This document shows positions 1 to 64,000 of a DNA stretch of 64,000 nucleotides, piece by piece. The DNA is taken from positions 12,586,001 to 12,650,000 of the forward strand of contig CP075494.1 of NCBI GenBank assembly GCA_021613535.1, read 5' to 3'. The notes beneath the pieces are model-generated. The model saw only the letters and a program-made list of their open reading frames with translations. It did not search any database and was not told the origin of the DNA. The number at the start of each line of letters is the position of its first letter. Positions within the stretch are counted from its first letter, which is position 1. The translations under genes were made by a program, and so were the position numbers. This stretch comes from Adineta vaga (lineage: Eukaryota > Animalia > Rotifera).

Positions 1-913
1 CACATGTACTGCCATCTCCACATCCAATACAGCAAGCGGATATGGAAGCAATGCAACAGCACTTACAAAAGCAAGCGTTACATTTCTGGCATCAACCTAC
101 CAATCAACAGCACATGTTGCAACCCCATCAACCACCACCACCACCACCACCTCCGCAACAATCGCTATCAACATTACAAATAGCTAATATTCTCGCATCA
201 AAAGGACAATTACCACAAGATCCTAATCAAGCAGCAGCATTAGTTGCAGCTTACTATACTAATTTGATGTCGAGAACACAACAACAACCAACTAATATCC
301 CCATATCGTCGAATGTAAATAAAACTGTTTATGAGACGATCAATACACAACCATCAGCCACTTCAAACAGTGATGATATACCACTAACTGCAGGTAAAAT
401 TATCAAAGAAACAAAAACCCATCTAGCGTAGATTTGTCTATGACAATGAGATACGAGTTGAGTAACGATACGATTTAGAATTATTTTCCGATTTTTCTTA
501 GTCGATTCGATCAATGGACAAGTTCAAGCTCAAGTAATTGTCGATCAGAATGTTATCATTGCCAATAGTAATAATTCAACCGGTCCTTCTTCATCATCAT
601 CATCTTCAACTACTAATATTGATCATAAAATGGTACCAGCTGCAATCGGTAGTGAACGTAAACGTCATGTACCTACATCAAACATGATTGGTTCGATGTC
701 AGCTACTGGTAACAATGATTGGTCTTCCGTTTCAAAACGTAAGATTATCATTTAATATTCGTGTCTTTTCAAGTTAAATTCCATCTTCTTATTCTTCTTT
801 TAGAATCATACCCAATCGATCCATACCTACAGCAGCACCAACAGCAACAGCAGCAACAAGTTCCTCTCGCTTCTGAATATCAACAACAACCATTGCGTGA
901 TTATACGCGCTAA
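1..913 (+). CDS. 3' part of a Gln/Pro-rich low-complexity protein (gene begins upstream of window)
   Basis: Open frame to 393, GT-AG introns 394-501 and 739-803, in-frame exons 502-738 and 804-913 ending ...LRDYTR*; polyP/polyQ tracts; no recognisable domain. Confidence 0.7.
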
Positions 914-1432
914 AAAAATCTTTCTATTCGATTGAGAATATAATGCATAGATTTATCTCTTATTATTTAAAAGATTTTGTTTGTTTGTTTGTTTTTTATT
1001 CATGCACTCTTCATAACTATGTGTGACACATTGTCTCACTCTCTTGTATTGCTTGTGAGCGTGGTTTTCTCTCACTTTCTCCATTACTTTTGTTTCATTT
1101 TTGCTAACCGATCGTTTACTTTTTTTCTTTTCGTTTTTTTTTGCCCAATTTTATTAGCTCTTTATTCTACAGACGTTTTTCCCGATTTGTTAAAGCAATG
1201 GGTTCTCCCATGTGCCATTCGATTCAGTTCTCTTCGTGTTGAAGACGATATAGCAACAAGTGTCTCTGGCGTTTTTCTTTTTCTTTTTTCGTGTCAACTC
1301 TTTTTTTTTTCTTTTCGATATACATACAAATACATATACAGAAAGTAAAACCTTTCAACTTCTTTCCTATCCTCAGACGTAATATTAATAATAGGTAAGC
1401 AAAACAAACAACGAACAATCTTTTGTCTTTAG

Positions 1433-1846
1433 ATGACTGATGGTTGTTTAAATTGTCGTTTACTTCTTTCATTCACATGTCTCTTAGCTTTTCTCGTTTC
1501 AATTACATTAAAAATTAATCAAACATGGTCACATATTTCATGGCTTTTAATCTTTATTCCAATTTGGTTCTTTAATTGTATATCATTATGTATCATTTTC
1601 TATTTAATTGTCATTAAAAAATGGTTAAAAACAAAAGAAACTTGTTTAAAAATTGTTTATTATCTATTAAGTTTAACTTCATCATGTGCATTTGAAATAC
1701 TTTTATGTGTAAAATTACAATACAAACGAGATATGCCATATTGGATTGTATTTTTACCAATGTGGATATTTATATTTTTGTTATTTAATATTATTACACA
1801 ACAGATGTATCGAACATGTCAGACGACAACGGGAAAAACTTTATGA
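1433..1846 (+). CDS. TMEM60: TMEM60-like small multi-pass membrane protein (TMEM185/203/60 family)
   Basis: 137 aa, four hydrophobic segments; motifs W-LLIFIPIW, LLCVKL, IVFLPMW resemble TMEM60; AG acceptor directly before ATG. Confidence 0.75.
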   Translation: MTDGCLNCRLLLSFTCLLAFLVSITLKINQTWSHISWLLIFIPIWFFNCISLCIIFYLIVIKKWLKTKETCLKIVYYLLSLTSSCAFEILLCVKLQYKRDMPYWIVFLPMWIFIFLLFNIITQQMYRTCQTTTGKTL

Positions 1847-2415
1847 TCATTTTTATTTGTTTGGAAGATATCATCCTTCAGTGATGACTGTTTGATATCT
1901 CAAGAAACAAACCAACGAATGGATAGACAATTCCATGCAGATGGTGAATATACGTACTTGTATATATACATATATATTTGAAATAAAACTGTTTAAAAAG
2001 AAACAGAACGTAAACATTTTTGTAAAACTGAATGATATGTGTAATCAATATAAATAAATGTCTTTATTATTCATTAATAACTTTATAAAATCTTAAAGAA
2101 TCTGTTGAATTTCTTAATGATGAATGATACTTTCATAGCAGAAGAAGTATAACAAACAATATGTAGTTGTATTCAATTTGACAAAAACAGAACATGTTTG
2201 ACATAGATTTTCCGATAACATAACAACATTCTTGTTCTATCGTGTTGATGTTCTTTCTTTTTTTTCTACCCTTTAAGTTCGTATTACACTATCTTTCATC
2301 CATCATCTCTATTGCTGATACAGTTTGACACTTTTCTCCTGACAGAATAAGTAAATTACAATAATACAATATAAGCATTTATTTATTCTGTAAGTTTCTA
2401 GTTGTCTGACATACA

Positions 2416-3018
2416 ATGCCACTTGGTTTCTATGTTGAAACGCCTGAAGGTCGTCGCAAATCAGTGACATTACCAACAAATTTTAGTTTAGATGATTTTA
2501 GGAATATAATAGAAAAAAAAGTAGGTAATCCTGAACATTATGATTATTCACTTGGTGATGTCATTTTTCGCATATGGGATGAAGAAGCATTCAATCGACA
2601 ACGAAGTGCGATTCATGATAATATTACTCTTATGATACAATATCCTCCGGTTGGACCAGATAGTCCACCTTGGCGTCAAGCATCATCTGGTCTATGTCTT
2701 GAAGGTGTCTGTTTAAATGTACAATGTGAAGCATTTGAGCATAAAGTTATTGTAAATCAAGGAATTGGACAACATATGATCGTTAGGAATTCAACTGTTA
2801 TTACATCGAAATGTCCGATATGTCATGCAGAAATTCAACCGACAGTTTGTGCGTTCTATCAGTGTTCATGGAGAATATCTGGTGTAAAACTTGGTGATGC
2901 GAAAGATTCTTCATCAAATACTAGAAATATTGATTGGCAAAATACAACACATGATTATCATCGATGGGAAGAGAATTTATCATTATGGAAACAATTAACA
3001 ATCGAAACTAGGAAGTAA
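2416..3018 (+). CDS. Intronless protein: N-terminal ubiquitin-like fold plus Cys-rich C-terminal domain
   Basis: N-terminus FYVETPEGRRKSVTL...LDDFRNIIEKK is UBL-like; C-terminus PPWR..SGLCLEGVC..CPIC..CAFYQCSW. Confidence 0.65.
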   Translation: MPLGFYVETPEGRRKSVTLPTNFSLDDFRNIIEKKVGNPEHYDYSLGDVIFRIWDEEAFNRQRSAIHDNITLMIQYPPVGPDSPPWRQASSGLCLEGVCLNVQCEAFEHKVIVNQGIGQHMIVRNSTVITSKCPICHAEIQPTVCAFYQCSWRISGVKLGDAKDSSSNTRNIDWQNTTHDYHRWEENLSLWKQLTIETRK

Positions 3019-3242
3019 TATCTTAACTGTTATTGTAAAGAACTCAGACGGATACAATATCATAAACATTTACATCTATTGAATAACTAATTCTTTCATT
3101 GCTTATTTTATTTTCTGCTTTATTGTATGTTAAAAAAGCGATTCATTTTACTTCTAAATAATATCAATCAAATCACATTTTACCACTTGCTCGTTGAATC
3201 TATATATATATTCAAAAGAAAATAGATCTAAAGTAAAATATT

Positions 3243-4019
3243 TTAACTTACAAAGCACGAAGAATCCTTTTTGCCCAATGTGCACATGCACTTACAATAA
3301 GTCGAATCCGTATTTGCACTGCATCGAGCACAGATACCTTCAATGCAAATAGAAAAATGTTCAGATCAATTATCAATATTTAGAAAGTTACTTACGATTT
3401 GGATAATCACATAAGTAACCAGCCCATCCAAATGCACATTGACATGAAAAAGAAGTAGATGAATGTGACACACAAACGCCACCATTCCTGCATGGATTCA
3501 CAGTACAAGCACTGAGTATAACTGTAAAAAAAATTGATAGTTGGTGTTACTCTTATTAATCATAAAAATAAAACTGTACCGTTGCCTGTTTCACAAAGAA
3601 GACCTGTGAAAGAAGGAGGGCAGTTACACCGAAAACGTCCGCTTGATAAAATTGTACAAGTGCCTCCATTTGAACATAGATTTACTGGACAAATATTAGT
3701 GGATGCTGAAAAATAACCCAAAATAAAATACAAAACAGCAAATAATGCATGAAATCCTACTATCAGGATAATCACATAAATCACCAGCCCATCCAGGAAG
3801 ACATTGACATGACGAATATTGTGTGACGAAAGATCCTCCATTAGCGCAAGGATTTAAATCTATAGTACAAGCAATTCTTAAGTACACATAAGATCGGTAA
3901 CATACACTATCAATCAATCACTTACTCTTATTCATTACCTGTAGGTTAGCATGGTTCTCTTTCCCATTGATCATTAAATAATGAATAAAAAATATTATGA
4001 CCACAAAAGTTGAATGCAT
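3243..4019 (-). CDS. Small secreted protein with three EGF-like repeats and a Cys-rich tail
   Basis: Hydrophobic leader MHSTFVVIIFFIHYL from 4019; EGF exons ~3773-3877, ~3579-3707, ~3396-3521 (CxNGG..CxCxxGxxGxxC); last exon GICARCSANTDSTYCKCMC; first splice junction uncertain. Confidence 0.7.
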
Positions 4020-4590
4020 ATTTTTTTTTTCGTTTTTGATTGTAATCAAAGTAGACCAATGTCTCTGCTATATATCATTGTTTTTACTATAAAACAAAAA
4101 GCAGACTATCTAAACCCGATAAATTGATTTTCATTCTCATATTACATTGTTTTTCAGATTCAATGATCAAAACAAATAAACAAAGTAGAAAGAATCTCTG
4201 GTTTTAATATGCAGTGAAAACTAATTGCTTTTTTTTTATAATCCATCAAGTATTGTATTCCATATTTTTTTTACATTTATATAGATATAGATGCTTCGTT
4301 ACTTCCTTTATTTCATGAAGTACAGCTTGAAAAGTATAATTATACCATTTGTTTTGTCATAAGAAAAAGAATGTTCTTGCTCAACATCGAGTAATACTTC
4401 CCGTTAACTCGTCATTTGAATAAAAATATTACTCAACATTTCAGTTTTCTTGTGCAATGGTTTCATATATATATATTTATTCGTTTTTCAGACAACATTC
4501 GTCTACGAATTTCATTGTATTACCAGTGATTTGCACGATTAAAACGATCGATCAGTTTGAAAACTAGTTTTTCATAAATTTGCACTTTAA

Positions 4591-5118
4591 ATGATGGTAG
4601 ATCCAAGCAGTCAGACAATGTCATGTCTTGATTCTCATGTATTATCAAATGTAGATACAATCAGAGAAAAAAATTCGATAAAACAGCATGAAAAGGAAAG
4701 AAAAAATGATGATATAGATTGTGATCCAGCAATTATATCATTTGGTCGATATAATGATAATCAAGTACGACGAGATCGAGTATTCTTTTTGCGACTATTT
4801 TGTGTTTCAAAAAAACAGTCTGATGATTTATTTTATATATTTAAGCATCCATATGAAATGCACACTGTTAATCAACAATTAATCAATGTTGTTGATCAAA
4901 TGATTGCTCAGTCACATATTCCTTTTTCACTATTACCTAAACATTTCAAACCAAAATGGATTGTAAAACAACGAGAAACTCGAGAAGAACCTTTGCAAAA
5001 CTCATATCGATCATTGTCTTTCAATAATTTCTCTGTTAAATCAAATAATTATTATAGACGAAATAAAACTAATTGCATTCGTGATGATCATCGCATCAAT
5101 ACTGGCATAACTGAGTGA
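4591..5118 (+). CDS. Hypothetical protein, 175 aa
   Basis: Long ATG-initiated ORF in AT-rich DNA; no recognisable motif. Confidence 0.45.
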   Translation: MMVDPSSQTMSCLDSHVLSNVDTIREKNSIKQHEKERKNDDIDCDPAIISFGRYNDNQVRRDRVFFLRLFCVSKKQSDDLFYIFKHPYEMHTVNQQLINVVDQMIAQSHIPFSLLPKHFKPKWIVKQRETREEPLQNSYRSLSFNNFSVKSNNYYRRNKTNCIRDDHRINTGITE

Positions 5119-5358
5119 ATGAATTCTTTTTTTATACATATTTTTGTTTTTGTTATAAAGTAATAGACTAAATTATATTCTTGATAATAAATGTAAATGA
5201 AATTTCTTATAAATGATATATTAATTAGTGAATTTCAAGTATATTCAAAAAAGATATTCGGGACAAGGAGAAGGATAAATTTATTTCTCAATTATTTGAT
5301 AAGACTATATAAAAAAAAAGAGTTTTTGTATATAGATAACATGCGTTCCGATTGTTTC

Positions 5359-5830
5359 TTAACGACCACGACGTTTATCATTAGTGGTTGCTTGACGCCA
5401 GGCGTCCCATTCCTGTTGAAAATATTCAAATCAATGAATAGTATCTGAGACATTTCATTTTCTTACTTCAAGTTTTGGACACCATCGTTGAAGACCAGTG
5501 ACTTTATTTATACCCAAAGCTCGTTCACATCTAAAGAAATCTTAAAATAATGTTTCAAAACAATCTTTTATTGTATATCACCGTTCTTCATATTTTTCTT
5601 TTGCTTCTCGACGTTGTTCACGAGGAAATGGGATACCAAAAAGACGCTTTTGTAAGAATTGTTGTGCATCTGGTGCTTCTGAAATTCAATGGAAAGAAAA
5701 ACAACATACTAAATCGATCGTCAATATCAAATTTAAACATACCAAAATCATTTTCATCATCAGCATGAGCAATACGCACAAAACTAATAATAAATAAAGC
5801 ACAAACTAGACCAAATAAGAATTTATTCAT
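5359..5830 (-). CDS. Secreted prepropeptide, paralog A of the EQxREAxxxYEERC family (~100 aa)
   Basis: Exons 5830-5743, 5678-5582, 5530-5467, 5412-5359 splice in frame to MNKFLFGLVCALFIISFVRIAHADDENDFEAPDAQQFLQKR/LFGIPFPREQRREAKEKYEERCERALGINKVTGLQRWCPKLEEWDAWRQATTNDKRRGR*. Confidence 0.85.
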
Positions 5831-6162
5831 TATTCAATGTTGTATGAATATCAAATGATACTATCGAAAAAAAGATTTCCTTTTTCTTCGCAAATGAGAT
5901 TATCTCCTTCAGCACAATGATACAATCGTTTTGTCTCTCAAGTACTGACGATTATTCATCGATTGAAATAGATAATATCTAGATATATTTGTCAACACTT
6001 ATATCAATAATCATCACTTGTCTTTTTCTTCTTCATATTGATTGTAAAAGAATGCTATTCATATAAATATAACAAATATCAAGTGGTAGAGACATGCCGA
6101 TATATTTCGTTTTTGGAAAGAGTTTTACTAAGTTACTTTTTATTTTAGAAAAACAAAACAAA

Positions 6163-6603
6163 ATGAAGACACATTCAATTACTATTCTTATTTGTACTAT
6201 TGTTGTCATGATGATTTTGAACGAAAAATGTGTTCAAGGAGCTGATGACAATCGTTTCGAACAAGGTAAATATATGACTCTCAAGTGATTCTGATTATCT
6301 AAGGAAAAAATTTCGTTGATTTTTGCGTTTGCGCATTTTTGTTTTACTTAAACGCTTCGATCGTATGTATGTGTGTGTGTGTATGTAGACGTAGTCGATG
6401 CTCTCTCGTTTCTTGTCGACAAACGGGTTTATAAACAATTTAAAACCAAATGTGAAGAACAAAAACGTGAAGCCAAAGCAGCCTATGAATCCCGTTGTGA
6501 ACCATCAGTTCATATCAAATTAACAAATAAAAATGCTTCAAAAAAACGTTATTGTCCAGAATTGAAAAATTGGCCATCCTTTCTCAACCATGAAGTTCAA
6601 TAA
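6163..6603 (+). CDS. Secreted prepropeptide B, isoform 1 (signal exon plus module 1)
   Basis: Exon 6163-6265 (signal peptide, phase-1 donor) + 6389-6603: ...FEQDVVDALSFLVDKR/VYKQFKTKCEEQKREAKAAYESRCEPS...RYCPELKNW...*. Confidence 0.85.
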
Positions 6604-6757
6604 TTATCTGACTTTATTTTTCTGTCATAATTATTTTCTATAAAACTTTTATCAATACATATATATATATCTATATTTATATACATTTATCCGGATTTTT
6701 TTTCTTTCTGGTCTTAGTTCGAATAGTCTGTTTGACCCTTTGTTCTGTATACTATAG

Positions 6758-7162
6758 CTCGTTCCAAATCCAATGAATTTCTTCGTCGAAAACGTGGCAT
6801 TTTTCATCCAGGAGTAACTGCATGTGAAGAACAAAAACGTGAAGCTCGAGAAGATTACGGTATGAGAACGATTATTTCTTTGGAAGATCTAAACTCCTTA
6901 TTTTCCAATCACTGTAGAAGAACGATGTGAACCATCAATACCATGGCAACGAGATCGTAAAAGCAATCGTTTCTGTCCAGATATTAATGAATGGAACGAA
7001 TTAGATTCATATGAAATTGGAGAGGGAGGTGGCTTTGATCTTGACACATTGGGAAAATTAATTCCACATAATGTTAGTATGGAAAAAATCATTGGAGGTG
7101 TTGTTGCCGGTATTATCACAGCAGGCGTGGGAGGCAAACGAAGTGTTAATGATGATGAATGA
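6758..7162 (+). CDS. Prepropeptide B alternative terminal module 2
   Basis: Phase-1 acceptor; exons 6758-6859 and 6918-7162: ARSKSNEFLRRKR/GIFHPGVTACEEQKREAREDYEERCEPS...RFCPDINEW...TAGVGGKRSVNDDE*; in-frame stop just upstream, no own ATG or signal. Confidence 0.8.
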
Positions 7163-7412
7163 CAAGCTTCTTTTTTCATATGTTCTATTTGATGATATCT
7201 ATATCTTTTGAATTATCATCTATCTTCTTCCATACATCATTTCTTTTTTGTCTAATCCAGATTATGTCATCAACGCACCAATTTCCTTGTCGTTTTATGT
7301 CATCGTGTTTTTGTTTTTGACTATTCTAGATTGTAAACGTTCTTTTCTTTTAAATATGAATTCATAATCAAGTACATCATCCTTATATTCTATTGTATGT
7401 GTATATGTTTAG

Positions 7413-7824
7413 AATCGGTCTATGCAAATCGATTTTTGAAACGAACATTTTTCCATCCAGGCTCTACAAAATGTGAAGAACAAAAACGTGAAGCACGTGA
7501 AGATTATGGTAATTAATAATTCTTGATTTCAACTACTTCTTTTTCTGTTACTTAGAGGAACGATGTGAACCATCCTTTCCATTATTCCGTAATACGGGAA
7601 CACGTCGATTTTGTCCTGATATTCATAATTGGAAAGAATTGGATAATTATGAAATTGGTGATGGATATGAAAGTCGTGATCCAATAAGTGGAAATAAAAT
7701 CAATACAAATCAAAATAAAGATCGAAGTCGATATAATGTTATTTTAGATCCAGATCGTTCTACAACGGATGTAGGTCTTGATCGTAATGGTGATTATGAT
7801 ACAGAAAAAAACGAACAAGAATAG
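7413..7824 (+). CDS. Prepropeptide B alternative terminal module 3
   Basis: Phase-1 acceptor; exons 7413-7508 and 7556-7824: ESVYANRFLKR/TFFHPGSTKCEEQKREAREDYEERCEPS...RFCPDIHNW...EQE*; same intron position as module 2. Confidence 0.8.
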
Positions 7825-8309
7825 ATGTTAGAATGTATCTTCTGATCGAGCTTGTTTGTGAAATATTTGAAATATAAATATATATATATTCCGTTTGAAT
7901 AAAAATCTTTGCATCGTATCAAAGTAAAAAACGAATGGATATGTCATCGAAGTGTTAGTATATAGTTCTTATCAGCTTTATTCTTTGACATTTGATTTAG
8001 ATAATATCAAAGATAAGTCGATGATAATTCAATTCTTATTCAAGGAAAATTAACAAGGAAACAGTTACAATATGAAAGACGTAGAAGAGAAAGATTGTTA
8101 AATGAGATATCGAAATGAATGATTTCAAGATCCAGGAGAGATGATTTGAATTTGAAAAATGTATTCAGTTCCATGTTAACTAGAAAACTTGCTTAAAATT
8201 AGATATCTTGAAATGAATATTTACTATCGTTGAATCGAAATTAAATACAAATTCTTTGACAATTATATATAAAAATTAGAATACACAATGAATTCGAATA
8301 AGTTCTCTT

Positions 8310-8783
8310 TTACATTCCATTCATCGCATAACGAACAGACAAAGGTAAACCTACCGATTGTCCGTAGATCGATAGCCAAAATAGAAATTTTTTCTTTATA
8401 GATTGATCAGCAACTTGTTTCAATAGATTTTCTGTATGACATGGATGAAGAATAAAGAAAGGTCGATGAAGAATTAAATGTTCTTGTTGTGTAATTGTTT
8501 CATACATATTGGAATTTTTCTTATGTGTGAATATTTTCCAAACATCATCTAATGATAATAATGATCCATCTAAATGACTAATATTGAAATAAAGCACAGG
8601 CACTGAATAACTTTCACTATAGACAACATGAAATTCATATTTTAAACAGTTTTCATCAGTAAATGAATAGATTAAATATGAACCTTTCGATGTTTTTATT
8701 AATTGCCAACGATCATGAATTTGTTGAGATTGTTCATAAAGATCAGAGATACATTGATTAAATTCTTCTAATGTAAAAGACAT
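8310..8783 (-). CDS. ATG10: Ubiquitin-like-conjugating enzyme ATG10
   Basis: YEFHVVYSESYSVPVLYF, ITQQEH...PFFILHPCHT (catalytic HPC), WLSIYG..VGL; intronless; likely start MSFTLEEF. Confidence 0.92.
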   Translation of the reverse strand: MSFTLEEFNQCISDLYEQSQQIHDRWQLIKTSKGSYLIYSFTDENCLKYEFHVVYSESYSVPVLYFNISHLDGSLLSLDDVWKIFTHKKNSNMYETITQQEHLILHRPFFILHPCHTENLLKQVADQSIKKKFLFWLSIYGQSVGLPLSVRYAMNGM

Positions 8784-8946
8784 TTTTTTTTCAAATACTC
8801 TAGAGATCAAAAAGAAACTAGTTGAAGTTTATTTTTGTTTCTGTTTTGTTCTATACACATATGTATGTTTTTTTTTCGCGTGCTTCTTCTCTTACTAATG
8901 AAATGAAGACGTGATACGAGAATGAGAGTGTGCAAATGAGAAGAGA

Positions 8947-8980
8947 ATAATAATAGTAATAATAATAATAATAATAATAT
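8947..8980. repeat. (AAT)n microsatellite in FBXW7 3' region
   Basis: Direct tandem repeat with one interruption. Confidence 0.9.
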
Positions 8981-9201
8981 ATAAAAAGAAAAGAGAAATA
9001 AGTAGAACAATGAAAAAAAAGAAGAAGACAGAAAATCGACAACAGTTGTTGACACACTGAGAATAATAAAGAAACGAAACGAAAAGTGGAGGAAAAAAAA
9101 CATGAAGAGAATAGAAATCATCAACAACAGTGACAAATAACATGACAATTAGACAAACGTTTTAAAAGACAGAAAATTAAAGACAAGAGAATAAACATAC
9201 A

Positions 9202-11937
9202 CTATGAACAGATCGTTGTGCGATCAAAATCAAGCATGATCACTTTCGTATCTTCAGTGCTGTTACGACTGCCAGCTGCACATACTAATGCTGAATCTGT
9301 ACATTTGATGCGCCAAACAACACCTAAACAAATCAATCAATATATACATATATTTATAGAATAGAACTATTTCAATATACCTCCACTGCCCATTGAATCT
9401 AATGTGACAAGATTTCGAACAAAATCTCCTGTATTTATATCCCATAATTTTACAGTTCCATCATCACCTGAACTGACGACATAGTTCAGTACGAGTTGTA
9501 CCCATGTGACCGCTGATGCATGTTTATTTCTTCCTATAGAGAAGAATTTTTACAAATAAAATTTCGTAAGAAAATATTTTCTCATACCTGCAAGTGTATG
9601 GAGACATTTGCCCGATTCAATATTCCATATTTTCACAGTTGAATCAGCATTTCCCGAAACGAGAATATTTCCACGTAATTGCATTCCACTTGTTAAAGAT
9701 AGATGTCCAGTTAATTGATGTAGACATGTACCTTGTTCAACATCCCATACACGAATCATACAATCCAATGAACCGGATACGATATGTTTACCGTCGAACT
9801 AAATGAGAAAACAATATCTTGGCTTTCTTATTCATTGTAATTTTCTTTTCAAAAATCATACCACAAGTGAATAAACTCGATTGGTATGTCCTTCAAGTGT
9901 ATGTACACATTTTTCTTGATCTGGTAACCAAACACGTATAGTATGATCATAAGCACCCGATACAACATATTTGCCATTATAGCATACACAACGAACAGCT
10001 GCTGTATGACCACTTAACATATGAAGACGTTCACCTGTACGAATATTCCAGACTCTAAAGAAGAAAAATCATTCAAATCATTCGATTGTATTCTTCGGGA
10101 AACTTCTTATTCAAGCTTACCGAACAGTAGCATCGCGTGACCCAGATACGACAATATCACCATGTAGTGCTAGACAACGTACTGTTGATGTATGTCCATA
10201 TAAGATATGTTGACAAACACCTGTATTTATATTCCAGACACGAATTGTTCTGTCTGTACTACCACTCACAATTAAATCATCAGTCATTTCACTACACCAC
10301 ACTCCACCATTATGTCCAATTAATGTTTGTTCACACTAATAAAATAAGAATGAAAATTTTTCGAACCAAATAAATAAAACTATCGATTATTACCTTTCCA
10401 GTGGCTACGGACCAAACTTTTAACGTATTATCATCTGATCCTGATACAATACGTTTGCCATCAAATTGTAGACAAGTAATAACAAAATCCTCATGACCAC
10501 GTAATATGACTGGTTCAGGTAAGGATTGTTCATGTTGCCAAACATATTCTAAATGTTTATGACAAGCATATGAACGTTTCCATGAATTATCAATTGTTTC
10601 ATCGAATATCGTTCGTAATTTTTTTAATGGAATCATTTTTCGTTGACAAATACGTTTCCAAAGTAGGAGATCATTACATGTTTCATACCAAGATCGACAT
10701 GTACGTGATGCGCGTGCAACATCACTGGCTGGTAAATATTTCAATACATGTAATGCTAATTCTCGAGGAAGATCACGAATGAAATCACGTTGAAAATAAG
10801 GTTCAATTTGATTTTTAATATGATTCAAATGTAGAGTATTAGTAGAACAAGTACGAATAAGAGCTTCAGTTGCACGACTACGGTCTTCATTGGACATAGC
10901 TAAAAACGTGTCTAGCCAATTGGTTACTTCAGCTGAAAGAGGTGGAGGTGGTAAAGATGATATAGATTCAATAATGTTCGAAGATGCTGATGATGGACAT
11001 GACGTTATACTTGCAGTTGATTTTGAATCACACTGTTCTCGAAGATTACTAAAAAATGAAAAATTCAGTACAAATTATTATTAGTTTATGTTGAAAATGT
11101 AAAATACAATATTACTCATAGGGAGTGACATCATTAGATATTTATTCTACTTTCATAGGTTGCTTTAGTCAGTCGATAGAAAGAGAAAATATAAACTCTT
11201 ATCTGCTAAAATGTGACAGACGTTTTCAGTATGCGCAAAAAGCAAAAATAGAAATGTGATTGTACGCAGCATTAATAGGTTAAATAATAAAGTTTATGAT
11301 ACATTCTTGATTTAATGTAAATATTTTATAAAAAATCTATTGAAGTATAATAATCGAATATATTCATTGGATTTAGATACCAAAGCTTTGAAATAATTAA
11401 ATCCAATTTGAATACTTGATAAAACATTTATTTATATCTCTTCAACTAGATTAATTATACATCTATAACTTTATCAGAAAAATAAATATTCTCAATACTT
11501 AATTCATTCTTTTCTCACAACAAAATAGAAGATCTGAACGATGTGAAAGAGTATGTTAATAAAATATCGACAGATAAAAGCATGAATAAACAGATACATG
11601 TTACACTTGTCATCAGTAAGCATAACAACAGTTTAAAATTACATTTCTTCTATGCACATAGAATTTAAAGTTCAAATAAATCTTCTTTGTCAACATCATA
11701 AGTTGAAATTTAAACATTTTACCTGTTACAAATACGTTTCGGATCATTAGTAGTTCCAAGTGATTCTTCAATCGTTAATTGTCGTTTTCCAGGTGAACGT
11801 ATTTGATGTAATGTTTCACCGGGATATTCCGTAGATATCTGACTTGTTGCATAACAATTATGAACAAGTTGATCAGTCAACGATGGTGAACTTGATCGAT
11901 CAGGTGATGATAAAATTCCTACAGATTCTGATGACAT
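9202..11937 (-). CDS. FBXW7: F-box/WD40 protein 7 (Cdc4/Archipelago)
   Basis: [23 protein letters not shown]-box; WD40 repeats [41 protein letters not shown]; terminal GVVWRI..GSRN.TEDTK; 7 exons. Confidence 0.95.
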
Positions 11938-12113
11938 ATCTACAAGAGTTAATTATAACATACAATATATATTCTTGAGCACCTCTAGATTTATACATAT
12001 AAAGGACAAAAAAAAATAATAATTATGAAAAGAAAGTGATCTTAATGAAATCTACATAGACAAACAGAATGAAGCAGAAAAAGAAAATATATTTTTTCTT
12101 TTTTGCTTGTGCA

Positions 12114-13654
12114 TTAATCGCTGTCATCATAAGATCCATCATCATCATCAGCCATATCAGCCATTTGATCATCATCATCCTAAATTAAAACAGATTGTAT
12201 TTTTCTTTCTTGGTATAGAATAACAGTAAACTTACATCAATGCCTAAATCAACATCATCTTCATGGGATAATAATGCACTATAAGCAGATTTCTTTCCAT
12301 TTTTACCATTATTTAATCCAAGTGCACCAGCACGTGATGGTGCAACATAATCATCGAGTGTTTTCGGAATTGTAATACCTTCTTGTTCGGCAACTAGTCG
12401 TGATTCGCTCACTTGTTTTTTAATGATAGTTTCATATTCATTATCTTTATTTTCTTTAAATTTTCGATACATAACACTGAAAAACAGAATAGGAAATGCT
12501 CGAAAGAAATTTAAAAAACAAGTGATTTTTTTTTACCTAGCATCGACATTTGCAGGTGAAGAACAATTAGGTTCATTTAATAAACTAATTATTGACATAA
12601 GAATTGTTCGAACATTTTGGGTTGGATTCCAACGTTCACTTGGATGTTCACCTGATTGAGGATCTTCTGTGGGTGGATGAAGAATTGATATGCATACTTC
12701 ACCATTTCTAAATTTTCAAAAACAATATTTCTAGTTTGATGTAAAAATTATATTTTTTTTGAAAAGAAACGTACTCATAAATATTTGGATGCCACATTTT
12801 TGTAAGAAAACGTACCTATCATATAGAATAAACAAATTATTTATCGAATGATATTACAAATCTTCTAGGTGTTTTTCTAAATAGTGAAATTTGATGAATG
12901 AAAATGAACGTGCTTTTCTGATATGCTCATCCTGTAGTGACAATGCGAACAATACATTAATTCATCATCATCGGAGACTCATGCAGATTCTCTCTATAAC
13001 TTTTTACAAGCCTTCTAATTTAATTAGAAGAGAAAAAAAACACTGATAAAGCTACAATCACATTCTGCTGGATCAAAGTATTACTACTGAAAATGAATTA
13101 CCGATCGAAATAGATGAATATATGTATACTTATGACCTAGACTTAATAACAACAAAAAACCTTGATCGTTTGCAAGTACATCGATAAAATACTAACATAG
13201 ATGAGATGCTGTACCAAATGAAAAAAAAAAGTACGCTTATTAGCTATTCGAAGTATGATGAACTAAAGCGTTTTTGATAATGACTACACTAATTAATTAG
13301 TTAATTTTATATACTTTTGGTGGAGCAAACGGATAAGTAGTTGGAAATTCCATATCAGCTTTGAAATAACCACCTTCATATAAAGTATCTGGAGGTCCAA
13401 ATATTCCCACTAGAATATAAAAAAAACATAGTAAACATCTAATTAGACAATCGAAAATGATTTTTTTTCTTACCATGCCATTTGTACAAATTTGAATCAT
13501 CTTCAAGTTTAACCGTAAAACCTTCTACTGGTTCTTTTTGTAATTTCGCATATTCAAGTTGAAGTGCTTTAATTGATGGTGAATTCGATGATCTTGACGA
13601 TGTATAATGTGATGTTGAAGTTGTTAAACCCGACATTTGTCTTGTTTGACTCAT
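12114..13654 (-). CDS. UBE2R2: Ubiquitin-conjugating enzyme E2 R (Cdc34)
   Basis: [64 protein letters not shown]; acidic tail. Confidence 0.93.
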
Positions 13655-13933
13655 AATGAATTCGTTAAATTTTTCTGATGAATTTTTAGAAACTTAAAAT
13701 CATCAGCAAATTTGAACAAATCAAATAAATGACCCACAACGATACGACGAAGAACAAGAAATAAACACAGATCGGACGGACGAACACACAATTAGATAGA
13801 GGAGAATGCACCAATCAGAACAATATCTAACATAGATGTCATTTCATTTTGCAGGTAATTCTTTGTTTTCCGTCGTATTAAAAGTTTATTTTTTTATTTG
13901 ATTACAAAAAAAGAAGAGAAAATAAATAGTGAC

Positions 13934-14888
13934 ATGTTCACTTTTGATGATAATTCACTATTCAAAATAGTTGCTTGGTTTCTTCATTATCCTTTTTATC
14001 TCTATGCATTTATTATCAAATTCTTCCTTAATAAAACACCTAATGTCTCTATTCATGCACCACAACAACCAAGAGTTATTGTGATTACAGGAGCTTCACA
14101 GGGTTTGTTGAAAAGTTCTATTAGATATTATTGCATATACAAAAAATTTTATATATTCAGGTATTGGAGAAGGTCTTGTAGAATATTATTATAAAAATTG
14201 TCCATCATGTGAAATAATTGTAATGATCAGTCGAAGTAAAGAAAAACTTGAAAAAGTCAAAGAGCGTTTTGATAGCAATTCAAAAAAGAAATTAGTAATT
14301 TATTCTTGCGATGTTACGAATTCTGAAGAAATAAAAAGTATTCTGTCGGATGTTCATCGAACATATGGTCAAGTCGATATTCTTTTTGCTAATGCCGGTG
14401 TTTCTTTTCGACAACTTGCATTAACGAATTCATTGGATAAAGCAATTCGAGATGTAGTTGATATCAATGTCACGGGTGCCATCAATACAATTATGCCATT
14501 AATTGAATTGAAAGCTGTCAGACAAATCGCTATTGTTTCATCTCAAGCTGCTTACGCACCAGTAATGTCTCCAATTTATGGTGCTACAAAACAATGTGTA
14601 CTTTCAATAGGTCGGGATCTTCGACATATGCTAGCGAAAGATAATATTGCTGTTAATATTATTTCACCAGGACCTGTACGAACTCCAATGCTTCTTGGTA
14701 CAAATTCAACTTCAGCGTCATACGGTATTTCCGTTGATGAAGCTGTCCGAATTATTTATCATGGTCTTCGTCGAAATCAAGCAGAAATTGTTTTTCCAGC
14801 ATCTACTGGTATTTTCATATATATATTAAGTTTTTTGCCATTATGTATTGCTGAAACGATTGCATTTCATATCTTACTCAAGCGATAG
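13934..14888 (+). CDS. Short-chain dehydrogenase/reductase with N-terminal hydrophobic anchor
   Basis: ITGASQGIG across intron ~14103-14160, ANAG, catalytic YGATK, ISPGPV.T. Confidence 0.9.
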
Positions 14889-15165
14889 ATTTTTACGTTA
14901 GAATAAATATATTTTCATTGCAAAAAAAGTTATGATCTGTATTTATTATGTTTTTATGTACATATCAAGAAGCAGCACTAGCAAAAAAAAAACGACACAC
15001 AAAATTCTGACTAGTATCAAATATATATGTGTGTGTGTGTGTACATATAGATAAGAAAAAAAAACAAAAATATCATTGTAAGAGATCTAATTATGAATTC
15101 TTTTTTTCCCGTTAGATCATTCAGATCTATTGAACAGAAACTACTACTTAACTATTTGAAGAAAA

Positions 15166-16046
15166 CTACTCATTAAGCCAAGGAAAGGCATCGATTATAT
15201 CTTTACGACGTTCGCCATAATCGTAAAAAAGTTCTTCATCAACTTCAATGTCACGTAATGCAACCAAAACAAGACGCGGTTGATCTCGTATAACGAAAAC
15301 TTTCGGTTGACAGTTGCTGTTCTTTCGACTATGATTTATCAGACGACCTAAAAATGAAAACAAATATGATTTAGATAACCATCTTAAATCGAATATATGA
15401 AGTGGCAGTCTTTTCTTTTTCCTTCTGTTATTTAGTTTTATACTAACCAAGTCGATTTGTTTCTTCGGTTGCATCAACACAAAAAACTTTTTCACCCCAT
15501 TTGAAATAGTACATATAACAGCCAATCTTATGATTTCGTCCATATAAATTTTCTCGATGTTTAGCTTCATTCTGCGTTAATAATTCTCCAGCATATTCCA
15601 CAATATAATCATTACGATAAAATTTTCTCATTGTAAACACACCACGTCCTTTGATCGTTCCCGTATCGCGTGCTTCAATACCATCTTCAGATTGACTTTC
15701 AATAAATGAATCAAATGATGTTGCCGATTTGTATTTTGTTATCCCAATACGTTGACTTCGACGTAAACTGGATAAAATCTCTTCATTTAAAAGTTTTTTT
15801 GCTAAGATTAACGATTTTTCACTAAACACAAGGAAAATTTAATCAATATTGAAGAACAAAAACTGATGATTTTCTGTCTTACTTATCTGTTGTTGTTGTT
15901 GTTGTTGTCGATGGTAGAATATCATTTTCAGGTATTGATATATCAGGTGCAAAAAGAAATTGGCCTTTTAATACTCCTTTACGTAATCGATCAGGTTTAA
16001 CATTAGCAGCTGATTGAAAACGTTTTGCTGGTCGGACGGGTATCAT
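15166..16046 (-). CDS. KMT5A: H4K20 monomethyltransferase PR-Set7/SETD8
   Basis: KGRGV..EYAGEL..GCYMYYF..CVDATEET.RLGRLINHSR..GEEL-like EELFYDYG..FPWL; 3 exons. Confidence 0.92.
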
Positions 16047-17700
16047 CTAGAAAAAGAAGAATTTGAAACAATTAAACATGCTTGTTACTTATGTAAATAT
16101 TTATTCTTATTTAATTCATGATTTTTATTTACATAGAAAGATTTGAGCTCAGCGTGGTTAGGTAATCGTAATTCGTAATAGAAATAGAAGGCCTTTTTTT
16201 TGACACAAAGAAACATTCTGTCCAATTGGTTTACTTTCGACCATTGAGTAATTCGTCAATAGAGGTCGGCTATCATCACTGACAATGCCGTCTTGAACTC
16301 AAATTGAAGTGGAATAAGATTAAAATATTAGTCTCGAACAGGCTCATGCTAAATATATATATTATGTATGTTCAATCAGATTGTCCATAGGTTATTTAGA
16401 ATATTCCTACTATTTGTCATTCTTTGTCTTTTAATCTTAAAACAATTGTGCTAATCGTTTCCTGTATGTACTACTTTTTCTCTCTAAACCGCTTTTTTCG
16501 CTTTCTATTCAACAATTGAAAAATATATCAAAGATGTATAGAGTAATCTTCGCAATAAAATCATTATTCTGGCGTTTGTGATTTTGGTATATCATTAACA
16601 AACATAGGTTAACATGAAAGCAATTATAATATGATTTGTAGTTCATCATTATTTATAGTTCTATTTTTTCGAAAAGAAAAATTTTTTTCTACTTTTTTTG
16701 GTTCGTTTGACAATAGTCGTTATCACATTCTATTTCTATTACTCTTCTCTTCCAAACATTTCTTTACTGACTTTGTCTAATTTATCTGATTGCCTGTTCC
16801 AACTTTCTCCACCTCTTCCACACACACACACACACATCTATTTACAAATTAAAACTCAGCATGCTAACTAAATAGTCATTGTTTCATTGCATTAATAATC
16901 AAAATATACATAGAAGTAGATTGCTTTTGGTGCCATACGGTTCCTCTCACATAATAATTAGTATGTGAAAGAGACGACAACGACGACGTTTTGTTTCTAA
17001 CTTGCCCACCCCTCATCAACATTCGATTTTCACACGTTTATCTAATAGGATTGAAACATGCAAGACTGAACGCATGCATTCTTATTCATTGTCTATTGGT
17101 ATATATAACGAAGAAGAAAAACTTATAGTACAGAGAAAAAATAGGAAAAACTTCTCATCTTTGAACATTTGTCATATGTCTTCATTAATAATCAATCTAT
17201 TTTCGATAAGTAATGATGATAATGATGATGAGCAAACTAGCGTAGTAATTATCATCCATTAGAAAGTCGATAGATTTCGATCGGACAGAAAAAAAGAAAG
17301 AACGACTTAACAATCATTATGCTGTACTCAGATTGAAAGCATGCCTAGAGGCAAATGAATGGACAAGGAGTCACTTGTCATCTGGTCGCCAGAGAGAAAA
17401 TAGGTAATGGCATTCAATTCATCTGCTCATTGCTCTTTTCTATCTCCTGAACACGACTGATTAGTGTTATGTTCACTTTTCTCTTTCTCTTGAATATATC
17501 ATAAGTCACATTTTATAATTATCAATGACATAGAGGCTTACAGATGTTCAACCATATTGAAATATGATCTCTGTTCAATGTTGAATTCTTTTTTTTGTAA
17601 AAAGAAAAAGATTCAGCCATTGAAAATCACATCTACTTTGTTTAGATCTTCAATTTGATTAAATCAATCTTTACATCTTTTATTTAAGACAAAAAAAGAA

Positions 17701-17777
17701 AGAGAGAGATAGAGAGAGAGAGACGTTCGAGAGTGTTAATGGAGGTTGATAATAATGATGATGATGATGATGATGAT
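17701..17777. repeat. (GA)n and (GAT)n microsatellites upstream of Islet
   Basis: Direct tandem repeats. Confidence 0.85.
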
Positions 17778-18919
17778 CAGAGTACCCCGAAGCTTTCAAA
17801 CTACTAGCACTTTTCAAACACACGTCGAGTACAATGTTCGACGACGTGCAGCCTTAAGGCAATGAGATGAAAGCTGCTCTCTTCTTTATAGCTCTGTCTT
17901 TCTTTCCAGATGTAAAGGCGGAGCCGCCATCCTATCGCGCTCATTTTGCAGATTCAAAATATTCGCTCGACTAAATGTAATCCAAACAATGATACGCTTG
18001 TTTAAATCTATAAACATTTTTTCAAGAAATAAAGATGCTGTCAATTAATTCTTCGATCTTATTTTTTTTGTTCATCAACGGCGAAAGAGAGAGAAAGAAA
18101 GAAAGAAAGAGAAAAAAGGAATGTCCAGCATTCTCGCATTTTCTTTCTTTCTTTCATTTGTCAATGTTTTCTTTTTCTAGACAAGGTGTAAAACTAACAT
18201 TGACCATATGTCATCTAATGCGACTATCAATAATGAAAGAGAACTTTTAAGAGAGTAGATTTTGTTTAGATATACTCTCGTCTAAATGAAATAATTGCTT
18301 TTTCAATTCTCATTCAAAGATAATAGCTCAACATCTATCTTAATACTGTATATCGAACTAATCGCACGACTACACTATGTATATATCGAAGTTAAAATCC
18401 ATTTGAAGGATAAACATAGTTGTCTCTTGTCAAATTGACCTCAATCATTCACGTCTTTCAGATTAAACGTGATAGTTAATGTACGACAGAAGACGAAGAA
18501 AAAAAAATCTCTCTATCGCTCTTCTTCTCTTTCTTTCATTCATATTCATCGCTTGGCTGCCTGCATAAAGAAAAAAGTGTTTATCTATATTTGCTCTTTA
18601 GAACAATCTACCAATGAGAAAATGGTCCGCTCAACCAACAGGAAACGGGCAAAGAAAAATAATAATAATAACCACTCTCCTCCTCTTTTTGCAAATGTCT
18701 GCGAGCGCAGTACGAGAAAAGTAGGAGAAGAAGAAAAAGCGTCAAGAAAAATCGTCTTTTCCTTTCCTTTTCCATTCTTCGTTGTTTTATTATGCAAAAA
18801 AGAAACTAACGCACATTCAGTCATATAGATTTACCTTGTCGGTGATTCATATATATATATATTAAGAGAGAATAGATCACAGACTTGCACTCTATACTTT
18901 ACCCCAGATAATCAACATA

Positions 18920-20917
18920 ATGAAAAATAGTCTAAAATTATCTCGTTATTTACCACATCATTATCCCGATAATATTTACAATGATTATCCAGGTAAAAAA
19001 GAAAGAAAAATAAAGATAAAAAGTATTCTACATATTCTTTTTTCTTTTCATTTAGAAACGAAGTATCCATCGATATGTGCTGGTGGTTATGTGCTGGTTG
19101 TAATTGTCAAATTTATGATCAATATTTGTTAAAAGTTGCTCCTGATCTTGAATGGCATACACAATGTTTGAAATGTTATGAATGTGGACAATATCTGGAT
19201 GAGACTCGAACATGTTTTGTTCTCGATGGAAAAACTTTTTGCAAATTTGATTATATACGGTAAGTTACATTCACTAAACTAAACTAGCGAATGAATTATT
19301 TACTTGACTGATTTGACTTTCTGTATTCTCGCTTGAACAGCTTGCATTCGAATGAATAGAAGAGACAAAGCCATAGAGTCAGCATGCCGAGATTTCACTT
19401 AGCAGAATTAATTCCATTGATAAACATGCAATTATTCTTGATTCTTTGTTTTTCATTAGATTATTTGTTTCAAAATGTGCCAAATGTCATCAATCGTTTT
19501 CTAAAAATGATTTATTTATTCGAACAACATTCTATCGAAGATTTCATACGAATTGTTTTCGTTGTGATCATTGTGATCGTTTGCTATCATCAGGTGATGA
19601 ATATTATATTCATCGACAGAATGAAATTTTATGTCGACAACATTTTCAACAATTGGCATTGAACGAAACAAGTAGTACAGAATCAAAATCTTCCTGTTCA
19701 GAATCTCTTGGTGGACCAACAGCAGGTAAGAAACGTATGCCGTGCATACACACTGGCATCCGCTCGGATGTGACTATGGCGCGAAGGAAGGAATCGACGG
19801 CATGCTTTCCAAGACGGAAGTCAGATCAGTCTGGGCGCTCTCTTTTCACGCTATACATGACGATTACTAATCAGTCAATACCGTTTTTGTTTCTTTCAAA
19901 CCGGATACAGTCAATAAATGCATGTGTCGATTGATAAGAGATATTTGCAATCTTCAAGATCAGAGAGCAACAAAGAAAAGAGAGAGAGAGAGAGACAATA
20001 ATCAAATTTTTGTTTTTTGAAGTAAATCGTTTTGATAGCATAGTGATAGTTCTAAATGTCTGTTTGTCTATTGGGAATTAAAGTCAAAATCAATTTGAAA
20101 ACACTTTTACTTCGTATGACAAGATGAATTTGTTCTAAACAATTGATTTTAATTATTTTAGCGATAAACAATAATATTCCGTTACGTCCACCGCCAACAT
20201 CATCATCTTCATCGACAGCATCAAGTTCGTCAAATCAAATAACAGTAGGCTCATGTGGTTCAAAATCAACTAATAATGGAAATAATATTCGTAAAGACAA
20301 AACAACACGAATGCGTACTGTACTCAATGAAAAACAATTATTAACACTACGTACATGTTATAGTGCAAATCCTCGACCGGATGCACTAATGAAAGAACAA
20401 CTTGTTGAAATGACTCAATTATCACCACGTGTTATTCGAGTTTGGTTTCAAAATAAACGTATGTAAAAGATTATTTAGTCATTATATTCATTCCTAAGTT
20501 ATATTTTGTTCTTTTTTAGGATGTAAGGATAAAAAGAAAAGTATCTTAGCTAAACAAACACAAGAACAACAAAAGGTTCTCTCAAGTCTTAATCATGGAA
20601 TACCATTAGTAGCCTCATCACCTATTCCAAATGATATAAATCTTGGCTTAGGACCATCTTCACTTGTTGAAGTACAATATCATCCCGGTGGTCCATGGAA
20701 AACTTATAATGAAAGTTATCCATCATATACAAATGATTATAATCCACATCATCATCTTCCACATAATTTACAACGTCATCCAAATTTTCATGATAGTGTT
20801 CTAAATGGTTTTGCATCGGAAGATGATAGCAATTGTTTTGATGCTTCACAATTCAGTGAAGAACGTAGCGAGAATAGTTGTGATGGAAGTGCAAATGGTC
20901 AACTGACTCTCTTGTAA
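18920..20917 (+). CDS. ISL: LIM-homeodomain transcription factor Islet
   Basis: LIM1 [23 protein letters not shown]2, homeodomain [56 protein letters not shown]; exons 18920-18992, 19056-19259, 19460-19724, 20162-20458, 20520-20917; start ambiguous (see findings). Confidence 0.95.
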
Positions 20918-22930
20918 TTTTCTTTTTTTTTTCTTTTTTGTTTCTCTGTCATTAAATTCATTTTTCGAATATTGAATCAACAATAACATACGTAATTTAA
21001 ATAATAGTCTTACATATCAATTTGTTTTTATAGTCAGTTAGAAGTCGACATTTATAACGAAAGAAAATAGAATAATCAATGATTAGATCAAATCATGTGT
21101 CAATAGGCGAACACACCTTATCTATTATATCGATGTATATACCCATCTTCATTGTCACCATTCAATCCATTAACACTTCGCACGAAAAAACACAACACTA
21201 CCTTGATCAACATTAGGAAGTGTTGATCAAGTTGCAAACTTTTTCTTGCGTCTTCGATCACACATCTAATGTGGCATAGATCAAAGAATCTTGTATTGAA
21301 AGCAGAAAATTGAAAAACAAAACGAGATCGAGACAATATGGAAACGTTTATTATCTGCCGACAAAGTCATTCAATAAACATCCATAGGAACTCTGATTGA
21401 TGTCATTATATCCATACGTCGGCATTGATTTCTATTATTCAGAGAAAAAGAAAATCGCTTTATACATATCTCTTCTTCTTCTTCTTCTTCCAGTTGTACC
21501 TATTGAGAAATATATTTTTTTCCAAATGAATTAATTTAATTAAATTGTTTACACCTATTCTATTTCTGTGACTTCCTTATCATGAATGAAGCCACCCATA
21601 GTGCAGCACAAATGCATAGATTAGACTTTGTGGTATACTGCCAGATGTCTATTCGTTCTGTTTACATTCACAGTTTCAACAGTTTATATTTGAGTGTATT
21701 CGATACTTATTTGTTTGTGTGTTTATTCTCTACTTATGGATATATGTGCTGATTCTGAGTGATTTAAACTTGTTTAATAGAATAATATAAGCGTTTTTCT
21801 CTTTTTTTTCGAATAATATTAGTCTTTAGAAGAGACAGTTTGATTGTTGTTTTTTGAAATCCATTATCGTGATAAATGCATCTGTTATTCGACTGAACAA
21901 GGTTTCTTTTACACATGCAAAGAAGACTTATCGAGAACAAAAACATTTCGATAAAACACTAGGTGTTCCTTTTTTCTCTTTCTTCATTTCTATAAATAAT
22001 CCAAGATGAATTGATAAGAACCTATATCGATATAGTCGCACATATGAACATTAACAACTTGAATAGATTAGAAGGATAATAAACATCAATGTTTTTCTCT
22101 GTAATTATTTCCATCAATCGGTTACATGGAGAATATTTTAAAGAAAAACTAGAATACACACAACAATGCGTTTAAAAGTTAATTTAATTGAGTACTGACT
22201 TTTCCATGTTTAGCATAGACTTACAAATGAGAACTCAATTGAAATGTATCAAAAAAAATCTTGTATAAGTTTAATATTGACTTGACTTATGAAGACTATT
22301 GGGAAAATAAAGAAGCTATTCAATATAAGATCTTTAGTAAAAATGATGTTGTTTTTAGGTGCTATGCAGAGGATTTGAATTGAAAGTAGATCTGTATCAA
22401 TATTTAACGACGTTTGGTTCTTGAAAAATTGTAAAAATCTACGATTTTTCTTGGCAATTTTGTTATATATCTAAGTTTTCATAAAATTGGTAGAGAATAT
22501 CATATTATCATAATATACGGTCTGGAAAAAAATAGTGCTTTCATATGTATGAAGCTCTGATACTTAATACTACAAAGAAATTAGTTAAACGATTTATCAT
22601 TGATGAAGCTGTAGTAAGATAAGAGAATAAGAAGAGTATATGTATTATATCGTATCGTGCTGTTTCGTCTTTGATCATAATTGTAATGCTTTGTGTTTGT
22701 CTTGAAAAATATCGGTACCAATTCGTATTATCGTTAATGAATTAATTCATGTGTTAATAGAAAAATCTAATTATGCTTACTGAAAAGTATAGATGTCGGT
22801 TCTAGTCGACTTTATTTCATATAAGATTGTCACTTTAATGATGAAGGTAATTTATGAATCACTAGGTATACTTTTGAGTGCAAAGTATATAGATAATATT
22901 TGAAACATTCTTTCAACTAGTATAACAAAA

Positions 22931-24151
22931 ATGTGGTCATATATAGAAGTTAATTTGAAAACTTTATTTCTATTAATACCATCTACTATTGCATTAACTG
23001 GATTATTATGGAGAATCATGAAACGATATCCTTCAACAATAATTATGCAACCAACAAGTGAAAATCGATTTCTAATTAATCAATGTCCATCATTTAATGA
23101 ATACCGTCCAACACCTTGGATATTTAATGGACATTTAATGACGATTCTTGGTGTTCTCGTTCGTCCACTACTTTCCATGTCATTTGAACGTATTCTTTTA
23201 CCAGTCGATAATACTGGTGGAACGATTGCAATTGATTGGCATTCTCGACCACATCTCCATCAACCAATTCTACTCATACTACATGGATTAACCGGTGGTT
23301 CTGATAATGAATATATTCGTTGGATGATTTTCTATGCTAGTTCAAAATTTAATTTATGTTGTGTTGTCATTCATGCACGTGGATGTGGTCGATCAAAACT
23401 AACATCACCCACATCATTTAATGCTTCGGTGACTGATCATGTACGTGCATCATTAAAATATATTCGTGTTTGTGTTGGAAATGAAACGCCAATCTTTGCT
23501 GTTGGTTACTCATTAGGTGCTGGTATTCTAACAAAATTTCTCGGCGAAGAAGGTGATCATTGTTCATTACAAGGTGCAATTGTCTGTTGTGCAAGTTTTG
23601 ATATGCATTTATCTGCAAATAATCTAGAACAATGGTTAAATATGCATGTATATAATCGTCGTTTAACAAATAATCTAATTCGATATTTACGACAACATGA
23701 AGAACATTTTTCTCAACAAAATTCAAAAGCTAATTTGAATCTTCAGACAGCTTATCGATCAAGAACAGTACGAGAATTCGATAGAAATGTTATTATTCCA
23801 ATACATGGCTTTCGTGATGTCGACCATTATTACACAGAAGCATCATCACATAAATGGATTAAATATATTCGTATTTCAACATTGATCTTAAGTGCAATGG
23901 ATGATCCAATATGTCCTATTGACGGTTTACCATATGAAGATATTCAAAAGAATTCGTATATTATTGCAATCAAAACTTTAGAAGGTGGTCATGTTAGTTA
24001 TTTACAAGGTTGGTGGCCAAAATCTTTCTCATATGATAATATTGTAGTTGGTGATTATATTCAAGCAAGACTCAAACAGATGAATTATCAGTGGTCAAAA
24101 GAAGTTGGTGAACAAATGAAAATTGATATCAGTATCTTAGAACAGCAATAA
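22931..24151 (+). CDS. ABHD1/2/3 (YheT-like) alpha/beta hydrolase
   Basis: NGHLMTI, ILHGLTGGS, ARGCG, nucleophile GYSLG, DDPIC, GGH; N-terminal TM; intronless. Confidence 0.9.
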   Translation: MWSYIEVNLKTLFLLIPSTIALTGLLWRIMKRYPSTIIMQPTSENRFLINQCPSFNEYRPTPWIFNGHLMTILGVLVRPLLSMSFERILLPVDNTGGTIAIDWHSRPHLHQPILLILHGLTGGSDNEYIRWMIFYASSKFNLCCVVIHARGCGRSKLTSPTSFNASVTDHVRASLKYIRVCVGNETPIFAVGYSLGAGILTKFLGEEGDHCSLQGAIVCCASFDMHLSANNLEQWLNMHVYNRRLTNNLIRYLRQHEEHFSQQNSKANLNLQTAYRSRTVREFDRNVIIPIHGFRDVDHYYTEASSHKWIKYIRISTLILSAMDDPICPIDGLPYEDIQKNSYIIAIKTLEGGHVSYLQGWWPKSFSYDNIVVGDYIQARLKQMNYQWSKEVGEQMKIDISILEQQ

Positions 24152-24305
24152 TCCTTGTTTTGCTTTGTCAAAATGTATTTTTAGGAAAATTATGACAATA
24201 ATAAATAAATAAAAGAGCAGATATGTGGAAAGCATATATGTGTAATTTATACAAAATAACAGTTTTCCTTAAGCTGTTGAGAGGTATATAGAAAACGTGC
24301 ATGAT

Positions 24306-25043
24306 TTATAAGCAACTCTCAGTATCATCTGTTGAAAGTGCAATACTGAGAGGTTTTCGAACGCCGATTTCACGGTTCATCAATTCTTTGATATATATAT
24401 TTTCAGATGACCGCTGAGAAGGAAGATTATTCGTTTCTGCTAATGATGTATTTTCATTCAGAGTTTTCAATAATCTTTCACAAAGAAGTGGAATAGTATC
24501 GAAGTCAAATTCCGGTAAAGTCTCAGTATCTGTTGTTTCTGTATCAGCATCTGCTGCTATCATATGTTGAGAAACACTTGAAATCCATGAGCCGCTTGCA
24601 CAAATCTGAGGCGGATTTAGTGTTGTATAGTCATCGAGGGAACTAGTTGAACTCAATTGAACTGTACTACAATTTGAAATAGTTGACATATTGATTAACA
24701 TAGATTCATCCGCGATTTTGAACCAATTTTCTTGTATATCAGTGCGTAAATCTAATTGAGATGTAGAACGATTCTTAACAATAGATTGCGATTGTTCAAC
24801 TCCACGTTTTGATTTTTGTTTTCGTTTGACAATTGTACGAATAATAATTGATAAGAAGAAGAGAACAAAAGGCACACAAATCATTACAACTAGAAGTTTA
24901 TAACTCATGAAAAAAGATATCGGTGTTGACGATTCATTGATTGAGGAAATTTGTTTTGATGGAAGAGGAATCTCTGTAGTCCTTGTGCGATTTCGTTGTT
25001 TACTCAAACGTCTATTACTTGCTAATAATGACACACTTTTCAT
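24306..25043 (-). CDS. Hypothetical single-pass membrane protein
   Basis: 245-aa ORF; TM segment LLVVMICVPFVLFFLSIII followed by basic stop-transfer residues. Confidence 0.6.
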   Translation of the reverse strand: MKSVSLLASNRRLSKQRNRTRTTEIPLPSKQISSINESSTPISFFMSYKLLVVMICVPFVLFFLSIIIRTIVKRKQKSKRGVEQSQSIVKNRSTSQLDLRTDIQENWFKIADESMLINMSTISNCSTVQLSSTSSLDDYTTLNPPQICASGSWISSVSQHMIAADADTETTDTETLPEFDFDTIPLLCERLLKTLNENTSLAETNNLPSQRSSENIYIKELMNREIGVRKPLSIALSTDDTESCL

Positions 25044-25640
25044 CTTCGCCGAGTTCTATATCTATCTGAAAGAGAACTATAACATATTTAAACAAATACA
25101 GAAGTTTATTATAATAAACTAATACATTATTATAGAAAAATTCAAGTAAAACTAACGATGAATAGAGAATTAATACATCTTATTTTCAACTAAAATCGAT
25201 TCCATTCGACAAAGATATTTCACGCTTACTTCATAAACGAACAATAAAGAAATTCTTGATATTCACACAATGAAGATAACAAACGAATTCATATTTTAAA
25301 ATACAGGTAAAATAAATGACAATGAAAAATGTTTTTATAGCAATACTAAAATTTTATCATCATTCTCAAATACAGACAGACATAATAGATATGGGAAAAA
25401 AAACAATTGAGTAAGAGTTTTTTCCCCTGAATATATTCTTCTCCTTTATTCCCTTCTATTCTGGATAATATTTTGTATGATAAGAAAGAATTAGACTTTA
25501 AATATAAGAATGTTTTCTTAAGATATTGATATTATTTTTTTTATTGTGATACTACAAAAAGAAACCAACACACACGTACATTTACGTATAACAAAAGATT
25601 ATTTAAAATGATATAACAAACTAAATGATAAAACGTTGAT

Positions 25641-26405
25641 TTAATCATCACCATCATCATCATCATCATCTCCACCACCCATTCCATTTCGTATCGTTTT
25701 ATTTTTCTTTCCAAGCAAATGAATTCTTTTCTTCTTTTCTTGTTCATCTGGTGGTGAATTTAAATCACCTTTATAATCAATCACACCACCGCAACCTAAA
25801 CGCCATTCAAGAATTTCCGTAGAAAATTCATCATGATTGCCTAAATCTGTAAAACCAATAATTTTATCTTTGACAATATTATCAATTAACAATGCAAGCG
25901 TTGGTAAGGTTTTAATATTTAAGCGTTCAGTAATAAATGGTGCACGATCAACATTTAATTTAACAAATTTCGTTTCAATATGCTTTCGTGCAAGAGTTTC
26001 GAGATGTTTATCAACAATTTTACAACGCATAGCTGATTCACGATAGAAATGACAAACAATACGTTCACTTTTTTTTGTTATATCAAATAATTCTTTTTCA
26101 CTAGGTAAATCATCGTATTCACCATGACCTAAATGGATCATATACAACGATACTGTATAAGATTTCTTTTGACCTACCATTAGCAAGCCATTCTTGACGT
26201 TTTTTATGTTCATGTTTCATTGAATTAAGTCTTTCTGCACGCATTTTTTCAATATCTGTTTCAGTCAGTTTTTCTAATCGATTCAATTCAGCATCGACCT
26301 AAATTACAAGAAAATATTTTCGATCGATCGATCGATTCATTGCATTACTTTTTCTTCGACAGCTTGAGTCGCTTCTCGTAATTTTTGTTCGAATACTTGT
26401 TCCAT
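25641..26405 (-). CDS. TXNDC9: Thioredoxin domain-containing protein 9 (phosducin-like 3)
   Basis: GHGEY..L..EKE.F...KKS.RIVCHFYR...RCKIVDKHL..LA.KHIETKF; GFTDLGN.DEFSTE.LEWRL; 3 exons. Confidence 0.93.
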
Positions 26406-26745
26406 CTGAATACTTTCTCCGCAATGAATAAATCTCTAAAATACAACAAGAATCAATCCTATATATACAGTTCGTATCATTCAACAAGAGAAGAGAAAAA
26501 AAAACATGTTTGAATTCTAATTCACAATGAATACTCGTTGCTATCGAAACTCTCATTGGAGAGTAGTAACCAGGACATGCAGATCTTCAAAAAATAAATC
26601 GTTGACAACTAGTGTCATCTAATGAATTTTTACAAAATTTCGATGTTCATGAGAGAATGTATGATATATACCATAGAAAAAAAACGATCTGGTTTATTAT
26701 ATTTATTTCTGTAAACAATAAGACAAAATTATATGCAGTTATTTA

Positions 26746-28836
26746 TTAATCATCATCAATTTTTTCGAGGATATCTCTTTCATTTAGAATCATTGAATCC
26801 ATATCGGTAACCATCGATTGATAAGATTTCGATTTTTTGCGTTTCATATGACAAAAAAGTGTAATAATAACTCCACCGATGATAAGAAAAAGACCAATAT
26901 TAAGTATAATATAAAGTAGTATTGATGATGTTTTTCTTTCGTCACATGGAAGATCAAATAAGGAGATAGGACAATCAGTAGTCAAGACTTTTCTTAAAGG
27001 TTCATAAAAGTCAGGTACTGCTGGTGGTTCAGTTTTTAACCATTGAATAAATGGATGAAAAGTGCAATCACATTTGATTTGGTCATTGTCAAAAAAATCA
27101 ATAGTTAATAAATGGCGATAATCATTTAAATCGACACCTGAATCGATTTTTTCAATGGACATATTTCGTAGAGAAAGATGGGTTAAATCTATGTGCCAAG
27201 GATAGAAAATATTCCAATTAAGTGTGCGATGTTTTTCCTGAAGTTGATTATTTCTCAAGACCAAAGTATGAATATTGGATAAATTATGTAGATAAATCAG
27301 ATTTTCAAATGAATCGAAAGAAGTTGAGCTTATATCAAGGTATTGTATCGTAGGTAGATTAATATTAAATGTTATTGGAGTTAAAGATAAATTGAAATTG
27401 TTATTTAATAGAAGTGTATATGTTGATTGTCCATGCAGTTTGAGTGATTGAAGATTATTCTGGGATAAATCAATAGTATGTGGAGATTCAGCTATCCAAT
27501 TGATTTGAATTGATTCCATTTGATTTGAAGAGAGATTCAATGAATTCATCAGAGATAATTCATACATTCCATGACGAAATTGTATATGATTGATATTGAT
27601 AATTTTCAAACGATTAAAACTTAAATCTAATGTAGAAAATGTGAGATATGGAAGGAAATCTAATGTTTCCAATTGATTATAACTGAAATCAATTATATCA
27701 ATATGAAAAAATTTTAACATAGTTTGATTAAAATCAATAGAAAAATCATTCATTCCAGTATGAGATATGCTTAATTGTTGTAAATAAGTATAATCCGAAT
27801 ATAGATGAAATTGAACTCGCTTTAAATCGATATTTTCACTAAAATCAATTGTTCTTAGTCGATCATAAACATTCAAATGAATAGAATTGAGTTTCATAAC
27901 ATTTCGAATTTGAATATTTTCAAGATTTGTATTTGATAGAAAATCGTTTGTTGATATCGAATCCATAGAATTTTGATCATTCAATATCAAATCTTTGATA
28001 CATGAATTAAAAATTTTTACCGACGTAATATTTGTTTGTGAAAGATCAAGTATCAATTGATGATTAACATCTGAACAATTGCTGAGAAACTTTTGATAAT
28101 CGTTCATTGAAATTTGTTGACAATGACGACAGACGAATACTTCTAATCGTGGTAATAGTTCAAGATAAAATAATTGCTTGATGGAAGTGAAGGAAAGATC
28201 AAGATAAACCAAAGATCGAAAATCATGAATTTTATTGAGAATTGTTTTCAATGGATTGAATGATAAAATTAAAGTTTCAATTTTTTTCAATGCATTTCCA
28301 GATAAATTATCAATTGATTGAAGTTGATTGTGTGAAAGATTTAAATATTTCAAAATATGAAAATTTTGTTGATTGAAAGTCAATTGAGTTATATTGGTGA
28401 ATTGATTATAGGATAAATCAAGTTTAATTAATTGAGGATACGATGAAGTATTTAATTGTAACCATTGTAAACCTTTCTCATCACAAACCGTAAGAGTTTG
28501 AACGAGACGAAAATAAGCCTTCGCACTTTGATTGAATGTCACGGACGATAAAAACGTATTGTTAATCATTGTCAAATGTTCAATATTTGGTGTGACAAAA
28601 GTGAAAAGATCATTTAATGATAATTGAAAACTTGAATCACGTATTTGTACATGATGATTTTGAAGTGTATATTTTAATTCATTAAATAATGGAATTGGAT
28701 GAATGAATGTTGTATTCCAACAAGAAAATAATGTTGTTCGGTCATAGATACATCGTTGTGGTATTTCATTCCAGAATGAACAATTAATCACGTGAATAAA
28801 AAAAACAAGGAAGAAAATCAAAGATTGTCCTTTCAT
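26746..28836 (-). CDS. Type I membrane leucine-rich-repeat protein with short cytoplasmic tail
   Basis: Signal peptide, many LxxLDLSxN repeats, LRR-CT (KCDC...WL...CP), TM ILLYIILNIGLFLIIGGVIITLF, ~35-aa tail; intronless. Confidence 0.9.
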   Translation of the reverse strand: MKGQSLIFFLVFFIHVINCSFWNEIPQRCIYDRTTLFSCWNTTFIHPIPLFNELKYTLQNHHVQIRDSSFQLSLNDLFTFVTPNIEHLTMINNTFLSSVTFNQSAKAYFRLVQTLTVCDEKGLQWLQLNTSSYPQLIKLDLSYNQFTNITQLTFNQQNFHILKYLNLSHNQLQSIDNLSGNALKKIETLILSFNPLKTILNKIHDFRSLVYLDLSFTSIKQLFYLELLPRLEVFVCRHCQQISMNDYQKFLSNCSDVNHQLILDLSQTNITSVKIFNSCIKDLILNDQNSMDSISTNDFLSNTNLENIQIRNVMKLNSIHLNVYDRLRTIDFSENIDLKRVQFHLYSDYTYLQQLSISHTGMNDFSIDFNQTMLKFFHIDIIDFSYNQLETLDFLPYLTFSTLDLSFNRLKIININHIQFRHGMYELSLMNSLNLSSNQMESIQINWIAESPHTIDLSQNNLQSLKLHGQSTYTLLLNNNFNLSLTPITFNINLPTIQYLDISSTSFDSFENLIYLHNLSNIHTLVLRNNQLQEKHRTLNWNIFYPWHIDLTHLSLRNMSIEKIDSGVDLNDYRHLLTIDFFDNDQIKCDCTFHPFIQWLKTEPPAVPDFYEPLRKVLTTDCPISLFDLPCDERKTSSILLYIILNIGLFLIIGGVIITLFCHMKRKKSKSYQSMVTDMDSMILNERDILEKIDDD

Positions 28837-29630
28837 CTTATTGTATTTTGTCTACACACGTCAAGAGTTAAAGCGATAGAAAAATAACAGTGTAAAAAAC
28901 GTTACTTAATTTCTTTCTCTTTTTTGTTCGATTACCATGTTAAGATTTTTTTTCTTGACAATGAAATAAATTGATACGAAAAAGCCTCTTCTTCTCCTTT
29001 TTTTTCTTCCTTTCTTGTTGTGTAACAGGATCAAATAAAACACGTCAAAGTTATAAAAAAAAGAAACTACTAGTCAACTCAAGGTTTTTTTCTCCTTCGG
29101 TCAAACTAGTTAACAAAATCATGTTATATTACTGGACATTGTGAAAATGATGAAATTAATAATGGAGAGAAAAGAGCAGAAAAAAGTGTTCGTGGTGAGT
29201 AAAAGGCATCTGCAGAAATGATGTTCTTTTTTTTCTCTCGTCTTTAAAGAATTACGTAATGGAAATAAAGTAAAAGACACGTTCACGTTCACTTCGGCGA
29301 GGAAACTCATTTTCTTTACATAATCTAAGAAGTGAAAAAAAGAACTCACCATGTGAAGTGAACTAGTTTATAAACTTAATAACCCACAAACGTCAATCGA
29401 TTTGATTGAATTTGAAAAAACAATTCTTCTGTTGATCAAGACATCATTTAATCAGCATTAGAAGCTGATTTAATAGAAAGATATTTTGATCGAAAAGTTC
29501 TCTTTTAGCTGCATACGAAACCTAGAATAGACTGTGCACTATCCGAGGGCAGAGAGCAGCTCATCATATATTTACAAAGCAACAGGACAAACAATATCAT
29601 TAATCGTCTGTGACAGAAGCGAAGAAAAAT

Positions 29631-29707
29631 ATACCATTCATGGGACTCGAACCATATACCTTCTATTAGTTAGATAAATGTCCTAGTCAGTTCGACTAAA
29701 AGCGATA
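29631..29707 (-). pseudogene. tRNA-derived pseudogene or SINE head (Val-AAC-like)
   Basis: Minus strand TATCGCTTTTAGTCGAACTGACTAGGACATTTATCTAACTAATAGAAGGTATATGGTTCGAGTCCCATGAATGGTA: B-box GGTTCGAGTCC, 7-nt loop CTAACTA; weak acceptor stem, D-loop lacks GG. Confidence 0.6.
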
Positions 29708-32432
29708 ATATTCAATCTCTGTTTGATGTCGACGTATATCATTACCAACATTCAGATAAATATATTTTATCAAAACTGGGTATAAACTGATTATATACTT
29801 GAGATAAATTTCAAAATACATAGAATCAATGTGATTCTTATGCATCATTTTATGAACATTGATTTTATCGATAAAACTACGACTTCATTATTTAGAAACT
29901 AACAATTAAAGTCAAGAAATATATATAATGGTTAATAATATTAACCACTTTTCATCCTATGACAGTGATAATCATGAATTCTATACCGTGTTGTTCATAT
30001 CACTCTAATTTATTGTAGATAAAAGACATATTAACAAGATACAGTAATAATTTGTGAATTCGCTATATGCTATAAAAGATTTCGGTACGACCATTAACAA
30101 AAGTCAATAGCTCAAAAGTAACGTGTAATGTAGAAAAATAGTAATAAGTACATAAACAAACGTTGTTTACACCATTCTTTAAATAACTTAAATTAGAACA
30201 CATTTGTCCAACATATAAGTTTGACAATGTTTAGTTTTTAGTAACCTTTCTCATGATGAAATACTGGTTGCTTTCCATCATAGAATCAACTTGCCTGATC
30301 ATGATTGTTCGCTCAGTGGTACGAAGTCAGAAAAAACGCATGCACTTATAAACTCTGATTTTTAAACTCATTTTATTCGATCGGTGCTCAAATCTACTAC
30401 ACCGGACTAATTTACAAAACTACAGTTTGTAGGATGATGACACTTAATTCGACATTATGTTTCAAAATGAAACGCACAGTTAACATTTATAGTAATAATT
30501 ACAACAGCCCAATACATATTGTATTCTCAGCATTCCAAATAGACGGCATTGTACAGACTTCAAGTTTATATTCTTTGTAAAGCAAAAATTAGTAAATACT
30601 CCTAGAACTCGTTCATCCAAGTTGTTAAGATATTAAGACTAGTTAAATAGCTCAATACTAGCATATTTTACAGTAACACCAAAATCAAATGATATCCTTT
30701 AGTCTAAAACAGGCAACTCTCTTGCAAATGAGTCGTTGATGAAAACAATCCAATAGATGCAGAATGCAATATTATTATACACAAATTAAGAATACTATAA
30801 GTCAAACTATGATTCAAAGCAATGTCATTCATTCCTATGGATAATCAAAAATGACGTGTGCATATTTACACTGGAACCAAGAAAATATCGATTAATGATA
30901 TGTTTGCTGTAACCAAATTAACACTTTCATCTACAACAAGAACTATTAGTTTAATTAAAAGATGAAATCGTAAACTGATAAGCGAAATGAATAAAACAAA
31001 GTTAGAAACTATTATTCCGGTTCAAATTATATGCAAATAAGCATAATCATCGTGGTCGTCCAGTGAACTGTTCCCGGTACAGATACAGAGATATCAGCGA
31101 TATTTATCGAACATTCAGAATCACTAATGTCAATAAAATATTAAGAGCAATTAATATCAATCATTCAAAGGAAAGTACAATAAATTAAAAACTATTTATT
31201 GATTGAAGAAAGTAAGAAATTGTATATTGAAACTGAACTAGTCATAGATGATAATATGCTCGCTAAAGTATACTGCGATCATTATGTGAATTTGTAATTT
31301 GTATTTTTCTGTTATTTTTTAAATATTTTGCGGACACATCCATTTGTCTCTCTCTAATTATATTAAATTTTGAAATAAAAATATTGAAAGAACATGAGGA
31401 TAAGCGTATAGAACTAATTATTTGAATTTCAATTAACGTTTAAAAGATATTTTTCGGATTATCTAGAAGAAAGCAATCGCGAAAAAAACTTATCTTTTGA
31501 TTGATGGATATTGTTTTTTTCATTAAGCAGAGTTTCACAAGTATATATTCTCTTGTTTGAAACGAATTGTTTCGATGAGCTCAAAGAGAAATATACAGTA
31601 ACAGTGCACATCTTTCGACTTTTAAAATTCTGTAAATAAATCGTTTGCTGTTACTTTCGAAACATTATTTTGATGAAAAAGTGCTGTGCGAATCTTTGAC
31701 GAGTAGAAAAATTATTTAAGATGTCATATACTTCTTGAATATGATGCATACCATTCTTCATTTTCACAATATTTAAATAGTTAAACAAAAAAATCAATCT
31801 CACCAAGAGAAAAGAATTTTTCATTCTATTTATTGATATTCTAATCAAACATAAATACAACTTGGATGTAACTAATCTCTGGATATTAGTTGATTTTTTG
31901 GCGTCGATACTTCATTATTTCGAGTGAGATATTGATTAAGAGAAAAACAGCAAGCGTATGAGAAGAATGTCGGCATCGATCTCTCTGTCTTATCCAATGT
32001 CTAAGTCAATTCAATAGCGTCATTTGTATTGCTTTTAACTTGATGAACTAAAGAGATATATTCACACAATTGATTTTATTTTCGCTTGTCTTTTGTTTGA
32101 AAAAATAAATTTACAAGTCTATTCAAATTTCAACTATACATGTCATCTCAAGCTTACTCTTGATCTCATCTTTCTACTGAGAAAAATGAACTGTTAATGT
32201 CTTGTCTATTTCAATAGAATGTCAACGTATGGATTAATACAAATATATGTTTCTCACGGTACAATTGCATCATTTCTCTTAGAAGAATTAGCTGCTTTAT
32301 AGAAATAAAACAAACATCTATAGTCGATTGCTTACGGCCACTTGAACAATTAGATTCCCTGATTGAAAAGAATGTTAGTCTCTTCCTTTATTTCTTTCTT
32401 TTCCTATTCGTCCAACGATGTAATAATATATC

Positions 32433-33779
32433 ATGCAATTCATTTCTCTCATTGGATATTTTAAAAGAAGAAAATCAAAACGAAAAAAAACGAAGAGAAT
32501 AATGAGAGTTGGAAATTCATTTTTGTGCAATATGATGGAACATAACGAACAAACAGCTACCACCACCACCACAACAACAGTATCTTCATCGAAATCAAAA
32601 CTTTTTGTAATTATAACATTATCCACTGCTATCTGTTCCATTATTATTGTTGCAATATTTCTTTTACTTGCTGATAAATATCGACCAATATCAACGCAAA
32701 GTGCTGTTACACAATCGTTAAAATCAATCGCTAAACATTCAACTACTGGTGTGTATATGATTTAGAATTTATTTTCAATCTTGATGTTGTTCTCACGCTA
32801 ATATGAAACTATGTTATTATAATTTTGATGTATAGAACGAATAGTTTTTTTTATTTAAGTAACTACAACGACAACTTTATCTCCTGAAGAACTCCGTCGA
32901 TTATCAGCTTTCAAAGAATTTCTCAATCTTCCATCAAATCATCCAAATCCTAATCCATCTCGTTCATCAAAAACGATGAATACATTTATGCGTTCGATCT
33001 ATCGACAAATCTATGATGAACAAGGTTCTTATAGACGAAAACGACACAACAATGAATATTCCGACTTGCATCTATTTGATTCCACAGATTTTATTATTAG
33101 TTTACCGAATCAACAAAATTTGTCACCAAATATTACCTATCATTTCGAATACAATGCTTCACTTGAACACCTTACCTATGCTGAACTTATCTTACCTATT
33201 CATCAATTTTCTACACTTCGAATTTTGTCTTCGACTTTTTCTATATCTCTAAAGTCATCTTTTCGAAGTAATTCAAAGTTACTTAAAATCAATTTAACAC
33301 AATATATCACATCATTTCCAATCACATTTCAACTTCAAATCAATCACACACAACAAACATTCACTTCTCTTTCATCCGGTTTTTTAACTTTACATTTTCG
33401 TCGATCATCGCATTCTATTTCACGTCGTCAGTTATCTTTATTTTATGCTAATCAATTAGTCACATATCCTAACGAACCATCCTATTGTCAAGTTCGTCCA
33501 TTACGTACATCCTTCTCGGAATTACAATGGTCTTCATGGATTCTTGAACCAAGTTCATATGAAATGAATGTATGTTCTGGCACATGTCATACTCAATCCA
33601 ATATGGATACTTATTTTTTAATTCAAAATCTACTTCATCAAAAATATCCACGAAACATTCCTGCACCTTGTTGTAAACCAAAACGATTTTCTTCTACAAT
33701 ACTTTTATATTATGATGGACCTAATTTAATTTTAAAAAGACATGAAAATATGCGTGTAGTAGAATGTGGTTGTTCGTAA
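32433..33779 (+). CDS. TGF-beta superfamily ligand (BMP/Nodal-like)
   Basis: Exons to 32748 and 32860-33779; cystine knot C..W.SWILEP..Y..NVCSGTC..PAPCCKP..LYYDG..HENMRVVECGCS; RRKR basic site; exact start (32433/32502/32532) uncertain. Confidence 0.9.
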
Positions 33780-33819
33780 TATATTGTAATATAAAATAAA
33801 GATTTTTAATACGATTAAG

Positions 33820-34833
33820 TTACTGTTGTCGTTTGGCTTCTCTAGTACTAAGAATGACTGGTCGTGGATCGATTCCAATTTGTCTTCTTTCTAAAATTCT
33901 TCGATGACATAGGAACATAGAAAATCGATTGACCATATGTCGAGCTTCAAGTCGAAATTCAGAGCCAGCTAGTGTGTATAAATAAAATGATATTGAACAA
34001 TTTGAAAATGCTAAATGACGTCCTATTTGAGATGCAAAATTTTCGATCGTTAATCGTAATATACTCTTCACCACTGTTGTTGTCATTGTTGATATTAGTT
34101 GAGTGATTATTAATGGTAATGAACATACAATGGTGATGATTACTTGTAATAGTAACATTTTACTTAATTGAATATCACGTTGTCGAAGATGTGCATGTCT
34201 TGTATTACCAATACGTCCCTGTATCGAACGTATATTTTGAATCGTTAAAAGTCCAAAGAATGCCATAATGAGAGGTGGTAGAAGACTAAATTGTATGATA
34301 AGTTGAATATCGTTGAATATACGATAGAAACCAAACTGAGGATAACAGCTGGATGATTGAATATTGTATAAAATTAGTATATGACAGTAAGTAAGACTGA
34401 AAAGAATAGTAGTAAATCCAATTGAAAAATATGTATTTTTTAATGTACTCAGTCGTCGTCGATTATTATTTTCTGAACTTATTAAATAACGATCAATTGT
34501 TGCCAAAACTATGTACCAATTCGATAGACTAAAAGATAAGTATAAGAAATACGAACGTAATTTACAAATAACAAGATAACTATTAACCAGATCAATATTA
34601 GCAATATCTTGTAGATAACGTATCAACATTCCCAAATAAAGAGCAATCAGATTCGTTATTGTATTTGCAAAAAAATATAATGACGTCGGATTTTTTCGTT
34701 GATTTGGTTTGGAAAAAATGAGTAGATTACATATGTGACCGAATGTACCAATGATTAATAGAATTAATGGGAAAATATCATTAATACTTATTATAATTCT
34801 TCGTAAAGTATTGATTATATCAATATCATTCAT
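33820..34833 (-). CDS. Orphan class A (rhodopsin-like) GPCR
   Basis: 7 TMs; IGTFGH..N, C in TM3, ATIDRY, P in TM5/TM6, SFYLY in TM7; intronless. Confidence 0.9.
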   Translation of the reverse strand: MNDIDIINTLRRIIISINDIFPLILLIIGTFGHICNLLIFSKPNQRKNPTSLYFFANTITNLIALYLGMLIRYLQDIANIDLVNSYLVICKLRSYFLYLSFSLSNWYIVLATIDRYLISSENNNRRRLSTLKNTYFSIGFTTILFSLTYCHILILYNIQSSSCYPQFGFYRIFNDIQLIIQFSLLPPLIMAFFGLLTIQNIRSIQGRIGNTRHAHLRQRDIQLSKMLLLQVIITIVCSLPLIITQLISTMTTTVVKSILRLTIENFASQIGRHLAFSNCSISFYLYTLAGSEFRLEARHMVNRFSMFLCHRRILERRQIGIDPRPVILSTREAKRQQ

Positions 34834-35708
34834 TTTCTCGGTAAAATAAAGATACGACAAATAATATTTACGAGGTAACGTTGAAGATAATTTACTATTT
34901 AAAGGGAACTTTACAGAACAAAATGAAGATGTATGAGCAAGAGAAGACTTATATTATTTTGACATGTCAAAAACTTTCTTTTCTAAGAAACTTTACTTCG
35001 ACTTACATGTTTAATATGTCATTGAGTTCAAATGATAAATAAATGACAGTCTTTCTTGATGCTCATCTATCACTAAAGATATTGATTAGAACAACATATT
35101 ATCTTTGTCAGATGCTTTACTTTGTAGATCATTTGATAAGAACAGAAGTCTATAATCAAATTAACGTTCGTTCATTAAAACATGTGAAAATAATATCTTT
35201 TCTCAAAGTTGACAAAAATGAAGTACATACATGGATCAATTCATAATTTTCAATATCAGCAACTTACATTCAGATAATGTAGACAATTGAGATATGAAAA
35301 TCAAAATGACCCTTCGTATCTACAAAAGAAGTATATCGTTTGTGATAAATTACACTATATAGTTCAAATTACTCTAATGCTATTTCATCCCTTTCTACTC
35401 ATTAAAGCATTGAGGCTACGTTTCGGGATTTAACAAAACGATGACAGTTTTTCTTATCCAATATTAAGAATTACCTTACATCGTTAATTCTCTTAGACAT
35501 CAACGTTAATATGCATCAAAAACATATTTCCATTTAGATTTTGATTATGTCAGATAAGCTCGACGCCGTAAGTGCATAAAAAATGAGATCTTTCATTATC
35601 AATTCAATATGAAATAGTATGTCAATATTGTTGATGTTTTCAGCTATCAAATTGTATTAGTACTATAACGTGATTTATTTTTAATTATGATTCTCAGCAA
35701 AAAATACT

Positions 35709-37073
35709 TTATTTCTTTACTCGTTTAAAATTATCTTCCATATCTTGTTTGATTACATTAACGAACTTTTCTTTTAAATCTTTATCTATTCGGAATATGA
35801 CTTCAGCTCCATCACGATCTTTTGGTAACCATGTATTTTCATCAAACATTGGATTAAGCCGAAATATACGTAGATAGAATGCGCCTGACCATCCTGTATA
35901 AAATCGACATTGATCTGTATAACCAAAGTCGACTGAACTTGCCCAATCATATCTGAAATTTGAATTGACAATAATTTCATTTGAAACAAATCCTAAATCA
36001 GCAAGATGGTTTTCTTGCGTCATTTTTCTCATCGCTGTATCTGCAGTAGCTAGCCAACGTTCGAGAAATGTTTGATCACGTGATTTTAAAATCGATTGAC
36101 GAATGGTTTTTGCAATACTTGACATTGAATATGGATCTTCGAAGTTTTCAGATAACATAATTAATACTGAATTAGCAATTTGATTCTTCGGAGCAATGGT
36201 ATCAGATACACCTCGAAAGTTGATAGATGTTTTTGTACGTAAAATACGATGTTGATCATCATCGTTATAACAATACGTATTCAATGTAAGAATAATATAC
36301 GCAATCAAGGCATCATGAAGTGTAACTTGAAGATTTTCATTTATTAAATCATGCAGTATTTTAAGTTGTTCACTAGAAAAACATAGATTAACTTGCTTAT
36401 ATGCTTCTTGGTCGATCATAAATTTCTTCCACATTTCATCGAAAGATTTTGCGTCTCGTAAATGTTTCATCATTGGTAGCAATGATGGATCAGCTTCATC
36501 TTGTTTCCATAAGCGTCGTTCGAAATGAGGTTTTGGTAGCAGCGGTTCCTTTTGTTGATATAAGCAAGAGATTGTATTTAGAAAATACAAACATGATGCT
36601 GCATCGCCTAATTCATGTGCCCAACTTATACCTAATATCCATTCATTACTTTGTATTATTTCGGTTAATTTTATTCGTACTAATGGTTCATCTTGTGTAT
36701 TATCAAATAGTTTTAATACTTGTACTTCATCGATATATGTTGAAAGAGAACATTCATAAAAATCTATGATTACATTAGAATTAAATGGCCATTTCATCAA
36801 ATCAGAATTCTTAGTTACTGTTACTGGTATAGAACTATCAGACATTTCGACGAAATAATGTTCATTTGTATCCTGACGAGAACGACCAGCAATGAAAGGC
36901 CACAAAGAAAGAGTATCACTAAGTGCTTTTTTAAATCGTTCAATATGAATTATTGATGGATATACGAAAACATTATCAATACGTGCCATTCGCCATAGAT
37001 CTAGTCCAACTAGTTCTATACGATGATTGAAACCTTGAGGATTTGAAGGATAAACAAAAAATGTTGTCGTCAT
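35709..37073 (-). CDS. BAHD-type (transferase family) acyltransferase
   Basis: ALS.TL..WP..AGR, catalytic HxxxD (HELGD), DFG(YT) variant of DFGWG, DGAEV; intronless. Confidence 0.88.
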   Translation of the reverse strand: MTTTFFVYPSNPQGFNHRIELVGLDLWRMARIDNVFVYPSIIHIERFKKALSDTLSLWPFIAGRSRQDTNEHYFVEMSDSSIPVTVTKNSDLMKWPFNSNVIIDFYECSLSTYIDEVQVLKLFDNTQDEPLVRIKLTEIIQSNEWILGISWAHELGDAASCLYFLNTISCLYQQKEPLLPKPHFERRLWKQDEADPSLLPMMKHLRDAKSFDEMWKKFMIDQEAYKQVNLCFSSEQLKILHDLINENLQVTLHDALIAYIILTLNTYCYNDDDQHRILRTKTSINFRGVSDTIAPKNQIANSVLIMLSENFEDPYSMSSIAKTIRQSILKSRDQTFLERWLATADTAMRKMTQENHLADLGFVSNEIIVNSNFRYDWASSVDFGYTDQCRFYTGWSGAFYLRIFRLNPMFDENTWLPKDRDGAEVIFRIDKDLKEKFVNVIKQDMEDNFKRVKK

Positions 37074-37193
37074 TTTCGATTTAATAAAAAGAAAAACAAA
37101 TGACAAAAAAACACCATCATGTCTTATTACTCATGATTCTAATGGTTAAATATGGATATGACACTATCTAACATATCATTCCATGGTAAGTGG

Positions 37194-38858
37194 CTAGTTT
37201 ACTGATTTGATAAACAAGCAAATCACAAGTGAAAACAATAAGAATAATGAATTATGTGAAAGTGAGTTCAATGACGATGATGATGATGATAGCGTAGACA
37301 TCATCTGAGTTGATGTGGTATTATAAAGTGAATAAACTGCTGATGGAATAATGATTGTTAGATTTAATGGTAATAAAACATTTGAAATAGTGATTGTTTG
37401 ATTGTAAACTAAATTACTTCGATAAAGCACCTGAAATAAATAGAATTCTATCATCATTTTCTGTTATATTCTATGATATAATCTTACTTTTAGAATATAT
37501 GTACCAGGTAATAATATTCTCCAAAATTCTCCTAATTCAGATACTTTAACGAGAGGTCGTCGATTATTAATCATAATTTCAGTCGATGGTATTGGATTCA
37601 AAAATTCGTTTAGAACTAAACCTTTGACACCTAAATTCAATTTTATAGAAAACAAAAAAAAATCATTACTGAAAATATAATCTCACCTTTCTGTGCTTGT
37701 GATAACATTTCAATCATTGCATCACGATTGTAAGTCCAATAATTCACCAGAGTATTACTTGTTGGATATTTACAACAAGAAATTTCCATTGTTAATTCAA
37801 TCGTACCATAATTAAAATAGCCATAATCTTGCATGCCACCAACAATTTCATACCAATCAGCACCACGAACTACATAACCAGTATCTGAATGTTCAGTTAA
37901 ACAATACTCATTTGTTTGAACTATTCGATTGACATAAGCATGTCCAATCATTTGATAAATATCATCATCATCGCTTGTAGATATACGCCCAACGTCTGCG
38001 AAATAAATCGAGACAGAAAGAAAATGTTAAATAAACTCTCATTGAAAAAAAGAAATTCTCTTACAATAACGATCATATGGTGTATTAATAACAAATGCTC
38101 CTCCATGATAATTTGCTGAAAGAACGAATGAAACATTTGTTAACCAAGATATAACTGCACTTGTTTCTTGAGCTTGAATTGATGATGAAAGTGCTGAACC
38201 GTAATAATCTGGAAAATTTCGATTTAAATCAATATTATTCATCGTATATCTAAAATAATTTCAAATTTACAATTCAATTTTCTTTTTTTCCCCACTTATT
38301 TACCTTCCGGTAACTGATGAACAATCACCATATTGAGATTGTTCTAATCCATCTGGATTCATCGATGGCATAATCCAAATTCTAGTACTGTTCATTAATT
38401 GTAGAATTTGTGTATCATTCGATGTTAAAAGATATTCAATTAAATAAAGTAAAACTTCCAATCCAACTACTTCATTACCATGCATATTTCCAATATATTT
38501 CACTTCCGGTCGAAGTAAAACATGTGTATTTGGCGAATATGCACTTAATGCCATAGCCCATAAAGATTTTCCTAAAAATATTATACATATCAAATCAAAT
38601 TTGAATATAGATTGAATGAATATGAATACCTCCTTGGGATTTTCCAATTTCAACTAAAGATGCTTTGGTTGGATATTGAGATGATAAATTTTTCAGAATG
38701 TTCGTCATTTCAGAATAACTATGATATCGATATTCCATGGCATGATTGTTCTGAGTAAATATTACTATTGTAAGAAAAAGATTTAATCCAATTTGAAACT
38801 TTAAAAAACAAATAATATAATTATCAATCATCTTTAGATAAATGTATGTATTTACCAT
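37194..38858 (-). CDS. CPM: Carboxypeptidase M-like M14B metallopeptidase, probably GPI-anchored
   Basis: Signal peptide; PEVKYIGNMHGNE, MPSMNPDG, DLNRNFPD, LSANYHGG, GADWY...GGMQD, EISCCKYP, GEFWRILLPGTY; Ser-rich plus hydrophobic C-terminus; first coding exon is ATG only. Confidence 0.9.
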
Positions 38859-39585
38859 TATAATATGTTTAAGCTATGTATTTAAACGAGTAATTATGTT
38901 CAATAGATTTACTTATGTATTATACATAATCGTTAACATTAGCACTTGGATAATATAAAATGTTTCTTCCTCTTTTTTTTCTCTATTTTATCAAAAACAA
39001 GCAAAAATATAGGGGTGATTACAAAACATCAATGTACTTTTTTTTTCTCATTCCGATGTCATGTTTTTTTTCCTCCTAGTGCATTGATAAACAAACAGAA
39101 CGGTAAAATAAAATGCATCCTCTTGAAAGACGTACTTGTATAAAATTATGAGTTATGAATTGTTAGAATGACATGTGACGTTACCATTCGATAAAGTTTG
39201 TTTTGATTGCTGCGATGAAATCAATAATTAATAATGTCGACTATCGAAACAGAAAATCTCATCACAAACACAAAGCAAGGTCAATTTTATGCTTAAAACT
39301 GGTTTCAGAACGAATGCATCATTCACATTTACGCAAAAAAAAAGTATTGTTGTTAAGATCTGCTATTCCATTTATGTGTGATGAGGGGTTTCAATTTCAC
39401 ACATGTATAAGTACTAATTATGTTTTTAATGAATTCTATAGAAATTTCTTGTTGTTGTTGTTATTTTCTGTTTGTTTTGCACTTAGTAGGAAGTGGAGGA
39501 TACCTTTCATCGACAATAAATAAAATGTCATTAGTAAATAAAGATTTTTATTTTTAAAAAATAATATTGAATGATAAATAGGAAA

Positions 39586-40173
39586 TTAATGCCGCTTGAC
39601 AGGTTGTTTTCCATTCGTATCTTTAGATATCAAGAAGAAAATCATGATAATAATGAAATAGTTTGAATTTACTTTTTCTTATTAGACGTGCATCGTATTC
39701 TTCTGTATCATCGTCTTCATTTTCAGAACTTTGATCTAAATTCAAAAAATAGATTTCATTTGTTTTAATTAGCTTACTAACCATGTGTTGAATAATAGTC
39801 TTGATCACTATTAAATCCATTTTGTGAATTATAGACTAAACAGATATAGATAAATAATAGGATGAATTAGTAACTATTAGATATATAATTACATTTTGAT
39901 ACTCGAGGAATTTTTGTATCCGATATATTGTACGATGCACATAATGAAGCTTTGCGTTTGAGAATTAGATTTATTTCAGATTCTAAATGAAGAAAATTAG
40001 ATTTATAAGAAGAAAAAAAAAGAAATTATCATACCAGGAGAAATAAATAATTCATCAGATTGGTTTGTTGAGAAGATTTTAACAAATTCTTGTTGTCGAA
40101 TAAGATAATATGTAAGAGGATAACGAGTTTTAAGTAATTTATCAAGTAAACAACCTTGCATTGTCTTGCTCAT
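39586..40173 (-). CDS. Hypothetical 5-exon protein
   Basis: Five exons join in frame through canonical ~60-nt GT-AG introns: MSKTMQGCLLDKLLKTRYP...DQSSENEDDDTEEYDARLIRKNTNGKQPVKRH*. Confidence 0.65.
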
Positions 40174-40450
40174 GATGAGAATGATTATTACATTTGAAAC
40201 AATTGAATTTTATCATTGCGCTACAATCGTTGTTTCAGAGTGAATTTTTCATTGGTAATTAAATGTATCTTATGATTTAGTAGATCTTTGTTCTTAACAT
40301 TTTATATCTATTCTCTAACTAAATAACTAATATAAAGAAACGAAACGAATCATTTCATAAGATGAATGTTTATTCGTGAAAATAAAAATCAGGCAATTTT
40401 ATTGATCGAAAAGAATAGAATAACATTTGATTCAAGTTCTTTATCGTTAT

Positions 40451-40487
40451 AGAAGAAGAAGAAGAAGAAGAAGAAGAAAAAAAGAAG
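40451..40487. repeat. (GAA)n microsatellite
   Basis: Direct tandem repeat. Confidence 0.9.
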
Positions 40488-40545
40488 AGAGTTACGAAAA
40501 GAAAAAGCATTTGATATTTGAACGAAATTAATCGTAATAAACGAA

Positions 40546-41847
40546 TTAAATTTTATGCATGCGTATGTCATTTTTGGTGGATACAGCCAAGATATTTGCA
40601 CCAAATAGACTAACATGATAAGGTTCTGGAGTATAATCAATGACTTTTTTTACTTTACCGTCTTTTGTTATATACAATAGACGTTTTGTTTCATAATCAG
40701 CAACAAGCCATTCATCAGAACGAAGTGCACAACAACCAAATTTACGATTTTGATTACAGATAATATCTAATCGAAGTGACCAAAGACGATTTAATGTTTC
40801 AGCATCTCGTGATTCGATACGTAATGTTTTCTTGGTGATATTCACAATAATTAAAGCAAGTCGACCATTATTGTAAACAATACCACTGATAACTTCATCT
40901 CGTGAACAAGTATGAGGAGATTTCAATTCTCTAATTAACTGTATCGAAGGTAACAGTCTGTACTCTTTAATAGATGACGCTCGTTCACCTGTAGATAAAT
41001 AGAGTGATGTGTTAGAGCATGTACACGACAGCCAAAGACCCGTTTCAATTGTTTGTACATTATCAATCGTCATTGTATTTTCATCGACAAGTAAAACATC
41101 ATTTTCTTCAATAACAATAAAACGATTTAATGTTGCTGACCAACACATATCATAAATAGCATCATATGACCAAAGTGTTTGTTTGACGATATTCATTTCT
41201 TGATCAACTAAACATAGATTCGGCTGTTGATGAATCAATAAATATCGATCATTACTAGCTAGAGCATAACTTCCAGCTGAACGATTTATTGTTTTGTAAA
41301 CAGGTGCAAGTGTTGATATACATGGTTCTTGATCCGCTTTTTCTTTGACAATAACTAAGGCATTATCAATAATTAATGGACGTGTATGAACTGTAAAACA
41401 TGTTTGTTCAATTTTATCAATTGTTCTTCCAAGTTGTCGAATTGTTGCTGTTAAAGAAACAATATCTTTACGTGTTGTTTCTTGTGCACGAATAAGTTCA
41501 GCAACTTTAGTTTGTACACGAGCGATTTTTTCACGTTGTTCAGCAACTTTTTCATGAACAAGTCGATCAAGTTCTTGAAATTTTTGTTCAAAAAATCGAT
41601 CGATCTTTTCATAACATTCATCACGCCATTTTTCTAATTTTCGACGACAATCACCAATTGCATGTTGAGTATGAATTGATTTGAGGCGATCATCGAGAAT
41701 ATTGATTTCTTCAGCTAATGGATTTAATTGTGAAATAAGTGCAGCATTATGTTCATTGATATGTTGAAGACAAAGATTTTCTTGACAACAATCACATAAC
41801 CAACGTGATTGACGATGACATTTCGGTACTGCACATTGTTGAGACAT
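40546..41847 (-). CDS. B-box-like zinc finger + coiled coil + putative beta-propeller protein, copy 1
   Basis: C-x4-C...CDCCQENLCLQHINEH, long coiled coil, beta-rich C-terminal repeats; intronless. Confidence 0.85.
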   Translation of the reverse strand: MSQQCAVPKCHRQSRWLCDCCQENLCLQHINEHNAALISQLNPLAEEINILDDRLKSIHTQHAIGDCRRKLEKWRDECYEKIDRFFEQKFQELDRLVHEKVAEQREKIARVQTKVAELIRAQETTRKDIVSLTATIRQLGRTIDKIEQTCFTVHTRPLIIDNALVIVKEKADQEPCISTLAPVYKTINRSAGSYALASNDRYLLIHQQPNLCLVDQEMNIVKQTLWSYDAIYDMCWSATLNRFIVIEENDVLLVDENTMTIDNVQTIETGLWLSCTCSNTSLYLSTGERASSIKEYRLLPSIQLIRELKSPHTCSRDEVISGIVYNNGRLALIIVNITKKTLRIESRDAETLNRLWSLRLDIICNQNRKFGCCALRSDEWLVADYETKRLLYITKDGKVKKVIDYTPEPYHVSLFGANILAVSTKNDIRMHKI

Positions 41848-43009
41848 TTGATGAATGTGCAAGACTATTTTGTTCGGTGAAAAAACTCAGGAAGACATTT
41901 TTTTTCTCAATCAAGGTTATAGAATATAGACAGAATAGATCAAGTGTGTACAGAACACAGTACATCAATATCAAAATGCATTTCATGGTAGGAAAGAGAG
42001 AAACTTCCATTGTAGATAAATGAAATTAATTTCAAGGATTTTCAATATTCAAAACAATTTCTTTCAATTAAGTAAACAAGGATTGCCAATGATAAATGAA
42101 ATCTATCTTCGTCGTATATGTGTTACATGTTTAAAAGGTAGAGATCAGTTTGAAAGATGAGGGTCATTTTCAAGGAAAAAAAGGAATTTGAATCGTAATA
42201 TATTCGTTGAATTGATTTTAAAATATGAGTAAAACCTTTCGCAGGTTTTTTTAAATTTCAGTACCTTCTTTAGTACATTTGTCTACATATTCCTTGACTG
42301 ACTTATCAAGCTCATTCTACTCTATTACCGCACAACCTTGCTAAGCAAGGTTGACAGACATGAACCAGACATCAAAACCAAAGGTCATAGACTTCCTGAT
42401 ATCGATATTATAAGCATATCAAATGAAAATTCTATATTTTACTGTACAAAACTAATTCAGTCATATTTTTGGCCATGTTCCTTAATTAATTTTGATCGAA
42501 AGTTCTATCAAATGGTATTGTTATGAACATAGAATGAGACGACAACGAATAAATAATGGTAGCATCGTAGACAACTTGCATTTCAAAAACAATTTATTCA
42601 TGTTAGGCAAGAAAAAAAGAACGCAGAGACGCCGCTATGAAATGTATATACTCAATGATGAATGACTTCTCTACTTCTTTAGGAATTGTTTAATAGACAC
42701 CATAGTTTTCCTATGCTAGAAATGAACAATGCAACTGAATCTGACCCAACGAATGATGATAAAATATTTCTGAACTATGTATATAGTACAACAACACTTG
42801 TCTTGTGATCAAAATGATTACTGAAAATACAATACTGATTTAGAAGATTATTGACAAGAATAACTATACGATATGAGGTCTCGTTTATATAATTGTCTAT
42901 CAATCATTTAAAACTACAACAATAACAACACATTCTTCTGAATATATTGAAGTGTTAAAAAAAAAGATTGAAACCATCAAAGAATGAAAATAGAAATTTA
43001 GTTATCAAA

Positions 43010-44311
43010 TTAAAGTTTATGTAAATTCACTCCATCGTTTCTAGATACAACCAACATATTACCAAATAGATTAGCACGATAAGGTATAGCACTATATGGA
43101 ATGATTTTCTTCACTTTACCATCTTCTGTAATGTGCAATAGACGTCTCGTCTCAAAGTCCGAGACAAGCCATTCATGACATGTCAGTGCACAACATCGAA
43201 ATGCTATACTTTGAGTACATATAATATCAAGTTGACGTGACCAAATAAAATTCAATGTTTTTACATCACTCAATACAATACGTAACGTTTTCTTTGCTTC
43301 ATTCATAATCATTAAAGCTAGTTTACCATCATTATAAACAATACCACTAATGACTTCATTTTGAGCACATGTCACAGGATATTTCCATTCTTTAATAATT
43401 TTTATTGAAGGTAATAAACGAAATTCTACAATCGATGAAGTATATTCATTGGTCGATAGAAATAACGACGTATCCGAACATGTACACGATTGCCAATATC
43501 GTTCTTTCGATATTTTGACATTGTCCATTGACAATGTACTTTCATTAACAGTAAAGATTAGTTTACCACCAATAATAATAAATCGTTTCAATGTTGATGA
43601 CCAACACATATCATAGATAGCATCATGACACCATGGAATTTGTTTGATGATATTCATCTCTTGATCAAGTAAACTAAGATTAGGTTGTTGATGAATTAAT
43701 AAATATCGATCATTACTAGCTAATGATGCATAACTACCATCTGGCCGATCAATTGTTTTCCATACAGATCCAAGAGTATCTAAATCAATTTCATGGTCAA
43801 CTGTATCTTTCGTAAACACTAATGTATCATTGAGTAGACAAGGACGACTGATAATCATTGAATGTGTTTGTTCAATTTTATCAATATCTCTATTTAGTTG
43901 TCGAATAGTTAATGTTAATTGATCGATATCTCGACGTGTTGTTTCTTGTGCACTAATGAATTCAGTCATTTTTGATTGTATTTGACTAAGTTTTTCATGT
44001 TGTTCACTGTTTTTTTCATTCACAAATTGATCATATTCTTGACATTTTTGAACAAATAATCGATCAATTTTCTCATGACATTCTTCACGCCATTTTTGCA
44101 ATTTCTGTCGACATTTTTCAATGATTTGCTGAACATTCAGTGATTTAAGACGATCACCGAGTGTATTTATTTCATCAGTCAATGGATTTAATTGTGAAAT
44201 AAGTGAAGCATTATGTTCATTTAAATGTTGAAGACAAAGATTTTGTTGGCAACAATCACATAAACCACGAGCTATACGATTGCATTTGTGTGCAGCACAT
44301 TGATGAGGCAT
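43010..44311 (-). CDS. B-box-like zinc finger + coiled coil + putative beta-propeller protein, copy 2
   Basis: Collinear with copy 1 (LASNDRYLLIHQQPNL, DAIYDMCWS, EVISGIVYN.G.LAL); both 433 aa. Confidence 0.85.
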   Translation of the reverse strand: MPHQCAAHKCNRIARGLCDCCQQNLCLQHLNEHNASLISQLNPLTDEINTLGDRLKSLNVQQIIEKCRQKLQKWREECHEKIDRLFVQKCQEYDQFVNEKNSEQHEKLSQIQSKMTEFISAQETTRRDIDQLTLTIRQLNRDIDKIEQTHSMIISRPCLLNDTLVFTKDTVDHEIDLDTLGSVWKTIDRPDGSYASLASNDRYLLIHQQPNLSLLDQEMNIIKQIPWCHDAIYDMCWSSTLKRFIIIGGKLIFTVNESTLSMDNVKISKERYWQSCTCSDTSLFLSTNEYTSSIVEFRLLPSIKIIKEWKYPVTCAQNEVISGIVYNDGKLALMIMNEAKKTLRIVLSDVKTLNFIWSRQLDIICTQSIAFRCCALTCHEWLVSDFETRRLLHITEDGKVKKIIPYSAIPYRANLFGNMLVVSRNDGVNLHKL

Positions 44312-44568
44312 CTTTGAATATGTAGAAAGTTATTTTGTTTATTAGAAACCTCGTTAAAAAACAAGCACGACACGTTTCTTTTTGCTCAAGGTAACTCTCT
44401 TTATGTAGGAGGAAAATGACGAAAAATCGTTTCTTTTTTTATATATAAACTGATATAATTAGAACGATAGTCTACTTTAAAAATCGAACTATCACGAACA
44501 ACATGGTAATCAACGCAATGATTGAGAATATTTATTACTCAAATGTTATCCCGAAGCCTGATGATAAA

Positions 44569-44610
44569 TTCATTCATTCATTTATTCATTCATTCATTCA
44601 TTCATTCATT
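44569..44610. repeat. (CATT)n microsatellite
   Basis: Direct tandem repeat with one variant unit. Confidence 0.9.
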
Positions 44611-44853
44611 CGAAGAAAAAACCGATACACTTATTGAATATTAGTTATTCGCTACACATACGATTGATTGCTGATTTATGAACGACAAGCGGAACCGTGT
44701 ATGATAATAGTTGTTATCAACTAAATATCGGTGAGAAATTCGTTTCAAGGTAATTGTTACCAACTCATTCGAAGTAATAGGTTTGTTCTGTACAGTTTCA
44801 ATAGCATTTTATTAAAGAACATGAAATATCTGACATAGAAAAATGTCTTCTAT

Positions 44854-46629
44854 TTACGATGAATTCATTTGTTGTTCAAGTAATAAACGTGCCATTTGTG
44901 CAAATGTTGGTGCTGCGATCACTGCTGATTCATCCAATTCTCCATTCACTGGTGGCTAAAATTAATTTTTAATAATTATTCACATGAAGAAAAAAACAAT
45001 TGTAACTTCAAAAATCTTACCATTGGCACAAATTTAATTGAATCCTGATAACATGTTGGTTTTTGCATTGAACCATTTCTTGATGCAAGAGTATGTGCAA
45101 CAACTTCTTCATGTGTATCATTTGTAAAAGTCTATTGAAAAACAAATAAGTAATCACATTGTTCATTGGAAGAAAGTTTTAAACTTACACTAAATGGAAT
45201 AGAAATACTTGATCCATCATGAACATCATCAATATCAATTTTAGCAAGAATAATATTCGTAATAGGACCTGCAAATAAATAAGAAAAGATTAACGATTCA
45301 ATGCAAATATCTTTTCATACTTGAACATGATTTTTTGAAACGAATTTGTCCTGATGATAAATCCCACATGGCACAATCTTTATCCAAACTACCTGAATAT
45401 AGAATTTGTTCATCAGCACTCAATCGAAGTGATATCACTGATCCTCTGAAAAAGAAAGAAGTGAATTCATTAACTTCATAGTGTTTGTTTACTGATGATG
45501 AACCAATTGTTTAGAATTATTATTATCAATGGTTATTGTTGGATTCTGATGTTGAAAATTTCCAAACTACGAGAAAAGAATTATTTTCTCAACATTTAAA
45601 AGTAAAATATCGTATTCGTCGATTTACTTGTGTTGTTAACGTTCGTAAAGGAACAACATAGATTACACCTGTATCAGTTCCACAATAGATTGTTGTTGAA
45701 AATGATGATGCACAAATCGAATGAATTTCATTGGGAAATAAAAATGTGCATAAACATTTTCCTGTTACAATATCCCATAACTAAAAGTTCAATAGTCGAA
45801 CGAAAAAGACCTTTCATAAAGTAAGAAGGAAACATACGCGAACACTAAGATCACTGGAAGCAGTTAAAATCAAATGAAATTTACCAATCGATGTTTGACA
45901 TACATCATGAATAGGACCTGTATGACCTTGAAAGGATTTTGTTGGTGATATATCAATATTTCGATCGAGATTGATTCTATGAAGAAACCAAAATAAGATA
46001 CATAAATAGAAATTGAAATGGAAGAATTTACTCTTCAATATTCCATCGATGAATAAGATTATCTTCTCCCGTTGATATTAAGCAATCCTGATCTTCATCA
46101 TATAATAAGTAATTAATTGTTCGAATATGAGCAGACAATGTTATCAAATGTTGTCCATTATCAAGCTATAGGTAATATTAAAAAGTAGCAAACACAAGAA
46201 AAATAGAGATGATTTGATAGTTTACTTTATAGAGAAATATTTTATTTCCAACTGCACAAGCCAATACTGTTGAATCTCTGACAAAAGTCATGCAAGTAAC
46301 TGGTCCTGCAACTGTCATCTTTTTATAATCACGATTCTACCAAAAAATAAAACATTGAACTAATAGAAGATTTAAGATTAATAAAGAAAATTTACTCGAC
46401 TATTTAGATTCCAAATATAGATCGATGGTCGATCAATCGCCGCAGCATAAATATGATCTCGAGAACATAGAAGACCATGAGAAACAACAGGTGCATCACA
46501 TTTAAATGTAAGAAGAACATTGCCATTTAATCCATTAAAACCACTGATTGTCCATGGATGAGCTTGTTGTGTAGTTATTAGAACAGTAGGTTGATATTGA
46601 GGCATATTTGTTGTCTTTGAAGAGTGCAT
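44854..46629 (-). CDS. WDR18: WD repeat protein 18 (Ipi3, Rix1 complex)
   Basis: Multi-exon; GPVTC.., LSAHIR.I, GHTGPIHD..ILTASSD.SV.LWD...GKC..TFLFP, SLDKDCAMWD..SGQ, GPITNI. Confidence 0.75.
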
Positions 46630-46961
46630 GATTGGAATTTATGTTACGATTAAGTGAAATGTTTGAAATTGAATCGAATCGAAGATGAAGAAAAAAACGA
46701 ATCTATATTCTATTCGAAGAAAGATAAACTTATTGGTTAATATCACAGATGTCACTGTGAATAAAAGAGATAATTTTCAATTTTTATTTCAAGAATTATT
46801 TTGACATCCAAATTTGAATTTACCCTAAGACTCAATTAATATAAAAGTATTAATATGCCTAACAAGTGAATAAAATCAAGTCGTTACATACAATATTGTT
46901 AGGTTTATGAAATATATTTTGAGAAAAGTTTTATTAGTGTATAGTATATTAGAAGAATAAA

Positions 46962-48656
46962 TTATGGACTTGAGAAAGTATGCATATTAGCAAATGCATT
47001 AAAATTATTGCCACTATTTTGTTGAGGAGCATTCTTGCCTTCCGACCACCATGTTTTGCCATCGGGACCAACCATTGAAATAGTAACATAACCTGGATTA
47101 CTTGGATAAGGGATGCATTCAGTCTGTTCAAGTTGAGTAATTCTATAGCTGGATTTTGAACCATTTAAATCGACTAAAACCGTATAAAATCCTCCATTTG
47201 GTTTAGTACTTTTGATGATAGAATGAATGGCAACACAATCTTGTGCATCATTACGATATTGAGGCGCATCACCATTAACATTATTCTTCGGATGAATACG
47301 ATACCACCAATAAAATTGATCTCTAGTTACAGTAGGTCGAGCATTATTCTTATACCATTGAATATAATGTTTTGATAATTCTAACCAAGCATCATGATGC
47401 ATTGCTTGTGGTGTATTAATCATATCACTGATACCACCCATATCTGTAGGTAAATCACTACTAATTGAACATACATAAGAAGCTTCGGAATAATCATTCC
47501 ATGTAATAATTTGAACAAAATCTGGTTGTAACGATACAATTTGTTGCCATCGTTCGGGAAGAAGTCTTTCAGAACCATAAATCCAATTTTTATTCCAACC
47601 TGATCCCCAAACACGAGTATAAAACCATGGAGCAAGTGGAGCCATATATGTTTTACCAGTTGCTTTAGCACTAGCAAGTAGGTTTCTATCGCCAGTAGTG
47701 TCGAAATGAGCACCTGGCCCAGAATTACCAGCAGGCCATGCATTCCAAGTAAAGATACAATCAGCAACCGGATGTGACTGTAATAGATTAGCTGTAGAAT
47801 AGTTTGGCCAACTAGGACAAAAATATGGATTCAATCCACTAGCCGCTTTCCAACCTGACCAGAACATATCTTGATGTTCACCAGCAAATGTTGAGTATAG
47901 AGGTCGACCATTTACACGGAAATAATTAGGATGACTAGCAGCAAAATGAAAACGTGCAAGTACACCATTATTGAAAGTAAGAGAAGACATATCAAATGAA
48001 ATAAACATTGAGAAATCCCCATTATTCTTGGCTGCAGCAAGAGCTTTAGCTACACGATCTGGTTGCCAATCATCAATACCAACATTGAGTGCAAATCCAT
48101 CAATACCAGCTGCTTTTGCTCGTTTAATTTGACCATCAAAGAAGTTTTGATCAGATGGATAAGCAAAGCCGACCATATAGTGAGCAAATACTTTCTTACT
48201 AGATCCAGATGATGGACCAGGTGATGAAGTACTAGTAGGATTTGTTGGAGAATTGATGACTTCAGCCGTGAGAGGATAAGCAAATGAACCAACGATTTTA
48301 AGACGAATAGAACCAGTAGATGTAGAAAATTTACAATCTGGTCCTCCTCTTCCATCACATCCCCATTGTACATCCCACGTATTTCCAACAGTGACTTTCC
48401 AATAGTATAATTTATTTGGTTGAAGTCCATGAATATCAACAGCATATTCGCATGATTGAACATTAGTATCATGCATAAGACCTTTCGGTTCAGTTGGATT
48501 CCAATTTGAACTGGATCCCGCATCGACAGCCCAATCACCAACAGCACGATAAGGTTGATCGGCCCATCCACAATTCGGATCATTGTATCTAGCTGAGACG
48601 ATGACAATGCAGTATAGCAATGTGAACACTAGCAATAAAATTCTAGTGTTGTTCAT
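46962..48656 (-). CDS. Secreted alpha-1,3-glucanase (GH71) with N-terminal X25-like module
   Basis: Signal peptide MNNTRILLL; S/T/P linker; KKVFAHYMVG, AKAAGIDGFALNVG, FISFDM, YMAPLAPWFY, VQIITWNDYSE, WYRIHPK; coding region intronless, AG directly before ATG. Confidence 0.92.
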   Translation of the reverse strand: MNNTRILLLVFTLLYCIVIVSARYNDPNCGWADQPYRAVGDWAVDAGSSSNWNPTEPKGLMHDTNVQSCEYAVDIHGLQPNKLYYWKVTVGNTWDVQWGCDGRGGPDCKFSTSTGSIRLKIVGSFAYPLTAEVINSPTNPTSTSSPGPSSGSSKKVFAHYMVGFAYPSDQNFFDGQIKRAKAAGIDGFALNVGIDDWQPDRVAKALAAAKNNGDFSMFISFDMSSLTFNNGVLARFHFAASHPNYFRVNGRPLYSTFAGEHQDMFWSGWKAASGLNPYFCPSWPNYSTANLLQSHPVADCIFTWNAWPAGNSGPGAHFDTTGDRNLLASAKATGKTYMAPLAPWFYTRVWGSGWNKNWIYGSERLLPERWQQIVSLQPDFVQIITWNDYSEASYVCSISSDLPTDMGGISDMINTPQAMHHDAWLELSKHYIQWYKNNARPTVTRDQFYWWYRIHPKNNVNGDAPQYRNDAQDCVAIHSIIKSTKPNGGFYTVLVDLNGSKSSYRITQLEQTECIPYPSNPGYVTISMVGPDGKTWWSEGKNAPQQNSGNNFNAFANMHTFSSP

Positions 48657-49369
48657 CTGTAAAAAATATTTCAAAACACTTAATATATGAAATTTACAAA
48701 TATTTCAAAATGAATATTCAATTTACCTCGATGAATTCTTCTTTCAAATTAGCGACGTTGCTATATGAGCTGTTTAAATTTCTATCTAAAACGTCTACTT
48801 GTTTCTATACGTGTATATATACACTATCTAAACCTACTTTATGTCAATAAGTTGATAATCGATACCAGGTGCTTTTTGTTATTAGACTCGTTATTCCGAT
48901 ATTTTTTTTTTCAATAATTAGTAATAAGATACTCTTTGTACTTTCATACTTAAATCTTTCGCAGTGCAGATAAAGTCATTATCCTTTTCAAGTATATATT
49001 TTTCTTTTCGAATACTACGTAATTTTAATTCTTTACTCTCGATTCGAACAGAATCGCTTTTGATGTAAAAGTCAATTTGTTCCAGAGTGCAATTAAATTA
49101 TCTTACGATCAAGAGTTGAATAAAACTTTCTTTTGTTCAGATTCTTGAGAAAAATTATGAAATGATAAAAATATTTATCCATCAGCTCGAACACCGACAG
49201 ATGTCACAAACTGATTTCTGTATAGTAATTGTTCTTCAAAGATTGGTTATATAATTTCTCCAATGATCGAACTACGATAGGATATACATATGTAATGTAG
49301 GAAGGAACGAACCGATCACTGATCGACTACTTTTTCTGGTTCGTTGTTAATTTCTTGATCATTATTCGA

Positions 49370-51277
49370 ATGTTAGTGTGTTCAAATTGTGTTATTCGTT
49401 TAACTCCATTAGTATGCAAATATCTAGCCACATCTTCTCTGTCCACAGTAGCATCGAAATCTTGGCTATCATACAATAATGTCTCTGGAAATTTGTTTCG
49501 AACAAATCTATTGAACTCTTCACAATCAAAATCTATATCTGGTAAAATCAAATCCTCATATTGATCTTAATAATCTTATTTTATATCTCTAGTTTTTTCT
49601 CTATCACAATCACGTTCATTTCATACATCAAATAAACGAGATAAAAAAGATTATTATGATGTATTAGGTATACCTAAAACAGCCAACGCAAAAGATATAA
49701 AAAAAGCGTATTATACCGTATGTATCATTTGTCTTTCATGAGATTAATATAAGTATGTATGTTTGTTATTTAGTTAGCTAAACAATATCATCCAGATACG
49801 ACAGATAAGAAAGATGCTGCCACAGCAAAAAAATTTCAAGAAGTTTCAGAAGCTTATGAAGTATTAAGTGATGAAACTAAACGAAAAACGTATGATACAT
49901 ATGGAATGGGTGGTGATCCATTTACTTCAGGTCAAAGTTCATATCCCGGTGCAGGTACTCGTTCTGGCAGAGGAGGTCCAGGCGGTTTTCAAGGTTATGA
50001 ATCTTATCAATCTCAGGTTGATCCAGAAGAATTATTTCGAAAAATTTTTGGTGATGCATTTAATCGAGGAGGTTTTGGTAATCATGAATGGACGAATGAT
50101 GGACAAGAGAGTCAATTTGGAAAACAGGGCATTACTCAAGTAATTCTTTCGAATCAAAATTTCGACTCTATTAACTTCATCTCTTCTAGTTATCGCTTGA
50201 TTTAACATTTCAAGAAGCTGTTCGTGGCTGTAATAAAGATGTTAATGTTCGTATTATGGATACATGTCCAACTTGCAAGGGCACTCGTTGTGCAGCTGGT
50301 AGTCAACCGCAAAAATGTCGAACATGTAATGGAACAGGAATGGAAACGATTGAAACGGGTCCATTCTTTATGCGTGCAACTTGTAGAACGTGTCACGGTC
50401 GACGAGAAACTATTTCAAAACCATGTTATGAATGTTCTGGAAAAGGCAAAACAACACAGAAAAAATCCGTCAAAATACCAATACCAGCTGGTGAGTAACA
50501 TGAAAAATTTCTCTTGTGAAAACAAAAAATGAAGATTTTGAATCATTTTAGGTGTCGAAGATGGACAGACTATGAGAGTTAATTTGGGTTCATCAGAAGT
50601 TTTTGTTACATTTCGAGTTAAATCAAGTGAAAAATTTCGAAGAGATAAAGAAGATATTCATAGTGAAATAAATGTTTCCTTTGCTCAAGCGATACTTGGA
50701 GGTGCAATTAAAGTACCAGGAATCCATGAAGATCATGTTTTACAAGTAAGATCATTTTCTTCAATGCTTCTTTTCTACTCTGTTTTTGTAGATTCCATCT
50801 GGTACACAATCTCATCAACGCTTTCGTTTAATTGGCAAAGGTATTAAACGTTTACAAAGTCCAGGAACTGGTGATCATTATGTTCATGTCAAAATCAAAG
50901 TGCCTTCGTATGTGTGATGAAATATTTTAGTTTTATATTGTTCTTTATTTTCTATAGACGATTAACAGCTGAACAAAAAGCATTGATATTATCCTATGCT
51001 GAATTAGATAAAGATACTGAAGGAACAATCAATGGATTAACACAAACAAAATCAGGTATAATAAAATTTTGAAAGTAATAGAAATCAACAATATGTTCCT
51101 TTCTTCGATATAGGAAATCGAGTTATAAATGAAGATGATTATCCACTATTGAAATCGATACGACAAGTGTTATCGAACTCACCGTTAGATAATAAAAAAG
51201 TAGCTGACACGGTTGATGAAAAAGAAACCGACACAAAACATAATACAAAAGCAAAAAAACAACAGAGCAACAATTAA
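49370..51277 (+). CDS. DNAJA3: Mitochondrial DnaJ homolog A3 (Tid1)
   Basis: Transit peptide, [30 protein letters not shown], four CxxCxGxG-type motifs, GVEDGQT; 7 exons. Confidence 0.93.
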
Positions 51278-51568
51278 TTTTCGTGTAATGCCAGATCAAA
51301 TTTGTTTTTTTTTCTTTGTTTCTTTTTGTTAACTTTATAGAATGTTTAGGAAAACAGTAATAAACATAAATCTGGCAATTATGTGTGACGATCGTATATA
51401 AACACATATGATTGAATAAAAGGATTTAGCAGCAATGAACATTCTTTTACATTTCATATCAAGATAGATGATTCAGGCGTTCTGTCTATTCAACTGAAAG
51501 CACAAGTATATGAAAATGAATTCGTTCGAATTCTCATTCATTTAATTCAAAAATCAATATTTAGCAAT

Positions 51569-52204
51569 TTAACATTGAGCTTGAAGTACGTTTTGAGGAA
51601 ATTGTCCCATATAGTTTCCTGGTGGTGAATAATTAGCAACAATAATAGCCTTACGACCATTGTTAGCATAAGCAATACCAACACCGAGTTGTTTCGAATT
51701 TTTCCAAACAACTTGTGTGAAATGACCAACTTTAGCTGAAAATCCTGGTAGATTGTAATTATAATCTTTGATTTCATCGTACCATGATTGTGTTGCTTTG
51801 CTTCCTAGGAGAAAATGAATGGGAAATTATTTATATTAGAAAATAGAAAAACAAAGTTTACTGACCAGGTACTAAACCAACGATTGATGCTGAACTACTC
51901 ATCATATAAAGATTTTCACCATGACCGTTGTTTGAATGTTGAAAGTTATTTTCAGCAGCAAGTTTGTCAGCATAGGCTTGAGCAGTTTGACTCAATTTAG
52001 TATCGAGTACAAGACCAGCAACGCAATGACGAGCTCGAAGAATGTTATGTTGTTTCAAGGTTTCTTCTTGAAATTTAATTTGAGCTGGTGTAAAAGCATT
52101 TACTGAAGAAAAAAAACTCAAAGGTGACTGAAACATATCTAGCTCGTATTTTTACCTGATACAACAGCAAGAACAACGCAAACTAATGTTGAAACTTGAA
52201 TCAT
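51569..52204 (-). CDS. Secreted CAP-superfamily (GAPR-1/PR-1-like) protein
   Basis: Signal peptide; HN.LRARH, FQHS..GENLY, WYDEI..Y, GHFTQVVWK.S..LGVG, VANYSPPGN; 3 exons. Confidence 0.92.
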
Positions 52205-52934
52205 GATTTTCTCAATGGACTATTAGAAATCAAATCAAGATAGAATGAATATTCAGTATGAGAATATAAAATGCTTACTGTCAGAATAATTTGAATTTCG
52301 CATGTTATTGTGTTTTTATATATTATCCCAACAGTGGGCGGATGAGATCTGATTTCCAATTATTAAGGATACAGTAAAGGTTTTAGACAAAATTAATTTC
52401 AAGTCAGGTTTTCAAATGCTTATTTAAAGCTTAATTTTATTCATATATGTAAGTAACAATGTTATTTGATATACTCGTTTTTGTATTATTCATTTCTTTC
52501 TTTCTTTCTTTCTTTAGAAAAACGAATGTCAGAATGATCATATATGTTCTTGAATGATTTATATATTTCAGATTTTAAAATTACAATTTTTTGAAGTTTT
52601 TTACTTTTATATTCCAATAAAACATCGAATATACTGGCAAAGAGTTGTATAGAGTGCATTTTGATCAATAGATACAAAATAATCAACAGCTGTTATGTTA
52701 TCCAATCAAAATAACTATCGATGCATTATTCTTTTCTTCGATATTCTCGTCTATTATGTTCACGTAAATCACTGCCTAGATAATTCTTTTTTCATGTATG
52801 AAACACTAAACAAAAACATAAACTTCGAACTAGTAAATGTAAATAAATTCGACTAGTTTCATCATAATTCCATCGTTCTCGATCGTGATCAGTTCATTGT
52901 AAGACATTTCAGTTTGTTTCTATTTCAATTTACA

Positions 52935-54807
52935 ATGAATGAAAATAAAACTTGTATATCATCATCATCATCAACATCATCACCAATTCGTGTACATTTT
53001 TCGGATGTAACAAATAGAAAAACTATGATGGATGATGACCATCGATGGAAGTTACCAAATAGTAAATTTTTATTTCATATTTTCATTTTCGAGAATTTAA
53101 CAAACAAATCGATTATGTTTTAGGTGCACCAACAATTACCATTGATAATGATGAAAACGAAAATGATGCATGGAATGAATATCGACATCTATTCGAAACA
53201 AATCGATCACATATGTTGAATTTATCATCAGTTGATAATTATTTACTACGACATAGCAGTGCAAATACAAGTTTAAATGAATCAGCATCACTTGAACCAT
53301 TAGTGGATAATCATGATGATATTTTTTCAATGATTGAACAAGCTGGAATTACTTTTGGTACGTTTTCCTATGGAAACTATGATGAATCATCTTTTCTTAC
53401 TTTTACTTTTAGAAGCCTTAGCTGGATCATCATCAGCAGATTTACTTGGTAGTACGAGTGGTTATCATTCTTATGAACCATCTCCATTCAATCATCGATC
53501 GAAAAGATCATCATTACTTGATCCATCTGCAGCTGAATTTAATATGGAAATTGAACCACCATTGATGACTTCACATCATTCAACAAATCGATCTTCAATA
53601 AATACTGATCAACCTGTTCGTCGTTCATCACGGTCACAAACTCAAATGCCACCCCGTATTTCAACATCTTGTAAGTCACTCTCATCTATATAAGAAAGAA
53701 AAGAAGAAGTCAATTCATTCTATTGCTTGATTCTATTTCTATTCAAGATGAATATAAATTTGGTGGTTATGGTCGTGGTATAAATGAATTTCTTGAACCC
53801 AATGGTATTACATTTCTTTCGGATGGAACTCTTACAGTTGTTGATACCAATTCAAGTCAAGTTAAACTTTTCGATCCTGTCCGCCGAGAATGTATCCTGA
53901 AATTTGGTCAAGCTGGAACAAGACCTGGTGCATTGCTTTATCCGTATCGTGTTGCTGCCTTACCAGGCCATGATTTAGTAAGAAAAAAGATGAATTTTCT
54001 TTATTAGATGATATATCGATATGAATATTTAATAGCTTGTTATGGTTCAACGTTCTCCACGACCGATGATACAGATCTTTGATCGTAATGGTCAATTCAT
54101 TCGTCGTTTCGGAAATGATCTCGAAAGTCCACGAGCTATCTGTATTGATCAACAAGGTCGAATAATCATTATTGAATCAAAAATTATGAAAGGTAAACAA
54201 TACTCGTCACATAAATTTAACAAAATTTTCTTCTTTTCTAGTTCATATTTATGATGCAAGCTCAGGCCGTCTTTGGGGTCAATGTGATCTACGTGATCAT
54301 TTGAGTTTTCCGACAAGTGTCTGTGTTAATGATCGACATGAACTTTATATAAGTGATAATGAATCACATTTCGTTCGAGTCTTTGATTATAATGGACAAC
54401 ATTTGAAAAATATTGGTGCAGGTATTTCATATCCGATTGCATGTCGTATTGTAAGTTAGATTTCTATTTTATTTTCATGAGCGAAATAAAAAATCTTTGT
54501 CTCTTTAAAGAATCAACCACGACGTGAACTTATTGTTGTTGATAATCATGAAAATTTCAATATAACAACATATGATTATGATGGAAATAAAAAATATTCA
54601 CACTATTCCGTAAGTTCTTGTAAATATTCTTGATCGAATCAAATTTTTTATTATATTTAGTTAATGAAACATTCACAATGTTTCGATGTTGCTGTGGGAT
54701 ATAATGATGAATTAGCAATGGCATCGAAAGATTATAAAATCTATGTGTATAAACTTGGCGAAGGTCTTGAATCAACAAGCAGTGATATAAATCAAAATTA
54801 TTATTAA
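52935..54807 (+). CDS. Brain tumor (Brat)-like NHL-repeat protein lacking B-box/RING
   Basis: KFG..G....F.EP.G, DTN...K.FD, LLYP.RVA, RSP...IQIF...GQF.R.FG..L..PR, IIIESK.M follow the Brat NHL propeller; disordered N-terminus; ~8 exons. Confidence 0.85.
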
Positions 54808-57281
54808 TAAAACAAAAAAATTTTTTTTTCTTCTTTGTTCTTACAATGCCTCTTGTTCGTTCTCATATGTTGTACAAATTGGTTTATATCTACCGCTGAA
54901 TAATATTATAAATCTAAATTATCTTTCTTCTCCTTTTGTGGTAGACGAATTAATTTTTTCTCTCTCTCTCTTTCTTTCTCTTTTTCTCTATTCATGTTAG
55001 CATCACTTCATTTGATTTTCTTTTCGTTTATCTTTTATTTGTTATATGCCTCAACATTCATAAAAAAAAAACAGATATATTTCTATACTTTTTCTTCTTG
55101 TACAACACTTCTATTTGACCATACAAACATACATTAATATAAATTAAGCTATGATGTGTGAGTTTAGAAAACGGCCGACTTCATGGAGAAATCGTTTTGT
55201 CATAAAATTCAATATGATCAATTGTGAGCAGTCCTTGGAGAGCAATGTTCATTTTCAAATTTGAATTAATCCAACAAGGTTGTATTATTTGTCATCCTAA
55301 CAGAACGGCAACAGACCGTATTAATTATTATATTCGTTGTCAATGTAACTATTTAGCATATATATAGGCGCTTTTTCCTTGAATATATAAATCATACATA
55401 TGTCGTTGTCCTTATCTAGATAATAATTTAACAAAACGGTATGTGATCAATGAATGTATTCATCATTTTTGACAAGCAAATAAAATGATTGAAATAGTTT
55501 ACTTCTTTTCGATGGATTAGAAAGTCATTATTACAGAAGTTTTGTTGTAATCTAACGGCATGTCGACGAAATCGAATATTCTCATTGAGGAAGAAATTAA
55601 TTTGAAAACTTCTACGATGCATAACTAAATAATTATTCATAAATATTTAATTATTTCATTACTCGATACATGTTTATGTATATGTTGATTTATTCCCAGA
55701 TATATATTTTTTCCTTCATATTCAACCTTAAAAAACAAATGTTTTTTTTTCTGTTATAGAATTAAAGACTGTTACTGCTGCTCTATATTTGCATTTCTTT
55801 CTTTTTTTAGTCAGTCTGAAAAAAAAATAAAAGTTTGAAGTGAATGAGAAGACGAAGAAGAAGAAAATTGTATTTTGTTGATTATATTATGCAAATATAT
55901 CACAATGTTAAACTTCTGGCCTTAATACCCTTCCCACTATGTATATACGATGAAGTGTGTGCATGAATACCCTTGAAAGCTATTCAAAAAAACATTCGCG
56001 CACGATCAAACACCAATTTATGTTTGCAGAAGCACGCTTATAAATCACTCGTTTGCTTTTCTTTTTTTTGTTTTTTGTATTTTATTTTCGACAAGATCGT
56101 TAAAAAAATTTTATTATGTTAGGAAAAAAGAACCTGAAGCTGATCATGTTGTTGTTTTGTTTATTCAATAAAAGAAGAAGAAGAAGAAGAAAAAGAAAGA
56201 AAAACGTCCTTTTTAGCCTTTTCTTTTTCAAGGAAAATCGTCTCGATATCAAAAGTCGATATCACATATACTCTTTGTTATAAAGGTAAATTCCATGCAT
56301 ATCGTCGACAAGAGAAAAAAAATCGTTTGTATGAGAAAAATGAGGGTTTTGTCTTAGAGCCTAGAAAATAGAATAATAGTTAAAAGAAAGAAAAGAAAAG
56401 AAAAAGAAACCCATTCGTTTGCAAAACCTTTTTCTGAAGCAAATAATAATAACATCAAAACATAAAATGATGAATTGAATCGAGTAAGGATTGCGTTCTT
56501 TTTTTTTCTCCTCCTATTTATTAAGGATAGAACAATCGAAGATCCATAGTGTTAATGACATCGACCTTGTAGATTTACATTCGCTTTTAGATGTTTTAGA
56601 AATAATCAACATAGTTTTATTATTGGTTGATTAGATTTAGTAAAGCCTATAGATATCTAACCTATACTTTATTATCTTAGAAGACGAATGAAAAAATGAA
56701 TGGTATGTCAAAATGTTAAAAACAAAAGAACACGTGTTAATTACTCATAAAAAAGGCGAATGAATGTATGTTTTTTCTTCTTCTTCAGTGAAGAGAAAGA
56801 AAACAATAAAATATATTAACAGAACCACACATAAACCGCAAAGAAAATGCCGAACATTTATTCGAGATCAATTTAACATTCATACACAACAATATTATCA
56901 AAGTCTTGTATGTTTTCTTTTATTCATACACGCGTCTGTCATTAAAATACTTCTTATTGTATATTATATATATTTACATTCCTATCGTCAATTTTTTAAT
57001 TCAATGTCAAACTGAGAAGAGAAAAAAACAGAACCTCTGCGTTTCTTTTTTAACAACAAGAATCGAGGAAGAAAAAAAGAATGTCATATTACTTTTTTTT
57101 CTCTCACTTTTTTCTTTCTATTTCTCTTAGTTATTTTTTTCAATACTTTTTCAGACATCTTTCCGAGTATGTTTACATACAAAGCATTCGAATATAGATT
57201 TCATATTGATATACATGTAAGTTCAAATAATTTAAGTTGTGTTCTACTTTTAGATTTATTTATTGACGACAAAATTATCTA

Positions 57282-58934
57282 ATGGGAAGTTTTGGATGGG
57301 ATAATCAATGTTTTTTGCAATATCATAATGGTCGACCATTATCCGTAGCTTTGACAGAACCATGTGACTGTCATCTATCAACATTTATAGATAGTGACTT
57401 TGCTATACAAAAACCGCATGTTCGAAGTAATTCATCAGGTCGAAGATATAAACGTGAATCTTATAGTAAGTCTTACCATACAAAATCAAGACTTTTGTGA
57501 TTGTTTTTTCCCTATATTTAAAATATCATAGGTATATATCATCCTAATGTTCAATATACGAACTTTTTCTGTTCACCACCGGTTCCACGACGAGAAGTTT
57601 TTCGCAGTAAATCAGGCGATTTACTTGTCGAAAAGCTAGGTAAACTTGTGAAATAATATTATTTATATATTTATTCATTTTTCATCAATAATAAATTAGA
57701 AACAGTGACAATAGAAGAACAGCAGTATCGTCCACCTCACGGTGGGGTTTCATATGTTCGTACACCATCACCTCCTGTTCGACAAGTTAAAATACGTTCT
57801 CGACCTTCATCTTGTTATGATCTAAATAACAGAGAATCAACAGGTAAACAATTGATGGAAATTTTTTAATATGATTTTCAAGTGTTTTATAAGATCGGGG
57901 ATACACAAAATATGTTGATGAACATCGAGAAGAACATTTTGAATTTAACTATAACTTCAATAGACCTTTAGATCGTATTGTGCCAAGTAAAAGAGAATGG
58001 TTTCGTTTTTCTTATTTACATATATATCTTAATCAATAGTTCACCGTGAACCAACACCACCACCACCACCACTTCGAAACATTCAACAAAATGAAACAGT
58101 AACAACAGAAAATTTCAATTTTCGTATAGAAGCTAAACCAGGTTTTCCGAGGAGGTCAATTCGAATCGTTTTCGATATATATTTATTTTATATTAGCTAT
58201 TCGTCCGTCTACAAGAAGTGTTGGAACAACAACTAAAGATCTCCGACCTTTAAGTAGATCAGGTAAAATCAAGTGAATAAAATTATTTTGAAATATTCAT
58301 GGTTATATTCATTTAAAATAGAAACACAAGTTATTGAACGGTTTGAAAAAGATGAAAAAATACGACGTGATTCAATGACAGGTTTGATAAACAAGAAGTT
58401 TATTTTTTACTAAGTTTGTTTCTTCTATTTTAATAAAACAGAAACCAGTACTATGGTTGTTACAGAAGAGCAACCATTTCAAAGTTCTTCTCGTTATGGT
58501 AATGAATTCTTTTTCTGTTATTTTTATAATCTTTATTATTCATTGTATAGTATCACAGTTCGATACTCGAAATGATCGGTCGTTTTCGAGTGAGTATTGA
58601 TTTCTCTACTTGAAGAAAATTAATAAACCCATAGAAAAAGAAAAGATAATAACTTTCATCTTGCAAGAATTCAAATTTCGATAGATTTTCATTCTGTTTG
58701 TCTTTTTCGTTAGATTTTGGTGCAACAACATCGAAATCACATAATGCATTGAATCATTATTCGGATTATGGTCACGGACGACATGATCTCACTATTCGAC
58801 CAACAGCTCGACCACGGGAAGCTCTTGTTGACACATATGAGATTACAGCGCCTCCTAGTCCGTCATCCATGTTGGCAATTCCGATAACTTACGAGGCTAG
58901 TTCGAAATCTCGATATCATTATAATTGCAGTTGA
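57282..58934 (+). CDS. Hypothetical ~10-exon Pro/Ser/Arg-rich protein
   Basis: Regular alternation of short coding exons and ~55-nt GT-AG introns (57282-57466, 57532-57639, 57700-57843, ... 58714-58934); RTPSPP and REPTPPPP motifs. Confidence 0.7.
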
Positions 58935-58980
58935 TTTAATCGTATCATTATTTTTATACATAAGAAAAAAAAGAGAAACA

Positions 58981-59006
58981 ATAACAACAACAACAACAAC
59001 AACAAC
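58981..59006. repeat. (AAC)n microsatellite
   Basis: Direct tandem repeat. Confidence 0.85.
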
Positions 59007-59338
59007 GAACAATTTTCTTGTATATTTTTAAATCGACGTTCTTTTTTTTCAATCATATTTTTTTTGTTCGTTGTTCAGATATGTGATTCTCTCTCAGACG
59101 TCTTTTTTTTCTATTCTCACAAATTTCACATTCCAATAGAGAGAAAGAGAAAATGAAGAAGTGGTTGTAGATAGATTAGCATATCTAGATTAGATATACA
59201 TATATACATATATATATATTTTGATTTCAAATGCGTTTTGTTATTATTTATATAAAAAAAACACATACAAATTGATGTCAACGAAGAAGTAGAAAACAAC
59301 TCAGTTAATTGATATTGAATAAAACAAATTTTTGATAA

Positions 59339-62300
59339 TTATTTTGATATTTTCATTGCATGATGCATATAATTTTTCTGTTCGATCAAATTACTCGATT
59401 TGAGACCGGTTGCTGTTGCTGCTGCTGAATCACGTCCTGCATAACTATCAAAATAGAAAACATTTAAATGTATATAATTTATTCATTAAAAAATATTCAT
59501 ACTCGATTTCATTGGCACGAGCATCATTCATCTTTCGAAGAAGGGTAACAAGTCGTGGTTTACAAAATGAATACTAAATAGAAAGACGATTAAAAGTTAA
59601 TGTTTTATGCTCGAATAAAATTCATTACTGGTCCCATGTTTTTGTGTTCTTCTTGAGCAAAACATATATTTGCATTTTTGTATTTTTCAAGTTCCATTTG
59701 CATTAAATCGAATGGAAAGGGAGAGATTTGTTCGATGCGAACAATCGCAATTTGAGATTGAAGTTTTTGTTCTTTCCGTGCTTCTAATAGATCATAATAT
59801 GTTTTTCCTGAACAGAAAAGAATCTTCTTCACATCACCAGGATTGTTCGCAGCATCACCTTCTTCTGGATAGATACGTTTAAAACTTGTTCCTGACATAG
59901 ATCAATGTCGATAAAAGTCTTCGGTTAGATATTGTCTTACCTTCAATCATTTCATTGAATGATGATTGACATGCATTTGAACGAAGTAATGTTTTTGGTG
60001 TCATCAGAACTAATGGTTTACGAAAAGGAAGTGCCAATTGACGACGAAGAATATGAAAATAATTTGCTGGAGTTGTTAAATGAGCAATAATCCAATTTGT
60101 ACGATCCAATTGATCCATGGAAATATCCGTATACGCACGATTCTTTATTTCTGGTACATGATCTTCATCTTCGGCAGACATCTAAATGATAAATTCAGTC
60201 AATGATATTTCTAAAGATTATTTGATGATTGAAGCGGTGATAATAATTATATTCGAAAATGACCTGTAGAAATCGTTCTAATCTTGCTGATGAATGTTCT
60301 GGTCCTTGTCCTTCATATCCATGTGGTAATAGAAGAACAAGTCCATTTTGGCGAACCCATTTAGCCTGTCCACTAGAAATAAATTGATCAATAATACATT
60401 GAGCATTATTAACGAAATCACCTAAACAAAATACACAAGATTTAATTCGACTTAATTTTAATATTCTCTTACCAAATTGTGCTTCCCAAATTACGAGTAA
60501 ATTTGGATCTGTTATAGCATATCCAAGTTCAAAACCTAATACTGCAAATTCTGAGAGAGAACTATTACATATTGTATAATGTCCTTGTGTCGGATGTAAA
60601 TGATTCAGTGGTACATAAAAATTTAAATCTCTGTTTTGGTCATGTAGAACATGATGACGATGAGAAAATGTTCCTCGTTCAACGTCTTGTCCACTAAAAC
60701 GAACATGATTTCCATCAAGCAAAAGGCTTCCTATTGCCATGAATTCTGCTAATGCCCAATCAGCTTTATGTTTCTGTAATAGTTTTTTTTGTTTCGCAAA
60801 ATGATTTCGTTCTAAAGCTTTATTAAGAGTAAAATTGTCAGGTATTTGCTGAGATTTCACTCCAATCGTTACTAATTTGTCCTCCGTTATTCCAGTTTTT
60901 GGAGAAGGAAAAGGACCGGACTTTTTAAAGAAATTTTTCCATGGTGAATCAAGCCATTTCTTTTGTTTACTATATGCATCACTTTTTGAATTAATACGTG
61001 CAGTGTCAAGAGCTTTTTCATAGTTTACCACTTCACCCTGAAAAGCATATGCAAATGAAAAGTTTTCACGAGTTGAACACTATTGACACATACTTCATAC
61101 CAATCGGCTTTAATTCTACCTTCTTCAAGTAACTGTTGAGTCCATTTTTTTAATACCGATTTTTGCTGTTTGATTTTATTATACCTACATAATAATCGGA
61201 AGAAATTCAATGGGAAATTTATTATAATTAAAAAACGAACATGTGTGGTTGAGTAAAATCAGGTTCGTCTGTTTCATTATGACCATAACGACGATAACCA
61301 ACCTGAAAAAAAAAAGAACAAGAATTCATTCAAACTAAGAATCCTAATTTCAAATTGAACTACTTACTAAATCAATAACAACATCTTGTTTAAATTTACA
61401 TCTCCATTCTGCTGCAACTTTCGCTACATATAAAACGGCTTCTACATCATCAGCATTCACATGAAATATCGGTGCATTAACAACTCGAGCTACATCAGTA
61501 CAATATGAACTTGAACGTGCCACACGTGGATCAGTTGTAAAGCCAATCTAAATATCCATCATCATTCTTTTATCTTAAATAAATCTTTTTCAATCATACT
61601 TGATTATTACAAACGATATGTATTGTTCCATGCGCTGTATAAGCCGGTAAATTACTCAGATGAAATGTTTCAAAAACAACGCCTTGACCAGCAAAAGCGG
61701 CATCGCCATGTATTAGCATACTCATTACTTTATCGCCTTTTTTATCAACACGACTAAACTGCTCGGCTCGAGTACGACCTTGAACAACTGGATTGACAGC
61801 TAAAAATGACATAAAACGTGTGATAGAACTCGTTGTTTTTTTGTTCAGACAAATCACCTTCTAAATGTGATGGATTGGCAAGTAGAATAAACTTTACTTT
61901 CGAATTTGTTGCGGAATATAAACGTTCAACACATGTACCCAAATGATATTTCACATCTCCCGTTTCCTAAAATTGTACAGAAGAGATTAAATATAAGACA
62001 AAACTTTAAAAGAATTTTTCATCTACTGAAGTATCAGATTGTTCTAACTTTTCATTGAATTGACACAAGATTTCTTCCAATGGTTTCTTGATGACATTCG
62101 AAAGAACATTGAGACGACCACTATATCGCGAGAAAAACAGTTCAACTAAAATAATAATACATGACAACAACAAACCGATGTGGCATGCCAAAAATAACTG
62201 TATCAACACCAGCTTTGACTACAGTATCAATAATCATTTTCATTGCTGGTATCAACATTTCACATCCTTCAACACCAAAACGTTTTTCCGAACTCCATTT

Positions 62301-63594
62301 TCTCTTTAAAAAGTCTTCAAATCTACAACATGAAAAAAAATTATTTTTAATGAATTAACAAATGTGAGATTTTTATTCATACTGAGTTGCGTGGATAAGT
62401 CGTCGAGTTGCACGATGAATTTCTTCACTTGAGAATACTTTTCGTGATGAATCTTCGAAACGTTCTCGAATCCAATTACATTTTTCACGATTATTGATGT
62501 ACATGTATTCAATACCAATTGTTCCGCAATAAACATGCTATCAACATCAAATACAAATCTTTAATCAAGCAATAGGGCAGGAAAAGCTAAAGAGTAGATA
62601 TGATCAGGAGGAGAAGAAGTACTGTATATAAGATATGCACAATTCATTCATTCGAATGATATCATTAATCTAATGAAGTATCTCGGGCAAGATTTTCCAT
62701 CAACGATGCGAAGAGAGCGAAATCACTAATTTTTATGCAGAAACATAAGCCACCCCTGCCGCGAAGGAAAGACTTACCTATGTTCAAACTTTTGAAATTC
62801 ATAAAGTATTCATCAGATAATATATAATTCTACTAAAATATCTGACGTATCTTACTTCTAATCGGCGAATAATTTCTTTTAAAGTTAATTGCTCTTCTTG
62901 ATCACTAATAAATGTAAATGATGGCAGATAAAATTTACGATTTAGATCAGCTTCGGCTAGAAATTAAAATATGAATTCATTGTACGGATTTGATAGTCTT
63001 ACAGAAGTTATAAAATTGAAATGAGAGGTCATTTGGTCTATCAGTATCAAGATCGATTGATGAGATCCCAAGTGGATCAAGCTGAGCTACTTTATGACCA
63101 CGCATCTATGAAAGACGATTATGAAGAAAGAATTTAGTCTATGGTCTTGCAAACCTGAAAGGATCGAACAAGTGATGCTATGGCCATATGATCCATAACA
63201 GCTTGAGTATCTACTAGAATGTTATTAGCGCCAGTAATGAGTGGTTTTTCGCTATACGATGTTTTTCCAACATTCTGTAAGTAAGCTGTCGAAGAAGGAA
63301 TGATGCTCGATGAAAAAGATTTCACTTGTTTTTGATTACGGAAATGAAGATCCCAAGACTATGTAGAAATGATTGAACGTTTTACAGTTTCTTTTTATGT
63401 AAGCATGAGAATTCTACTTTATGGACTGATTGAGGATCATTCAACCATTGTTTATACATCTCATTGACATAACTGGAAGAGGATTCATTAGAATCATGAG
63501 ATTTATATATACTACGAGTTGATAATATTAATCTTGGAATAGATCGAATAGCTAACAAATGTGGTCGAGCAATCGATGCAACTAGTCGTTCCAT
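59339..63594 (-). CDS. OGDH: 2-oxoglutarate dehydrogenase E1, mitochondrial
   Basis: [41 protein letters not shown], ThDP motif [49 protein letters not shown]; many short introns. Confidence 0.96.
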
Positions 63595-64000
63595 CGAAAA
63601 TCTAAAATCGGTATTAAATGGACTCCATAAAAAAACTTTTCCAAGTAATTTTCGTTTTTTGTAAAAAAACCCGCATATCGTTGCCAAGGAAACTGCTTAC
63701 AGCTGATCGACGTCATAATCCAAACACTTCATTGATTTTTCCCATTATCCTCCATCAAAAATACTTACTGACTAAACTTTTACCGTCGAAAATGTTTTTT
63801 TCCCGTAAATAAATCATTATTTTAGAATATTTTCGTCTCTTGTGTTTGGAGTAATCCTATTCGAAGCGCTAGGTGCAATTTGAATCGTCACATGTTTATT
63901 GCATGTTGATGTCGAAACATAAATCATTTAACGGAGGAAGAAAGAAGTAAAAAAAGGAAGAAAGTACATATACTATACTGAATCAAATAATTGCTTTACT

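Follow-up and report, generated by a model that had tools for sequence, protein, structure and literature searches.

The closest described systems include the Lymnaea stagnalis FMRFamide gene, in which the signal exon E1 is spliced to E2 or to E3-E5, and Haliotis asinina, in which two FaRP mRNAs have the signal exon in common (PMC4208409). The Adineta vaga locus analyzed here follows the same plan, with one signal-encoding 5' exon, one promoter and mutually exclusive peptide-coding 3' parts. It differs from the Lymnaea and Haliotis genes in having three endings instead of two, in that each ending carries one disulfide-looped paralog rather than an array of short amidated peptides, and in that one ending may add a membrane anchor; the sequences are unrelated.

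In the calcitonin/CGRP gene (CALCA), common 5' exons are joined to alternative last exons, each with a stop codon and a poly(A) site of its own, the proximal one being weak. The A. vaga locus likewise has a common 5' part feeding alternative last exons with their own stops, but the common part of CALCA consists of three exons and includes the propeptide, its two endings resemble each other only distantly, and the choice between them is proven to be tissue-specific. A preliminary description of this DNA had called the locus calcitonin/CGRP-like, which holds as an analogy of design but not as common descent. In the immunoglobulin mu gene, the choice of 3' end decides between a soluble and a hydrophobically anchored product. 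In A. vaga the ending would similarly set a soluble or an anchored form, the anchoring of isoform 2 being suggested by its hydropathy (1.57-2.1), but the alternatives are whole functional modules and not tails only. Drosophila lola and mod(mdg4) combine a common 5' part with many duplicated 3' exon sets, and some of their isoforms are trans-spliced. The tandem duplication of 3' exon sets encoding paralogous domains is found in A. vaga too; the Drosophila products are nuclear BTB zinc-finger proteins, in contrast to the secreted peptides of A. vaga with their three endings. The shared-signal-exon mechanism is already known from Lymnaea FMRFamide and calcitonin/CGRP. Particular to this locus are the three endings, all of them paralogous whole modules, the possible anchor in one of them, a layout shared among bdelloids although introns in this genome are very short, and an invariant (TG)n tract at the proximal acceptor.

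The window, a 64,000-nt stretch of DNA, corresponds to positions 12586001-12650000 of A. vaga chromosome 5 (genome 100.8 Mb, six contigs), and the gene is annotated as I4U23_025977. Very probably, this is one gene in which a single signal exon is spliced to one of three mutually exclusive, tandemly duplicated terminal modules, each a complete propeptide and mature unit with its own stop codon and 3' end. All coordinates below are positions in the window, and the gene lies on the plus strand.

The signal exon (6163-6265) is the common first coding exon. It starts at ATG 6163, is 103 nt long, and ends at a phase-1 donor (G|GTAAAT, 6265/6266), in agreement with the single signal exon and donor claimed earlier. 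It encodes a hydrophobic signal peptide (Kyte-Doolittle mean of 2.84 over 15 residues) with the cleavage motif V-Q-G|A, followed by eight residues (A-D-D-N-R-F-E-Q) and the first base of a split codon. Homologous signal exons ending in F-E-E/Q and G|GT are present at six other loci (L013, L020, L021, L022, L027 and L029). RNA contigs over the signal exon cover 6185-6265, all stopping exactly at 6265 and starting at 6185-6188, that is, 22-25 nt past the ATG. In the four runs no contig lies on 5940-6184, including 6108-6184 (gaps between contigs prove nothing), and X22 has no signal-exon contig. Since the contigs start past the ATG, the 5' end and the use of ATG 6163 rest on the seven conserved signal-peptide open reading frames and on the public gene model.

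Three modules follow. Module 1 (6389-6603) is a single terminal exon with the acceptor ..tatgtag| and a TAA stop at 6601-6603. Module 2 is made up of exon a (6758-6859), encoding a propeptide-like A-x-x-F-L segment, an R-R-K-R site and the start of a Glu-rich helix, a 58-nt phase-1 intron (6860-6917), and exon b (6918-7162), encoding the Cys loop, a Gly-rich hydrophobic stretch of 15-16 residues and a short charged tail that ends at TGA 7160-7162. Module 3 is similarly built from exon a (7413-7508), whose ends are given by RNA joints and which lies within the public protein UJR22950.1, a 47-nt phase-1 intron (7509-7555), and exon b (7556-7824), encoding the Cys loop and a long, acidic, fast-evolving tail that ends at TAG 7822-7824. 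The three acceptors (6389, 6758 and 7413) are all in phase 1, and the internal introns of modules 2 and 3 split the same codon in the same phase (Y|E-E-R-C). The modules are homologous at the DNA level (63-nt and 19-nt three-copy repeats) and align as proteins, with a shared core of A-x-x-F-L, a basic site, F-H-P-G, a Glu-rich helix, R-C-E-P-S and R-F-C-P-D-I-x-x-W. The homology and the common intron position and phase support the view that the alternative parts are tandem duplicates.

The features that had been claimed for the modules, namely homology, phase-1 acceptors, separate stops, and an internal intron shared by modules 2 and 3 and missing from module 1, are all in the sequence, and tandem exon duplication is supported by the homology, the shared intron position and conservation back to Didymodactylos. 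The claim that modules 2 and 3 have neither a signal sequence nor an in-frame ATG of their own needs amending. Module 2 has no upstream in-frame ATG, its sole Met codon being internal (7079), and module 3 lacks a signal sequence as claimed, but module 3 does have an in-frame ATG at 7397, 16 nt 5' of its acceptor. The five residues this would add are not signal-like, and the ATG is missing in L020, L021 and L022.

Splicing was followed in the contigs of four runs (X1, X4, X19 and X22) from four studies, placed on 5300-8300. These are whole-animal data, and strand, true abundance and tissue specificity are not readable from contigs. The runs carry a guessed RNA label; they hold RNA-derived sequence, because five GT..AG introns are missing from their contigs and one contig has an A tail. 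Two of the three junctions proposed earlier as a check are directly present, both with GT..AG ends: 6265>6758 in X1 and X19 (two studies), and 6265>7413 in X1, X4 and X19 (three studies). The signal exon is therefore joined directly to modules 2 and 3, as expected of an alternative choice of last exon. The internal introns are removed in all four runs (6859>6918 and 7508>7556). At a 1% threshold, none of the four runs has another donor or a loose end at 6758 or 7413, which speaks against additional first exons or a spliced leader, and none has a module-to-module joint. A hybrid joining module-2 exon a to module-3 exon b (6859>7556) was considered and was not seen in the RNA contigs.

The 3' ends differ in quality. 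The 3'UTR of isoform 3 (7825-7935) contains AATAAA at 7898-7903, the only canonical hexamer, and the module-3 contigs end just past it, at 7912 (X1) and 7935 (X4). The 3'UTR of isoform 2 (7163-7330) is bounded by an X4 contig that ends at 7330 and continues with ten non-templated A; this A run marks a poly(A) site of module 2 upstream of module 3. For isoform 1 (3'UTR 6604-6694), contigs end at 6689 and 6694 (X4 and X19), whereas those of X1 and X22 continue past this point; AATAAA is absent, and TATAAA (6639) and AATACA (6654) are the sole hexamers. A weak poly(A) site probably lies near 6689-6694, as judged from these contig ends and not from an observed A tail. The hexamer scan found no canonical poly(A) signal upstream of 7330 or after module 1, and the proximal 3' ends are presumed weak since the canonical hexamer is lacking there and AATAAA is present distally.

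The same observations bear on the reading that a single long transcript always extends past module 3, with only the 3' splice site being chosen and isoforms 1 and 2 having no poly(A) site of their own. This would account for the lack of canonical hexamers after modules 1 and 2, and for read-through: X22 has one unbroken contig over 6399-7497 that lacks the module-2 intron, and both spacers are crossed by contigs of X1, so that some RNAs are not ended at the proximal sites. However, a contig that spans two parts is no proof of a single molecule, X4 has the A tail after 7330 and no contig on 6690-6755, and coverage drops past 7330. We consider this reading unlikely, and prefer the gene model in which each module has its own 3' end, with some read-through at the proximal ones.

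Bdelloids share this conserved layout. Four Adineta-like loci of further genomes or metagenomes (L020, L021, L022 and L027, the last from GCA_905332165.1) have the signal exon followed by modules 1, 2 and 3, with phases and stops alike. Didymodactylos carnosus (L029) is the deepest branch among the sequenced bdelloids, and it too has one signal exon followed by module 1-, 2- and 3-like modules; a scan for hydrophobic ATG-started open reading frames with phase-1 donors found no second signal exon between its modules, nor was one found in any of the seven loci. A genome search with the module exons found an ohnolog on A. vaga chromosome 2 (L013), with a signal exon ending in a phase-1 donor and two modules that both begin at a phase-1 acceptor and have separate stops; module 1 is missing. 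In the first module of this ohnolog the internal intron has shifted by a single base and now lies in phase 2, with the protein kept, which fits a working gene. In Rotaria magnacalcarata, an ohnolog-type locus has a signal exon and one module. The recurrence of acceptors, phases and stops at homologous places in six other loci shows that the layout is not due to chance. Single-module relatives (L014, L015, L016 and the head-to-head neighbour of the gene) all possess a signal exon of their own that ends in phase 1, and the three-module locus therefore arose by duplication of modules without exon 1. Computed exon by exon, dN/dS is 0.04-0.54 for every module in every comparison with unsaturated dS (0.06-0.48 for module 1), and every module is under purifying selection.

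The third proposed junction, 6265>6389, is unreadable in the contigs because a repeat mask covers 6355-6398, comprising the (TG)n tract and the first ten bases of the module-1 exon. Module 1 is covered from 6399, where the mask ends, at a contig depth similar to that of modules 2 and 3. Intron bases outside the mask (6266-6354) are free of contigs, the depth in the bin 6310-6410 being fully explained by the twelve bases 6399-6410. To the left of the module-1 contig in X1, X4 and X19 stand exactly 39 letters without a placement, the number that 10 exon letters and 29 signal-exon letters would give, and the module-3 contig of X4 carries those 29. The joint 6265>6389 therefore likely exists. The depth of the signal-exon contigs (137 in X1 and 113 in X19) comes close to the sum for the three modules (112 and 108), although depth is a poor measure.

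The mask leaves room for the reading that only modules 2 and 3 are real endings, and that module 1 is a decoy or relic, or has its own start within 6355-6398; the loss of module 1 from the chromosome 2 ohnolog would fit this as well. Against it, the unplaced letters of all three runs match the joint exactly, module 1 has no in-frame ATG, and its open frame, stop and acceptor, with the last 12 intron bases invariant, are kept in five loci. A module-1 equivalent is also retained in Didymodactylos, and the dN/dS range given above for module 1 is that of a constrained exon. This reading is very unlikely, and module 1 is treated below as one of three endings.

In a predicted model from GCA_905332165.1 (P0026), a GT lying five codons 5' of the module-2 stop serves as donor for a fusion of module 2 with module 3, as in a reading where successive modules make up one protein of two or three domains. 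The corresponding phase-1 site (CGAA|GTGTTA) is present in A. vaga at 7142. The joint 7142>7413 is not in the four runs at the 1% threshold, P0026 is a predicted model only, and the sequence S-V-N-D-D-E encoded past the 7142 site is conserved as protein in five loci, from which it follows that the module-2 stop is in use; a fused product is highly improbable. The weakest alternative is three separate genes, in which modules 2 and 3 have first exons and promoters of their own or receive a trans-spliced rotifer leader, and it is largely refuted and extremely improbable: a hydrophobic open reading frame does start at 7180 in the spacer 5' of module 3, and bdelloids do trans-splice, but the joints from 6265 reach both acceptors with no other joint or loose end at the 1% threshold, no in-frame ATG is conserved in module 2 or 3, and none of the seven loci has a second signal exon.

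For the single gene with three alternative endings, the choice of isoform would most likely be set by competition, both among the three acceptors and between the proximal and distal 3' ends. The (TG)n tract (6366-6388, plus strand) directly adjoins the module-1 acceptor (..TGTGTGTATGTAG|). Across five loci the last 12 intron bases before module 1 do not vary, and four loci retain the TG run. UG-repeat-binding splicing factors provide a general basis for a regulatory role of such a tract, and it is a candidate for restraining or otherwise regulating the proximal 3' splice site, and a likely regulator of isoform choice. A second element in intron 1, GCGTTTGCGCATTT (6325-6338, plus strand), is shared by the window, L027 and L022, L020 retains part of it, and the intron around it is otherwise diverged between loci. 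The spans spliced from the signal exon are 123, 492 and 1147 nt, compared with 47-64 nt for the other introns at the locus, and splicing over these distances predates the bdelloid radiation and has persisted since. Being compact and conserved, the locus lends itself to tests of how competition is set between acceptors and poly(A) sites, with the proximal (TG)n tract as an obvious handle.

The three mature products are predicted to differ. The conserved basic pair that follows the A-x-x-F-L helix looks like a putative convertase site. After removal of the signal peptide, a cut at K-R or R-R-K-R would probably release three products: a basic soluble module-1 form, a module-2 form held by its Gly-rich stretch, and an acidic-tailed soluble module-3 form. 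The predicted module-1 product is short and basic, and the isoform 1 precursor is about 105 aa. The predicted module-2 product contains the conserved Gly-rich hydrophobic stretch followed by a charged tail, and this C-terminal tail is conserved in L020, L021, L022 and L027. The hydropathy of the stretch (2.1 for the 15-mer and 1.57 for the 19-mer) is borderline for a membrane span, and the module-2 form is predicted to be probably membrane-tethered. The predicted module-3 product has a long, acidic, fast-evolving tail; the joined sequence of isoform 3 was taken from the public protein P0029.

The family of these peptides is small and undescribed. Among 1.84 billion representative proteins, a profile search matched 64, all of them short; those with a complete N-terminus all start with a signal peptide, and those with a named source are bdelloid. 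Three Glu, one Arg, two Cys, one Pro and one Trp are invariant in the family. The conserved disulfide is probably that of the R-C-E...R-x-C-P loop, since the first Cys is not invariant. Neither the exons, all of which were searched, nor full-length relatives gave anything above noise in Pfam (E up to 10), and profile searches of the PDB (A1 and A2) gave no chain at E up to 10. AlphaFold2 models had a pLDDT of 55 for module 1 and, with a wider alignment, 66 for the module-3 core. Foldseek found no match in the PDB, and the best hit of a wide VIA-align search (Z 3.7) is noise. A feature search of the ESM Atlas gave scattered peptide-hormone precursors, with a best score of 0.82, which offers no more than a weak lead.

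Gla proteins (osteocalcin, matrix Gla protein and the transmembrane Gla proteins) are characterized by an A-x-x-F-L propeptide, a Glu-rich helix and a Cys loop. Like them, the rotifer peptides are small and secreted, with a helical A-x-x-F-L propeptide before a basic site, a Glu-rich helix and a short Cys loop, and one isoform may span the membrane. They differ in that the Gla domain profile (PF00594) and solved Gla proteins give no match to the peptides, and in that the family as a whole does not preserve the Gla-x3-Gla-x-Cys spacing of modules 2 and 3. A genome search with the Gla Pfam profile matched nothing, but its control matched nothing as well, which makes it uninformative. The genome does contain HTTM/GGCX exons of an animal-type carboxylase (C3:5567342-5568443), which match vitamin K-dependent gamma-carboxylase chains of the PDB at E 7e-29, and a VKOR at C2:4634083-4634484. 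A search of the literature on the rotifer carboxylase and on bdelloid splicing found nothing relevant. Since GGCX and VKOR are present, a role as Gla substrates is possible, and the peptides are reasonable first candidates for substrates of the rotifer carboxylase. A fuller version, decidedly doubtful, is that the three isoforms are its natural substrates and form an invertebrate Gla-like family, in which exon 1 would provide the signal peptide and the conserved acidic F-E-E/Q start of a docking propeptide, and a conserved, UG-repeat-controlled choice would deliver the carboxylated Glu-rich core as a basic peptide, in membrane-tethered form or with a long acidic tail.

The published gene models do not agree with one another. 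UJR22950.1 (P0029, hypothetical protein I4U23_025977, 155 aa) is exactly the signal exon, which forms its N-terminal part, plus module 3, and the public A. vaga annotation contains the module-3 isoform only, giving one 155-aa protein where the gene would give three. Models of other bdelloids show a different single form each, or a fused one: the D. carnosus model P0036 is the signal exon plus module 1, the R. magnacalcarata model P0032 is the signal exon plus a module 2-type module, and P0026 is the fusion discussed above.

The three-module gene is arranged head to head with another family gene. The spacer between them (5831-6162, ~330 bp, unstranded) presumably holds the 5'UTR of the plus-strand gene and a shared or divergent promoter, and the same head-to-head layout occurs at L013, L020, L021, L022 and L030. 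The neighbour (5359-5830, minus strand) has its own signal exon and four exons in all (5830-5743, 5678-5582, 5530-5467 and 5412-5359), and its three introns are removed in RNA contigs. Translated exon by exon, it is a member of the family that lacks the first Cys, with P0054 as its ortholog.

The three-module gene is paired head-to-head with a minus-strand paralog of the same peptide family (window 5359-5830), which comprises four exons in total, including its own signal exon in phase 1, and lacks the first Cys. RNA contigs show this paralog in spliced form. The A. vaga ohnolog and other species retain the divergent gene pair.

On the plus strand, RNA contigs containing the signal exon begin at 6185-6188 in three runs, 3' of the ATG at 6163. 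No RNA contig was placed upstream of this point (window 6108-6188), leaving the mRNA 5' end unseen in the contigs; the start past the ATG could be due to filtering, to a variant or to a real transcript start. Cross-species sequence comparison of intron 1 identified a conserved plus-strand element, GCGTTTGCGCATTT (window 6325-6338), and a (TG)n run on the same strand (window 6366-6388) abutting the module-1 acceptor. Both are retained in several species, while the remaining intron 1 sequence has diverged. Further downstream, a single contig from one of the four RNA runs (X22; window 6399-7497) covers the stretch from module 1 to module 3 without interruption, including the two intervening spacers, and lacks the module-2 intron. 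Its source is either RNA that was read through or only partly processed, or overlapping transcripts that were joined during assembly.

Public gene models for the three-module locus disagree between genomes, comprising signal exon plus module 3, signal exon plus module 2 fused to module 3, signal exon plus module 1, and signal exon plus a module of the module-2 type. The comparison included a three-module locus in GCA_905332165.1 (L027), the Didymodactylos carnosus locus (L029) and the ohnolog-type Rotaria magnacalcarata locus (L030), and none of the annotations compared lists more than one isoform.

The A. vaga genome encodes an animal-type vitamin K-dependent gamma-carboxylase (G000:C3:5567342-5568443, loci L017-L019; E 7e-29 to PDB chains of this enzyme) and a VKOR homolog (G000:C2:4634083-4634484, L024). 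A genome-wide search with the Pfam Gla domain, run without a positive control, gave zero matches.

In the first module of the ohnolog locus on chromosome 2 (L013, G000:C2:4891500-4899500, minus strand), the internal intron (about 3965-4037 of the reverse complement) has shifted from phase 1 to phase 2, with borders GATTA/GTAAGT ... AAAG/T. The coding of D-Y-E-E-R-C is unaltered despite the shift, and this intron is a clean example of one-base intron sliding.

Downstream of the three-module gene, a minus-strand ORF (window 8310-8810) appears to correspond to the downstream neighbour at the matching place in two three-module loci from other genomes or metagenomes (L020 and L021), which suggests that gene order is preserved around the locus. 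In L020 and L021 this neighbour contains the Pfam domain Autophagy_act_C (Atg3/Atg10 type).
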